Shown here: in pieces, positions 1-56,338 of the stretch
Numbering within the stretch: position 1 is the stretch's first letter
Layout of the letters: the number at the start of each line of letters is the position of its first letter
NCBI GenBank assembly: GCA_039794085.1
Contig: JBDIWC010000027.1
Location: 1-56,338, forward strand
From: Gemmatimonadales bacterium
GTDB lineage: Bacteria; Gemmatimonadota; Gemmatimonadetes; Gemmatimonadales; GWC2-71-9
Length of the DNA stretch: 56,338 bases
Direction of reading: 5' to 3'
Translations under genes and position numbers: made by a program
The notes under the pieces: model-generated
Told to the model about the DNA's origin: nothing
The model's database searches: none
The model's input: the letters and a program-made list of their open reading frames with translations, nothing else

Positions 1-131
1 CACCGGCGGAGGCCGTTCCCCGTCGCCAAGGCCGCCTTCAACCACCTCCGAAACACCCGCCCACGACGGAGAACGGATGCTCTGACGCTCCGACAGCTCC
101 TCGCCGACGGCAATTGCAGGATCCGGGTTGA
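1..131 (+). mobile_element. Probable right end of an IS1380-like insertion sequence
   Basis: Frame 3 is open from 3 and ends ...RRRQLQDPG* (TGA 129-131) after TTGCAGGATCCGGG (ends 127). IS1380-type transposase frames often end in xDPG/NPG at the right inverted repeat, with the stop supplied by the target (recalled family trait). The adjacent subtilase is cut exactly here. Confidence 0.4.
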
Positions 132-2056
132 ATCCCCAGATAGTAAGCGACCTCGTCAATCAGATCGATCATGGCAACCAAGCCGCCGGAATCGCGACTG
201 CCTCGGGCGACAATGGCGCCGGGATCGCCGGGATGATCTGGAAATCGAACCTGCGGCTCTATTCCCTCAACCGACTTGCAGCAGGCGGATTACCCGAGGG
301 CCCAGAGAACAGTCTGAGCACACTGGCTTCGGCACTCAGCGATGCAGCGAACCGGAATATCAAGATTGTAAACCTGTCCATGGGGGATGGCGATCCCGGA
401 GCCGCTGACGACCTTGTTAATGCGCGCAAATGGCTGAGGAACTACCTGGATTCCGGCCCCGACCGGCTGCTGGTCATCGCGGCGGGGAACGGCAATCGCC
501 AGATAACACTGACGGATCTTGCCAAGACAACCGACACGATCTTCAGCGCCTCCGACCGTGTCGCAGCGGAACTCATGACCGATTCCGCCGGGACATATCG
601 CGACAAGATCATCTTCGTCAGTGCGTTCGGACGCGATGGTCAACTCTGGTCGGATGCAAATGAGGGATCGAACGTCGTTCTGGGGGAGCAAACCCAGATC
701 GCGGCTCCGGGTGACAATGTTCTCTCGCTGGTCGATGTCGACGGTGTCCAGGTGACCGGTGGTACGTCGGCGGCGGCTCCGTTCGTGGCCGGGGTGGCGG
801 CACAGCTCTGGTCGATGGACCCGAACCTCACGGCCGCCGATGTGAAGAGATTCATTCTCCAAGGTGCCCGGGTGAAACGGCTTGATCCCGCGACAGGGGA
901 CTCGGTGCCGGCCCAGGCGGTGAGCGGGGCGGTGTTTCCCCTCGATGCCTACGGGGCCCTTTCGCTGATGTCAGCCGAGCGTGCGGGGACGCCGATCTGC
1001 GGCTTTTCGGCGAAGCTGTTCGGGCCGCTGGGAAGCCAGCGAATCTCCGTCCAGCGACCCGGTGGCGCCGAGGCGATCTCGTTGCCGTCCCAGACACGAC
1101 CGTATCACGATCTGTCCATCGCCCAAGGTGGCCGCAAGCTGGCGGTGTCGGGCTTCGGTTTCAAGGAACCGGGGCTCTCCTCCCCTCCGACGGGTGGACC
1201 AGCCTACGAGTTGTCCCTGAGTGGTGGATCGTGGACCCGCCGGTCCCTCGGCGAGTTGTTCGGGAGGCTCTTTCTCGAGAAGGACACCGTTGATGTCTGG
1301 TGGGGAGACGGGAGCCAGCCTCCCTCCGGCGTGGGCCTGACGGTCACCGACCCCGGGTTTGGATTTCACGCCACGATCCGCAGGAGCACCGGGACGGTCG
1401 ACAATCTGCGGCTCGAAACCCCGTTGGAGGGCCCCGTGGGGTCTCCGGGCGTTTTCGGATTCTCGTTCTCGCCCACGGGGAACGACGTGGTCATGGATGT
1501 CCGGGAATTTGCGACTGGGTGCTCTCAAGTATGGCGCATCGACCTCTTTTCCGGTGCACCGTCGCCCGTGCTGCCAGCTTCATGCACTCCACTCGTACCC
1601 CAGTTCGGCTCCGGGGTCGTGTGGGCACCGGATGGCGATCTCTTCATCATCGCCGAGGGCCACCTGTTCCTGCAGGAAACTGCCCTTTTCCAGAAGGTGG
1701 ACAGTGTCCCGCGTGTCAGGTTCTCGGCGCACCGAGTGTCCACCGGTCCCGTCAGCGGATCGGACACGACTTTCACCGGTCGTTTTGCCCAGATGCTCGG
1801 ATTCAGGTCCCCGTTCGCCCCCTTCGATTTCGGGATACCGCAAATCGATCCCACCGGCTCCCGGATGACATGGAGGGAGGGGACGTATGATGACACCAAC
1901 GGGCTGAGGTGCTTTATCACCACTCGCTCGACCGTGTGGCCGTATCCGGTGATCTCCTCTTCGGAGGTTGCCATTGGAACCAACACAGATGTGGTCACCG
2001 AATGTGTGACGCGGATCATGATGAACTCCCTGGACCCGCTCAGGTACCTGCCCTGA
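128..2056 (+). pseudogene. 5'-truncated S8 subtilase with C-terminal beta-rich domain; paralog of 48624-51749
   Basis: His motif DHGNQAAGI, oxyanion AAGNG and Ser motif GGTSAAAPFVAG are present. The catalytic Asp, prodomain and signal peptide are absent, and there is an in-frame stop upstream (83-85). Confidence 0.75.
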
Positions 2057-2185
2057 GCACCTGGATGAAGTAGAAACGCAGGAAGGCGGGATGCGGCCCG
2101 GGGGTTGGTGACCTGGGCCGTGTTCCTGTGCCCCAGCCACGGCCGGGAAATCTCCCTCACCTTCGCTGAGGGGCACTTCGCTCGC

Positions 2186-2280
2186 CGTGGGTGCGCCGCT
2201 TGCGGCGCACCCGAGCAGAAAACAGGGGTTGTCCCCTGGTGCGCCGCAAGCGGTGCACCCACAGGGTTGCGGCGCACCCG
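2186..2280. repeat. REP/REPIN-like inverted palindrome pair
   Basis: GTGG-GTGCGCCGC-TT-GCGGCGCACCC (hairpin 2189-2212), an inverted copy GGTGCGCCGCAAGCGGTGCACCCAC (2238-2262), then a partial third copy. Confidence 0.65.
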
Positions 2281-2490
2281 ATCGCGGTGACAACGGACTG
2301 ACTCGATGAGGCCCCCCCTCCTCACCTTCGTGTGTTTTCGTGTATTTCGTGGTTCCAGTTCGTCCGGGCACCGCCGGATTGGCTTCCATCCTTCGTGCAT
2401 CGTGATTGGCCCTCGCCTTGCCGTGCCGTCGGTCTGGCACCACTTTCCCTGGTCCGCGATTCGCCGCTTCCTCCACGGAGACATCTCCCG

Positions 2491-5085
2491 ATGACACGAC
2501 TTCCCGGTGCCCGGCTCGGGCTCCTCCGCCGGCTGGGGCTCCTTGCGCTCCTGCTCGTGGCCCTCGCCCCCGCTCCCATCATCGCGCAGGAGCCCGGGTC
2601 GGCCGCCCTGAAGCAGGCTCCAGAGGCCAACTGGCGGCTCGCGGCGCGCTTTGCACCGTACAAGATCCGCAAACTCGTCTACAGCACCTCCGTGAACCCC
2701 CGCTGGATCGAGGGGAGCGAGCGCTTCTGGTACGAGTGGGAGACCTCCGCCGGCAAGCGGTTCATGCTGGTGGACCCGGTGGCGGGCACCAAGCGTCAGT
2801 TCATTGACAGCGATCGTCTCGCCGCCGAACTCACCCGGATTACCAGGGATCCGTGGGATGGGCAGCACCTCCCGATCCGGAAGATCAAGTTCCTCGATGC
2901 CAACACGCTCCAGTTCGAGGTGGAATCCTCCCAGGACGAGGAGCGGGTCGACGCCGATTCGGCGCGCGGACAGCAGCAGGACCAGCGTCAGGGCGCCGCG
3001 CGCCGACCCCGCCCGAAGAAGAAGGTGTTCCACTTCGAATATGACGTGCAGACCGGGGCCCTCCGTGAGCTGACCGACCGCCAAGCGCCCGACAACCATC
3101 CGTCGTGGGCCAGCGTGTCGCCCGACGGGGCCACGATCATCTTTGCCCGGAAGCACAACCTGTTTCTGATGGACAGCACCGCCTACCGCCAGGTGCTCGA
3201 GGCGCGCCGCGGCAAGGAAGGCGCCGCCGCGGACAGCGCGGACTGGAAGGTGGAGGTGGCGGAGGTGCAGCTCACCACCGATGGAGAGGAGCACTTCAGC
3301 TATGCGGGCCGGGATTTCGGCGAAAAGGACGAGGACCGGGAGAAGAGCGCCGATCGGCGGAAACGGACCTTCATCTCCTGGTCACACGACTCCCGGCGGT
3401 TTGCCCTGGTGCGGCAGGACCAGCGGAAGGTGGGGGATCTCTGGGTCATCCACTCGACCGGCAACACCCGCCCGCAGCTTGAGACCTACAAGTACGACAT
3501 GCCGGGGGAGAAGGACGTCACCCAGTCCCATCTCCTGATCTACGACCTGACGCAACGAGGCATGGTGACGGTGAATGCCGAGGCCTTCAAGGACCAGCGG
3601 ATCGGCATCTTCAACGCGCGGCAGTTCCTCTATCCCGACAGCGACGAGCCCCGCCGCCAGCTCTGGCTCTCCGACGACTCCAACGAACTCCATTTCTGGC
3701 GCCGGAGCCGCGACCAGCACCGGGTTGACGTGGTCGTGGCCAACGCCGCCACCGGCGACGTGCGAGTGTTGATCGAGGAACGGCTCAACACCTACGTGGA
3801 GCACCAGACCCCGGAACGCCTCGCCTCGGGTGACCTCCTCTGGTGGTCGGAACGGGATGGCTGGGCTCACCTCTACCGGTACGGGCCGGATGGCACCCTC
3901 AAGGGGCGGCTGACCGAGGGGCCCTGGCATGTGGGTGGGATCGAGGGAGTCGATGAGGCGCGTGGCTTTGTGTACCTCACGGCGAACGGACGGGAGAGGG
4001 GAGAGGATCCCTACTACCGGCACCTCTACCGGGTGGGGCTCGACGGGCGGGGGCTCACCCTCCTCAACAGCGGGGACTTCGACCACCGCTCCGATCTGGG
4101 TGCCAGCCGTCGCTTCGCCGTGAACAACTACTCCCGCGTGAACACCACTCCAGCGGCTTCGTTGGTGGATGTCACCACGGGGCGGAAAGTGCTCGACCTT
4201 GAGGAGGCCGACTTCTCCAAGCTGTTGGAGGCGGGGTATCGTTTCCCCGAGCCGTACACCGTGAAGGCGGCGGATGGCATCACCGACCTCTATGGCGTCA
4301 TCTACAAGCCCTTCGACTTTGACTCGACACGACAGTATCCCCTCATCGAGTACGTCTACCCCGGTCCCCAGACCGAGGCGGTGAGCAAGTCGTTCTCCAC
4401 CAATGCGCCGGAAACCGGGCTCGCCCAGTTCGGCTTCGTTGTCGTGACGATCGGGAATCGGGGTGGACACCCCGATCGCTCCAAGTGGTACCACAACCAG
4501 GGGTACGGCGACCTGCGGGACTACGGTCTCGCCGACAAGAAGGTGACGGTGGAGCAGTTGGCCGACCGGCACCCCTGGATCGACCCCGACCGGGTCGGGA
4601 TTTACGGTCACTCCGGCGGAGGGTTCATGTCCACCGCGGCGATGCTGGTCTACCCCGATCTCTTCAAGGTGGCGGTCTCCTCTTCGGGGAACCACGAGAA
4701 CAATATCTACAACCAGAACTGGTCGGAAAAGCACCACGGAGTGAAGGAAGTGGCCCGGGGGGACAGCATCACCTTCGAGTACGCCATCGAGAAGAACTCG
4801 GAGCTGGCCCGCAACCTGAAGGGCCACCTGATGCTGACCACGGGAGACATCGACAACAATGTCCATCCCGGCGGAACCTTCCGCATGGCCGAGGCGTTGA
4901 TCAAGGCCAACAAGCGCTTCGACTTCTTCATTTTTCCGGGACAGCGGCACGGCTATGGCAACATGAGCGACTACTGGTTCTGGCTCCGCTCGGAGTACTT
5001 CGTGCGTCACCTCCTGGGCGACACGCGGGGCAACGTGAACATCGCGGAACTCGACCTGGAGCGGGATCCGCCGCGGGGGAACTGA
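2491..5085 (+). CDS. S9 family dipeptidyl peptidase IV-like peptidase, secreted
   Basis: Signal peptide; DPPIV-N propeller region; nucleophile motif GHSGGG, DNNVH (Asp) and GQRHGY (His). Confidence 0.9.
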   Translation: MTRLPGARLGLLRRLGLLALLLVALAPAPIIAQEPGSAALKQAPEANWRLAARFAPYKIRKLVYSTSVNPRWIEGSERFWYEWETSAGKRFMLVDPVAGTKRQFIDSDRLAAELTRITRDPWDGQHLPIRKIKFLDANTLQFEVESSQDEERVDADSARGQQQDQRQGAARRPRPKKKVFHFEYDVQTGALRELTDRQAPDNHPSWASVSPDGATIIFARKHNLFLMDSTAYRQVLEARRGKEGAAADSADWKVEVAEVQLTTDGEEHFSYAGRDFGEKDEDREKSADRRKRTFISWSHDSRRFALVRQDQRKVGDLWVIHSTGNTRPQLETYKYDMPGEKDVTQSHLLIYDLTQRGMVTVNAEAFKDQRIGIFNARQFLYPDSDEPRRQLWLSDDSNELHFWRRSRDQHRVDVVVANAATGDVRVLIEERLNTYVEHQTPERLASGDLLWWSERDGWAHLYRYGPDGTLKGRLTEGPWHVGGIEGVDEARGFVYLTANGRERGEDPYYRHLYRVGLDGRGLTLLNSGDFDHRSDLGASRRFAVNNYSRVNTTPAASLVDVTTGRKVLDLEEADFSKLLEAGYRFPEPYTVKAADGITDLYGVIYKPFDFDSTRQYPLIEYVYPGPQTEAVSKSFSTNAPETGLAQFGFVVVTIGNRGGHPDRSKWYHNQGYGDLRDYGLADKKVTVEQLADRHPWIDPDRVGIYGHSGGGFMSTAAMLVYPDLFKVAVSSSGNHENNIYNQNWSEKHHGVKEVARGDSITFEYAIEKNSELARNLKGHLMLTTGDIDNNVHPGGTFRMAEALIKANKRFDFFIFPGQRHGYGNMSDYWFWLRSEYFVRHLLGDTRGNVNIAELDLERDPPRGN

Positions 5086-5087
5086 CC

Positions 5088-5762
5088 ATGGAAATCCTGG
5101 TGGTGGACATCGGGGGGGCCAACGTGAAGGTCCGGAGGAGCGGGCAGGAGGCGCCGATCCGGATCCCCTCCGGGTCCACCATGACTCCCGACACCATGAT
5201 GGAACAGATCGCCGCGGAGATCACCGGGTGGACCCATGACGTGGTGGCGATCGGCTATCCCGGGATCGTCCGGGACGGAGCGCCGGTGGCCGAGCCGCAG
5301 AACCTGGGGCCCGGATGGGTCGGCTTCGACTTTGCCGCCGCGTTCGGACGTCCGGTGCGCCTCGTCAACGACGCCGCGATGCAGGCTCTCGGCGGGTATG
5401 CCGGGGGCCGGATGCTCTACCTCGGCGTGGGCACCGGTCTCGGCTCGGCGCTGATGGTGGAGGGCGTGCTCCAGCCGCTGGAGCTGGCCCATCTCCCCTA
5501 CCGGAAGGGGAGAACCTTCGAGGAGGAAGTGGGCCGCGAGGGCCGGGAACGCCTCGGGAAGAAGAAGTGGCGTCGCCGGGTGATCGACGTGGTGCACCGG
5601 CTCGCCACCGCGATGCAGGCCGATTCGGTGCTGCTGGGGGGCGGTGAGGCGAAGCGCCTCGCCTCGCGGATCGACAAGCTGCCTCCGGGCACGCGCATCG
5701 GGTCGAACGAGGACGCCTTCACCGGCGGACTCCGGATGTGGGAGGCGGCACAGGCTCCCTGA
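5088..5762 (+). CDS. ROK family sugar kinase (polyphosphate glucokinase-like)
   Basis: VDIGG, VNDAAMQALG, GTGLGSA and LELAHLPY motifs. Confidence 0.85.
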   Translation: MEILVVDIGGANVKVRRSGQEAPIRIPSGSTMTPDTMMEQIAAEITGWTHDVVAIGYPGIVRDGAPVAEPQNLGPGWVGFDFAAAFGRPVRLVNDAAMQALGGYAGGRMLYLGVGTGLGSALMVEGVLQPLELAHLPYRKGRTFEEEVGREGRERLGKKKWRRRVIDVVHRLATAMQADSVLLGGGEAKRLASRIDKLPPGTRIGSNEDAFTGGLRMWEAAQAP

Positions 5763-6879
5763 CCTCTCGCTCCGCCGCCACGACCTCCTTCATGGAACCC
5801 ACGAACCGCTCCAGATCTCCGTCCTCCATCTCCCCCATCACCGCCACCCGGAACACCGCCCGCGCCAGCGCTCCCTGACCGGCGTAGATCACGAACCCCC
5901 GTTGCTTGAGCCCGTCGTGCAGGGCGTCATACGACACGCCGGCCGGAAGTTGCCAGGAGCGCAATGCCACGGAGGATTCCTCCTCGCGAAGGAGCGGCGC
6001 CATCCCCATCGCCTCGAACCCCCGGGCCACGAGGCGCGCCCTCGTCGCGTAACGAGCCCGGCGGGCCGCCACTCCTCCCTCGTCGGCGTGTTCCCGCAGC
6101 GCCTCGACGCACGCCTGCATCGCGGTGACCGGTGGCGTGAAGGGGGTTCCCCGGGTGTCCTGGGCGCGGCACCAGGTGCCGAGGTCCAGGGAGAGGGTGC
6201 GGGGTGTGACGGAGGGAGGGAGGAGCGCGTCCCGGCGGACGATCACGAACGCCACTCCCGGAACACCGTGCAGGCACTTATTGGCGGTGCCGGCGCAGGC
6301 GGTGATTCCCCAGGCTTCGAAGTCGATCGGTTCCGCTCCGAAGCTGCTGACGGCGTCGAGGAGGACACCCACGCCCCGGTCCCGGCAGGCGGTGCCAATC
6401 CGGGCAATCGGGTTGAGCCTCCCGGTGGTGGTCTCGTGGTGGACCACCGCGAGATGCGTCGGGCAGGGGCTGTGGTCGAGGAGGCCGGTGACCGCGTCGA
6501 GGGGAATGTCGGCGCCCCACGGGAGGGTGAGGCGGGTGTGGGTGAGGCGGTGGATCGCGGCAATCCGGGAGAGCCGCTCGCCGTAGACCCCGTTCTCCAC
6601 CACGGCCAGGGATCCGGTGGCGGGTACGAGGCTGCTCACCATCGCTTCCATCGCCGTGGTGCCGGATCCGCCGAGGAGAACCGCGGCCCATCTGGCCGGG
6701 TCCAGGTCGTAGACCTCGAGGAGACGGCGGCGCACTTCGTCCTGCAGATCGGCGTACTCCGTTTCCCGGTGACAGAGATCGGGCCCGTGCAGCGCGGTTC
6801 GCACCCGGGCCGAGAGGGTGACGGGGCCCGGGTTGAGCAAAATGGTCCGATCGGTTGCGTTGATGGGGTCGGGGATCAT
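5719..6879 (-). CDS. aepZ: 2-aminoethylphosphonate aminotransferase (PLP class V, AepZ/PhnW-like)
   Basis: LLNPGP, HHETTTG, DAVSSFG, ANKCLHG (PLP Lys), GFVIYAGQG; ATGA overlap with ppd. Confidence 0.9.
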   Translation of the reverse strand: MIPDPINATDRTILLNPGPVTLSARVRTALHGPDLCHRETEYADLQDEVRRRLLEVYDLDPARWAAVLLGGSGTTAMEAMVSSLVPATGSLAVVENGVYGERLSRIAAIHRLTHTRLTLPWGADIPLDAVTGLLDHSPCPTHLAVVHHETTTGRLNPIARIGTACRDRGVGVLLDAVSSFGAEPIDFEAWGITACAGTANKCLHGVPGVAFVIVRRDALLPPSVTPRTLSLDLGTWCRAQDTRGTPFTPPVTAMQACVEALREHADEGGVAARRARYATRARLVARGFEAMGMAPLLREEESSVALRSWQLPAGVSYDALHDGLKQRGFVIYAGQGALARAVFRVAVMGEMEDGDLERFVGSMKEVVAAEREVREPVPPPTSGVRR

Positions 6880-8051
6880 GGCGCCCCCCACAAGGTGGCT
6901 CCGATATGGGACATGAGGCGCTCCTTGACCTGCACGGGAGAGAGGTCGGGACGGGGCAGACGGTCGGCGACGCCGGGTCGGATGCGAAGGTGGAGAAAGC
7001 GAGGACCGGAGCGGGGCTCCGGGCCGGTGAGGAGAGCGTCGATGGCGTCGAGCCGATCGCACTCGGTGGCGTGGTGATAGCCGCAGGCTGCGGCGATGCC
7101 GGCAAAGTGGACTCGGGAAGAGACCGTAGGTTGTCCACCAGTGGATTCGTGCATCTGATTGTCCAGGAGGAGATGGATCAGATTGCCCCCCGCGTGGGCC
7201 CCGATGGTGGCGAAGGTTCCCATCCGCATCAGGGCGGCACCGTCTCCGTCAATCACGACCACCCGGAGATCGGGCCGGGCCTGGGAGAGCCCGAGGCCCA
7301 CGGCCGTGGCGCACCCCATGGAACCGACCATGTAGAAGTGATTGGGCCGATCGTCGAGCGCGAAAAGCTCACGACCGGTGTACCCCGTCGTGGCGATCAC
7401 CACGGTGGCGCCGTCGGGTCGTGTGTGCTCGAGGAGTCGGCCGAGCGCCTCGGCGCGGGTGGGCCACTGCGCGGGGTCACTCACCTCCTCTTCCGGCCGA
7501 GGACCGACCCACCCCGAGGGGGGAACACTTCGGACGGTTCGCGGTGAACGCGGGGCGACCGTTCCCTTGTGCATCAGAAGCGCGAAGGAACGGTGCTCGG
7601 TGCGCAGGTGGCGAAGCGCGCGTTCGAGGATGGAGGGCACGGTGCCGGGTGCCCCGGGGAAGCGCTCCCACGGGACCTGCATCGTGTCCAGCAGGGATCC
7701 GGTGATCCGCCCCATCAGTTCGTGCTGGGGTTCATCTCTCAGGTCCGGTGCTCCGCGCCAGGTGACGATCAGGAGAACCGGGAGCCGGAAGACCCAGGCG
7801 AGGGAGGTGAGGGGGCTCACCGCATTGCCGAGACCGGAGTTTTGCATCATAGCAACGCCAGGATGCCCGCCGAGTGCGGCGCCGGCCATGGCGGCCACGG
7901 CCTCACCTTCGTTGGCCGCCGTGAGACAGGGAAGTCCCGCCTCGTGGATCACATGATCGAGGAACGGGGTGAGAAAGGAACAGGGCACCCCGGCATACCG
8001 GGCCAGGCCGAGATCACGGGCCGGGGCGACGAACTCCGCGGCCTCGATCAC
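6876..8051 (-). CDS. aepY: Phosphonopyruvate decarboxylase
   Basis: [35 protein letters not shown] and the TPP motif DGDGA...N; GTGA overlap with pepM. Confidence 0.93.
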
Positions 8052-9709
8052 GCAAACGCTCCGGCCTGGTGCAGGTCCTCCAGGTCATTGACATCGAGCC
8101 AGTGTCCGCTGATGTAACAGACTGCGGGCGGCGTGCCGCTCTCCGCGAGATGTGTGAGGAGGAACGGGAGATCGAGCCGGTCGAAATCGGGACGGGACTG
8201 AAGTTCGGCCAGGGTCCGCCGAAGGTGTTGTGTGCCCTCACCGCGCGCCCGAATCATTCCGACCCACCGGCCGTGGGGGGAGACACCGTTGGATCCCGGG
8301 GTCGCGGAGACCCGGAGCAGGGACACCCGTTGGTCGAAGATTCCCCGATCGTCCGCGGCGCTGCAGTGGGCCAGGTCCCGGTCGAGGTGGCGGTCTCCCG
8401 GGCGCACGGAGGAATCGACGACGGTGACCACGTCTCCCTCGGTCTGGAAGAGACGATCGAGGATGTAGCTCCGGAAGAGGATGTCGCCATACAGCAGGAG
8501 CACGTCTCCCTCCATGATCTCCAGGGCGCGGGCGAGGGAGGCGAGTTCGCCGGTCGTGTCGTGGTGGGGATTGAGGAGGACGGTGACACCCGGAATGTCG
8601 ATGGCCTCGGCGCGCCACCCCCCCACCACGGTGAGGTCGTGCATTCCCTGGCCCTTCAGGGTGTCCACCATCCGGCGAAGCAGCGGGACTCCCGCCACGG
8701 GAAGCATCACCTTGGGGCGATCCTCCGTCACCGCCTCCAGCCCCGCACCGCGGGTGGCTCCCAGGATGATGGCCCGGGTCTGTCCGTGTCCGGTGTCGGC
8801 ATACCGTCGCTCGGCCTCTAACAACTCGTCGGCGCCCTGCAGCCGGAACACCTCGTCCACCGGTGCGATGCGGTCCTCCACCGTCACCAGCGTCTGTCGG
8901 GTGTGAATCTCCCGTGCGGTCTCCTGCATGGCTCGGATGGAGGAACGGAGCAGATGGTTGGCCCAGATGACCACGTTGATTCCGGCCCGGCGGAACACGT
9001 CGGTGGGAGTGGAGTAGTACTTGGTGGGAACGATGACGAGGGGGGCGCGTCCCGCCCATTCCCGGGCAAAGTCGAGGATCTCGTCGGGTCGCGATCTCTT
9101 GCTGTGGATCAGGATCGCATCGGCGCCCGCCTGGCGGTAGGCCTCGGCCCGGCGCAGCGCCTCCGACAGACCCCAGCCGGCGATCAAGGCCTCCACCCGC
9201 GCCACCAGGCAGAAGTCGTCCGTGCACTGGCTGTCCTTCCCCGCCTTGATCTTGCCGCAGAACTCGTCCACGTCGGCGAGCGGCTGCCGTTCCCCCCGGA
9301 TGAAGCTGTTGGTCTTGGGGAACTGCTTGTCCTCGATGCAGACGCCGGCGATGCCGCGCTGTTCCAGTTTGCCCACGAGCCGCCGGACGTTGTTGAAGTT
9401 TCCATACCCGGTATCGCCATCGAGCAGAATGGGGATGGTGGTCGTGTCGGCCATGAACTCCAGGACATCCACCACCTGGGTCCAGCTCGCCTCGTTGCTG
9501 TCCCGCACGCCCAGCTGGGCGGAAATCGAGAGCCCACTCCCCCAGAGACCGGCAAAGCCCGCCTCCTCCGCGATCCGGGCGCTGAGTCCGTTGTGGGCCT
9601 CCATCAGGAAGTCGAGGTCGGGGGAAGTCAGCAGGCGACGCAGGGCGGCCGCCTTGCCGGGGGCCTGACACCGCGGGGCCACGGGAAGCCGAGGCAGGAT
9701 GCTGATCAT
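8048..9709 (-). CDS. aepX: Phosphoenolpyruvate mutase fused to a C-terminal nucleotidyl(cytidylyl)transferase
   Basis: PepM signature [26 protein letters not shown]-terminal IILGATRG...DRPKVML...LYGDILF NTP-transferase domain. Confidence 0.95.
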
Positions 9710-10521
9710 GGGGAACGCTCCGTCGTGAGGTGGGCGACATCCCGAGATGTGTCGGTGATCCCGGGGAGGGCATCGAGGAGGTGGAGAATGGTGGCATGAG
9801 CGCGGTCCATATCCTCCGGAAAGTCGATCTCGATCCAGGGAAGGCCGGTGATATCCTCCGCGCCCCATTCGCCGATGGGACTCTCCAGAATCAGGTCACG
9901 CAGCACTTCCTCGTGTGGAGCATCGTGCCGACCCTGATCGAGATACCGGCGGGTCCGCTGTGCCAGCCGTGGCCCACCTGACGCCGAGAGGCGAAAGAAT
10001 CCCACCGACTCACCTACGGTGTCATGGCGCAGGTCCGCGGCGATCTGTTTGCGGAACTCGATGACCTGCCCCTTTCTCAGGCAGACCTTGACCGGCTCCT
10101 CCCCTTCGGCGGATGATCGGTCGAGCAGGAGGCGTTGCGGGGGACCCGGTGTGAGCAGGGGTGCGAGGATGCGACCGTCGCAGAGGACATCGGCGTCCAG
10201 GAGGATCGTCTCCTCGCCCGCGGTGAGCCAGGGAGCCGCGGTGTCCAGGCTTACCACGCTTCCCTCGCGGAAGCGGGGGTTCCATCGGGTCTCGGGTCGG
10301 GGGGTGATGTCAAGATGGTCCAGGGCGGCCTCGATGGCGTGATCGTGCCACCCGGTCACGATGACTATCCGGAAGATACCAGCATCGTGCAGCATCCGGA
10401 GTTGCCGCTCGAGCAGGGTGTGGCCCCCGAAGGGGAGCAGACACTTGGGGAGTCGGTCCGCCTCGTCGGTGCCGCGGCAGAGTCGGCGCCCGATGCCCGC
10501 GGCGAGGATTACTGCCCTCAC
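9706..10521 (-). CDS. Phosphocholine/phosphonate cytidylyltransferase family protein
   Basis: GTG start; [12 protein letters not shown]...[28 protein letters not shown]; 4-nt overlaps on both sides. Confidence 0.88.
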
Positions 10522-11540
10522 GCCGGGACTCCCGGTTCGTTGGGTGTGACGGTGCACCGTTGGGCCATCGGAGCGACGGGAGCACGCGTCAGGGCGCGGG
10601 CCTCCACGAACTGCCACACCACGAGGCCCGGGACACCGAGGGCAAGCTCGCGGACCCGCTTGGCGAGCGAGAGGGCGAGGGCCACTCCGGGGTCGACACC
10701 GAGAAGGGAGCCGAGAAAGATGTAGGCGCCCTCCTGGATGCCCAGGGCCCCGGGCACGGCGAAGGCTGCGCCGCGCACCGCCTGCCCGAGGCTCTCGAGC
10801 ACCAGCGCCTCGGTGAGGGAGACGGGGGCTCCCACCAGCCACATCACGAGCCAGACCTCTCCTGCTCCGAGAATCCACGCCCCGAAGTGCCACACACTCG
10901 AAACGAGAACTCCCCGGCCCCGGCCGTAGACAGCCCGGAGCTCCCGGTCGAGCGACTCGGCACCCCCCAGCAAGCCGGCCCACGCCCGGCCGGTGACCGG
11001 GGCGAGGTGTCGAGCCAGGAACCCGAAGAGGCCTCGTCGCTGAACATGCCAGAAGAGGCCGATGACGAACGCCACGAGCCCGAGCCCCGCGAGAAGAACC
11101 GGCAGTGCCCCGGTTGGTCCGATCCGCGTGAGGAGGATCCCGAGACCCAGGAGCCCGAAGACCATCTGGGTGCCGGCGGTGAGGGTCATGTCTGCGATCA
11201 CCGTGGCCGCGGCCACCGGCCCCGGGGTGCCCGCGCGGGTCACGAGCCGAGCCTTGGCCACATCGCCCCCGATCTGCGCCACGGGAAGGAGCCCATTCAC
11301 CGATTCCCCGATCCAGCGGGTCCAGACCAGGGTTCGAAGCGGAGGATGTGGTTCCGGAAAGAGGGGGCGCCAGGCGATGGCGTCGAGCACGACGATCATC
11401 CCATGCAGCACAATCACCAGGAGGAGGCCCCAGCCGGCAGCGCCCAGCGCGGTGAGCACAACAGTCGTTCCCTGCCACGCCAAAAGCCCCGTGAAGAGGG
11501 CGAGGCCCAGGAGTCCGGTGGCGAGGGCTGCTTTCCTCAT
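10518..11540 (-). CDS. HpnL-like / lysylphosphatidylglycerol synthase TM (flippase-like) membrane protein
   Basis: Multi-TM protein with RWIGESVNGLLPVAQIGGD, FAVPGALGIQEG and SLAKRVRE motifs. Confidence 0.8.
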   Translation of the reverse strand: MRKAALATGLLGLALFTGLLAWQGTTVVLTALGAAGWGLLLVIVLHGMIVVLDAIAWRPLFPEPHPPLRTLVWTRWIGESVNGLLPVAQIGGDVAKARLVTRAGTPGPVAAATVIADMTLTAGTQMVFGLLGLGILLTRIGPTGALPVLLAGLGLVAFVIGLFWHVQRRGLFGFLARHLAPVTGRAWAGLLGGAESLDRELRAVYGRGRGVLVSSVWHFGAWILGAGEVWLVMWLVGAPVSLTEALVLESLGQAVRGAAFAVPGALGIQEGAYIFLGSLLGVDPGVALALSLAKRVRELALGVPGLVVWQFVEARALTRAPVAPMAQRCTVTPNEPGVPA

Positions 11541-12292
11541 GCGGTCTGCTTCCTCCCACGGAACACCTGCCGGAATCCGAAATAGGCGATGCTGTCCTTC
11601 ATGTGCGAGACGAACCGGTGCCAGGGGGTCATCCGCGGGTCGGTGACGAACTCCAGGGTGAGGGAAACCCGTCGTTCATCCGGTCCCAGCGGGGTCACCT
11701 GGTGCCAGACCGTGTCGCCGTTGAAAAAGACCAGGGTGCCCGGGCGAAGGGGAACCGAGAGGTCAATGGTGTCCCGGTCGGTGCGGGTTCGATGAAGCTG
11801 GCAGTCGAGGGTCGCGGTGGAGTCATTGACCAGACCGAAGAGCAGGGTATACCGCCGGCCGCGGTAGTAGGAGGTGTCGTAGTGCCAGGTGATGTAGTCG
11901 CCCGGCTCGGTATAGTAGTACAGGGCGTAGGTGTGGGGGTCCGACGCGGGGCAGTCGAGCAATGTGTCGCCGGCCAGCTCCTGGAGGAAGGCGCGCAGGG
12001 CGGGCGACCGGTATAACTCCGGGATCAGGGGGAAGGCCCGGTCCAGCACATGGCGGCTCACGCTCCCGCCTTTTTTGACCCGGGGGACGAAATTGCGGTG
12101 GACCAGGGGTTCCAAACCGGGGAGCCGCTCCAGGACCCGGGTGAGAAGCGTGGGGGGGAGGAAGTTCTCGACGAGGAGAAACTCCCCCTGCTCGGTGAAC
12201 TGCCGGCGGAGGGTCTCGTGATCCAGGGCAGCGAGGGCGGCCCGCAGGTCGGAATCGAGCGTCGGCACGGAGGAGGTCGCGGTCCCAGTCAT
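11537..12292 (-). CDS. 2OG-Fe(II) dioxygenase
   Basis: HxD (WHYDTS), distal His (VWHQVTPL) and 2OG-binding Arg (RVSLT); ATGA overlaps on both sides. Confidence 0.85.
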   Translation of the reverse strand: MTGTATSSVPTLDSDLRAALAALDHETLRRQFTEQGEFLLVENFLPPTLLTRVLERLPGLEPLVHRNFVPRVKKGGSVSRHVLDRAFPLIPELYRSPALRAFLQELAGDTLLDCPASDPHTYALYYYTEPGDYITWHYDTSYYRGRRYTLLFGLVNDSTATLDCQLHRTRTDRDTIDLSVPLRPGTLVFFNGDTVWHQVTPLGPDERRVSLTLEFVTDPRMTPWHRFVSHMKDSIAYFGFRQVFRGRKQTA

Positions 12293-12933
12293 GGATCTCT
12301 CGCCGGGGTGGAAGTGGTGCTCAGGGTGGAGGAGGATTCCGGGTGAGGCCGGAGCCCGAGATACCGGAAGACCAGCCACGCCGCAAAGAGCGGAGCCCCG
12401 ACCACCGCCGCGAGGAGGAAGGGTTGCAGGGCGCCCGCGTGGACCACGAGGGGGAGCAGATAGAGGATGTCCTCGATCTCGAACCAGCTGGTATTCGGCA
12501 GGGCGGCCCGCGCGGCTCCGATCCGGCGTTCGACCTCGATGCGGAGCCAGAAGATGGCCGAGACCGAGAGCCCGGCCAGGAGGCCGAGCGGAGCCGCCCA
12601 CTGGTGCAGCCACCCGGAGCGGAGGCCGATCCCGATTCCCAGGAAGACGAGGCCGTGGACCGCCGCATCGGACGCCAGATCGTAGACATGGCCGAATCGT
12701 GTGATTCGCCCGGTCATCCGGGCCAGTTCCCCGTCGGTGTGGTCGAGCAGGTTGGAGAGGAAGAAGAGCCACCCGCCAGTCACGACCCAGTGTCCTCCGG
12801 CGGCAAAGGCCACGGCCGAGGCGAGCCCGACCACCAGGCGGAGGGTGGTGAGGTGACTGGGCGTGACCGGCGTGCGTTGGAGTGGCCGCACCAGCCAGTG
12901 GGCCAGCCGGGCGTCGAGAGGGCGCGGGTTCAC
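12289..12933 (-). CDS. CDP-alcohol phosphatidyltransferase family protein
   Basis: Complete motif DHTDGELAR...GHVYDLASD; GTG start with GGAG RBS. Confidence 0.9.
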   Translation of the reverse strand: MNPRPLDARLAHWLVRPLQRTPVTPSHLTTLRLVVGLASAVAFAAGGHWVVTGGWLFFLSNLLDHTDGELARMTGRITRFGHVYDLASDAAVHGLVFLGIGIGLRSGWLHQWAAPLGLLAGLSVSAIFWLRIEVERRIGAARAALPNTSWFEIEDILYLLPLVVHAGALQPFLLAAVVGAPLFAAWLVFRYLGLRPHPESSSTLSTTSTPARDP

Positions 12934-13062
12934 CGGGTGCTCCCCAATGAAGGGGGCGACACCGGGCGGGGTAGCCTCGCAGCTCTCATGGTCGGCACGG
13001 TGCCTCCGGGTTGTCGGTAAACCTGCCATCTCGGTAACGACGGCAGCCCCCGGTTGGATGTC

Positions 13063-14280
13063 CTAGCGGATGGCGCTGTCCAGGTCCACTCCGGCCAGGG
13101 TACAGATGCGGGCGATCGTTTCCCCGATCTTGTTGTTGGGGGTGGAGGCCCCGGCGGTGACGCCGATGCGGTGCACCCCCTCGAGCCATCCGGTGGCGTT
13201 GCGGGTCCGGGTGTCCCCCACGGGCTGAAACTCGATCCACCCCGTGTCCAGGTCGACACATTCGGCGTCGTCGATGTGGTAGGTGCGCACTCCGCGCAAC
13301 TCCGCGAGCTCGGCGAGGTGGCTCGTGTTGGAACTGTTGTACCCCCCCACCACGATCATCAGGTCGAGCGGTTCCCGCAGCAACGCCTCCATGGCGTCCT
13401 GACGCTCCTGGGTCGCGGAGCAGATGGTGTCGAAGGTGCGGACCCGGGTGTCGAGTTCCTCCGGCCCGTGGATCCGCCGCATCGTCTCCCGGAACGCGTC
13501 GGCGATGGCGAGGGACTCTCCGGACAGCATCGTGGTCTGGTTGGCCAGCCCGATGTGCTGGAGGTCGTGGGCAAAGTCGAAACCGGCGGAAGTGGCCCGG
13601 GCAAAGTACTCCTGCAGGGGCGCCGGATCGCCCCCGAATTCCATGAACTCCATCACCCGGTGCGCTTCGGCCATGTCGAGGACCACGAGGTAGCGTCCGT
13701 CGGGATACTTTTCGACCTGGCTCGCGGTGGCCTTGGTTTCCTCGTGCCAGTGCTTGCCATGAATGATCGAGGTGAAGCCATCCCGGGCATAGGCATCCAC
13801 GCGCTTCCAGACATTGAGAACCGAACCGCAGGTGGTGTCCACCAGAACGCATCCGATCGCTTGCAGCCGTTGAAAGTCCCGCATCGTCACGCCGAAGGCG
13901 GGCAGAATGACGACATCCTCCGCCGTGACGGGGCCAAAATCGAACTCCGCGCCCGCCGGACGATGCAGGAAATGGATCCCCATCGCCGCCAGCCTCCGGT
14001 TGACATGAGGGTTGTGGATGATCTCCCCCACCAGAAAGAGGCGGCGGTCTGGAAACTTGGTACGGGTCTCGTACGCGTAGTCCACGGCGCGATCCACGCC
14101 GTAGCAGAACCCGAACTCCCGGGCCAGGTGGAAGGTCAGATGATCCACGGTGAGGGTGTACTCGTTCGCTCGCAACGCGTCAATGACGGCGCTGTGGTAG
14201 TCAGCGGCCAACTGGCCCTGAATGGATCCTTTCAGGCCGAAGCCCCGGCGGAAATAAGTGGACCCCATGGGCCGGAGCAT
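13063..14280 (-). CDS. ispH: 4-hydroxy-3-methylbut-2-enyl diphosphate reductase
   Basis: FGFCYGVDRA, EIIHNP, DTTC, HEET, ANQTT, DTICSATQERQ, SSNT, TAGASTP. Confidence 0.95.
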   Translation of the reverse strand: MLRPMGSTYFRRGFGLKGSIQGQLAADYHSAVIDALRANEYTLTVDHLTFHLAREFGFCYGVDRAVDYAYETRTKFPDRRLFLVGEIIHNPHVNRRLAAMGIHFLHRPAGAEFDFGPVTAEDVVILPAFGVTMRDFQRLQAIGCVLVDTTCGSVLNVWKRVDAYARDGFTSIIHGKHWHEETKATASQVEKYPDGRYLVVLDMAEAHRVMEFMEFGGDPAPLQEYFARATSAGFDFAHDLQHIGLANQTTMLSGESLAIADAFRETMRRIHGPEELDTRVRTFDTICSATQERQDAMEALLREPLDLMIVVGGYNSSNTSHLAELAELRGVRTYHIDDAECVDLDTGWIEFQPVGDTRTRNATGWLEGVHRIGVTAGASTPNNKIGETIARICTLAGVDLDSAIR

Positions 14281-14526
14281 ATCGCCCTCCACGCGAGGAC
14301 GAAAGGGGCGTAAGTTAAGCAGCAGACACACGGGGTGGAACCGGCGGATGCCGTGACGCGACCGGCGGGCGCGGTCTGGACGCCGGATTGAACCGCGGTG
14401 TAATTTGCGACCCCCGCGAAGGGGAGGAAGGAGCCCGCGCATGAGGAGGGATGGCCAGGTGATTTGTCGCACGAGCGTGTGGCGTCCAACGGAACGGATC
14501 CGGCCCGGTCTCGGGAAGGGCTCCGG

Positions 14527-17319
14527 ATGATCTCCCGGCCACTGCGGCGGGGACTCGATACCGTGATGCGCTGGCCCGGCCGCACGCTCCTGGGGGCCGC
14601 GGTGGTCACCGCCGTGGCCCTCGGCTTCGGCTCCCAGGTCGAACTCCGCACCAGTCGGCAGGATCTGGCCCCGCCGGATGAACCCGCCGAACAACGGTGG
14701 CAGAGGTTTCTGGCCGAGAAGCCGATCGCCAATGTGCTGGTGGCGGTCGTGGAAACGGTGCCGGGAACGCCCTTCTCCGCCTCACAGCTTCGGAGGGTCA
14801 CGGATCAACTGGCCTTGTCCTTCGCCGAGGACTCCCTGGCCGGAAGCGTCTTCCACCGCACCGATCTCGCCTGGTTCGAGCGTCACGCGCTGCACGCCGC
14901 TCCTCCCGCCGCGATCACCGAGGTCGTCTCGGCCCTCGGGGAGGGGGGCGTGCTCCGGACCCTGGCGGCGGGCGGGGGAATCGTCGCTCTCAACGAGGGC
15001 CTGGCCGACGCCCTCGACTCTGGGGCGCGCCAGGCAGAGAACCCCCGGGAGGATGCGCTTCAATCGCTGAACACCGTAGCTCGCATTCTGACGTTTGAAC
15101 GCAAATTCCTGACCGATCCCGAATCGGTCACCCGGAGGATGGATCCGGACGCGCCTCTCCTCTCCCTGGTCAGCGCGGTGACGCAAGGCGACGCGGGCGG
15201 GCTTCCCCCGGGCTATGTCGGGAGCCGCGACGGCACCCGGATGTTCCTCACCATCACACCGGCATCCTCGGCGGATGACCTCCCCGTGTTGATGCGTTTC
15301 GTCGGTGCCATGCGGGCCCGGGCTGATCGGCTGATGGCGGAGAATCCCGGGTTCCGGGTGGCCTTTACCGGTCAGGCCGCGCTCTCGGTGGACGAGATGG
15401 CCCTGGTCCAGCGCGACGCGACGCGGTCATCGGTCCTGGCCGCCGTCGGTGTGGCCCTCCTGATCCTCGTGGCCTTCCGGTGGCGCACGCATGCCGTGCT
15501 GGTCTTCATCGCGCTGCTGGCCGGCCTGATCTGGACCTTCGGAGTCGTGTGGCTTGCCCCGGGCTACCTCAACCTGATCACCACCGCGGTGATTCCCACC
15601 CTCCTGGGCGTGGGCGTCGCCTTCGGGATCCATCCCGTGTCGGAGTATGAACTGGATCCCGGAAGCGACACCGGATCGGAACAGGTGCTGCAGAGTGCCT
15701 TCCGCGCGACCCTGGTTCCGGTGATCGTGTCCGCCCTCACCACGGCCGCAGCTTTCTTCGCCATCCTGCTGATCCCGTTCCGCGGGTTTGCGGAACTGGG
15801 GCTGGTGGCGGGTCTCGGCGTGCTGCTCTGCCTCCTGGCCGCGTTCACGGTGCTTCCCTCACTCATGATCGCCCATGGCCGGCGGACCGGTGCCCGGGCA
15901 TCCCGTCGGTCTGTTTCCACGCCCCCGCCGACGGCACCATTCGATCGGGTCTGGTCCCGAGGGGCGGCGGCCGCGGTGTCACGTCATCCCCGCCTCGTTG
16001 TGACGGGGGCGCTGGGACTCACGGCGGTGTTGGCGCTGGGGGTGAGTCGCGTCCGGTTCGATCCCGACCTGATGAGGCTGCTGCCCCGGGAGGCGGAAGC
16101 CGTGAGGTACCAGGAGCTGATCGCGGAGACCTCGGACCTCTCACCCTTCTTTGCCGTGGTCGAGGCGGAGTCCCTGACGGAATTGCGCACCCTGAGGACC
16201 CGGGCCAACGCGGACCCGGCCATCGGTCGATTCGAGTCGATCCTCGATGTGATCCCCGCGGACACCCTGGCCGCCGCCGCGACGACAACTCTCCGGGACG
16301 CGCTCGAGACAGTTCAGACCAATCCCTCCGCGCCATCCCTGGACAGGGAGGCGCTCCTCGGCTCGCTGCAACGGCTCGAAGGAGCACTCGATCGCGCGGC
16401 CGAGGACGCTTTCGGGACCGGCCGCGCGGAACTGGCCGCCGTGCTGGAGGAGGCGCGCGAGGAGGCGGCCGCTGCGGAGACAGAGCTGCAGAACGGGCGA
16501 CATTCCGAGGCCGGTGTCCTGGAGACGGAGTGGGACACCCTGCACCAGTGGATCGGGAGCGCACTGGCCTCCGTCCGTGATGCCGCCGGGAACGGAGCGC
16601 CCACTCTGGCGGGGCTCCCGGCTGAACTGCGGACACGCTATGTCATCGGGGAGGGACGCCTCCTGGCCTATCTCCATCCCCGGCATGAGGAGGGGACCGG
16701 CACCTTCAGCGCGGATCAGGGCCCCCGCTTCGCCGCGGCGGCACTCGGCGTGTCCCCCGAGGCCACCGGGTTCCCGATTGTTTTCCAACGGATGACGGCG
16801 CGAATCACCGAGGGTTTCTATGAAGCCGTTGCGGTCGGTGGCCTGCTGGTGCTCGGGATCCTGCTCGCCCATTTTCGAAGCGTGTCTGCCTCCCTCCTGG
16901 CGGGCATGCCGCTCATGCTGGGCATCCTCTGGACCCTCGGTGTCCAGGGGTGGCTCGACATCCCGTTCAACTTCGCCAATCTGGTGGCGATCCCCCTGGT
17001 GATCGGGGTCGGCATCGATGATGGAGTCCATCTGGTGCATCGAGCCCGTCTTCCCGGTATGATGACCGTCCATGCCGCCCTGCTGAGTTCGGGCCGGGCC
17101 ATCCTCATCACCTCCCTGGCCACGGTGGCGGGGTTCGGAAGTCTGATCTTCTCCGCTCACCGGGGGATGGCCAGCCTCGGCACCCTCCTCGTCATCGGTG
17201 TCCTCGCCTGTCTGGTGGCCTCGATCGTGGTTTTGCCCAATGTACTGCTGCTGACACGTGGCTGGCGCCGGGCAGGGGAGACGGTCGGGCTGGAGACGGT
17301 GGAGGGGGAAACGGCGTGA
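14527..17319 (+). CDS. MMPL/RND lipid transporter (HpnN/BstA-like)
   Basis: Two MMPL TM repeats with large periplasmic loops; GVGIDDGVH, AGFGSL, HRGMASLG; first gene of the shc operon. Confidence 0.85.
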   Translation: MISRPLRRGLDTVMRWPGRTLLGAAVVTAVALGFGSQVELRTSRQDLAPPDEPAEQRWQRFLAEKPIANVLVAVVETVPGTPFSASQLRRVTDQLALSFAEDSLAGSVFHRTDLAWFERHALHAAPPAAITEVVSALGEGGVLRTLAAGGGIVALNEGLADALDSGARQAENPREDALQSLNTVARILTFERKFLTDPESVTRRMDPDAPLLSLVSAVTQGDAGGLPPGYVGSRDGTRMFLTITPASSADDLPVLMRFVGAMRARADRLMAENPGFRVAFTGQAALSVDEMALVQRDATRSSVLAAVGVALLILVAFRWRTHAVLVFIALLAGLIWTFGVVWLAPGYLNLITTAVIPTLLGVGVAFGIHPVSEYELDPGSDTGSEQVLQSAFRATLVPVIVSALTTAAAFFAILLIPFRGFAELGLVAGLGVLLCLLAAFTVLPSLMIAHGRRTGARASRRSVSTPPPTAPFDRVWSRGAAAAVSRHPRLVVTGALGLTAVLALGVSRVRFDPDLMRLLPREAEAVRYQELIAETSDLSPFFAVVEAESLTELRTLRTRANADPAIGRFESILDVIPADTLAAAATTTLRDALETVQTNPSAPSLDREALLGSLQRLEGALDRAAEDAFGTGRAELAAVLEEAREEAAAAETELQNGRHSEAGVLETEWDTLHQWIGSALASVRDAAGNGAPTLAGLPAELRTRYVIGEGRLLAYLHPRHEEGTGTFSADQGPRFAAAALGVSPEATGFPIVFQRMTARITEGFYEAVAVGGLLVLGILLAHFRSVSASLLAGMPLMLGILWTLGVQGWLDIPFNFANLVAIPLVIGVGIDDGVHLVHRARLPGMMTVHAALLSSGRAILITSLATVAGFGSLIFSAHRGMASLGTLLVIGVLACLVASIVVLPNVLLLTRGWRRAGETVGLETVEGETA

Positions 17320-18191
17320 TGCGGATGAGACGCGTGGTTCTCGGGGCGATGCTCTTCATTCCCTCGACCGCCGGGGTGGCACAAACCACCGGCCCGCGCA
17401 CCCTGGTGGTGTGTGCTCCCGGACATCCGGGCACCGCTCGGCAGGCCGAACCCACGCTCCGGGCATTGGCGGGAGCCCTCGCCGCCGTGGGTGCCTGGTC
17501 CGGCGACACGGTCCGGACCGCCTTCTGCGAAAGTGCGGAGGAAGGGGTGCGTCAGGTGAGAGCGTCGACCACGGCGGCCGCGCTCGTCTCCCTGCCCTTC
17601 TATCTGGCATATTCCCAGGAGTTGGGCCTCCGAGCGGTGGCGGTTCCGGTCACCTCGGTGGGGGCTCGGGCTCCGTGGGTTCTCGTGGCGGGTCAGGGTC
17701 GTGTGCGCCGTCCCGCGGACCTGGTTGGGTGGACGGTGTCCAGCCGGGCAGGGTACGCCCCGAGTGTGGTGGAGGCCCTGGTGGCCACTGCGTGGGGGCG
17801 TCTCCCGGCTGGGGTCCGGGTCACCTTCACACCCCGGTCGTTGTCGGCATTGCGCCGGTCCGCGGCCGGTGACTCGGTGGCGGTCCTGCTCGACGGGGAG
17901 GAGGCCGCGGCGCTGAAGTCACTGCCCTTTGCGAATCGGCTGGAGGAAGTGTTCCGTTCCGATTCGCTTCCCCTCTCGGTTCTTGCCGTGGTTGACCGGA
18001 ATCGCATGGGAGACGCGGAAGCGAGCTGGGACCGGGACCTCGTGGAACCCCTGCTGAGACTCCACCGATCGGCCGGTGGGGCCGCGGTGTTGAAGGAGAT
18101 GCGGATCGAACGCTTTGAACGTCTGAGCCCGGGAGACCGGGCGCAGCTCGAGCGGTGGGCCGGTTCTTCCTCGACTTTGCGCCCCCGATGA
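17316..18191 (+). CDS. Secreted PhnD/SsuA-like substrate-binding-fold protein (BstB-like)
   Basis: Signal peptide; LVVCAPGHPG, SLPFYL, VLLDGEEAAALKSLPF; overlaps both neighbours. Fold assignment is by resemblance only. Confidence 0.55.
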   Translation: MMRMRRVVLGAMLFIPSTAGVAQTTGPRTLVVCAPGHPGTARQAEPTLRALAGALAAVGAWSGDTVRTAFCESAEEGVRQVRASTTAAALVSLPFYLAYSQELGLRAVAVPVTSVGARAPWVLVAGQGRVRRPADLVGWTVSSRAGYAPSVVEALVATAWGRLPAGVRVTFTPRSLSALRRSAAGDSVAVLLDGEEAAALKSLPFANRLEEVFRSDSLPLSVLAVVDRNRMGDAEASWDRDLVEPLLRLHRSAGGAAVLKEMRIERFERLSPGDRAQLERWAGSSSTLRPR

Positions 18192-19006
18192 GAAGGTCCC
18201 GATGGATGACGGCGTTTCCGGGACACTTGGTCCTCGCGCTCGCCGCCACCGCCTGCGCCTCGGCCCTCCCTCCCCCTCGGGACCTGAGCAGCATTGTTCC
18301 CGAGCGGGCGGAGTGGGAGTCCGTTCCGGTCGACGAGTTGGAGAGAAGAGCCGAGGACCGGTTTGCGGAACGGACCGTGGCCGCGGTGCGGGAGGCCGCC
18401 GAGATCTGGACCCGGATCGCGGTCCGACAGCCTGGCGACGTCCCACCATTGACCGCCGCTGTTCGGGCCCGGATCTGGTTGTCGGAAACACTCGAGATCC
18501 CCGGGGATCGGAGCCGGGAGGCCGTGGACGCCGTTCGGACCGCGCAGTGGTGCGACATTCGGGCTCCGGGAAATCCGGAGTGTGCCTACTGGTTGGGAGC
18601 AGCCCTGGGGGTGCAGGCGCGGGAGAACCGGCGCACCGCACTCGATGCCCTCGATCGCATGGAGTCACTGTTCAAGCAGGCGGCCGCGGAAGCGCCCCTG
18701 GTGGCGAATGGGGGACCCGACCGAGCCCTCGCAAGTCTGTACGCCCGGGCCCCGGCGTGGCCCGCCGGTCAGGGGGACCCCGACCGGGCTCTTGAGCATG
18801 CCCTCCGCGCCATCGCGCTCGCACCGGAGCACCCCCCGAATTACCTTGTCGCCGCCGAGGCATTCCGGGCCTCAGGCGACAGGGAGGGGGCGATCACCTA
18901 TCTTGATCGGGGGCTTGCCGCGGCCCGTCGTCGTCTGAACGCAGGCGACCCTGACGCACCCCGATGGATCCAGGAGATCGAAACCGAACGTTTGAAGTAT
19001 CAGTAG
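18188..19006 (+). CDS. TPR / TRAP TatT-like lipoprotein (BstC-like)
   Basis: Lipobox ATAC; helical repeats; YWLGAALG and GGPDRALASLYARAPAWPAGQGD resemble TatT-family motifs. Confidence 0.6.
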   Translation: MRRSRWMTAFPGHLVLALAATACASALPPPRDLSSIVPERAEWESVPVDELERRAEDRFAERTVAAVREAAEIWTRIAVRQPGDVPPLTAAVRARIWLSETLEIPGDRSREAVDAVRTAQWCDIRAPGNPECAYWLGAALGVQARENRRTALDALDRMESLFKQAAAEAPLVANGGPDRALASLYARAPAWPAGQGDPDRALEHALRAIALAPEHPPNYLVAAEAFRASGDREGAITYLDRGLAAARRRLNAGDPDAPRWIQEIETERLKYQ

Positions 19007-19042
19007 CCCTTTGCCCAGTCACGAGGGAGGATCGAGGACTTG

Positions 19043-21013
19043 ATGAACCGATTCCGTGCGACGAGCGAACTGCTCGGGGACGCGTCGATTCTCGAGGAAT
19101 CTGCCCGGGGTCCGGAGTCTGTCCGGATCGGGCATCTGGAACGGGTGGTGCACGCCGCCCAGGAATACCTCTTCGGCATTCAGGAGCCTGACGGCCATTG
19201 GCGCGCGCGGCTGGAAGGCGATTCCATCCTGGAGTCGGAATATGTCCTGCTGATGCACTTCCTGGGACGGGCGGGAGAGCCCAAAGTGCGCAAGGCCGCC
19301 GATTACCTCCGTCGCGCCCAGATGGAGACGGGGGGCTGGGCGCACTATCACGGGGGCCCGGCCGAGGTCAGCGCGTCGGTGAAGGCCTACTTCGTCCTCA
19401 AGCTCATGGGGGACCGCCCCGAGGACCCCCACATGGTGCGGGCCCGCGAGATGATCCTGCGCGCGGGGGGGATCGAGGCCTGCAACTCCTTCACCCGGAT
19501 CTATCTGGCGATCTTCGGCCAGTATCCCTGGAGTCGGTGCCCCGCGGTGCCGCCCGAGATGATGTTGCTCCCGCGGTGGTCCCCGCTGCACATCTACCGG
19601 ATGTCGGCCTGGTCCAGGACCATCGTGGTCCCCCTCAGCATGATCTGGGCGCATCGGCCGAGTGTCGCGGTGCCGGAGGAAGCCTCGATCGCCGAACTCT
19701 TCGTCCCGGGGCGCGCACCCACCATGGATCTGCAGGCCGCTGCGCGGTTCTGGCGGCTTCTCTTTACCGGTCTCGATGTGGCCCTCAAGGGGATCGAGGA
19801 GCTTCCCGTGAAGCCGCTCCGGGAACGGGGCCTGCGGGAGGCCGAACGATGGATCCTGAAGCGGTTGGACAAGAGTGACGGGTTGGGGGCGATCTTCCCA
19901 CCCATCATCAACACTATTCTGGCCCTCCGGTGCCACGGGTATGCCGCTGATCACCCGGTGATCCAGTCCCAGGTGGCGGAACTGGAAAAGCTCGAGCTGG
20001 AGGACGAGAAGGATCTCCGGATCCAGCCCTGTCTCTCCCCGGTCTGGGACACGGCTCTCACGATGAATGCCCTGCTCGGATCCGGAATCAGCGGGGAGGA
20101 CCCTCGGCTCCTGTCCGGCGCCCGCTGGCTGCTCGAGAAGGAGGTGCGGGAAACGGGGGATTGGGCCATGACCTGCGAACCGGTCGCGCCCGGAGGATGG
20201 TACTTCGAGTACGCCAACGAGTTCTACCCCGACCTCGACGACACCACGCAGGTCCTCTCGGTTCTCGGACGGATCCGATTCCCCGATCCGGAGGAGGACC
20301 GCCGCCGAACCGACGCGATGCGGCGAGGGCTGGATTGGATGCGGGCCATGCAGAACGCCGACGGCGGGTGGGCCGCCTTCGACCGGGGGTGCGATTCCGA
20401 GTTCCTCACCCATGTGCCCTTCGCCGATCACAACGCCATGATCGACCCGAGCTGCGAGGACATCACCGGCCGCGCGCTGGAAACGTTCAGTCTCCTCCGG
20501 CCATCGGGCGGGGATGCGGCCGTCCAGCGCGCGGGACAGTTCCTCCTGCGACGCCAGGAGGCGGACGGTACCTGGTATGGGCGGTGGGGCTGCAACTACC
20601 TCTACGGAACCTGGCTCGCCGTGCACGGGCTCACCCGGGAGTTCCTCCCCTCCTCGGACGCCCGGATCCAGCGGGCGGTGGCATGGGTCCGCTCCCGCCA
20701 GAATGCGGATGGAGGATGGGGAGAACTCCCCCGGTCCTACGACGATCCCTCCACCAAGGGCGACGGCCCGAGCACAGCCGCACAGACCGCCTGGGCGGTG
20801 CTGACCCTGCTCGCCGCGGGCGACCACACCTCCGCGAGCCTGGTGCGCGGCATCACGTATCTGCTGGAGACGCAGCGGGCCGACGGGTCCTGGTACGATG
20901 AGGCCTGGACCGGAACCGGGTTCCCGCGGGTGTTCTATCTGAAGTATCACTTGTATGCCACATACTTTCCGCTCCTCGCTCTGGGGACGTACCGGGAGAA
21001 GGTAACCGCATGA
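19043..21013 (+). CDS. shc: Squalene-hopene cyclase
   Basis: DxDD motif YPDLDDT, QW repeats (QEPDGHW, QNADGGW, QEADGTW, QRADGSW), SPVWDT, GTGFPRVFYLKY. Confidence 0.96.
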   Translation: MNRFRATSELLGDASILEESARGPESVRIGHLERVVHAAQEYLFGIQEPDGHWRARLEGDSILESEYVLLMHFLGRAGEPKVRKAADYLRRAQMETGGWAHYHGGPAEVSASVKAYFVLKLMGDRPEDPHMVRAREMILRAGGIEACNSFTRIYLAIFGQYPWSRCPAVPPEMMLLPRWSPLHIYRMSAWSRTIVVPLSMIWAHRPSVAVPEEASIAELFVPGRAPTMDLQAAARFWRLLFTGLDVALKGIEELPVKPLRERGLREAERWILKRLDKSDGLGAIFPPIINTILALRCHGYAADHPVIQSQVAELEKLELEDEKDLRIQPCLSPVWDTALTMNALLGSGISGEDPRLLSGARWLLEKEVRETGDWAMTCEPVAPGGWYFEYANEFYPDLDDTTQVLSVLGRIRFPDPEEDRRRTDAMRRGLDWMRAMQNADGGWAAFDRGCDSEFLTHVPFADHNAMIDPSCEDITGRALETFSLLRPSGGDAAVQRAGQFLLRRQEADGTWYGRWGCNYLYGTWLAVHGLTREFLPSSDARIQRAVAWVRSRQNADGGWGELPRSYDDPSTKGDGPSTAAQTAWAVLTLLAAGDHTSASLVRGITYLLETQRADGSWYDEAWTGTGFPRVFYLKYHLYATYFPLLALGTYREKVTA

Positions 21014-22068
21014 GATTTCCGCTGCACATCACGCTCGACACCGTGAACCACCAGGTGCGGAACGCGATCGCCGGCAACAAGCGATACCCGTTCGTCCTGA
21101 TGCTGGAACCGCTCTACACCTGCAACCTGGCCTGCATCGGATGCCTGCCCGAGCGCCACACCGGCAAGCTGGCGGACCGGCTTCCCCTGGAGGCCTGCCT
21201 CAAGGCGGTGGATGACTGCGGCGCGCCCTCCGTGTCGATCTGCGGCGGCGAACCGACCGTGTACCCCGAACTCCCCGAGTTGGTGGCGGGGATCATCGCG
21301 CGGAAGCGGCACATCTACCTCTGCACCAATGCCCTGCTGCTCGACACCAAGGTGTTCGGCCGGATTCCACCCCACAAGCGGTTGACCATCAACGTTCACC
21401 TCGACGGGATGCGGAAAACCCACGACTACGTGACCGCACGCGAGGGCGTGTTCGACAAGGCGATCGCGATGATCCGCGAGGCCAAGGCCCGCGGCTATCA
21501 CGTGATCACCAACACCACGGTGTTCAAGGAGACCGACATCGACGAGGTGGAGGAACTCTGTGAGTACATGACGCAACTCGGCGTGGACGGCATGTTGATC
21601 TCCCCGGGATATCACTACGAACACATCGAACACGACATCTTCCTCACCCGGGAAGACATCGAGGAGAAATTCAAGCGCGTCCTCCGGTTCGCCGACCGGT
21701 TCCCCCTCATGTCCACGCCACCCTTCCTGGAGTTTGCGGCCGGACTCCGCGAGTACCCGTGCTCGCCCTGGAGCACCGTGACCTTCACGCCAAAGGGGTG
21801 GAAGGGACCCTGCTACCTGATCGGGAAGAAGTTCACCTTCGACTGGAACGAGTTCTGGACCGGAACCGATTGGGACTACTGGGAATCCCGCCAGGACCGC
21901 CTCTGCCAGAACTGCAAGATGCACTCCGGATTCGAGGCCTCGGTGGTTCGGGAGCTGGCCCGCAATCCGGGTGACCTCATGCGCGTGATGAAGTGGAACT
22001 TTCTCGGCAATGGACGCCGCAAGGCACCGGAACAGGAGACGGCGGCGATCGCGTCGAACGGACGGTAG
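21010..22068 (+). CDS. hpnH: Adenosylhopane synthase, radical SAM
   Basis: YPFVLMLEPLYTCNLACIGC, GGEP, CSPW, CQNCKMHSGFE; overlaps the shc stop. Confidence 0.92.
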   Translation: MRFPLHITLDTVNHQVRNAIAGNKRYPFVLMLEPLYTCNLACIGCLPERHTGKLADRLPLEACLKAVDDCGAPSVSICGGEPTVYPELPELVAGIIARKRHIYLCTNALLLDTKVFGRIPPHKRLTINVHLDGMRKTHDYVTAREGVFDKAIAMIREAKARGYHVITNTTVFKETDIDEVEELCEYMTQLGVDGMLISPGYHYEHIEHDIFLTREDIEEKFKRVLRFADRFPLMSTPPFLEFAAGLREYPCSPWSTVTFTPKGWKGPCYLIGKKFTFDWNEFWTGTDWDYWESRQDRLCQNCKMHSGFEASVVRELARNPGDLMRVMKWNFLGNGRRKAPEQETAAIASNGR

Positions 22069-23058
22069 ATGGACCTGGTCACCGGCGGAACCGGCTTCGT
22101 CGGAGCCCATGTGGTGCGCGCCCTGGTGGCCAGGGGAGAGCGGGTGCGATGTCTGGTCCGGCCCACGAGCGACCGGGCCAGCCTCGAGGGCCTTCCGGTG
22201 GAGCTGGTGGAGGGAACCCTCGACGACCCCCGGTCTCTCCACGCGGCGATGGCGGGGTGTCACACGGTCTACCACGTGGCCGCCGAATATCGGCTGGGGG
22301 CCCGCAATCCCGCGTCGCTGTACCGGAGCAATGTGGAGGGAACCCGGCACCTTCTGCAGGCCGCGGGGGACGCAGGAGTATCCCGCATCATCTACACCAG
22401 CACCGTGGGCGCCCTGGCCCCGAACCCCGACGGAGGCCCCGCCGATGAGAGCCACTTTCCCCCGAACGAACAGGCGCTGATCGGGCACTACAAGCGGAGC
22501 AAGTTCCGGGCGGAACAGGTGGCCCTCTCGTTCGCGCGTGAGGGACTCCCGGTCGTGGTGATGAGCCCCTCCGCGCCGATAGGAGAGCTGGACCGGAAGC
22601 CCACTCCCACCGGCCGGCTGATCGTCGACTTTCTGCGGGGGAAGATGCCGGCCTACATGGACACCGGCCTCAACCTGGTCGACGTGCGGGATGTGGCCGC
22701 GGGGCATCTCCTGGCCGCGGAACGGGGCGTCGTGGGCGAGCGTTACATTCTCGGCGGGCGCGACTTCACCCTTCGCGAAATCCTGGAGATGCTCGCTCGG
22801 CTCTCGGGCCGACCCGCGCCCCGCCTTCGGATCCCCGCCTGGGTGGCGATGAGCGCCGCCGTTGTGAACACCGCCTGGTCGTGGAGCCTGGGGAGGGATC
22901 CCGGCATCCCGGTGGAAGGGGTGCGCATGGCCCTGAAGCCGATGTCCTTCACGCCGGCCCGGGCCGTGCGGGAGCTGGGACTGCCCCAGAGTCCGATCGA
23001 GGACGCGTTGGGCCGGGCCGTGGAGTGGTTCCGGCAGCACGGCCATGTCCCCGCCTGA
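22069..23058 (+). CDS. hpnA: Hopanoid-associated NAD-dependent epimerase/dehydratase
   Basis: TGGTGFVG, HVAAEY, YKRSK, KPTPTG, DTGLNLVDVRDVA. Confidence 0.88.
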   Translation: MDLVTGGTGFVGAHVVRALVARGERVRCLVRPTSDRASLEGLPVELVEGTLDDPRSLHAAMAGCHTVYHVAAEYRLGARNPASLYRSNVEGTRHLLQAAGDAGVSRIIYTSTVGALAPNPDGGPADESHFPPNEQALIGHYKRSKFRAEQVALSFAREGLPVVVMSPSAPIGELDRKPTPTGRLIVDFLRGKMPAYMDTGLNLVDVRDVAAGHLLAAERGVVGERYILGGRDFTLREILEMLARLSGRPAPRLRIPAWVAMSAAVVNTAWSWSLGRDPGIPVEGVRMALKPMSFTPARAVRELGLPQSPIEDALGRAVEWFRQHGHVPA

Positions 23059-23842
23059 ATCGGCCACAGTCGTGATGGTCATGGCCGCACTTCCGGAGGA
23101 AGTCGTCGTGCTCCGACGGCGTCTCACCGACGCTCGAGGGTTGTCGAAGCGACCGGGGGCGTTGCGCCGCTGGGAAGGAAAGTTGGGACCCTGCCGCGTG
23201 CAGGTGGTGGTCACGGGAGACGGAGCTGCCCGGGCCCGATCCGGAGCACGCGTCGCCTTCGACGGGCTGTGGGGAGAGGGTGCTCGATGCCGGCATCTCA
23301 TCGTCGCCGGCGTGGCGGGCGGAGCCGATCCCGCTCTCCGGGCGCACGATCTGGTGGTGGCGCGCGAAGTGGTCCGGGAGGGAGGTGTTCCTCGCCGGGC
23401 GGACGAGGCGATGGTCGCTGAGGTGGTTCGGGAGACGGGTGCTGCGCCGGGTCGGGTGCTCACCCGGGAGACGTTGGCCACCTCCGTGGCTCACAAGCGC
23501 CAGATCCACGACGAGTGGTCGAGGGTGGATGACGTCCCGACGGTGGTGGACCTGGAGACCGCTTGGTACCTCGACGAGGCCGAACGACGCGGGGTGCCGT
23601 GGACGGTATTGCGTGTCGTGAGCGACGCGGCGGATGAGCCCCTTCCCGCCTTTCTGGAGGGATGCCGGGATGAGGGAGGTGCCGTCCGGCGGGGGTGCGT
23701 GGCATGGCACGCCCTGCGCCACCCGGGCACCATCCCGTCGCTCCTTCGGCTCGCCCGCCGGGTGCGGCGCTGCGCCGTGGCGCTCGCCGAGGCCGTCGCC
23801 CTGCTGACCGTGGGCATGGATGTCAAGGAGAATGGTGGATGA
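23045..23842 (+). CDS. Nucleoside phosphorylase/nucleosidase-fold protein (HpnG-like)
   Basis: AALPEE, TGDG, AGVAGG, VDLET and LRVVSD motifs of the PNP/UDP family; hopanoid operon context. Confidence 0.75.
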   Translation: MSPPESATVVMVMAALPEEVVVLRRRLTDARGLSKRPGALRRWEGKLGPCRVQVVVTGDGAARARSGARVAFDGLWGEGARCRHLIVAGVAGGADPALRAHDLVVAREVVREGGVPRRADEAMVAEVVRETGAAPGRVLTRETLATSVAHKRQIHDEWSRVDDVPTVVDLETAWYLDEAERRGVPWTVLRVVSDAADEPLPAFLEGCRDEGGAVRRGCVAWHALRHPGTIPSLLRLARRVRRCAVALAEAVALLTVGMDVKENGG

Positions 23843-24747
23843 TGGCAGAGAGTGAACCGACCCGAGGGATGGAGGATCTCGACCGGCTGCTCCGGGACAC
23901 GAGCCGCACGTTCGCGCTCGCCATCCCGCTCCTCCCCGGCGAGCTGCGGCGGTCGGTCACCGTGGCCTATCTGCTGTTCCGCATCGCCGACACCTTCGAG
24001 GACAGCGACTCCTGGTCCCCCGACGAGCGGATCATCGCCCTCAGCGAGTTCGCAGAACTCTTGCGCCATATTGATATCGACAAGGCGAACCTCCTGGGGC
24101 GCGACTGGGCCACGCGCTCTCCGGTGCATCACGCCGGATATCTCGAACTTCTCGAACGGACGGGCCAGGTTCTCGAGGCCCTCGCCGAGCTGCCGGAGCC
24201 GGTCCGGGAACGAATCGTCCATCACACCTGCCGGACCGCCGACCGGATGGCGGTCTTTGTTCGGCAGACCGGTTCCGATGGACAACTCCGTCTCGGGTCC
24301 GTGGCCGAACTGCGGGACTACTGCTATGCGGTGGCCGGAATCGTGGGGGAGATGCTCACCGACCTCTACCTGCTGGAATGCCCGGGTCTCGAAACGCGCG
24401 CCGGGGACCTCCGCCGCTGGGCTCCCCTCTTCGGCGAGGCACTGCAGCTCGTCAACATCCTCCGCGACGCCTCGGCGGACGGCCTGGAGGGACGGAGCTA
24501 CGTCCCCGCCCGGTCCAACCGGGCCGAACTCTTTGCCCTGGCCCACGCCGACCTGGGCGTGGCCCGGGAGTACACCGATGCCCTTCGCGCCGGGGGAGCC
24601 CCGAGCGGGGTGATCGCGTTCAACGCCCTCCCCGTCGAGCTGGCCGAGGCCACGCTCGAGGTGGTGGAACGGGAGGGACCGGGGGCCAAGATTTCCCGGG
24701 AGGCCGTCGGAGAGATTCTGATGCGGGTCCTGGGCTCATGCCCTTGA
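23839..24747 (+). CDS. Squalene synthase (squalene/phytoene synthase family)
   Basis: TSRTFALAI, FRIADTFED, YCYAVAGIVG, LQLVNILRD. Confidence 0.85.
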   Translation: MMAESEPTRGMEDLDRLLRDTSRTFALAIPLLPGELRRSVTVAYLLFRIADTFEDSDSWSPDERIIALSEFAELLRHIDIDKANLLGRDWATRSPVHHAGYLELLERTGQVLEALAELPEPVRERIVHHTCRTADRMAVFVRQTGSDGQLRLGSVAELRDYCYAVAGIVGEMLTDLYLLECPGLETRAGDLRRWAPLFGEALQLVNILRDASADGLEGRSYVPARSNRAELFALAHADLGVAREYTDALRAGGAPSGVIAFNALPVELAEATLEVVEREGPGAKISREAVGEILMRVLGSCP

Positions 24748-24773
24748 CGCAACCCCTTGCACCATGCCATCTT
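24744..24773 (+). promoter_or_regulatory. Putative sigma70 promoter of tRNA-Cys
   Basis: TTGACG-18 nt-CATCTT with extended TG, ending 9 nt before the tRNA. Confidence 0.45.
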
Positions 24774-24782
24774 CCGGGTTCT

Positions 24783-24854
<72 letters not shown>

Positions 24855-25252
24855 CTCTCCCGTCCGTCCCTCCACCTCGCTCTCCTCCGCGCCGTGGGCG
24901 CTCCGGATCGATTCTCACCGGCGCCTCTTCCCGTCTTTCCGTGTGGGCCCTACATGCGCCGCTCGTCTTGGAGCGACGGACTTGCTGCCCCCGCTCGGCA
25001 CCTGACACGGGGCACCCCGGAGACGGCGGGTCGCCTTGGGGGTGTCGTGTGCGGCCTTTGGTGTGTCGTTCGTCTCCATTCTAAAGAGGCCTATCCTGCC
25101 TCCGGCCATTCATCCTCACCCGTCTCCAGGTACAGCATCCCCCCCATGCAGGGGCAGCTCCCCGGAACGCAGCCCGAATGAACGCAAATGGCTCTTGTGA
25201 AATCCCGACTCTCGTGACATTCTCAAGAGACGCCGGTTTCCGGAGGTTCCCC

Positions 25253-26089
25253 ATGCGCCCCACCCTTTGTGTCGCCGCTCTGACTCTCTCGGCGGCCTTG
25301 GCCCTGCCCGCCGATTCCCCTGCCCAGCAAAAGGGGAAGGCCCGGATCAGCGGTCTCATCCTCGCCGCCAGCGACCGCCAACCGATCGAGGGGGCCCGGG
25401 TCCGGATCTTCATCCTCGACCGTCCCCTGGAGATCCTCAGTGACGCCGAGGGCCGGTTCGTCCTCAAGGATCTCCCCGCTGGGGACTACAAGGTCCAGAT
25501 CGAGGCCGATGGTCTCACCTCCCAGGAAGCCCCGGTGACCCTCGGTCCGCGGGACCGCTTCGACATGGAGTTTCTGGTCGGTGTGCCTCCCGCCGTGGTG
25601 CTCCCCGAACTCGAGGTGGTGGAAGCCGTTCCCAACTGGCCCAGAGGAACTCCGGTGTCCAGCGGGCGTCCGGAGTTCGAGCGCCGCCGACAGGAAGGCA
25701 ATGGACGCTACTTCGGGCCGGAGGAGATTGCCAAGCGGAACGCCCCCACGCTCCAGGATCTTCTCCGCATGGTGCCCGGTGTGGTGGTGGATTGCAGAAA
25801 CAACACCCAGGTCTGTTCGATGCGATTCAACCGCTCTCCTCGCGGGTGCGGCCCCGGGTATTGGGTTGACGGGATCCCCGCCACTGATCCCTCGGTCCTC
25901 TATCTCACCCGCCCCACCGACCTCGCGGGCGTGGAGGTCTACTCGGGGTCGAGCCAGGTGCCGCCCGAAATGGAGGGGCGGAATTCGCGCTGCGGTGTCG
26001 TGGCGATCTGGACCAAGGTGGGGGAGAAACCGAGTGAGCGGGAACGTGCCCGGCAAGACCCCGAGACGCGGCGGAACCCGCTGATCTGA
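25253..26089 (+). CDS. Carboxypeptidase-regulatory-like domain + TonB plug-like domain protein
   Basis: Signal peptide; PIEGARV...SDAEGRFVLKDLPAGDY; LRMVPGV...WVDG...GVEVY...CGVVAIWT; no barrel. Confidence 0.75.
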   Translation: MRPTLCVAALTLSAALALPADSPAQQKGKARISGLILAASDRQPIEGARVRIFILDRPLEILSDAEGRFVLKDLPAGDYKVQIEADGLTSQEAPVTLGPRDRFDMEFLVGVPPAVVLPELEVVEAVPNWPRGTPVSSGRPEFERRRQEGNGRYFGPEEIAKRNAPTLQDLLRMVPGVVVDCRNNTQVCSMRFNRSPRGCGPGYWVDGIPATDPSVLYLTRPTDLAGVEVYSGSSQVPPEMEGRNSRCGVVAIWTKVGEKPSERERARQDPETRRNPLI

Positions 26090-26112
26090 CCTTCCCTCCC
26101 GGAACCCCGACC

Positions 26113-26149
26113 CCAGCCTCCCGGTGTCCCGCGGGGGGCTGGTTTTTTT
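26113..26149 (+). terminator. Rho-independent terminator
   Basis: CCAGCCTCCC...GGGGGGCTGG stem followed by T7. Confidence 0.75.
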
Positions 26150-26242
26150 GTCCCCGGCTCCCCACCTTTCCCGCTTCCCGAGTGACCTGCCCGCCGCGGC
26201 CGCGGCGCCGGCGGGAGATCCCATCCGAAGGAGCACCCCGTC

Positions 26243-27574
26243 ATGTCGGCGTCCACCACAGGGAGGCCTCGCCTCCCCCTGCACACGCGCATCCTGCTCG
26301 GTCTCCTCGTGGGCGCCGTGGGGGGCATCGTTTCCAACATCCTGTGGCATGGCTCTCCCACACTCGGCTGGTTCGTCGACAACGTGGCCAACACGGTGGG
26401 ACAGATCTTTTTGCGGATGCTCTTCATGGTGGTGGTCCCTCTGGTGTTCACCTCCGTGGCCCTCGGTGTGGCCTCCCTGGGAGACGTGCGGCGCATCGGG
26501 CGGATCGGAACCAAGACCCTCCTCACCTTTCTTGGTACCACGGCCGTCGCGGCCACGATCGGCCTTGTGCTCGTCAACGCGATCCAACCCGGTGGCTCGA
26601 TCGATCCCGAGGTGCGCACGGCGCTGATGGAGGAGTATTCCTCCCAGGCGGGAGAGAAGGTGACCGCGGCCGAAACCAACCGATTCGGCATCAACACCTT
26701 CGTGAACATCGTGCCGCGCAACCCGGTGACCGCGGCGGCCGGTGGGGACATGCTCGGCCTCATCTTCTTCACCCTCATCTTCGGCATCGCCCTCACGATG
26801 ATCCCGATCACGGCGTCGGAGCCGGTGGTGAAGGTGCTGGAGGGGATCAGTCAGGCGGTGATGGTGATCATCGACTTCGCGATGCGCCTGGCACCCCTGG
26901 GCGTGGCCGGGTTGCTCTTTTCGGTGACGGCCAAGTTCGGATTCGACGTGCTGCAATCCCTCCTCTGGTACGTCGTGACCGTCCTTCTCGGCCTCGCGGT
27001 CCATCAATTCCTCGTGATCCCGCTGCTGGCCCGCGGACTGGCCGGAATCAGCCCGGCCACCTTCTTCCGTCGAGTGCGGGCCCTGATGGTCACGGCGATC
27101 TCGACCTCCAGCTCCAACGCGACATTGCCCACCACGATCCGGACCGCCACCGATGAGTTCGGGGTCCCGCGCGAGGTGGCCGGCTTCGTGCTCCCCCTGG
27201 GCGCCACCATGAACATGAACGGCACCGCCCTTTTCGAGGGGATGACGGTGCTGTTCCTGGCCCAGGTGTTCGGCGTGCACCTCGATCTCCTCACCCAGGT
27301 CATCGTGGTGGTGATGGCGGTGATCACGGCAGTGGGAGTGGCCGGCGTGCCCAGCGGGTCGATTCCGCTTCTGGTGATGGTGCTTGGCATGGTCGGCGTG
27401 CCCGGGGAGGGGATCGCGCTGGTGCTGGGGGTCGATCGGATTCTCGACATGGCCCGGACGGTGCCCAACGTCACGGGAGACCTCCTGACCTCGCTGCTGA
27501 TCACGAAGTCGGAAGGGCTCCCCTTCGGCCCCACCGCCGACGAGGGACGATGGACAGTGGACAACGGGCAATAA
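26243..27574 (+). CDS. Dicarboxylate/amino acid:cation symporter (GltP family)
   Basis: STSSSNATLP, PLGATMNMNGT, GVDRILDMARTVPNVTGD. Confidence 0.92.
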   Translation: MSASTTGRPRLPLHTRILLGLLVGAVGGIVSNILWHGSPTLGWFVDNVANTVGQIFLRMLFMVVVPLVFTSVALGVASLGDVRRIGRIGTKTLLTFLGTTAVAATIGLVLVNAIQPGGSIDPEVRTALMEEYSSQAGEKVTAAETNRFGINTFVNIVPRNPVTAAAGGDMLGLIFFTLIFGIALTMIPITASEPVVKVLEGISQAVMVIIDFAMRLAPLGVAGLLFSVTAKFGFDVLQSLLWYVVTVLLGLAVHQFLVIPLLARGLAGISPATFFRRVRALMVTAISTSSSNATLPTTIRTATDEFGVPREVAGFVLPLGATMNMNGTALFEGMTVLFLAQVFGVHLDLLTQVIVVVMAVITAVGVAGVPSGSIPLLVMVLGMVGVPGEGIALVLGVDRILDMARTVPNVTGDLLTSLLITKSEGLPFGPTADEGRWTVDNGQ

Positions 27575-27601
27575 CCAACGATTCACCCTACTCCCTACTC
27601 C

Positions 27602-28951
27602 CTACCCCCGGGGAGTGGGGCCTGGGGAGTGGGTCCGGATCCGGTCCGCACTCTCGTCGAGATTGGGCGTTCCGAGCATTCCCTCCGTTCCGGCCACGAT
27701 GGTGGCCACGGTCGCGTCACCCGTCACATTGGTGGCGGTGCGCATCATGTCGAGGATCCGGTCCACACCCAGAATCAGGGCGATCCCCTGGGTCGGGACA
27801 TTGATCGCCTCGAGGATGATAACCAGCATGATGATCCCGGCTCCCGGCACCGCCGCGGTCCCGATCGAAGCGAGGACGGCGGTCAGGATGATCGTCAGCT
27901 GGGCCCCGATCCCCAGGGAGAGTCCCAGCGTCTGGGCGATGAAGACGGCGGCCACCGCCTGATAGAGCGCCGTGCCGTCCATGTTGATGGTGGCGCCGAG
28001 GGGAAGCACAAAGCTGCTGATCTCCTCGTGGATCCCGAGCTTCTCCTCACAGCGCTCCATGGTGACCGGGAGCGTAGCCGCGCTCGAACTGCTGCTGAAG
28101 GCCAACAACTGGGCGGGAAAGATCCCCTTGAAGAACGTCACGATCGGCATGGGGGAGAACATCCGGAGCAGGAGGGGATAGGTAACGAAGGTCTGGATGA
28201 GGAGCCCGATGATCACCGCGAGGGCGTAGTAGCCCAAGGCTCCGATCAGCTCCAGGATCTGGGTCAGGTTGTCCCCCGCCACCGACGTGATCGTGCCGGC
28301 AATGAGCGCAAAGACGCCATACGGGGCCGCCAGCATGATGAGGTCCACCAGCCGGATCACGACGTCGTTCAGGCTCTCCATAACCCCGAGCAGCGGCCGG
28401 GCCTTCTCGGCGGGGAGCTGGATCAGCCCGATCCCCAGGAACAGCGCGATGAACACCACCTGCAGCATCCGGCGGTTGTCGCCGAAGGAGACCACTGCAT
28501 TGTCCGACACGATGTCCACGAACATCTGGAGCGGCCCCCGATCCCGGGCCAGCTCGGCCGCGGCCTCACTCCCGGCCGCGTCGGCGGCGTAGGTTTCCTG
28601 AAGTTGGGTCCGCATCGCCTCGGGCACCTGATGCCCCGGCTTCAGCACGTTGACCACCACCAGCCCCAGGGTGACAGCCACCGCCGTCGTCGCGACATAG
28701 ATCCCGATGGTTTTCCCGCCGATCCGCGACAACTTCTTGAGATCGCTCAGGCTCGCCACTCCCGTGACCAGCGAGGCGAGCACCAGCGGAACGGCGATCA
28801 GCTTGAGGGCGTTGACGAAGATCGTTCCCCAGGGCGTGATCCAGTCGTCGGTGAAGTCACCCCACCCTTGGGACGCTGCCAGGACGCCATAGGCCAGGCC
28901 GGCCACCAGACCGAGAATGATCTGCCAGTGAAGCTTGCGATACCAGGGCAT
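27602..28951 (-). CDS. Dicarboxylate/amino acid:cation symporter (second paralog)
   Basis: SSSSSAATLP, PLGATINMDGT, GVDRILDMMRTATNVTGD. Confidence 0.92.
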   Translation of the reverse strand: MPWYRKLHWQIILGLVAGLAYGVLAASQGWGDFTDDWITPWGTIFVNALKLIAVPLVLASLVTGVASLSDLKKLSRIGGKTIGIYVATTAVAVTLGLVVVNVLKPGHQVPEAMRTQLQETYAADAAGSEAAAELARDRGPLQMFVDIVSDNAVVSFGDNRRMLQVVFIALFLGIGLIQLPAEKARPLLGVMESLNDVVIRLVDLIMLAAPYGVFALIAGTITSVAGDNLTQILELIGALGYYALAVIIGLLIQTFVTYPLLLRMFSPMPIVTFFKGIFPAQLLAFSSSSSAATLPVTMERCEEKLGIHEEISSFVLPLGATINMDGTALYQAVAAVFIAQTLGLSLGIGAQLTIILTAVLASIGTAAVPGAGIIMLVIILEAINVPTQGIALILGVDRILDMMRTATNVTGDATVATIVAGTEGMLGTPNLDESADRIRTHSPGPTPRG

Positions 28952-29012
28952 GCGCCCTCCCGGAAGAGGTGATCGGAGACGCGCGCCGCCGGGGCGGGCG
29001 CGTCCGGTAAGA

Positions 29013-30110
29013 TCAGGAGACGAGTGTGGAGGCCTTGGTCTCCACGCCGGCGACCAGGGAGTGATAGGAGGCGGCGAAGCTCTCGACTCCGGCCTTCTCC
29101 AGGGCGGCCGCCACCCGCTCCAGGTCGATGCCGTGCGAGGAGAGCACGGCCAGCTGCTCGGGAGCGCGCCGCACCGCTCCGGGCAGCCGGATGGCGGGAT
29201 TCCCATGATCCCGGTAGGCGTCGAAGGTGGCGGGAGGCAGCGTGTTCACCGTGTCCCGCCCGATCAGCGCCTCGACGTAATAGGTGTCGGGGTAGGCCGG
29301 ATCTTTGGTGCTGGTGGAGGCCCACAGGGGGCGCTGCACCCGGGCACCGGCGGCTGCCAGGCCCTGCCACCGGGGCGAGGCCACCATCCGCTCAAAGGAC
29401 GAGTAGGCGTGTGCCGCATTGGCGATCGCGGCCGTTCCCCGCAACTCCTCGGGGAGCCCTCCGGCTGCGATCTGTGCATCCACCGCGGTATCCACCCGGC
29501 TCACGAAGAAACTGGCGACCGACGCGATCCGGTCCACCGGTTCCCCCTGTGCCAGGCGCCGTTCCAACCCCGCAATCCAGGCCTCGAGCACCGATTGGTA
29601 CCGGGTCACCGAAAAGAGCAGGGTGACGTTGATGTTGATCCCGTGGGCCAGCGCCGCCTCGATCGCACCGAGACCGGCCGCGGTGCCGGGGATCTTGATC
29701 ATCGCATTGGGCCGGTCGACGGCGGCCCAGAGGCGCTGAGCCTCGGCGAGGGTCTCCTCGGTCTGATGGGCCAGGTCGGGGGAGACCTCGAGCGACACAA
29801 AGCCGTCGCGTCCCTCGGTGCGATCGTACACCGCGCGGAACTGGTCACAGGCGGTCCGGACATCCGCCACCATGAGGCGTTCGGTGATGGCAGCCGGTGT
29901 GAGACCCTCCCCGGATGCGGCGCGGATGTCGGCGTCGTACAGGGCGCTCCCGGCGACCGCCTTCTCGAAGATGGTCGGGTTGCTGGTCATGCCCAGGAGA
30001 CCGTCCTCGGCAATCAGCCGGGCCAGGCCACGCGAATCGAGCAGGTCCCGTGTGATGTAATCGTACCAGGGGCTCTGACCGAGGGCGCCGAGCCGGACCA
30101 GGGGGTTCAT
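29013..30110 (-). CDS. tal: Transaldolase
   Basis: [51 protein letters not shown]. Confidence 0.95.
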
Positions 30111-32119
30111 GAGGAGACTCCTTCCCGGCAGCGGCGGACGGCGGCAACCACCCTCTCCGCCGTCAGGCCGAATTCGGTGAAGAGGCGATCCCCGGGGGCC
30201 GAGGCGCCGAAATGATCGAGGGCAATGATGGCGCCCGCGTCCGTGGTCCACCGGTCCCATCCGAGGGAGGATCCCGCCTCGATCGCCACCCGGACCCGGC
30301 AGTCCGAGGGGAGGACCTCCTCGCGGTAGGAGGCCGGTTGGGCCCCAAAGAGCTCCCACGAAGCGAAGGAGACGACCCGCGTCGGGATCCCGTTGCCGGA
30401 GAGCAGGATCCCGGCCTCCAGGGCGACCGACACCTCCGACCCGGAGGCCAGGATGATCGCCGCAGGGGGGACCCCGGGGTCGTGAATCGTATAGGCGCCG
30501 CGATCCACCGCCGCCCCCGCCTCCCGGATGTTCGGCAGGGTGGGGAGCTTCTGGCGGGTCAGGATCAGGGCGGTGGGACCGTCAAGCCGGGCGAGAGCGG
30601 TGCGCCAGGCAGCCGCAGTCTCGTTCGCGTCGGCCGGGCGGAGGGTGACCAGGTTGGGGATGGCGCGGAGCATGGCGAGCTGGTCGATCGGCTGATGCGT
30701 CGGTCCATCCTCGCCGACGCCGATCGAGTCGTGGGTGAAGATGTAGATGACCGGGAGACCCATCAGGGCGGCCAGGCGGATGGCCGGCTTCATGTAGTCG
30801 GCGAACACGAAGAACGTGCTGCACCAAGGCCGCAGTCCCCCGTGGGCCAGGATGCCGTTGCAGCAGGCCCCCATGGCGTGCTCCCGGATGCCCCAGTGAA
30901 TCACCCGGCCCGGCGTTCCCGGCCCGTAGGATTCGGCGGCGCACAGGTCGGTACCGGTGGACCCGGCGAGATCCGCCGATCCGCCCATGAGAGTGGGAAT
31001 GGCCTTCATCAAGGCTTCGAGGGTCTTGGCCGATGCCTGGCGGGTGGCCAAACCGCCCTCCCCGAAGGTGGGGAGGTTCCCGTCCCATCCGGCCGGAAGC
31101 TCCCCGGCGAGAGCGGCGGTCAGGGCGGCGGCCTCTGCAGGAGCAACCGTCTGCCAGGCGTTCCATCGCTCCGTCCAGTCCTCGCGGTGGGCCGCGCCCG
31201 TCACCCGGCACGACTCCATGAACTCCCGCGCCTCGCCGGGCACGGAGAAGGGAGCCTCGGGCCAGCCCAGGATGGCCCTGGTGCGGGCCACCTCGTCGGC
31301 ACCCAGAGGGGCACCGTGGGCCGCGGAGGTGTCGCGCTTGGTGGGGGCAGGGTCGCCGATCACGGTCCGCAGCACGATCAGGGTGGGTCGCGCGGTTTCG
31401 GCACGGGCCCGAACACAGGCCTCGTCGATCGCCTCCAGGTCGGTCCCGTCCTCCACCCGGAGAACATGCCACCCGTACGCGGCGAACCGGGCCCCGACGT
31501 CCTCGGAAAAGGCGAGATCGGTCGATCCGTCGATCGTAATCCGGTTGTCGTCGTAGATCACGGTCAGCCGGTCGAGTTGCAGATGGCCCGCGAGGGAGGC
31601 GGCCTCGGCCGACACCCCCTCCATCAGGTCCCCGTCGCTGGCCAGGACCCAGGTGCGATGATCAATCACCTCATGCCCGGGGCGGTTGTACTGCCGGGCC
31701 AGGATCCGCTCCGCCATCGCCATGCCCACGGCGTTGGCAACCCCCTGACCCAGGGGCCCGGTGGTGGTTTCCACGCCCGTGGTGTGCCCCCGCTCGGGGT
31801 GGCCCGGGGTACGTGACCCCCACTGCCGGAAGGCGCGAATCTCGTCGAGCGAGAGGTCGTATCCGGTGAGGTGCAGCAGACTGTACAGGAGCATCGAGGC
31901 ATGGCCGCAGGACAACACGAAACGGTCCCGGTCGGGCCAGTCCGGCGCCGCGGGGTCGTGCTTGAGGTGCCGGGTCCAGAGGACGGTCGCCGCCGGTGCC
32001 AGGGCCATGGGGGTGCCGGGGTGGCCGCTGGAGGCCTGTTCCACCGCATCCATGGCCAGGACACGGATGCTGTTGATGGCGGCCCAGATACGGGGATCAT
32101 CGAGCGAGGGGATGGTCAC
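30107..32119 (-). CDS. tkt: Transketolase (start may instead be CTG at 32149)
   Basis: [53 protein letters not shown]. Confidence 0.96.
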
Positions 32120-32248
32120 GGGATGTGCGGCCGGGGCGGTGGAGGTCAGGGTGCTGCTCCTTGCGGCGGGCGGTCGGATTCGGGCGAACTCGAAAGGAAA
32201 CTTAACCCCGTGGTCCACCCCGCTCGGTCACCCCCCCCACCCTGCACC

Positions 32249-32320
32249 GGGTATTGGGGACTGGGTACGGGGTATAACTGGGTATTGGGTGCTGGGGGTA
32301 CTGGGTACTGGGTGCTGGGT
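32249..32320. repeat. Heptamer tandem repeat (GGGTACT-like)
   Basis: Degenerate GGGTA(C/T)T / GGGTGCT units upstream of tkt. Confidence 0.75.
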
Positions 32321-32440
32321 ATTATGTCCTATGTCCTAAGTCGGCAGAGCCGGAACCAAAGAGGGGCCTCGGGGTCGCGCGTGGGTTTTCTTCGGCATGG
32401 GTTCCAGTCCCTCTGGAGCCCTCTGCCCACCCCCAGAGCC

Positions 32441-32539
32441 AACCACAAGAAGCACAAAAGGCACAGAAACCTCTCTCGCCCCTGGTGGGCCCCATAGCCC
32501 CGAGGTGTGCCTCTTGTGACTTCTGTGCTTATTGTGGCC
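32441..32539. repeat. Inverted pair of 9-mer tandem arrays (CACAAGAAG-like)
   Basis: AACCACAAGAAGCACAAAAGGCACAGAA ... TGTGCCTCTTGTGACTTCTGTGCTTATTGTGGC. Confidence 0.65.
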
Positions 32540-32701
32540 ATCCCCCTCGCACGGCGCGGTCGTGGCGATCGACGTGTCTGACGGGGGGGTCGGGAGTTGC
32601 CCAAAAGGATTGTTGCCGTTTTGTGTTCAATCTTGTCCGCAAGGAACTATGTCCTATAATGTCCTATGACCTGTGTCGTCCATCTTCGAACGGCCAGGTC
32701 C

Positions 32702-33328
32702 TCAGGACTCGATCCCGACCTCGATATATCGGTAGGCCGGGTCCTCATCGTGTGCCACCGGCGCAAAGAGCACTCCAGCGGACCCCACCGCAAACCAGCC
32801 ACCGACCATGTTGCGCGGAGAGTCGAGCTCCTTCACAATCGGCGCAAACCACCGCCGGATGTGCCGTACTTCCGGCGCCCGACGACCCAGAAGGGCCAAG
32901 AGCGATCCACTTCCCCCGGTGGCCCGGAGAAAGTGGGCCAGAGCGTGTGCCCGCTGGGCAAATTCGACCGCCTTCACCCCGGGCTGATCGAAGAGTACCG
33001 CGCCCTCGAACACGTCCATGGGGGGCGCATCGAGACGGGGACCGAGGTAGACGTACTGCTGCTCGGGGGCCGGGCCGGGTCCCCGTCGCTCGATCATGAC
33101 CGCCCCGGTCTCACTGGTGAGCCGGGCGGCATGCAGCAGGTCGTCGTCGAGGAGGATCCCCACGGCGCCGGTCCATTCCAGGGCGGCGAGTGCCGTGTCC
33201 ACCGGGCAACCCAGCACGTCGTCGAATGCGATCAGCCTGGGGGACTCGCCCGCCCGCTGGATGAAGTGCGCGAGGGCGTCGGCCCGCTCGCCAATGGTCC
33301 GAATGACAAGTGTCCCTGGAACGGTCAT
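32702..33328 (-). CDS. Hypothetical protein with internal duplication
   Basis: Protein-like from MTVPGTLV; ERADALAHF is echoed as QRAHALAHF. Confidence 0.7.
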   Translation of the reverse strand: MTVPGTLVIRTIGERADALAHFIQRAGESPRLIAFDDVLGCPVDTALAALEWTGAVGILLDDDLLHAARLTSETGAVMIERRGPGPAPEQQYVYLGPRLDAPPMDVFEGAVLFDQPGVKAVEFAQRAHALAHFLRATGGSGSLLALLGRRAPEVRHIRRWFAPIVKELDSPRNMVGGWFAVGSAGVLFAPVAHDEDPAYRYIEVGIES

Positions 33329-33404
33329 GGTGAAGTGTACACAGATTGCGGGCCAGGCGCCTAGGGGAGGGGTGTTGGGCGTTGGGTGTTGGGTGGCGGG
33401 GAGC

Positions 33405-33557
33405 GGGTAATGGGTATTGGGTTTTGGGGATCGGTGCTGCGGCGGGGGGGCCAATACCCGATACCTGGTCCCCAGCCCCCAATACCCGGAACCCAATACC
33501 CAGAACCCAGTACCCAGTACCCAGTACCCAGTACCCCCTACCCAGAACCCAGTACCC
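33405..33557. repeat. Heptamer tandem arrays in inverted arrangement (GGGTATT / CCCAGTA)
   Basis: GGGTAATGGGTATTGGGTTTTGGGG followed by many CCCAGTA/CCCAGAA/CCCAATA units. Confidence 0.75.
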
Positions 33558-33591
33558 GGTGGGGGGGGGAGGTCGATTTCGAGCCGGGATA

Positions 33592-33620
33592 TTGACAAAA
33601 CCGTGACCGTGGCCGACCTT
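33592..33620 (+). promoter_or_regulatory. Putative sigma70 promoter of the cold-shock gene
   Basis: Perfect TTGACA, 17-nt spacer, GACCTT; implies a ~140-nt 5' UTR as typical of csp genes. Confidence 0.5.
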
Positions 33621-33768
33621 AGTTGACACCATGTACGTCGCGGTCACGATTCGCTCTGGACGTTCCTGAGGACGCCGCCCGGCACCAACGCCGGACGGTC
33701 TTTTTTTGCCCGGTGCCGGTGCTCCGGGCACCACGAGCCGCAGGCTCATCAGCCACGAGGTTGCAGCA

Positions 33769-33975
33769 ATGGCCAGGGGTACCGTAAAGTGGTTCAATGA
33801 CGCGAAGGGATTCGGGTTCATCGCGCAGGAAGGCGGCAAGGACGTGTTCGTTCATCACACCGCGATTGTCGCGGATGGATTCCGGTCCCTGGGAGAGGGT
33901 GACCAGGTCGAGTTCGACATCGTGGACGGACCAAAGGGGCTTCAGGCCTCCAACGTCCGCAAGTCCGCGGGCTGA
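33769..33975 (+). CDS. csp: Cold-shock protein (CspA family)
   Basis: [15 protein letters not shown] (RNP1), DVFVHH (RNP2), [10 protein letters not shown]. Confidence 0.97.
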
Positions 33976-33984
33976 CCCTCCCGC

Positions 33985-34554
33985 GTGCTCCGCACTCACC
34001 GCCCCCCGACGCCGTCGGCCGGCCCGGCGGCGTCGGTGTATCGGGCCCTGCTGTTCCTCCATCTCGGCGCGGCGACCCCCCTGGTCCCGTTCACAGCCCA
34101 GTCACCACCGCCCCCGCGTCTCCCCCTCGATCTCTTCACCTTGCGGGCCGGGGAAACCTGGGACCAGAGCCGGGACCGGCTGAATTCTCTCGAGAGCCAG
34201 GTCGGGTGCCGGGCCTCGATCGATCCGCGGATCACGGAGTGTCGCGGAACCCTCTCGGTCCCCGTCTCCCCGACCCCCTTCGATCTGGTGATCTCCCTGG
34301 TGTCGAGCCGGACCGCAATCATCCTCATTTCCGGCCGCACTTCCCACGAGGTCGTCTCGAGCTGGATCGCCGAAATCAGCGCCCGGCACGGGCAACCCAC
34401 GGTGCGCTCGACCCAGGGCCAGCAGACCTGGCAGTGGATCCGCCACCGGCAGATGCTGCGCCTCACCACCCGCTCCGGCCGGGGACACCCCGAGGTTGCC
34501 CTGAGCCTCATCGATGGCCCTCTCCTCGACGGCCTGGACGGGCCGCCGCAGTAG
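33985..34554 (+). CDS. Hypothetical exported protein
   Basis: Hydrophobic N-terminal segment and globular C-terminus; fills the gap between csp and the SBP gene. Confidence 0.55.
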   Translation: MLRTHRPPTPSAGPAASVYRALLFLHLGAATPLVPFTAQSPPPPRLPLDLFTLRAGETWDQSRDRLNSLESQVGCRASIDPRITECRGTLSVPVSPTPFDLVISLVSSRTAIILISGRTSHEVVSSWIAEISARHGQPTVRSTQGQQTWQWIRHRQMLRLTTRSGRGHPEVALSLIDGPLLDGLDGPPQ

Positions 34555-34590
34555 TGGCGCCCGGCACGCCACCTCGCCATCTTCGACATC

Positions 34591-35712
34591 ATGTTTCGCC
34601 TCCCACTCGCCCGGCTCCTGATCGCCCTCCTCCTGATGATCACCGGATGCCGCAATGCCACCGCCCCGATCACCCTCGGGCTGGCGGGCCCCCTCTCCGC
34701 TCCCTTCGGGGAGCCGATGCGCCTCGGCGCCCGGCTTGCCGTCGACCGGATCAACGCGGAGGGCGGCATTCGCGGGCGTCCCCTGCGGCTGGAGGAGCGG
34801 GATGACCATGCCGACATCGATTCCGCCGTGGCGGTGGCCGGGGACCTCATCGCCACCGACGCCGTCGCCGTCATCGGGCACATGCTCTCCAACACAACCA
34901 TGGCGGCGGGCCCCCGGTATGCGGCCAGCGGCAACCCGGTCGCGCTCATCACTCCCTCCTCCTCCGCACCGGAAATCTCCGAGCTGGGCCCCTGGGTGTT
35001 TCGCCTCTCCCCCACCGACGTGTCCCATGGCATTGCCCTGGCCCTCTGGGCGCACGACCGGCTCGGCCTCACCCGGGGGACGGTGCTCTACCTCAACAAC
35101 GACTATGGCCGGGGCGTCCGCCGAACCTTCGTGCAGCAGTTCGAGGCGCTGGGGGGGACCATCGAAGCCATGGTTCCCTATCTCGGGACCTCTCCCGACC
35201 TCACCCCGTTCCTCGACCGCATCGCCCGGGATTCCACCAGCCAGTTCGTCGTGATCGCGGGACGAGGCGATGCCGCGGGTGGAATCGTGCGTGCCCTGCG
35301 CGCGCGCGGCCTCACCATTCCCGTGCTCGGCGGGGATGCCCTCGAGAGCATCGACCGGTCGGACGGCCTCGCCGAGGGAATCCTGGTCAGCGCCGCCTGG
35401 CTCCCGTCCATTGACACACCGGCCAACCGGGAGTTCGTCGCCGCCTGGAAAACCCGGTACCCCGACGCGCGGGAGCCCAACCAGGTGGCGGCCGCCACGT
35501 GGGACGCCGTGTTCCTCCTCCGCTCGATCCTCGAAACCGTGGGCACGGGACGATCCGCCGTGCGCGATGCGCTGGCCCGCCTGGGCGAGACGGCGCCGTT
35601 CCGGGGAGCGACAGGTTCGATCGCGTTCGACAGCCTGGGAGATCTCCGGGAGGAACAGATCTGGATGGGTGTGATCCGGGGAAACTCCCTTCTTCTCGCC
35701 GAGGGTCAGTAG
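34591..35712 (+). CDS. Branched-chain amino acid ABC-type substrate-binding lipoprotein (LivJ-like)
   Basis: Lipobox ITGC; LAGPLS, INAEGGIRGRPL, AVIGH, NDYGRG, GATGSIAFD. Confidence 0.88.
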   Translation: MFRLPLARLLIALLLMITGCRNATAPITLGLAGPLSAPFGEPMRLGARLAVDRINAEGGIRGRPLRLEERDDHADIDSAVAVAGDLIATDAVAVIGHMLSNTTMAAGPRYAASGNPVALITPSSSAPEISELGPWVFRLSPTDVSHGIALALWAHDRLGLTRGTVLYLNNDYGRGVRRTFVQQFEALGGTIEAMVPYLGTSPDLTPFLDRIARDSTSQFVVIAGRGDAAGGIVRALRARGLTIPVLGGDALESIDRSDGLAEGILVSAAWLPSIDTPANREFVAAWKTRYPDAREPNQVAAATWDAVFLLRSILETVGTGRSAVRDALARLGETAPFRGATGSIAFDSLGDLREEQIWMGVIRGNSLLLAEGQ

Positions 35713-35713
35713 C

Positions 35714-37471
35714 GTGCTGGGGAGCCTGCGGCATCGCCTGATGGCGGGGACCGCCATGCTCGTGCTCCTGGTCCTCGCGAGCGCCCTGGTCGGCGTGAGC
35801 GCCATCCGGTCGATGGACGAGGCCCTGACCACCGACCTGGGGCAGGTTCTCCGCGCCAACGCCCTGGCGGGCGGTCTCCTCGCCCTCACCACGGCCCAGA
35901 TGCGGGCCGGGGAGGCCTACCTCGTCGGGCCCTCCGACAGCATCGCCCGCGAATTTGTCTCCCTCGGCGACTCGGCGCACACCGTGCACCGGCAACTGCG
36001 CCTCCTCCCGGAAACAACCTCCGACGACCTGACCGCCCTCAACCGGATCAGCGACAATCAGGCCGCGATCGAAATCGCCTATGCCCGGGCCCATGCCCAT
36101 GCCGACCTCGGGCAACCGGACAGCGCCCGGGCCGACGCGCGGCGTGCCCAGGAACCCGTGGACCAGCTTACCGCGGATGTTCAGGCCCTCGCCGAGTCGA
36201 TGCAGCAACGCATCGAGGCCCGGACCGACACCCTCCGGCAGCTGGCCACGCGCCGCCAGTCACTCGTGTGGCTGTTGTTCATCATCGCCCTGGTGATTGG
36301 GGTGGTGACCGCGGTCTGGGTGGTCCAGTCGATCGAGGATCCCATTGCCCGCCTGTCCGCCGGGTCCGACCGCATGGGACAGGGCGATCTCCGGCCGGTC
36401 GATCTGGGACGGATGCCTGATGAGTTGAGTCACCTGGGACAGTCCATCAACCGGATGGCCGGCCGGCTGCAAACGGTGGTGGAGGCCGTGGCTCGGGAGG
36501 CCCGGGAGGTCAACGCGAGCGCGGGGGATTTCTCCGCCATGAGTCAGGAGCTGGCGGCCTCGAGTACCCAGATCGCCACCGAAATGGCGGAGGTCAGCCG
36601 AACCGCCGAGCTGCAGGTGGTCAACGTGAAGGACGCCGACGCCATTTTTCATGAGATCCGGTCGGGAGTCACGCGCAACGCCCGCCTCGCCTCCGAAACG
36701 TCGGACCTCGCGGACCGGATCCGGAGCATCGCGGAACACCACCGTCACAGCATCACCACCACAAGCCAGGCGCTCCAGGAGCTCCGCGGACTCGTCCGCA
36801 CCGCCTACAGCCAGGTGGACACCCTCGGAGGCCAGGCGGAGCAGCTGATCGCCATGATCGATCGGCTCCGGGATCTCGCCAACCGCAGCGATGTCCTGGC
36901 CGTGAACGCCGCGGTGGAGGCGGCCCGGTCCACCGAATTCGGCAGCGGGTTCGGGGCCGTCGCCACCGAGATCCGAACCCTCGCCGATGGCGGACGGACG
37001 TCTGCCGAAGCGGCGGAACGAGTGGGCAACGCTCTGCGCGAATCCCTGGAAAGAACTCTCGACTCGTTGCACACGGGATCCGCCCGAATCCTGGTCATCG
37101 AGGGAGCCGCGGAGCGAACCGCCAACGCTCTCCTGGAAATCGTCACGGCGGTGGAAGCGGTCTCAGCAGCCGGGAGCAAGGTCGTCGACGGTGTGCATCG
37201 CAACCATTTGCTCGTCAACGGCCTGGCGGACAAGTTCGGAGAGGTGCAGCAGATCGCGCAGCAGCACGCGCTCGCCAACGATGCCGTCGCGGCGAGCACA
37301 GCCGAACAGACCGCGTCCACCGAAGAGATGGCCACCGGTGCCACCGAACTCTTCGAGGCCGCGCAACGCCTGCAGGCCGTGATCCGCGACTTCCAGCACG
37401 AGGGAACCCCACACTCGCACCGCCCCGCGCCCCCCCTCTCGCGCGGTGGGGCACCACGCCTGGACTCCTAG
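35714..37471 (+). CDS. Methyl-accepting chemotaxis protein
   Basis: Two TMs flanking a periplasmic domain, HAMP (DELSHLGQSINRM), signalling hairpin LAVNAAVEAAR...GFGAVATEIRTLA. Confidence 0.88.
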   Translation: MLGSLRHRLMAGTAMLVLLVLASALVGVSAIRSMDEALTTDLGQVLRANALAGGLLALTTAQMRAGEAYLVGPSDSIAREFVSLGDSAHTVHRQLRLLPETTSDDLTALNRISDNQAAIEIAYARAHAHADLGQPDSARADARRAQEPVDQLTADVQALAESMQQRIEARTDTLRQLATRRQSLVWLLFIIALVIGVVTAVWVVQSIEDPIARLSAGSDRMGQGDLRPVDLGRMPDELSHLGQSINRMAGRLQTVVEAVAREAREVNASAGDFSAMSQELAASSTQIATEMAEVSRTAELQVVNVKDADAIFHEIRSGVTRNARLASETSDLADRIRSIAEHHRHSITTTSQALQELRGLVRTAYSQVDTLGGQAEQLIAMIDRLRDLANRSDVLAVNAAVEAARSTEFGSGFGAVATEIRTLADGGRTSAEAAERVGNALRESLERTLDSLHTGSARILVIEGAAERTANALLEIVTAVEAVSAAGSKVVDGVHRNHLLVNGLADKFGEVQQIAQQHALANDAVAASTAEQTASTEEMATGATELFEAAQRLQAVIRDFQHEGTPHSHRPAPPLSRGGAPRLDS

Positions 37472-37947
37472 CGCTTCCGGGCCGGAGGCTTGGGCTTCGG
37501 CTTCGCGATCTTGGACTTGGAGGCCGGTGAAGCCGCCTTGGCTTTTGCCTTGACCTTGGCCTTGGGCTTGGATGCGGGTGCAGCCGACTTGCCCTTCGCC
37601 GACGCCTTCGCCTTCACCGGGGCCTTGGCTTTGGCGCCCGGCTTGGCAGCGCCCTCCGCCTTGCGCTGAGTCCGGGCCTCGCTCTTGGCCGCTGCGCGCT
37701 CACCCCTGACCCGGATCTGTTCCCGGATCTCGCTGAGCAGTCGGTCACTCTCATCCCCGGACATCAGGTTCCGGCGGACGGCGTACGACAGAATCTCTTC
37801 CGCCTCCCCGATGGAAAAATCGGGAGACCGGCTGGCCAGCCGAAGCGTGTGAACGAAAGCGTCCGCCACCGGGCTCCGCAGCACCAGAGCAATGCCGGGA
37901 AGCGTTTCCATCAAACTGGAGATCTGGGCCCCACCGAGTTCCGTCAC
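37468..37947 (-). CDS. Hypothetical protein with Lys/Ala/Pro-rich histone H1-like tail
   Basis: AGGAGG RBS before GTG; ~90-aa globular part followed by KAKA/KPK repeats. Confidence 0.75.
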   Translation of the reverse strand: MTELGGAQISSLMETLPGIALVLRSPVADAFVHTLRLASRSPDFSIGEAEEILSYAVRRNLMSGDESDRLLSEIREQIRVRGERAAAKSEARTQRKAEGAAKPGAKAKAPVKAKASAKGKSAAPASKPKAKVKAKAKAASPASKSKIAKPKPKPPARKR

Positions 37948-38080
37948 CTGACAACCTCCTCTTTCAGACCGGGGGATCCGGCCCGCTGAATCGCAGAACG
38001 TAGGCGGGTACTCCCCCAAGGTCAAGCAGAGCCGATGGCCGACCTGCCATTACGGCAGTCGTGAAATCGTTTCACGGTGA

Positions 38081-39205
38081 TCAAAATGCCCCGCGAAGAA
38101 CCACCGACCCCGTCCACCCGCGCAGGCTGTGCCGACGACGCTGCAATGTCTCCAGCTCCCCGGCCTCCACCCGCAGCGAGCTCACCAGGGCGAAGCGATC
38201 GCTCACCCGCACCCGGGCCGCCGACCCCACCGAAACCAGATAACTCCGCCCCACCTCCGGCGAGGAGAGCCGAAACTCGGTCGTGGGTTCCAGCACGAGG
38301 GAGGGGGAGACCGGAATCGACAGGGTTCCTCCCGTGGAGAAGAGGTTCTCGCTGTTCGCCGCCGCCACACCGGCGGAGTCACCGGCGGCGCGATAGAAAT
38401 CCCAGGCGTAGACTGTGAGCCCGGTGGATCCCAGGAGTGTGGTCCACGACGCTTCCGCAATCAGGCGACTGCCCGGGCGGAAGAGACCGGACACTCCTCC
38501 CCCGGTACGGAACTCATCATTCCGGAAGGTGCTTCCGGTGATCCCGAAGGCCAGGCGGGAGGAGCCGATGAGTCGATCGGCTCCGAGCCGGAGCCGACCC
38601 TCCACCCCCGGCTGAAAGGTGAAGGGGCCGTTCTGGTCGACGAAGGGAGTGTACTCGGCGTTGGCCCGTCCGCTGACGGCAACTCCCAGGTTCCACGGCC
38701 CCGCCTCGGTGACCCAGGCCAGCCCGGCGGTGACCGACGTCCCGTTGCCGTAGGAGTTGACCGGGAAGGCCAGAAAGCTGCTGCTGACGGCACTGAGGAG
38801 GACCTGGTCGTTCTCGGTCAGGCGGTCGACTCCGGTCGGGAGGTTGACCATGAGGGTCGCGACGAAGGCGTCGTGTCCGAAGACCCAGGTACCCCGAACC
38901 TGAGTATCGGTGAAGTCCCGGAAGGTCCGATCGGGCTGTTCGGCCAGGCCGATCCGGGTCACGGCCCAAGCGGTTCCGATGTCGATGGTCACCGGTCCAA
39001 GGGGAAAGAGCACGGCGACGGGGACGGAGACCTGCTGAATCGAGGAAACGGGAGAGCCGTCCCCCAGCCAGAGGCCGCGGCCATCGACCCCGCCGAAGGC
39101 CGTCACCGGAGAGCGCAGCGCGGATTGAGCGGTGAGCGCTTCGGGTGAGAAAAGGCCGAGGGCGAGGGCAACCGCGGCGCCGGCGAACCGGCGCACCGGC
39201 CTCAT
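38081..39205 (-). CDS. Hypothetical outer-membrane beta-barrel-like protein
   Basis: Signal peptide, alternating beta-strand pattern, C-terminal Phe; coupled to the upstream lipoprotein gene. Confidence 0.6.
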   Translation of the reverse strand: MRPVRRFAGAAVALALGLFSPEALTAQSALRSPVTAFGGVDGRGLWLGDGSPVSSIQQVSVPVAVLFPLGPVTIDIGTAWAVTRIGLAEQPDRTFRDFTDTQVRGTWVFGHDAFVATLMVNLPTGVDRLTENDQVLLSAVSSSFLAFPVNSYGNGTSVTAGLAWVTEAGPWNLGVAVSGRANAEYTPFVDQNGPFTFQPGVEGRLRLGADRLIGSSRLAFGITGSTFRNDEFRTGGGVSGLFRPGSRLIAEASWTTLLGSTGLTVYAWDFYRAAGDSAGVAAANSENLFSTGGTLSIPVSPSLVLEPTTEFRLSSPEVGRSYLVSVGSAARVRVSDRFALVSSLRVEAGELETLQRRRHSLRGWTGSVVLRGAF

Positions 39206-40527
39206 GGGCGGGGAATCACGATGATGATGTCGCCGATGATCCCCAGACGCCCCGGGGCATCCTGCCGGAGGGCTTCGGGCAGGCGGGGACGGGTGAGGGG
39301 AGCCTGCACTGCGGTGCGCCGCTGGAGCTGGCCCCCGCTTGTCGGGGCGATCACCTGGATGGCCTGGAGAAGCGCGCTGCGCCGCCGCAGCGTGGAGGAA
39401 CCGCTCGCGATGGCGATCGAGGGCGCGACCAGGAGGCCAGGTTCGACCTGGAGCGAACCGGTTTCCGGAAGGTCCCCCGGAGATTCGAGCCCGAACAGGG
39501 AGGGATCCCTGGTGGCTGCCCGGGCAAAGAAGGCGGATGCGGCCTGCCAGTCTCCGCGGTCTCCGGCTTCCAGGCCACGGCTGAAAGCGAGAAAGGCCTG
39601 GAGATCGGCGCGCGGCCGCTCGCTGATCTCCCGACTCTCGGCGGGGCTCAGGGGAACGCCCAGTTGCTCGATGACCTGGAAGACGATGGCCTTCTCCATG
39701 GCGTAAAGATCGGGGAGACCTTCCGAAACTCGGCCCGTGGCCGCCACCTCCCCATCCCGGGTTCGGACCACCTGGGCTTCGAGGGTCACACCCCGGCCGT
39801 CGGCGGTCTCCCGCACCACGCCCTGGAGCACATGGGCCGCGCCGAGCAGGCGTCCTGACCGCGCCGCCGTGGCCGGATCCACTCGCCCGCTCGTGCCGGC
39901 ATCCATCTCCTCCAACAGCACCTCCACGCGCTCCCGTTCAACGAGAACGAGCCGGCTCACCTTGGCCAGATCGGTGAGGAGGAGATGGGCGATTCCCCGT
40001 TCCAGCGGACGCAGGGTGGAATCGGACCCCACGAAGGCCCAGGGAAGGATGGCGAGCGAGTGGCGTGGAGCCTCGCCGGTGCCGAGAGTCGCCTCCCGGG
40101 CCAGAACCGCGCGGATCTCGTTCCGGAGCTGCCGACGGTCGAGGACGGTCAGTCGCCCCTCCAGTTCCCGCCGGTCGCCTCCCGACACGCCCCGAACGAT
40201 CGCCTGGCGATAGACCTGCCGGGCCGAGTCGACCTGATCCAGGCGTTCGAAGGCCAGCCCACGGTAGACCACTGCGGAGAACTCCCGGGGATCGAGCGCC
40301 AGAGCGGCACCCAGGACGTCCGCGGCGCGCTCCAGGCGACCCGCCTCGAAGAACCGAATACCGATGCGGGTCAATTCCCCGGCATCCCGGGCATGCCGTT
40401 CCGCGAGGAGATCGAGCGACTCGAGTTCTTCGGGAGTGACCGGGCCGGTGCGCACGCTGCCCGCACAGCCGGCCAGGCCGATCATCACCATCGCACCGGT
40501 GATCCATCGTCGTGGGAACCAGATCAT
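39202..40527 (-). CDS. TPR + CsgG/HfaB-like lipoprotein
   Basis: Lipobox LAGC; TPR; LVERERVEVLLEE...TAARSGRLLGAAHVLQG. Confidence 0.75.
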   Translation of the reverse strand: MIWFPRRWITGAMVMIGLAGCAGSVRTGPVTPEELESLDLLAERHARDAGELTRIGIRFFEAGRLERAADVLGAALALDPREFSAVVYRGLAFERLDQVDSARQVYRQAIVRGVSGGDRRELEGRLTVLDRRQLRNEIRAVLAREATLGTGEAPRHSLAILPWAFVGSDSTLRPLERGIAHLLLTDLAKVSRLVLVERERVEVLLEEMDAGTSGRVDPATAARSGRLLGAAHVLQGVVRETADGRGVTLEAQVVRTRDGEVAATGRVSEGLPDLYAMEKAIVFQVIEQLGVPLSPAESREISERPRADLQAFLAFSRGLEAGDRGDWQAASAFFARAATRDPSLFGLESPGDLPETGSLQVEPGLLVAPSIAIASGSSTLRRRSALLQAIQVIAPTSGGQLQRRTAVQAPLTRPRLPEALRQDAPGRLGIIGDIIIVIPRP

Positions 40528-40710
40528 TGCCACCTCGTGCCAGGGCGTCAACATTATCCCCCACAATCTAGGGAATCGGGAGGGGGCGCACAACGAGGCG
40601 GGACGGTCCTCCGTTGCGCTTCGGCCTCCTGTCGGTACCTTTCGGTGATCTGGATCACACCTCACGCCCCCTCGGGCCCCTCCCCTTCACGAACTGGCCC
40701 GATTTCCCTG

Positions 40711-41898
40711 ATGTTGTCCTCCCCGCCCGACACACCTTCCCTCCCCTCGGCCCCTCCGACCCCGGGGCCGCAGCGCACACTCTATCTCGTCATTGTTCTC
40801 GACCTGATCGGGTTCGCCACGTTGATGCCGCTCCTGGCGAGCTATGGAGCCCGGCTCGGCGCCTCGTCGGCGGAGATCGGGTTTCTCGTGGCCAGCTACT
40901 CCCTCATGCACGTGGCCCTCGCCGCGGCCTGGGGCCGATGGAGTGACCGCATCGGGCGCCGTCCCGTCCTCCTCATCGGGCTGGCGGGCACACTGGCGGG
41001 GGCCGTGACCTTTGCGGTGGCGGATTCCTTTGGCGTGCTCATTCTCTCCCGCCTCCTGGCCGGGGGCATCGGGACCACCACGAACGTGGCCCAGGCCTAC
41101 CTCGCCGACGTCACTCCCCCCGAGCGTCGCACCCGTGCCATGGGCCTCCTCGGCGCGTCGTACGGCGTCGGTTTCATCATCGGGCCGATCCTCGGCGGAA
41201 TCGCCAGCAGCATCAGTGATCCCGCCCCCGGCATCGTGGCGTCCTTCCTCGCCCTGGGCAATCTCCTCTACGCGGCCGCCGCGCTCCGGGAACCGAGGAA
41301 ACACCGGTCGCGCCCCCATGTCACCGTCACCGATCCCGTCCCCCGGCGTCACCTGCGCATCCTCGGGGCCGGCATGGCCGCCACCGCCGCCTTCACCGTG
41401 ATGTATGTGGTGTTTCCGCTGTTCGGGGAGACCCGGCTCGGCTTCGACCGGAGCCAGGTCAGTTATCTCTTCGCCTGGGTGGGAACGGTCAACGCCGTGG
41501 CCCAGGGGGGCCTGGCCGGCCGCTTGTCCCGGCGCTTCGGCGACATCCGCACCGCCCGGCTCGGAGCCATGATCATGGCAGGGGGATTCCTCGTCCTTCC
41601 CCTCACGGAGAGCATCCCCGGCACCCTCGGCTTCGGGGTGTTCCTCGCCGCCCTGTTCTGCGTGGCCCTGGGGTTCGGCACCACCCTCCCCGCGCTGACA
41701 GGCCGACTCTCCGCTCTGGCCGGGCCCGCTCAGGGGGAGGTACTCGGGCGCCTCCACGGCGTCAACAGCCTGGCCCGGGCGGTTGGGCCCTTGGTGGCAG
41801 GAGTGATGTACGGCGTCGGCGGCGCGGGGCTCGCATTTGCCCTGTCAGGCGGGATCGCGATCGGGGCGGTGCTCCTGGCCAACGGAAGCAGGAAGTAG
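40711..41898 (+). CDS. MFS transporter (TetA/DHA1-like)
   Basis: Motif A WGRWSDRIGRRPVLL, QAYLADVT, GFIIGPILGG. Confidence 0.9.
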   Translation: MLSSPPDTPSLPSAPPTPGPQRTLYLVIVLDLIGFATLMPLLASYGARLGASSAEIGFLVASYSLMHVALAAAWGRWSDRIGRRPVLLIGLAGTLAGAVTFAVADSFGVLILSRLLAGGIGTTTNVAQAYLADVTPPERRTRAMGLLGASYGVGFIIGPILGGIASSISDPAPGIVASFLALGNLLYAAAALREPRKHRSRPHVTVTDPVPRRHLRILGAGMAATAAFTVMYVVFPLFGETRLGFDRSQVSYLFAWVGTVNAVAQGGLAGRLSRRFGDIRTARLGAMIMAGGFLVLPLTESIPGTLGFGVFLAALFCVALGFGTTLPALTGRLSALAGPAQGEVLGRLHGVNSLARAVGPLVAGVMYGVGGAGLAFALSGGIAIGAVLLANGSRK

Positions 41899-41941
41899 GA
41901 AGCGGGCTTCCCGCTGGCCGCGTGTGCCGCTGCTGGCGTAG

Positions 41942-42422
41942 GCCCTCACCCGGCGCTGCGCGCCACCCTCTCCCGGAGGGAGAGGGGAGCAACGGGCTCT
42001 CGCAATGGCTGCGCGTCGCCCCTACCACCGCTCTGGTGAGCATGTATTTTCGACAGGATGAACAGGATTGACAGGATGTTGTCCCGCAGCGAGGAACCGA
42101 TCCAGCGAATCCTGGCGGTCAGACCAATGGAAGTGGGGAGCAGGTCCCTGGACAGGATTGACGGCCTGACTGGATACTGTCGGGGAGGGAGGGGGGCATC
42201 CTGTTCATCCTGTCAATCCTGTCAGAAAAAACTGCTCACCAGGGATCGAATGGCTCCACCACCGTGGGCGTCGGATCGGGATCCCTTCGTGGGCTCCGCG
42301 AACCGTTGCGCCCCTGCGTCCTGGCGCCTTTGCGTTGAGGCAGTTCCATGTACATCAAGACCCGGACGACGGGAAGTACACCGGGAACCTCCTCAGATCC
42401 CTCGTTTCACTCGGGATGACGA
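41942..42422. repeat. Cluster of several short palindromic/tandem repeat families
   Basis: CCCTCACCC...CTCTCCCGGAGGGAGAGGG hairpin; CGCCCCTAC REP foot; inverted ACAGGAT(G/T) 9-mer arrays at 42052-42078 and 42197-42223; AGATCCCTCGTTTCACTCGGGATGAC. Confidence 0.65.
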
Positions 42423-42472
42423 CTGAACAGAGATCACCTAAACTGGAGGAGAACCAAAACTGAAAACTCTCT

Positions 42473-43213
42473 TTACTGCGGAAGGGTGAAGAACCGAGTC
42501 CACCGCACCGCGGTCAGGAAGGGGAGCGGCTTCCAGCTCTCCGACTCGTAGCTGAAGTACACCATGAGGGGCCGCCCGCGGACATTGATCCGGGGCAGGA
42601 ATCCCCAGTAACGGCTGTCGTAGCTGCCATCCCGGTTGTCCCCCATGACGAAGAACGAATCGGGGGGCACCACGATCGGACCCCAGTCCTGCAGGTCGGG
42701 CCGATAGGTTTCCGGGTCGCCACCCACGAGATGGAGCAACTGCCACCGGCGCATCCGGGCCCGTTGGACCGGGTCGGCCCCCGCACTCCGGTCGTTGTGC
42801 ACCACCCACGGCTCGGACAGCGCCTCTCCGTTCCGGAAGAGCGTTCCCCGCTCCATGGCCAGCGTGTCCCCCGGCATGCCCACCAGCCGCTTGACGACCT
42901 TGATGTCCTCCTCGACCGAATCGAACACGATCAGGTCATTGCGCCGCGGTTCCCGGATCGCCGGGAGTCGCTTGTGAATCAGGGGGATCTCGGCCCCGTA
43001 GAGCGCCTTGTTGACGAAGAGAAAATCCCCGATCAGGAGCGTGTTTTCCATGCTGCCCGAGGGGATCTTGAAGGCCTCGACCAGGAAGGTCCGGAGGAAG
43101 AACCAGACCACCAGCGCCACCAGAATCGACTTGGTCCAATCCCAGAGCCAGGCCACGGCGGAGCGGCGCTCCACGGGGGTGGCGGGGGTGGGGGTGGGGG
43201 TGGGTGACGTCAT
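42473..43213 (-). CDS. lepB: Signal peptidase I
   Basis: IPSGSMENTL (Ser), VKRLVGMPGD (Lys), MGDNRDGSYDSRYWG. Confidence 0.95.
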   Translation of the reverse strand: MTSPTPTPTPATPVERRSAVAWLWDWTKSILVALVVWFFLRTFLVEAFKIPSGSMENTLLIGDFLFVNKALYGAEIPLIHKRLPAIREPRRNDLIVFDSVEEDIKVVKRLVGMPGDTLAMERGTLFRNGEALSEPWVVHNDRSAGADPVQRARMRRWQLLHLVGGDPETYRPDLQDWGPIVVPPDSFFVMGDNRDGSYDSRYWGFLPRINVRGRPLMVYFSYESESWKPLPFLTAVRWTRFFTLPQ

Positions 43214-43268
43214 GATACTGTCCTCCTACGAGCAGGTCGAGTGTGCTGTTTCAGAACGTCCCCGGCAC

Positions 43269-44363
43269 TCACTGTGGATTCTCGACCCAATCGGCGATGA
43301 ACAGGTTCGTTTCGCCGGTCTGGCTCTGGTGCCGGTTCGAGGCCCAGACCAGCTTGGAGCCGTCGGGACTGAACATGGGGAAACTGTCGAAGTCGTCGAA
43401 ATTCGTCACCCGATCGAGCCCGGTGCCGTCGATGTTGACGAGGAAGAGGTCGAACTTGCCACTGCGGGGATTTTCGTGGTTGGACGAGAAGAGGATCCGC
43501 TGGCCGTCGGGGTGAAAATACGGGGCAAAGTTGGCGCCGCCGAGCCGGGTGACCTGCCGGGCGTCGCTCCCGTCGGCGTTGGCGACCCAGAGCTCCACCC
43601 GGGCGGGACGCACCATCCGGTCGGCCAGAAGACCGAGATAATCCGCGCTGTCCGCGGCGGTTTCGGGATAGGCCGCGCGCCAGACGATCCGGGTCCCGTC
43701 GGGAGAGTAGAAAGGCCCCCCGTCATACCCGACCCGGTGGGTGAGGCGCCGGAGATCGGTGCCGTCGACCCGCATCGTGTACAGCTCGATGTCCCCATCC
43801 ATGGTGCTGGTGAAGATGATCCGCTCCCCATCGGGCGAGAGCGTGGACTCCGCGTTGTAGGCCCCGTTGTTCGTGAGCGGCCGCAGGTCGGTGCCATCGG
43901 GACGTGAGGTGTAGATCTCGAGGTGCCCGAGCGGCCACACATAGCCCCGGGACTGATCGGGGGAGGCCGGACACGCCTTGTCGTGACCAAAGGTCGAGCT
44001 GTAGAGCACCCGCTGGTCGTTGTCGTAGAAGTAGCCGCAGGTGGTGCGGCCCTCCCCGTTGGAAATCCGGCGCATCCCGCTGCCGTCGATGTTCATGATG
44101 TACTGCTGATCACACCCCTCCCCCACCGCCTCCTGCCGCTGGAAGATCAACTGCTCCCCGGATCGCGAGAAATACGCCTCGGCGTTGTTGCCGCCGAAGG
44201 TCAGCTGACGGATGTTCCGGAGATGACCCTCACCCGGTTCCGGGTCGACAAAAACGGTGGACGGGGGTGTTCCTTCAGGAAGGGCGGAGTCTCCCGCGGA
44301 CGCCCCACACGCTCCCAGGAGGGCGAGGACCGGGAACGACAGCAGGCTACCTGCGCGGCGCAT
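43269..44363 (-). CDS. TolB-like PD40 beta-propeller lipoprotein
   Basis: Lipobox LGAC; repeated SPDG/HPDG; GGNNAEAYFS. Start could be 44399. Confidence 0.85.
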   Translation of the reverse strand: MRRAGSLLSFPVLALLGACGASAGDSALPEGTPPSTVFVDPEPGEGHLRNIRQLTFGGNNAEAYFSRSGEQLIFQRQEAVGEGCDQQYIMNIDGSGMRRISNGEGRTTCGYFYDNDQRVLYSSTFGHDKACPASPDQSRGYVWPLGHLEIYTSRPDGTDLRPLTNNGAYNAESTLSPDGERIIFTSTMDGDIELYTMRVDGTDLRRLTHRVGYDGGPFYSPDGTRIVWRAAYPETAADSADYLGLLADRMVRPARVELWVANADGSDARQVTRLGGANFAPYFHPDGQRILFSSNHENPRSGKFDLFLVNIDGTGLDRVTNFDDFDSFPMFSPDGSKLVWASNRHQSQTGETNLFIADWVENPQ

Positions 44364-44402
44364 CGAAGCATCCTCTCGGGTCATGCCGAAAGATATCATG
44401 GG

Positions 44403-44861
44403 TCAGGTCTGCAGCGCCGCCAGCACCTCAGCCGCGTGCCCCTTGGGTTTGACCTTGCGGAACACCGATCGGACCCTCCCATCGGGGCCAATGACGAAGG
44501 TGGTGCGATGAATCCCGAAGTAGGTGCGCCCATACATCGACTTTTCCCCCCAGACCCCGTACGCCTCGGCGAGAGTGTGATCAGGATCAGCCAGGAGCGG
44601 GAAGGGGAGCGTGTACTTGTCGCGAAACCGGGCGTGGGACGTCGCCGAGTCGGGGGAGACGCCCAGAACCACCGCCCCGGTGGCCTGGATCTCGGCCCAG
44701 AGGTCGCGGAAGCCGCAGGCCTCGGTGGTACACCCGCTGGTATCGTCCTTGGGGTAGAAATAGAGGACCACCATCTTCCCCTTCCAGTCCTGCATCCGGA
44801 CCACTCGCCCCGCATCGTTTTCCAGAGTGAACCCGGGGGCCTTGTCGCCAACCTCGATCAT
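44403..44861 (-). CDS. bcp: Thioredoxin-dependent thiol peroxidase
   Basis: VLYFYPKDDTSGCTTEAC, GVSPDS, RTTFVI. Confidence 0.95.
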   Translation of the reverse strand: MIEVGDKAPGFTLENDAGRVVRMQDWKGKMVVLYFYPKDDTSGCTTEACGFRDLWAEIQATGAVVLGVSPDSATSHARFRDKYTLPFPLLADPDHTLAEAYGVWGEKSMYGRTYFGIHRTTFVIGPDGRVRSVFRKVKPKGHAAEVLAALQT

Positions 44862-44868
44862 GCCAACC

Positions 44869-46452
44869 TCACGGGAGGAGGAGTGTGGGGACGTTCGGGC
44901 GGATGCGGGCCCGGAGGATCGGGGCATCGGTGCCGCGGCGGAGCACCCGGTCGAGCCGGTTCCATGCCACGTACCCGTCCTCGGAGGCCGGTTCCAGGAG
45001 GTACGCCGCCAGAACGCCGAGACGCTGGTCGGTGGAGACGACGAACCACCCGGGGGCGAGCGTTGCCGGGTGGGATCGCCACTGGCCCTCCACCTGCACC
45101 GTCCGGTGCCCCTCAAACGGGAATGGAGCGCTGGAGAGCGAGTCGATGCGGAACGCCTCGGCGGGACCCGACCACGTTTCGGTCGACCGCTCCACCACGA
45201 CGCCCTGGGCCCGGAGCGACACAGCGAGCCCCGACTCCGAGGGCGGGATGAGGTACACCGCCGGCATGGCCTCGCGACGTGCGGGGGCAAACCGATCGAA
45301 GACCGGCATCCGGATGGTGCGGAACACTCCCGTCCGTTTCCGCCGGGCGAAACCTCCCCCCCCCCGGCCCCCGTCTCCCGGTTCGGTGATCTCGGCGATG
45401 ACATCCTGTGGCGTGGATGGCGCCAGCACCGAGCGGACCGTGACCGAATCCGGGCGCCACCGGTCACTCGCGGTGAGCAGGGGCCGGATCGTGGTCCACG
45501 AATCGTTCAGGAACCGGAGCGTTTCCAGGACGAACTGCCAGGTTCCCCGCACCCGGGTCTCGAAGTCGGCGTTGCTGTAGGCCTCGCTCAGGATCGAGAG
45601 GCGCCCTCGCATCCCCATCCAGTTGGTGCCGAACCGGGGACGGGCGTCGTAGGTCTCCCATCCCAGCACCAGGGAATCGGGATGCTGGTTCCGGAAGTTC
45701 CCGTAGGAAAAGACCTCGGCGCCGTGCCGCTCCCGCATCCGCTGCCGGATGGCCGGCAACATGCGATCTCTCACGAAGTCGTTGGCCGGAGGGCTGTTCG
45801 GATTGAGGCCCGGGGCGTAGGTCAGGACATACCCGTGGTAACTGCCGTTCGTGGTGTGCAGATCCAGGAGAAGGTCGGGATCCCATTCGGCCAGGAGTCG
45901 TGCTGCCCCGCGCGTTTCGGGGGCCTCCTGCTTGATGTAGTCCCGGTTCAGGTCGAGCCCGAGCCCGTTCGGGCGGCGGCCCACGGTGTCGGGGCCGTTC
46001 TGCCCCGGACGGTTGCGCGATCCGGGAGCGAAGGCGTCGTTTCCATCGGTGTTGTAGATCGGGACGACGATCAGAATGAGACTGTCGAGCAGGGGCCGGA
46101 GGGAACCAATCGTGAGGTCCCGGAGGAGCATCTGCGCCGCCTCCTTTCCCTCCACCTCACCCCCGTGGATGTTTCCCTGGATGTAGACCACGGGCTTACC
46201 GGAACGGTGGGCCTCCGCGGGACTGGCCACCAGCGGATGGGCGGCCAACACCCAGGGGACGACCCGCCCCTCCGCACTGGTGGCCAGAGTCCCGACCCGC
46301 AGGGACGCGCCCCGGAGCGCCAGAGAATCGAGAAAGGCGAGGACGTCGGCATGGGAGGAGGTGGTGGTGAACCCGCTCCGCTCCGCCACGGTCTGTTGGG
46401 CTCCCACGCCCGGGGCGCCCCCCAGAAGGAGGGCGACCGACAGGCGGAGCAT
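44869..46452 (-). CDS. M14 family zinc carboxypeptidase, secreted
   Basis: NIHGGEVEG (HxxE), DLNRD, DLHTTNG. Confidence 0.88.
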   Translation of the reverse strand: MLRLSVALLLGGAPGVGAQQTVAERSGFTTTSSHADVLAFLDSLALRGASLRVGTLATSAEGRVVPWVLAAHPLVASPAEAHRSGKPVVYIQGNIHGGEVEGKEAAQMLLRDLTIGSLRPLLDSLILIVVPIYNTDGNDAFAPGSRNRPGQNGPDTVGRRPNGLGLDLNRDYIKQEAPETRGAARLLAEWDPDLLLDLHTTNGSYHGYVLTYAPGLNPNSPPANDFVRDRMLPAIRQRMRERHGAEVFSYGNFRNQHPDSLVLGWETYDARPRFGTNWMGMRGRLSILSEAYSNADFETRVRGTWQFVLETLRFLNDSWTTIRPLLTASDRWRPDSVTVRSVLAPSTPQDVIAEITEPGDGGRGGGGFARRKRTGVFRTIRMPVFDRFAPARREAMPAVYLIPPSESGLAVSLRAQGVVVERSTETWSGPAEAFRIDSLSSAPFPFEGHRTVQVEGQWRSHPATLAPGWFVVSTDQRLGVLAAYLLEPASEDGYVAWNRLDRVLRRGTDAPILRARIRPNVPTLLLP

Positions 46453-46494
46453 CCTGTGACCTGCTCGCGCAAGCTGCATTAGGTTTCATCTCCC

Positions 46495-46866
46495 ATGGCA
46501 AAGAAACTGTCGGCGGCCGCCCAGGCCCAGTACAATTTTCTGCAATCCCTCCCCCCGCAGTTCGACCGGATCCACCGGCTCATCGAGGAGATGTCCGCGC
46601 TGCGGCTCGACGAGGCGAGAGTGCGTTCCCTCACCCGCCAGCTCGATCAGCTCAAGACCCAGGCGGCGAGCCTGAGCCTCGCCCCGCTCGCCGACACCTT
46701 CGGCATGATGAGCATGTTGGCCCGGCGAGGAGGAGGGATGCAGCTCAAGGTCCGGGGGCTCCGCGAGGGGTTGGCGTCACTCAAGATCAACCTGGAGGGG
46801 GCGGTGCGCTCCATCCAGGCCCAGGCGGTCGACGACCACGATGCGCCGGGAGACTCCGGCCCGTAA
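46495..46866 (+). CDS. Hypothetical all-helical protein
   Basis: Good codon usage, amphipathic helices. Confidence 0.7.
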   Translation: MAKKLSAAAQAQYNFLQSLPPQFDRIHRLIEEMSALRLDEARVRSLTRQLDQLKTQAASLSLAPLADTFGMMSMLARRGGGMQLKVRGLREGLASLKINLEGAVRSIQAQAVDDHDAPGDSGP

Positions 46867-46877
46867 AGGGACGAGCG

Positions 46878-47045
46878 TCAGGAATCCTTGACGAACCGGT
46901 CCACCAGCGGCCCCGCCATCAGGGCCACCATGGCGTTCACCAGCACCCCGATCAGCACGGTCACGAAAGCCAGGGCAGCCAGGATCATTCCGGCACCGAG
47001 GCCGGCGAAGAGGAGGACAACGGGGTTTCCGAGCATGGCATTCAT
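46878..47045 (-). CDS. Small hydrophobic membrane protein (~55 aa)
   Basis: GGAG before the ATGs; continuous hydrophobic stretch. Confidence 0.5.
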   Translation of the reverse strand: MNAMLGNPVVLLFAGLGAGMILAALAFVTVLIGVLVNAMVALMAGPLVDRFVKDS

Positions 47046-47180
47046 CTCCGGCGGTCGAGCCCGACCAGGTCGGGCGGCAGGGCCGAAGTCTATTGCCCGG
47101 ACCCCGCCGGGGCAACTCGGTGGGAATTCCGCGTTCAACCGGCGGTGGCAATCTCCACCGGGATCGATAGCTTGGGACCC

Positions 47181-48254
47181 ATGACAACGCTTCCCCCTGC
47201 CCGCACGATGTTCCGGGCCCTGGCCGACCGGGATCCCGCCTGGGACGGCGTCTTCCTGGTGGGCGTCCGCACCACCGGGATCTTCTGCCGTCCCGTCTGT
47301 CCCGCCCGCAAGCCGCTCCCCGCGAACGTGGAGTACTTCGCCACAGTGCAGGAGGCCCGCTCGGCGGGATACCGTGCCTGCCGCCGGTGTCGCCCCGAGG
47401 AGGAGCCCGGATCCCGGCCGGAGTGGGCCGAACGGCTCCTCGCGGCGGTCAATGCCGATCCCGCCGCCCGCTGGACCGACGAGGATGTCCGGCGGTTCGG
47501 TGTGGAACCGGCCCGGGTGCGGCGGTTCTTCACCGCGCGGTACGGCATGACCTTTCAGGGATGGCAGCGGGCCCGGCGCCTGGGAGGTGCCCTGCAACAG
47601 ATCAACCAGGGAGAGGGCCTCATGCGGGCAGGATTCAGCGCGGGATATGAGTCGGACAGCGGATTCCGGGACGCGTTCAAGACGGTGTTCGGGGCACCAC
47701 CCGGCCAGGTACGCGGGTCGGACCATGCGGTGGTGGAACTCCTCCCCACCCCGATCGGGCCGCTGCTCGCCGCCGCCACCGACCAGGCGCTCTGGTTTCT
47801 CGAATTTCTCGACCGGCGCGGCATCCGCGGTCAGGGGGCCACCCTGCTCCGGCGGGTCGGGATGCCGGTCCTTCCGGGCACCAACGCCATCCTGCAGCGC
47901 ACCGCGGAGCAGCTCGGCGAATACTTCGCGGGAGAGCGGCGACAATTCGACCTGCCGCTCGCCGTCGTGGGGACCCCGTTCCAGGAGAAAGTCTGGCACG
48001 CGCTGCTGGCCATCCCGCACGGAGAGACCCGCTCCTACGACCAGATCGCCGAGGCGGTGGGGAAACCCGGGGCGTCGCGGGCGGTGGGGACCGCCAACGG
48101 GATGAACCGGATCGCGATCGTGGTGCCGTGCCACCGGGTGATCCGGAAGGACGGGGCGCTGTCGGGGTACGGCGGCGGGGTGTGGCGGAAGCGGCGGCTG
48201 CTGGAACTGGAAGGGGCGGGGAATGGGGAATTGGGAATCGGGAGCAGGGAATAG
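47181..48254 (+). CDS. ada: Bifunctional transcriptional activator / O6-methylguanine-DNA methyltransferase
   Basis: TTGIFCRPVCPAR, RACRRC (Zn), AraC HTH, VPCHRV active site. Confidence 0.95.
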   Translation: MTTLPPARTMFRALADRDPAWDGVFLVGVRTTGIFCRPVCPARKPLPANVEYFATVQEARSAGYRACRRCRPEEEPGSRPEWAERLLAAVNADPAARWTDEDVRRFGVEPARVRRFFTARYGMTFQGWQRARRLGGALQQINQGEGLMRAGFSAGYESDSGFRDAFKTVFGAPPGQVRGSDHAVVELLPTPIGPLLAAATDQALWFLEFLDRRGIRGQGATLLRRVGMPVLPGTNAILQRTAEQLGEYFAGERRQFDLPLAVVGTPFQEKVWHALLAIPHGETRSYDQIAEAVGKPGASRAVGTANGMNRIAIVVPCHRVIRKDGALSGYGGGVWRKRRLLELEGAGNGELGIGSRE

Positions 48255-48404
48255 TCCCTTACGGACAATTGAACACAAAATGGTAACAATATTTTGGGCG
48301 ACGCCCGGAAACCCACGCCGGTACTGCGTTCGACGGCGGTTCGGAATGTATCCAACGTGGGTGCCTTCGCGTCGCGGCGCGCGCCGTGACCAGGCGAGTG
48401 GTTT

Positions 48405-48627
48405 TTCCCCGGGGCTGACGCCCCTTGCTCGGCCGGGGGAGGTGGCTTACGCCACCGGCAGCCCAGACGAACACCCGGCCGGGTGAACGGCCTCTCGCCG
48501 CCGAGCCCGGGGCGAAAGCCCCGGGGAACCCGCGCGACCCCGAGGCCCCTCTTTGGTTCCGGCTCTGCCGGCTTTGGAGGGAATAGGGAGAGTGGGTGTA
48601 GGGGCGCGGCGTGCCGCGCCCGCCTAC
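48405..48627. repeat. REP-like inverted repeats between convergent genes
   Basis: 29-nt inverted repeat 48405-48433 / 48500-48528 (4 mismatches) and GTAGGGGCGCGGCGTGCCGCGCCC at ~48598-48621. Confidence 0.6.
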
Positions 48628-51600
48628 TGCGTGGCCCGGAGACGATCCCGGAGGTTTGCCGCCACCGGGTTCATGCAGTCCGCGCCGAACGGCACCGTCG
48701 TGGAACTGATCAGGGTGAAGGGAGCGGTGGTGGCGCGGGTCGTCACCAGGCAGGTCAATCGGCCACCGGAGACCGTTCCCTCCCTCAGGGTCATGCGTGC
48801 CGCCTGGGCGTCGATCTGCGGCATCTCGAAGTTGAACCCGAAGTCGCTGCTAAAATTGTTGAATATCCCCGAGGGGTAGGCAAAGCGCTCCGGGAAAGTC
48901 ACGTTCGCCCCGATGGCACCCTGGGAGATTCGGTGGGCCGAATAGGTCAGGGAGGGATTGGGGCCAAAGGCAAAATTGAGGACTTCACCGAGAACGAACA
49001 GATCGCCGTCCGGACCCCACACCGCACCAGTGCTGGTCCCCCCGGTACAGCCGTGAGCCCTGACTCGGCTCCGGTCACTGGTTTGGATGCTGATCTTCCA
49101 CGTGGTGTTCTGGGACCCGAATCCACACGCCCCCACCTCGGTTGCTCCCACCAACAGGTCTTCCCCCGTCGGAGAAAACGCCAGCCATCGGATGAAGGTC
49201 GACACCAGGGTAGCCGATTCCACTCGGTCCTCCAGCCGCCCGAGGTTCTCGATGGCTCCGGAACCACGCCGGATGGTAACGTGATAGCCGAGATGCATGC
49301 CCACGAGGTTCACCCCAACGTCCGCCGGAGCGTCCACTGGATCCCCCCACCAGATATCCACCGTGTCCGATTCGAGAAAGCGCCGGGCATACAAGGTCCC
49401 CAAGGCCCTGCCCAACCACATGCCGGAATTGAGCGACATCTCGAAGCTCGGGCCACTCAAATCGGGAGGGGTGTTGAACCGGAACCCCGACACCGCCATC
49501 TTCCGGCCACCCTGGGCAACCGAGACGTCGTGGTACGGCTGTGCCAGGGGCGGTAGGGAAATCATTTCGGTTCCTCGCGCACGTTTGAGGGCGATGCTCT
49601 GGCTCCCTACTCCCCCCGTGAGCACCGCCGGGAACCCGCAAATCGGGATCCCCGAGCGCTCGGCGGAGAGGAGGGAGAGGGCCCCGTAGGCGTCGAGCTG
49701 GTAGATCGTCTCCGGGGCGCCCGCCACCGGCTCCGCGGCCACCGAATCCCCGGTCGCGGGGTCGAGCCGTGCCACCCGGGCCCCGCGGAGGATGTAGTCC
49801 TTCACCTGCGCCGCCGTGAGCGTCGGGTCCATGGTCCACAGCTGCGCGGCCACCCCGGTGACGAACGGAGCTGAAAACGACGATCCAGAAAGCGCCAATG
49901 ATGTCTGGTTGCTTGCGCCCAAGGTCAGTATCCGCTCCCCGGGCGCCAGGATATCCGTTCCCCCCTTCCAGAAGTTCGTACCTGAAAGGAAGGTTCCATC
50001 AACTCCGGTCGCACCCACCGTGATAATATGGTCCGCCTTCCCCAGTGAGTCCCGAAGTATCGCCACCGCCTTGTCAAGTGCAGAGAACATAGTGTCGGTC
50101 GTTCCCCGCAGCTCGGACATCGTCGGGGTCAACCCATCGTTACCTACCGCATAAACGAGGATCCCACCTCGCCGAAAATATAGGTCGAATGCCTTCACGA
50201 GGTTGCGAATCAGCAAGGACTCTGCCGGAAAGCCAATGTCGGACGACAGAGACAAGAGACGTGTCTTCTGTATGTCACTCAGATCCTCGAAATGCTTCCA
50301 AAGCTCCGTCACCACGTCTCTTGACTTCCCGCCGGACTTCCCATAGCCATAGATCGTGAGGTCCGCATTCCACATCACCCCCGCAATTCCCGTGGCGTTG
50401 TCACCTTTAGCTGCGAGAATTCCGGCTACCTGGTTTGCGTGCTCGAGATCCTCTCGAGTTGGCAGCGGGGTGAATTCAATCAGACCGCTGGGCTCGCGGA
50501 TCACAACTCCAGGGAGGTCCACATGGCTTTTAGCCTCTCGATCAATCACTGCAACCTTGACCGTGTTCCCATACATTCCGTTTTCGCAGCCCCATGCCAA
50601 GGGAGCCCGGATAGCAAGCAACCCTCTCGTCGCATCCGTTGCCGTTGCCGAAAACCAATCCTCTCGAGTTGATTGCGGCCCATCATTGGGATAACGAGCC
50701 TTCAGCCGAAACCGACCACGCCAAGTGGGAATATATGCGCCGAGCACCCCCGGTTCCCTGTCAATCTCGTTGGCGATTCGGTCAATTGCTTCGTAGGTGC
50801 CGCCAGGATCTTGGACTTGAACAAAGAACACTGTGGCCGGGAAGGCGCCCGTTCCTCCGATGATGACGCCTTGGTATTTCACAAGAATCTCCTGGATTCT
50901 CAGCCCGCTCGTCGAGTCATCAAACATCACGCCAACAATGTCCCGGTAGTACCGAGCTTCGGTACTCCAAGGAGCAGTCACGGTCCTCGTAGAGTCATCC
51001 GGAAGATCGAAGCTCGCCGGAATCACCGGCCGACTGGTGTCCCCCACCACCAACTCCATGACCAGCCGCGGCATTGTCCCGCTCTCCCGGCTCCCGAACT
51101 CCACCCGGCCCGCCTGACCCTCCAGGGTCTTCTTAAGGATCCACCCATGGTGCTCCCCACTCCCTGCGAGCACGGCCGCCAGCTCCGCGGTCACATCGAG
51201 CGACACCACCCCGGTCAGTCCATTCGTGATCGTCGCTGTCGCCGCCGGGACCTCCTCCCAAGGACGTGCGCCGCTCCCGCCCATGGCCCACTCCGTTTCG
51301 CCCGTGCAGTCAGCCCGGGAATTCGATGGATCGGCATCCACGGCGCAGTTCCAGGTGGCCCCCGCCTCGGTCCACGCCTGAGTGAGCCGGTGCAGGTCGA
51401 TCGTCCGTCCCGTACTACCCCAGTTGTTGGCGTTGACCGCGATGGTGAGCTCGAGCCGAGCCCCCTGAAGCGTGCCGGCCCCCACGGCGGCCGCGATCGC
51501 CGCCCGGTCGAACCGGAGCAGCGCCCGGTTGTTCCCGCTCGCCTGAAGACGAAGGATCGGATCAGCGCCCTGCGACTGATTCGGGGCCCCCTGCCGGAGG

Positions 51601-51749
51601 TACGTATCGGCCGCCGGCAGCAGGGTCGTTTCCTGCACCGAGGCCACGGTCTGGAATTCGGCTGCCCGTTGTCCGGTATCAGGGTCCTGCTCGGTGGGGA
51701 AGAGGCAACCCGACGCCACCACGGCGCCACACAACGCGATGAGACTCAT
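48624..51749 (-). CDS. Lipoprotein: DNRLRE/CBM96-like domain + S8 subtilase + C-terminal beta-rich domain
   Basis: GGAGG RBS; lipobox ASGC; PAADTYLRQ...RALLRFD...WTEAGATWN; triad VAVID, EHANQVAG, GSSFSAPFVTG; oxyanion AVGND. Confidence 0.85.
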   Translation of the reverse strand: MSLIALCGAVVASGCLFPTEQDPDTGQRAAEFQTVASVQETTLLPAADTYLRQGAPNQSQGADPILRLQASGNNRALLRFDRAAIAAAVGAGTLQGARLELTIAVNANNWGSTGRTIDLHRLTQAWTEAGATWNCAVDADPSNSRADCTGETEWAMGGSGARPWEEVPAATATITNGLTGVVSLDVTAELAAVLAGSGEHHGWILKKTLEGQAGRVEFGSRESGTMPRLVMELVVGDTSRPVIPASFDLPDDSTRTVTAPWSTEARYYRDIVGVMFDDSTSGLRIQEILVKYQGVIIGGTGAFPATVFFVQVQDPGGTYEAIDRIANEIDREPGVLGAYIPTWRGRFRLKARYPNDGPQSTREDWFSATATDATRGLLAIRAPLAWGCENGMYGNTVKVAVIDREAKSHVDLPGVVIREPSGLIEFTPLPTREDLEHANQVAGILAAKGDNATGIAGVMWNADLTIYGYGKSGGKSRDVVTELWKHFEDLSDIQKTRLLSLSSDIGFPAESLLIRNLVKAFDLYFRRGGILVYAVGNDGLTPTMSELRGTTDTMFSALDKAVAILRDSLGKADHIITVGATGVDGTFLSGTNFWKGGTDILAPGERILTLGASNQTSLALSGSSFSAPFVTGVAAQLWTMDPTLTAAQVKDYILRGARVARLDPATGDSVAAEPVAGAPETIYQLDAYGALSLLSAERSGIPICGFPAVLTGGVGSQSIALKRARGTEMISLPPLAQPYHDVSVAQGGRKMAVSGFRFNTPPDLSGPSFEMSLNSGMWLGRALGTLYARRFLESDTVDIWWGDPVDAPADVGVNLVGMHLGYHVTIRRGSGAIENLGRLEDRVESATLVSTFIRWLAFSPTGEDLLVGATEVGACGFGSQNTTWKISIQTSDRSRVRAHGCTGGTSTGAVWGPDGDLFVLGEVLNFAFGPNPSLTYSAHRISQGAIGANVTFPERFAYPSGIFNNFSSDFGFNFEMPQIDAQAARMTLREGTVSGGRLTCLVTTRATTAPFTLISSTTVPFGADCMNPVAANLRDRLRATQ

Positions 51750-51940
51750 GCGGAACCTCCCTGTGTCACAGGAGACGAACTCCGGGCGCCATGCGTGACA
51801 CCGGAGCGGAACCGCACTGGATCCCGCTATCACGGAATGCGAGCGGTCAGATGCAGAAAGTTGCGCGGGGGGGGGGGGTACTCCAGAACGGGGCTCATCA
51901 TCTCCTCCACTGGCGTTGGGATACACCACTCGACCCTCTC

Positions 51941-51969
51941 AAGCTGGGAAAGATCGTGGCGCGTGTCAA
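51941..51969 (-). promoter_or_regulatory. Putative sigma70 promoter of the subtilase gene
   Basis: TTGACA-17 nt-CAGCTT on the minus strand. Confidence 0.4.
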
Positions 51970-52136
51970 GCACTTTGTTGTGGTGTCGGCGGGTTGTCAC
52001 ATGCGAACCCACCCTGGGGCGACCACGAGTCGGTTCGCCCCTGAGCCCTTGGGTGCGTCGCGTGCGGCGCACCATGCCCGTGCGGAGGGTCAGTTCACCT
52101 GGATCCGGGTCGGGCGCCGCGCCTGGCACACCGATC

Positions 52137-53237
52137 TCAACGGACGACGGTGGAAAGTATCCTTAGACGAGGGAATGGATCGTTGGACAGAGAGATCGCC
52201 TGCGCAGCCGTGACCTCGATCAACGGAGGCAAGTCATCGCGTTCACCTAGCACTCGTCCGTCCTTGGAAACCAGGAACGTCTTCCTGCCCACCACGGTTC
52301 GCCCAGCGACGAAGTTTCCTTCGAGTCGCTCGAACTGCACTCCGACGATGCCTCCCGGACTCGCGAACACGCTCGCGCCGACATCCGCGATTCCATCCTG
52401 CGGAACGATGTGACGCACCCCCCGTTCAGTGTCCTCGATGCGATGAGGCCTGAGATTCGGAAAGACTTTTCCCCATCGCTTTTCCCCATCAAGGGAAAAC
52501 GCCTTCGCTTCAGGCAGCCAGTGAGAGACCAAGAGAATCATCTCCGACTCCGCCGAGCAGGCCATTTCAGCCGGACTGAGGATGCGCTCGCGAATCGGGT
52601 TGCGAGCACCAGAACTTTGGCCGAATCGCTCTCCGAACCGGCGCCCGATTGGGGTACCCAGCGAGTCTATCTCCATTATGGGTGGCTGATCGCTGAGGGG
52701 CAGGTACAGGAAGATCCGAGAACCCACAGAACACGCCCGCTCCGCAAAGACCGGTACGGGAAATTGCCCACGCAGGCTCATTCCGTTTGCGGTGATCTCC
52801 ACGACCGTCATTCGGGAATTACGTGGATCGAGAACCCCGACCCCTGTTTTCCCCACACGCACAACCGCCCTCGGAGAGAGGAACTCGCCAGGCCCACTTC
52901 CTGTCCTTCCGAAGCGATCGACCAACCGGCCGGTCGAATCGAATAGCAATAATTGGCTCCTTGCCTCATCAAGCACCAAGACCCTGCTCTCGAGTACGAA
53001 AGCTCCCGCTAACTTTCCAAAAACCACTCCCGTGCCCCTGCCTGACATCGCCGTGTCGGGACTGCCAAGGGCGAGACGTTCCGCACCAAGCCTGAACTGT
53101 TGCCCCACCACCTGGGAACCCGGCACAACCATGCCCAGAAGCAGAGTGAGACGTGTCAGCCGAGCAATGTCCCTGTGAACCAACCGGCCCGTTGAGGACC
53201 GGACCCAACCCTCAAGTGACCAGCGATCAATTCTCAT
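52137..53237 (-). CDS. 6-bladed beta-propeller (NHL-like) exported protein
   Basis: VLVLDE...LLLFDSTGRLVDRFGRTGSGPGEF...P; hydrophobic N-terminal stretch; start uncertain. Confidence 0.8.
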   Translation of the reverse strand: MRIDRWSLEGWVRSSTGRLVHRDIARLTRLTLLLGMVVPGSQVVGQQFRLGAERLALGSPDTAMSGRGTGVVFGKLAGAFVLESRVLVLDEARSQLLLFDSTGRLVDRFGRTGSGPGEFLSPRAVVRVGKTGVGVLDPRNSRMTVVEITANGMSLRGQFPVPVFAERACSVGSRIFLYLPLSDQPPIMEIDSLGTPIGRRFGERFGQSSGARNPIRERILSPAEMACSAESEMILLVSHWLPEAKAFSLDGEKRWGKVFPNLRPHRIEDTERGVRHIVPQDGIADVGASVFASPGGIVGVQFERLEGNFVAGRTVVGRKTFLVSKDGRVLGERDDLPPLIEVTAAQAISLSNDPFPRLRILSTVVR

Positions 53238-53868
53238 CAGCACCATTCCCTCTCTTCTCCCTACTGTGCTGCACCGTATCAGATGCCAACGGACCGCCGC
53301 CCGATGCCATCACGCCAGGAAGGGACATGATGTCCTCTGTGCCAGTATACCTACCTACTATTGAATCCTGTCCCAAGGATATGCCAGCCATGCTGAACTG
53401 CCGAGTCCGCAGGACAAGGACAACCTGTGGAACCTCCGGTTGTCCCGGCGAATCCCTCCAGACGAAACGAACGAGGCCCTCATTAAGCCAATTACCACCG
53501 AGCACGTATTGGTCGAACCGACCCATCTTGTCCAGAAAGCGTAGCCCTTCCTGGCGATTCCTATCCATCGCGATGCCAAGAGTACCGAACGCGAGTCCCC
53601 TCGCCTGTGCTCGTCCAGCAAGCGAGGCCTTTAGCACTTCAAGAGAATCGGGAAATCCCTTCGCTGTGGAGGCGCCACACCATGAAGATCCGATTAACAC
53701 AAGCGTTAGCTGTGGTCTGCTCTGTTCCTCCAGGAATGATACGACCTTCTGCTGCCAAGCCAACGAGTCCGCCGCCGAAATAACGGTAGAGGTCCGAGGC
53801 GGAAGAGACTCGCCCGCGCACCCGGAGCAAAGCACTATCCATGGAAGCACGCACAGCTTTCGCCACAT
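53227..53868 (-). CDS. Thioredoxin-like-fold lipoprotein (CxxS)
   Basis: Lipobox-like CSGC; beta-strand LVLIGSSW followed by CGAS; LGIAMD; VPQVV cis-Pro-like motif. Confidence 0.55.
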   Translation of the reverse strand: MWRKLCVLPWIVLCSGCAGESLPPRTSTVISAADSLAWQQKVVSFLEEQSRPQLTLVLIGSSWCGASTAKGFPDSLEVLKASLAGRAQARGLAFGTLGIAMDRNRQEGLRFLDKMGRFDQYVLGGNWLNEGLVRFVWRDSPGQPEVPQVVLVLRTRQFSMAGISLGQDSIVGRYTGTEDIMSLPGVMASGGGPLASDTVQHSREKRGNGADEN

Positions 53869-53901
53869 GATAGCATCTGTGCACATAGCCAGCAATCTCA
53901 T

Positions 53902-54135
53902 CTAAAATGGGTTAAGTGTTCCCTCGCAAAAGGAGGTTTCACAGGACATCGGATTCCAAGGGTCGAACTGGCAATTCACCCCCGGCTGCCAGGTGCAAAG
54001 CGAGAACAAGCAGCCGCCGTTTACGCAGTGAAGGCGCGTATCAGTAGTAGCTTTCGCGGAAGCAGCTATCAAAGCGATCAAACCGAAGGAAACCAAACCT
54101 ACCGTGACCGGAATGAGAAATCGCTTGAAACTCAT
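53902..54135 (-). CDS. Secreted six-cysteine peptide A (77 aa)
   Basis: GGGAG RBS, signal peptide ending ASAKA, six Cys; homologous to its neighbour. Confidence 0.8.
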   Translation of the reverse strand: MSFKRFLIPVTVGLVSFGLIALIAASAKATTDTRLHCVNGGCLFSLCTWQPGVNCQFDPWNPMSCETSFCEGTLNPF

Positions 54136-54233
54136 GGCCATCTCCCAAATCAAGGAGTGGAATAAATTGCCCACCGCCGCAACGATCGGACGAAACGACT
54201 GGAGGTCGGGTTCCTCTGCCTCGAACAGCCGGC

Positions 54234-54485
54234 TTATGGCTCCAAGGCAGTGTCACATGGAGCAGTATCGCAGATGTCCTCGGCAAGGAAGTGGCACTGC
54301 ATGTACGGCCCCCAGATACAGGTCTTTGGCCCACCGACTTCCGGGCATCTGCCATGGTTGCAGTGGAGAGGACTAGCGGCCCGAGCCCCTCTCTCAGGCA
54401 GAACGAAACCGGCGAGGGTGACGGCGACGACCACAATAATCGCAGCTACAGAACTCCGCCTCCTCCAACTGTGATCGCCTATCAT
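54234..54485 (-). CDS. Secreted six-cysteine peptide B (83 aa)
   Basis: GGGAGAGG RBS, signal peptide ending GARA, six Cys; homologous to its neighbour. Confidence 0.8.
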   Translation of the reverse strand: MIGDHSWRRRSSVAAIIVVVAVTLAGFVLPERGARAASPLHCNHGRCPEVGGPKTCIWGPYMQCHFLAEDICDTAPCDTALEP

Positions 54486-54504
54486 GGATCCCTCTCCCGC
54501 GTTG

Positions 54505-54563
54505 TGACGAATCAACTGCTGGTGTGTTACCCACTATAACACCTGAGGCGCCCCAAATTACCC
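54505..54563 (-). promoter_or_regulatory. Tandem ECF-type promoter candidates
   Basis: GGGTAAT-15 nt-TGTTA followed by GGGTAAC-16 nt-CGTCA, upstream of peptide B. Confidence 0.45.
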
Positions 54564-54576
54564 AACCAACGCGCCT

Positions 54577-56051
54577 TTACCGCCCGGGTGGTCGGGGGCT
54601 ACGAGTGCCCAACCACAACTGGCGTACCTTTCGCCGAGCCCGCCGCGTGATGCCTTCCACAAAACGTGACGTCTTGCCTAGGAGCCCGGCAATTTCCCTC
54701 GCTTTCCAGCCCTCCAAACATGTCAGAGCCTCACCGTCCTGTCGGGCTCTGCCAGACCTTCGATCGCAGCCCGAACTCCGGACACCCACGCATCCCCTCC
54801 TCCGGACCCGAGTACAGGCTCCACACAGCATTCCAGTAAACTCCCTCCTGATCCCTTGACGAGAAGTTCTGTCCGCCTCGATCGATCACGCAGGTGGTTC
54901 ACTGCACGACGCTGCCCAGCATCCCAGAAGTACTGCCCGGCCAGCTTCCGCTGCCGGAGTTCTGCGCGATTCTCCCAGATCTTTGCCCAAATCTCCGCAG
55001 CCACGTCTTCGGCATCGTCGCGGGAGAGGCCTCGACTCATCACGGCGCGGAGCGTACGATCTTGGTGTTTCTGCCACAGACAAGAAAACCATACGTCATC
55101 CGCCTCGGGTTCCAACTCAGTGACGAAGCCCCGCACTCCGTTCATCGCCCCTTGAGATCGGGTATTGCTGGAAGCCACCGCTCGAAGATCCGATTCTCCT
55201 GACAAACTCACATGTCCGCTGCATTGTTCTACCTGAACTGGTATTCCCGAGAACATGCCCGCTGGCGTTGTCCGCGATACCCAGCGCAGGATGCATTCCG
55301 TCGCTCCAGATCGGAACAGTGTGGCCGCCTCAATGCCGAGGCGGCGGCATTCCAGATCCAGCTCCTCAAAGGATTTGAATCCTGCTTGCTTCACCACGTC
55401 CGTGATGTCACCGTGGCTCCGCACCTTGATGAGCGTCCCGTAAAGCCTGGCCGCGAAGCAAAATCCCAGGATTCCAGAGTGCATGGCCTCCGAGACGCGC
55501 TCACCTATGGCAACGTCAAGGGGGAGGTCAGTGCTACTCTGTTCCCAAATTCCGTCCTTCGCATCACACACCAGCTTAGCCAACGCGAGCCGACACCTTG
55601 GCGTAAGGCCCTCCGGCAGCGCGTACAGGAACCCTCGAAGATCATCCGGAAGTAGGATCCCGGCCAACCGGAGGGCTGTCATGTCAGGACCTTCCTCAGT
55701 CCTTCGAACCCGAAACATCTGCAGGCCGGACCGTGTGTCGTTGGACGGAAGTACCTCTCCTTCCGAGTTGTCCAAGAGGATCACCTCGATGCCGGCTGCG
55801 ATCAGAGGGTTCAGAGGGGAGGAGGACCCCACCCCACCCCTTGGGCCCAGATAGCGTTTCCACGCTTGAACGTCCATCAATAGGACGACTGGCTCCCCAG
55901 ACTGGATGAGCCCGGAGGTGTGCGGAAAGGAGCCGAGAGGGTGGATTACCCAACCGCGATCAAAAGCTTCCCTTAAGATCACCATGGCCTCGCATACACA
56001 CGTCAGGACATCCAGATCCCCAACCTCCACTGCAAGTCGCCCCCCCATCAT
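54577..56051 (-). pseudogene. AraC-like regulator joined in frame to an ECF sigma factor, with a frameshift before region 4
   Basis: ITDVVKQAGFKS...CRRLG (AraC-like HTH); region 2 DDAEDVAAEIW...AVNHLR; frame stops at 54723 while region 4 (LEGWKAREIAGLLG...TRRARRKVR) continues in another frame to 54577. Start uncertain. Confidence 0.7.
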
Positions 56052-56338
56052 ACCCACCCTTTTGATTGTGAACGCATCCAGTCGTGGTAGCGACTTCTCC
56101 CATCCTCTTCCGCTTCCCGCCACCGAACATGCAAGTGCACCCGCAGTACCTCCCCGTTCCACAGGAGACGAACCCAAGGTGCCGGGCGGGATATCGAAGC
56201 AGGCCCGCCCAGATTCGGTTGTCGCGGATGAGCGGGGGGGGGGGGGGGGGGGGGGGACGGGAAAACCTTGCCCTCCCCCCCCTCCACAACACGATACTTT
56301 TCCACGTCAAACAAACCACCGCCTTTCACCTCTTTTTT

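Follow-up and report, generated by a model that had tools for sequence, protein, structure and literature searches.

The locus and its gene products

The window, a 56,338-nucleotide stretch of DNA from a hot-spring bacterium of the Gemmatimonadales, carries at positions 52137-56051 five ORFs that are all co-oriented on the minus strand, as described in the original prediction. The island that they occupy has a GC content of 0.584, compared to a genome mean of 0.669 ± 0.020, and equally low values are found in only 3 of 1005 windows of equal size, which bears out the low-GC island that had been proposed. Pfam and NCBIfam scans of six ORFs gave no match to radical SAM, YcaO, LanM or peptidase-ABC genes, also in agreement with the prediction, nor to any bacteriocin-type exporter or modifying enzyme; neither machinery for export or delivery nor a recognizable toxic domain is part of the unit. 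The scans for promoters and terminators did no better than chance (2 found versus 1.2 expected, and 3 versus 4.3, respectively), and nothing was matched in Rfam. No RNA data set was listed as containing the stretch, which has no bearing on whether it is expressed. A PADLOC match to CARF_TM (E 0.003) was discarded, as it reflects similarity at the level of the signal peptide only.

The two predicted six-Cys peptides are present. Peptide A (54234..54485, minus strand; precursor of 83 aa) and peptide B (53902..54135, minus strand; 77 aa) each begin with a hydrophobic signal peptide and an AxA-type cleavage site, as read from the sequence, followed by a mature mini-protein of 47 residues in A and 48 in B that contains six Cys and no more. 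The two are paralogs (15/46 identical), with Cys spacing 4-8-7-7-4 and net charge -4 in A, and spacing 4-4-7-9-4 and net charge -3 in B. Peptide A, which is the best match in the genome to the peptide-family profile, terminates in an LEP tail that is also found on many Cys peptides of the host genome, and the stop codon of peptide B directly abuts the start of the next gene. The scaffold common to these Sec-type precursors is C-x4-C...C-x4-C with six Cys; the Cys number is even and invariant and the two four-residue gaps are fixed, and the loops are hypervariable, with non-Cys identity between peptides of 13%. Up to four peptides occur in tandem at one locus. The cores are net negative in 33 of 41 cases and positive in 3, making a classical cationic antimicrobial role, which had been among the suggestions, unlikely. 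In a second strain the peptide A region shows 54 changes and 6 gaps in 493 bases (11% diverged), and the propeller and enzyme genes show 38 changes in 1930 bases; for the part with peptide A and the sigma end, the contig of that strain counts 305 letters against 297 in the window.

A structural model of the 48-residue peptide (pLDDT 77, pTM 0.52) found no match with Z ≥ 2 among 48,161 chains and none at E 0.001, a blank result that in itself shows neither a new fold nor a departure from the known three-disulfide folds (knottin, EGF, defensin and pacifastin). At the sequence level neither full precursor matches the NVEALA family PF14055 in Pfam at E values up to 1, and the 41 mature peptides yield no NCBIfam match to curated bacteriocin families and eight single stray matches in Pfam.

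The adjoining gene (53227..53901, minus strand) had been described as encoding a thioredoxin-like lipoprotein, of which the thioredoxin fold stands and the lipoprotein part is weak: the lipobox is imperfect, and a lipobox-like start occurs in only 6 of 150 family representatives. The model of the enzyme (pLDDT 94) has a TlpA/ResA/CcmG-like fold with the TlpA-type insertion; the best fold match is CcmG (Z 8.6, rmsd 2.8 over 110; Foldseek E 2.7e-5), and the Trx domain of SOQ1 is also among the matches (Z 7.5). The active site is CxxS (CGAS), not CxxC. The first active-site Cys and the cis-Pro position are invariant (150/150 representatives), with the second Cys found in 22 of the 150; CxxS accounts for 94 representatives and CxxA for 20, and CxxC is found in 22 of the 150 and in 7 of 44 proteins from the loci. 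The family is large and unnamed (2,008 clusters). No Pfam model matches it at cut-off (Thioredoxin_8 is touched by 3 of 129 rows, best E 7e-4), its profile matches no solved structure by sequence, and the protein has no match in plasmid records. The SxxCxxS site was also considered as that of a glutathione peroxidase, a reading dropped in view of the invariant cis-Pro position and of the TlpA-like folds at the top of the fold matches. The single invariant Cys makes a disulfide shuffler more likely than an oxidase, and the enzyme is likely a disulfide isomerase or holdase for the peptides. Yeast Eug1p, which likewise has a single-Cys CxxS site, is reported as incapable of oxidation and suited to shuffling (PMC2195995).

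The last gene of the group (52137..53246, minus strand) encodes an exported six-bladed NHL-type β-propeller, the prediction of a propeller being confirmed by a PF17170 match above cut-off (33.4 versus 22.9 bits). Its profile matches TRIM-NHL structures (E 1e-35 to 1e-41) as well as NHL proteins including SOQ1 (E 0.002). Catalytic NHL propellers of the PAL type have conserved His metal ligands; the propeller here has no conserved His, the best column reaching 14 of 33 rows. Its subfamily does have two invariant Cys, so that the propeller could itself be a client of the enzyme. The genome has 52 candidate secreted Cys peptides, and for 25 of them a propeller in the same orientation is found no more than 1.5 kb away (1.5 expected), with none next to a propeller in the opposite orientation. 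One natural in-frame peptide-propeller fusion exists (L068/L109), which has no internal signal and retains only four of the six Cys, and no more such fusions were found among 20 additional propellers or 10 longer relatives. The propeller is likely the binding partner of the peptide, judging from these gene arrangements. Many propellers stand alone: neither enzyme nor peptide adjoins 58 of 116 subfamily matches or 44 of the 67 propellers of the host genome, a pattern that would be expected of orphan immunity or receptor genes. Of the 20 additional propellers searched for fusions, 18 have neither partner, suggesting that the propeller may have a separate life of its own.

The flanking regulator and subtilase

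Upstream of the peptides the original prediction placed an ECF sigma factor that would induce the whole set. No intact ECF gene is found there. The ORF at 54723..56051 (minus strand; 442 codons) carries sigma region 2 within its last ~140 residues (Pfam E 6e-4, below cut-off), and region 4 (PF08281, E 0.004) lies in another frame at 54577..54722 (minus strand), with the frame break near 54725. A profile built from the ECFs of the same genome recognizes the two pieces (E 1e-10 for region 2 and 1e-6 for region 4); the TIGR02937 ECF test gives 12.7 bits against a cut-off of 42.9, and the ORF is absent from the 35 ECF matches in the host genome. For the first ~300 residues, a resemblance to AraC/HTH_18 regulators of Gemmatimonadota exists as an Atlas lead only (0.90, 185/256 features), with no match to PF12833 or elsewhere in Pfam and no pairwise match to two paralogs in the genome. 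No homolog was found for the ORF among 7,994 candidates, for its sigma part among 167, or in any of 40 regions around enzyme homologs, and induction by this sigma factor is not supported. The same frame break is present in the source run, which is not independent, and the break may be an assembly slip. The ORF is probably a decayed chimera of an AraC-like protein and a sigma factor, as far as can be read from its sequence.

On the other side lies a surface subtilase lipoprotein (48624..51749, minus strand), correctly identified in the prediction: PF00082, a DNRLRE/CBM96 domain and the Asp, His and Ser motifs are all present. It is a neighbor and not a member of the cassette, from which it is separated by its own conserved leader of ~370 bases (51750..52120, minus strand). 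Homology to a same-genus genome stops just before the propeller stop codon, and in that genome and in the second strain another subtilase, not the cassette, precedes the same leader. A homologous leader, of the type that precedes subtilase genes, lies at 56135..56338 (minus strand), which suggests that the cassette fills the slot of a subtilase array. Close relatives of the subtilase are confined to 9 genomes (out of 301) of a single family, where they form tandem arrays with no peptide, enzyme or propeller. Both the subtilase and the broken regulator merely came with the insertion site, and setting them aside narrows the unit to three genes for bench testing.

Recurrence of the peptide, enzyme and propeller genes

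The predicted recurrence of small Cys-rich peptides beside homologs of the anchor genes is what is found, which supports a recurring exported unit in which a disulfide peptide, a thioredoxin-fold protein and a propeller come together. By profile, a six-Cys peptide is present in 30 of 40 regions around enzyme homologs, the same regions from which the 24 seeds of the profile were drawn. Peptide-profile matches lie within 10 kb of the enzyme in 45 of 48 cases, or 15 of 18 when seeds are left out, though relatedness and the drawing of seeds from these very loci push such counts up. The enzyme family is present in 48 of 301 genomes of the phylum, and all 22 genomes with peptide-profile matches are among these 48. 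The propeller is present in 36 of the 40 enzyme regions, and a subfamily propeller lies within 5 kb of 50 of 73 enzyme matches; three-way linkage extends across the phylum. In the host genome the three best peptide matches adjoin its only two enzyme copies. A second peptide scaffold is paired with an enzyme clade that is specific to it (4 rows, support 100/100). Exceptions are the C1 copy, which has peptide and enzyme and lacks the propeller, a locus with peptide and propeller and no enzyme, two loci with peptide alone, and 5 of the 40 enzyme regions with no nearby peptide. The order of the separate genes varies between regions, and presence is patchy, the unit not being found in two same-genus genomes searched. 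A single-protein scan of the genome collection gave back the query's own record and nothing else, and evidence from outside the phylum consists of one member in Rhodothermus and of a Balneolota-rich cluster indicated by an Atlas lead.

Proposed mechanism and alternative explanations

The reading that we favor, tentatively and from gene sequence and context, is that of a mobile three-part unit comprising two exported six-Cys proteins, a dedicated foldase, and a cognate neutralizing, immunity-like propeller. Both six-Cys proteins would be exported by Sec and their signals cleaved. A general envelope oxidase would introduce the disulfides, since a CxxS site alone cannot carry oxidizing equivalents, and the dedicated one-Cys enzyme would then shuffle the three predicted disulfides via mixed disulfides, a step that we consider quite probable. 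The co-encoded propeller would bind the folded peptide as its cognate neutralizing partner, which is somewhat less certain and still rather likely. The low-GC island, patchy presence, peptide divergence and surplus of orphan propellers are conflict-like traits; an outward role of the peptides as polymorphic, target-specific effectors in cell-cell competition, and not as membrane-lytic peptides, is conceivable at somewhat less than even chances.

The linkage and asymmetry behind this reading would equally serve a signaling system, in which strains would signal through mini-proteins of their own, the propellers would serve as envelope receptors, orphan propellers would hear other strains, and output would pass through nearby ECF or AraC-type regulators. 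Consistent with such a system, 5 of 31 ECF genes of the host genome have a propeller no more than 2 kb away, AraC-type genes stand ahead of two other peptide cassettes, some ECF-like gene occurs within 5 kb in 9 of the 40 enzyme regions, and the peptides are acidic. However, the other 31 regions have no ECF-like match, the local regulator is frame-broken and without homologs, and no membrane transducer gene is found within the unit, leaving this explanation unlikely, if the strongest of the alternatives. Less probable again is an envelope thiol relay, in effect a split SOQ1/NHLRC2, with the active Cys of the enzyme directed toward the propeller in a complex and the six-Cys protein acting as redox substrate or carrier rather than as an exported effector. 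The matches of propeller and enzyme to the two SOQ1 domains, the proximity of enzyme and subfamily propeller, at some loci with no peptide, and the description of the NHLRC2 motif as facing a cleft with the propeller (PMC6107167) all point this way; yet the CCINC motif is lacking and the second Cys mostly missing, the genes are separate and variable in order, and a housekeeping relay would leave unexplained the low identity among peptides, their tandem copies and their patchy spread.

Metal binding by mini-proteins that the thioredoxin-fold protein would keep in the reduced state and that would be passed to the propeller is very improbable: six Cys in acidic cores would suit it, as would the fact that the closest folds, CcmG, ResA and TlpA, are those of reductases, but the even, invariant Cys number, fixed gaps and hypervariable loops are as expected of a scaffold held by disulfides, a monothiol site makes a poor reductase when no gene for a reductant lies nearby, and the propeller offers no conserved His. 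Three-disulfide mini-proteins are common among protease inhibitors, and the subtilase is adjacent and co-oriented, with homologous leaders ahead of it and of the cassette that make shared regulation possible. The original prediction accordingly had the subtilase process the peptides or be inhibited by them, within a set induced by the ECF sigma factor. Against this, the subtilase is absent from all of the 40 and 20 related regions, its relatives lie in arrays without genes of the unit, the same leader follows a different subtilase in the same-genus genome and second strain, the pacifastin model is touched by only 1 of 41 peptides (E 0.078), and the sigma factor has its region 4 in another frame; we regard this full version as the least credible of all.

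Relation to known systems

The unit as a whole matches no named family, and no description of it was found in the literature, judging by titles and abstract openings. Among bacteriocin loci, that of sublancin includes BdbA and BdbB. The pediocin PA-1 locus is described as having a dedicated thiol-disulfide oxidoreductase, PedC (PMC4919988), and in such loci, as in the unit, the gene of a small exported disulfide peptide lies with those of a dedicated thioredoxin-fold helper and of a partner. The unit differs from them in its Sec-type signal, lack of an ABC exporter, acidic peptides, mostly monothiol helper and NHL propeller as partner; it has no family match, and its antibacterial activity is hypothetical. 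Like the unit, SOQ1/NHLRC2 combines a TlpA-like thioredoxin domain with a six-bladed NHL propeller, and SOQ1 acts in a lumen compartment, but these are one polypeptide with a CC(I/V)NC motif (CCINC) and no conserved bacterial gene neighbors (PMC6107167; 10.1101/2024.11.01.621559), in contrast to the separate genes, CxxS site and variable six-Cys peptide seen here. The enzyme shares its fold, membrane anchor or signal and cis-Pro position with TlpA/ResA/CcmG oxidoreductases, and differs from them in its low identity to solved members (13-21%), the frequent loss of the second Cys and the lack of a Pfam match at cut-off. NVEALA peptides (PF14055) of Bacteroidota lie beside PF17170 propellers, an arrangement in which a small Cys-rich exported ORF adjoins the propeller as in the unit; the present precursors have another scaffold, no NVEALA match, and a dedicated monothiol enzyme family. 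Literature searches on NVEALA and DUF5128 retrieved nothing.

Hypervariable-loop three-disulfide mini-proteins are known mostly from animals, plants and fungi, and their presence by the dozen in single genomes of a bacterial phylum offers a new scaffold library. The unnamed monothiol thioredoxin family (~2,000 clusters) may hold a catalyst that helps disulfide-rich peptides to fold in bacteria, and the PF17170 propellers, a large orphan family, gain a function that can be tested. More speculatively, and in our view doubtfully, Gemmatimonadota and at least Rhodothermus might possess an arsenal of polymorphic, cone-snail-like disulfide mini-proteins, with a foldase clade for each scaffold, a cognate NHL propeller for each product and dozens of partnerless propellers kept as a repertoire for immunity or listening, C-x4-C...C-x4-C being a new bacterial fold portable onto helical proteins and propellers.

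Organization and linkage of the cassette

In the Gemmatimonadales genome (4.16 Mb, 66.8% GC, 94.7% complete) the window makes up contig C27. Protein neighbours by language-model features point to Gemmatimonadota, and a Longimicrobiales genome is one relative. The stretch is present in hot-spring and biofilm metagenomes, and one of the two studies that produced them may be its source. Positions 52137-56051 are occupied by five ORFs, all on the minus strand, with a GC fraction of 0.584 against 0.669 ± 0.020 for the genome (equally low in 3 of 1005 same-size windows); the original observation of a lower-GC island with five co-oriented genes is borne out. Two of the genes encode peptide precursors, each with a signal peptide, as had been proposed: peptide A (54234-54485, minus strand; six Cys in 47 mature residues, spacing 4-8-7-7-4, net charge -4) and peptide B (53902-54135, minus strand; six Cys in 48 mature residues, spacing 4-4-7-9-4, net charge -3). 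They are followed by a thioredoxin-like enzyme (53227-53901) and a beta-propeller (52137-53246), and are preceded by a regulator (54723-56051).

The enzyme is present in 48 of 301 Gemmatimonadota genomes, and 40 of its 73 distinct places, drawn from the stronger matches, were examined with 10 kb around each. The search originally suggested, for Cys-rich ORFs beside homologues of the anchor genes, found a six-Cys peptide in 30/40 regions using a full-length profile (E under 0.01; the regions themselves had supplied 24 of its 26 seeds) and in 26/40 using a mature-only profile; the propeller was found in 36/40. The ten remaining regions comprise three with a different Cys-rich peptide, two with a six-Cys peptide ~5 kb away and five without any. 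Peptide-profile matches occur in 22/301 genomes, every one among the 48 bearing the enzyme, and 45 of 48 matches (15 of 18 among non-seeds) have an enzyme match no more than 10 kb away, counts that overstate the association because kin genomes are not independent. The three matches away from the enzyme are real, two being solitary within 12 kb and one accompanied by a propeller only. The three clear peptide matches of the window's own genome all adjoin its only two enzyme copies, of which the one on contig C1 is without a propeller. Enzymes adjoining a second peptide type with a different Cys-rich scaffold (regions L058, L065, L066 and L070) group in a single clade (4 rows, 100/100). It is nearly certain that the peptide, the enzyme and the propeller belong together as one unit.

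Peptides

In the peptide family the first Cys gap is four residues in 39/43 and the last is four in 37/43; mean identity outside Cys is 13% among 41 cores, whose net charge is negative in 33, neutral in 5 and positive in 3. The 41 peptides gave no match in NCBIfam and single stray rows only in Pfam. For peptide A the structural model (pLDDT 77, pTM 0.52) predicts a C-terminal hairpin and had no match in two structure searches, which does not in itself prove a new fold. A second strain, seen in three metagenome runs of one study (X4, X5, X7), carries the cassette on a single 4.35-kb contig. Relative to the window, X7 has 38/1930 bases changed across the propeller, the enzyme and the larger part of peptide B and 28/1336 in the regulator, versus 54/493 plus 6 gaps in 54052-54544, which spans peptide A.

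In 5/40 enzyme regions the six-Cys module is joined to a domain of ~150 residues that has no Pfam match; these fusions, beside the enzyme gene (L038:5180-5890, L042:5076-5825, L044:6279-7115, L046:1826-2560, L048:5242-5982), have a probably helical partner domain. A single in-frame peptide-propeller fusion (L068:3455-4891, minus strand, the same locus as L109:5455-6891) has no internal signal and retains a four-Cys remnant, two Cys having been lost.

Enzyme

Neither Pfam nor NCBIfam matches the enzyme gene, and a thioredoxin Pfam model is touched by 3/129 rows of its family (best E 7e-4). With a profile of 39 homologues, 2,008 clusters were recovered from 1.84 billion representatives (E up to 0.001); since 1,838 of them already match at 1e-10, this is a large family with sharp boundaries. 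Its named members are annotated "hypothetical", one being from Rhodothermus. The model (pLDDT 94) resembles structures of TlpA, ResA, CcmG and DsbE (13-21% identity; Foldseek E 2.7e-5; best Z 8.6 with rmsd 2.8 over 110 residues), consistent with the thioredoxin-like fold expected. All of the best 150 of the 2,008 clusters share the first active-site Cys and the cis-Pro position. Their motif varies, with CxxS in 94, CxxC in 22, CxxA in 20 and another form in 14, and a lipobox-like start occurs in 6. Cxxc sites, and cis-Pro as a substrate-binding feature, are treated in PMC2757866. From the motif we infer that the enzyme would be an isomerase, because with CxxS the site is unable to close the internal disulfide that oxidation requires and suits shuffling, as stated for yeast Eug1p (PMC2195995). 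Short family members with a signal peptide (L039, L040, L045) are solitary, having neither peptide nor propeller.

Propeller

The predicted beta-propeller matches PF17170 above cut-off and belongs to an NHL-type subfamily with two invariant Cys and no conserved His found. The wider family has 67 members in this genome, 23 of them with a secreted Cys-rich peptide nearby; conversely, of 52 secreted Cys-rich ORFs that were picked mechanically, 25 have a co-oriented propeller within 1.5 kb (1.5 expected; 0 near an opposite one only). Some 25 secreted peptides with 4-8 Cys, belonging to several scaffolds, stand beside propellers on contigs C22, C25, C30, C31, C35, C41, C53, C69, C71, C79, C92, C93, C103, C104, C108 and C109. 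A tail like the C-terminal LEP ending of peptide A closes 13 of the 52 candidates; it is shared across scaffolds and may act as a signal for sorting or binding.

The genome has just one further propeller from the cassette's subfamily, and it is without an upstream partner. Across the phylum sample, with at most seven candidates per genome scored, 58/116 subfamily propeller matches have an enzyme match within 5 kb, and 50/73 enzyme matches have such a propeller at that distance or less. Enzyme or peptide is present at 8 of 11 non-seed propeller loci (read to 1.5 kb), and neither occurs at 18 of 20 further loci chosen mostly for absence of a nearby enzyme match. Taken with the linkage counts, dependence is therefore one-way: the peptide needs the enzyme, the enzyme is mostly with a propeller, and propellers are often solitary. 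Solitary partner genes are established for polymorphic toxin systems, where they encode orphan immunity proteins or receptors. By analogy the one-way dependence fits such genes, a biosynthetic role for the propeller fitting less well, and solitary propellers leave room for action without peptide.

Subtilase and leaders

The neighboring subtilase (48624-51749, minus strand) matches PF00082 and has a DNRLRE domain. Its proposed membership in the system is not supported by comparison: no homologue occurs in any of 40 enzyme or 20 propeller regions, none of seven paralogous pieces in the genome is near any propeller, and close relatives, in 9/301 genomes and all of one family, are kept in tandem arrays of their own, with no peptide, enzyme or propeller match in three regions examined. 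In a same-genus genome the orthologue stands behind the same leader (mean column identity 89% across 467 columns), with another subtilase upstream; the likeness stops just short of the propeller stop codon. In the second strain that leader is joined to a subtilase end, and much of the window subtilase is without cover. Because DNA preceding the cassette (56135-56338) resembles the subtilase leader (51750-52120) in its G/C tract, a shared 14-mer and the ribosome-binding site (compare region L143 of genome G110), the cassette seems to occupy one slot of a subtilase array. Regulation common to both is possible; there is no indication that the subtilase and the peptides form a dedicated enzyme-substrate pair.

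Arrays with a repeated leader may swap gene cassettes slot by slot. A 30-codon ORF (56048-56140, minus strand) after the leader's ribosome-binding site, its stop overlapping the regulator start codon, may be either a leader ORF with coupled translation or the remnant of a gene. An intergenic repeat (48150-48640; 229 BLAST pieces in the genome) appears to adjoin the cassette directly in the second strain.

Proposed mechanism and alternatives

The precursors would be exported by Sec, their signal peptides cleaved and their Cys oxidized by a general envelope system, after which the dedicated monothiol enzyme probably shuffles the disulfides. The propeller is somewhat favored as the partner binding the folded peptide; that the peptides are polymorphic, target-specific effectors which the propeller neutralizes is a more tentative proposal. 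The combined reading of exported mini-protein, foldase and neutralizing propeller stands slightly short of even odds. Cassette peptides serving instead as signals is unlikely. A thiol relay like that of SOQ1 is less likely still. SOQ1/NHLRC2 (PMC6107167; 10.1101/2024.11.01.621559) has both folds in common with the cassette, yet the cassette falls outside that group. Metal binding is very improbable, and the original reading with the subtilase as a working component, given its absence from the related regions examined, is the least credible.

In its workings the cassette would resemble bacteriocin loci that encode a dedicated oxidoreductase (PMC4919988), yet it lies outside that group, and it is likewise distinct from NVEALA. 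No description of the peptide-enzyme-propeller unit was found in the literature, judged from titles and the beginnings of abstracts; the cassette is real, is undescribed as far as searched, and has a putative effector function.

Regulator

An intact ECF sigma factor had been expected; sigma region 2 instead forms the end of a 442-codon ORF with region 4 following in another frame, and homologue searches found no relative. Residues ~1-300 show AraC-type likeness by language-model features alone, unconfirmed by Pfam and pairwise comparisons. Since AraC-type and ECF regulators flank other peptide cassettes of the genome and an ECF-like match occurs in 9/40 enzyme regions, they are variable companions. 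Decayed regulators may be usual at peptide cassettes. An AraC-type gene before another cassette (contig C41, 2745-3858, plus strand) is likewise split over two frames. In the window itself, 47145-48254 (minus strand) appears by eye to encode an Ada-type bifunctional regulator/methyltransferase, with a PF12833 match at 47490-47714.
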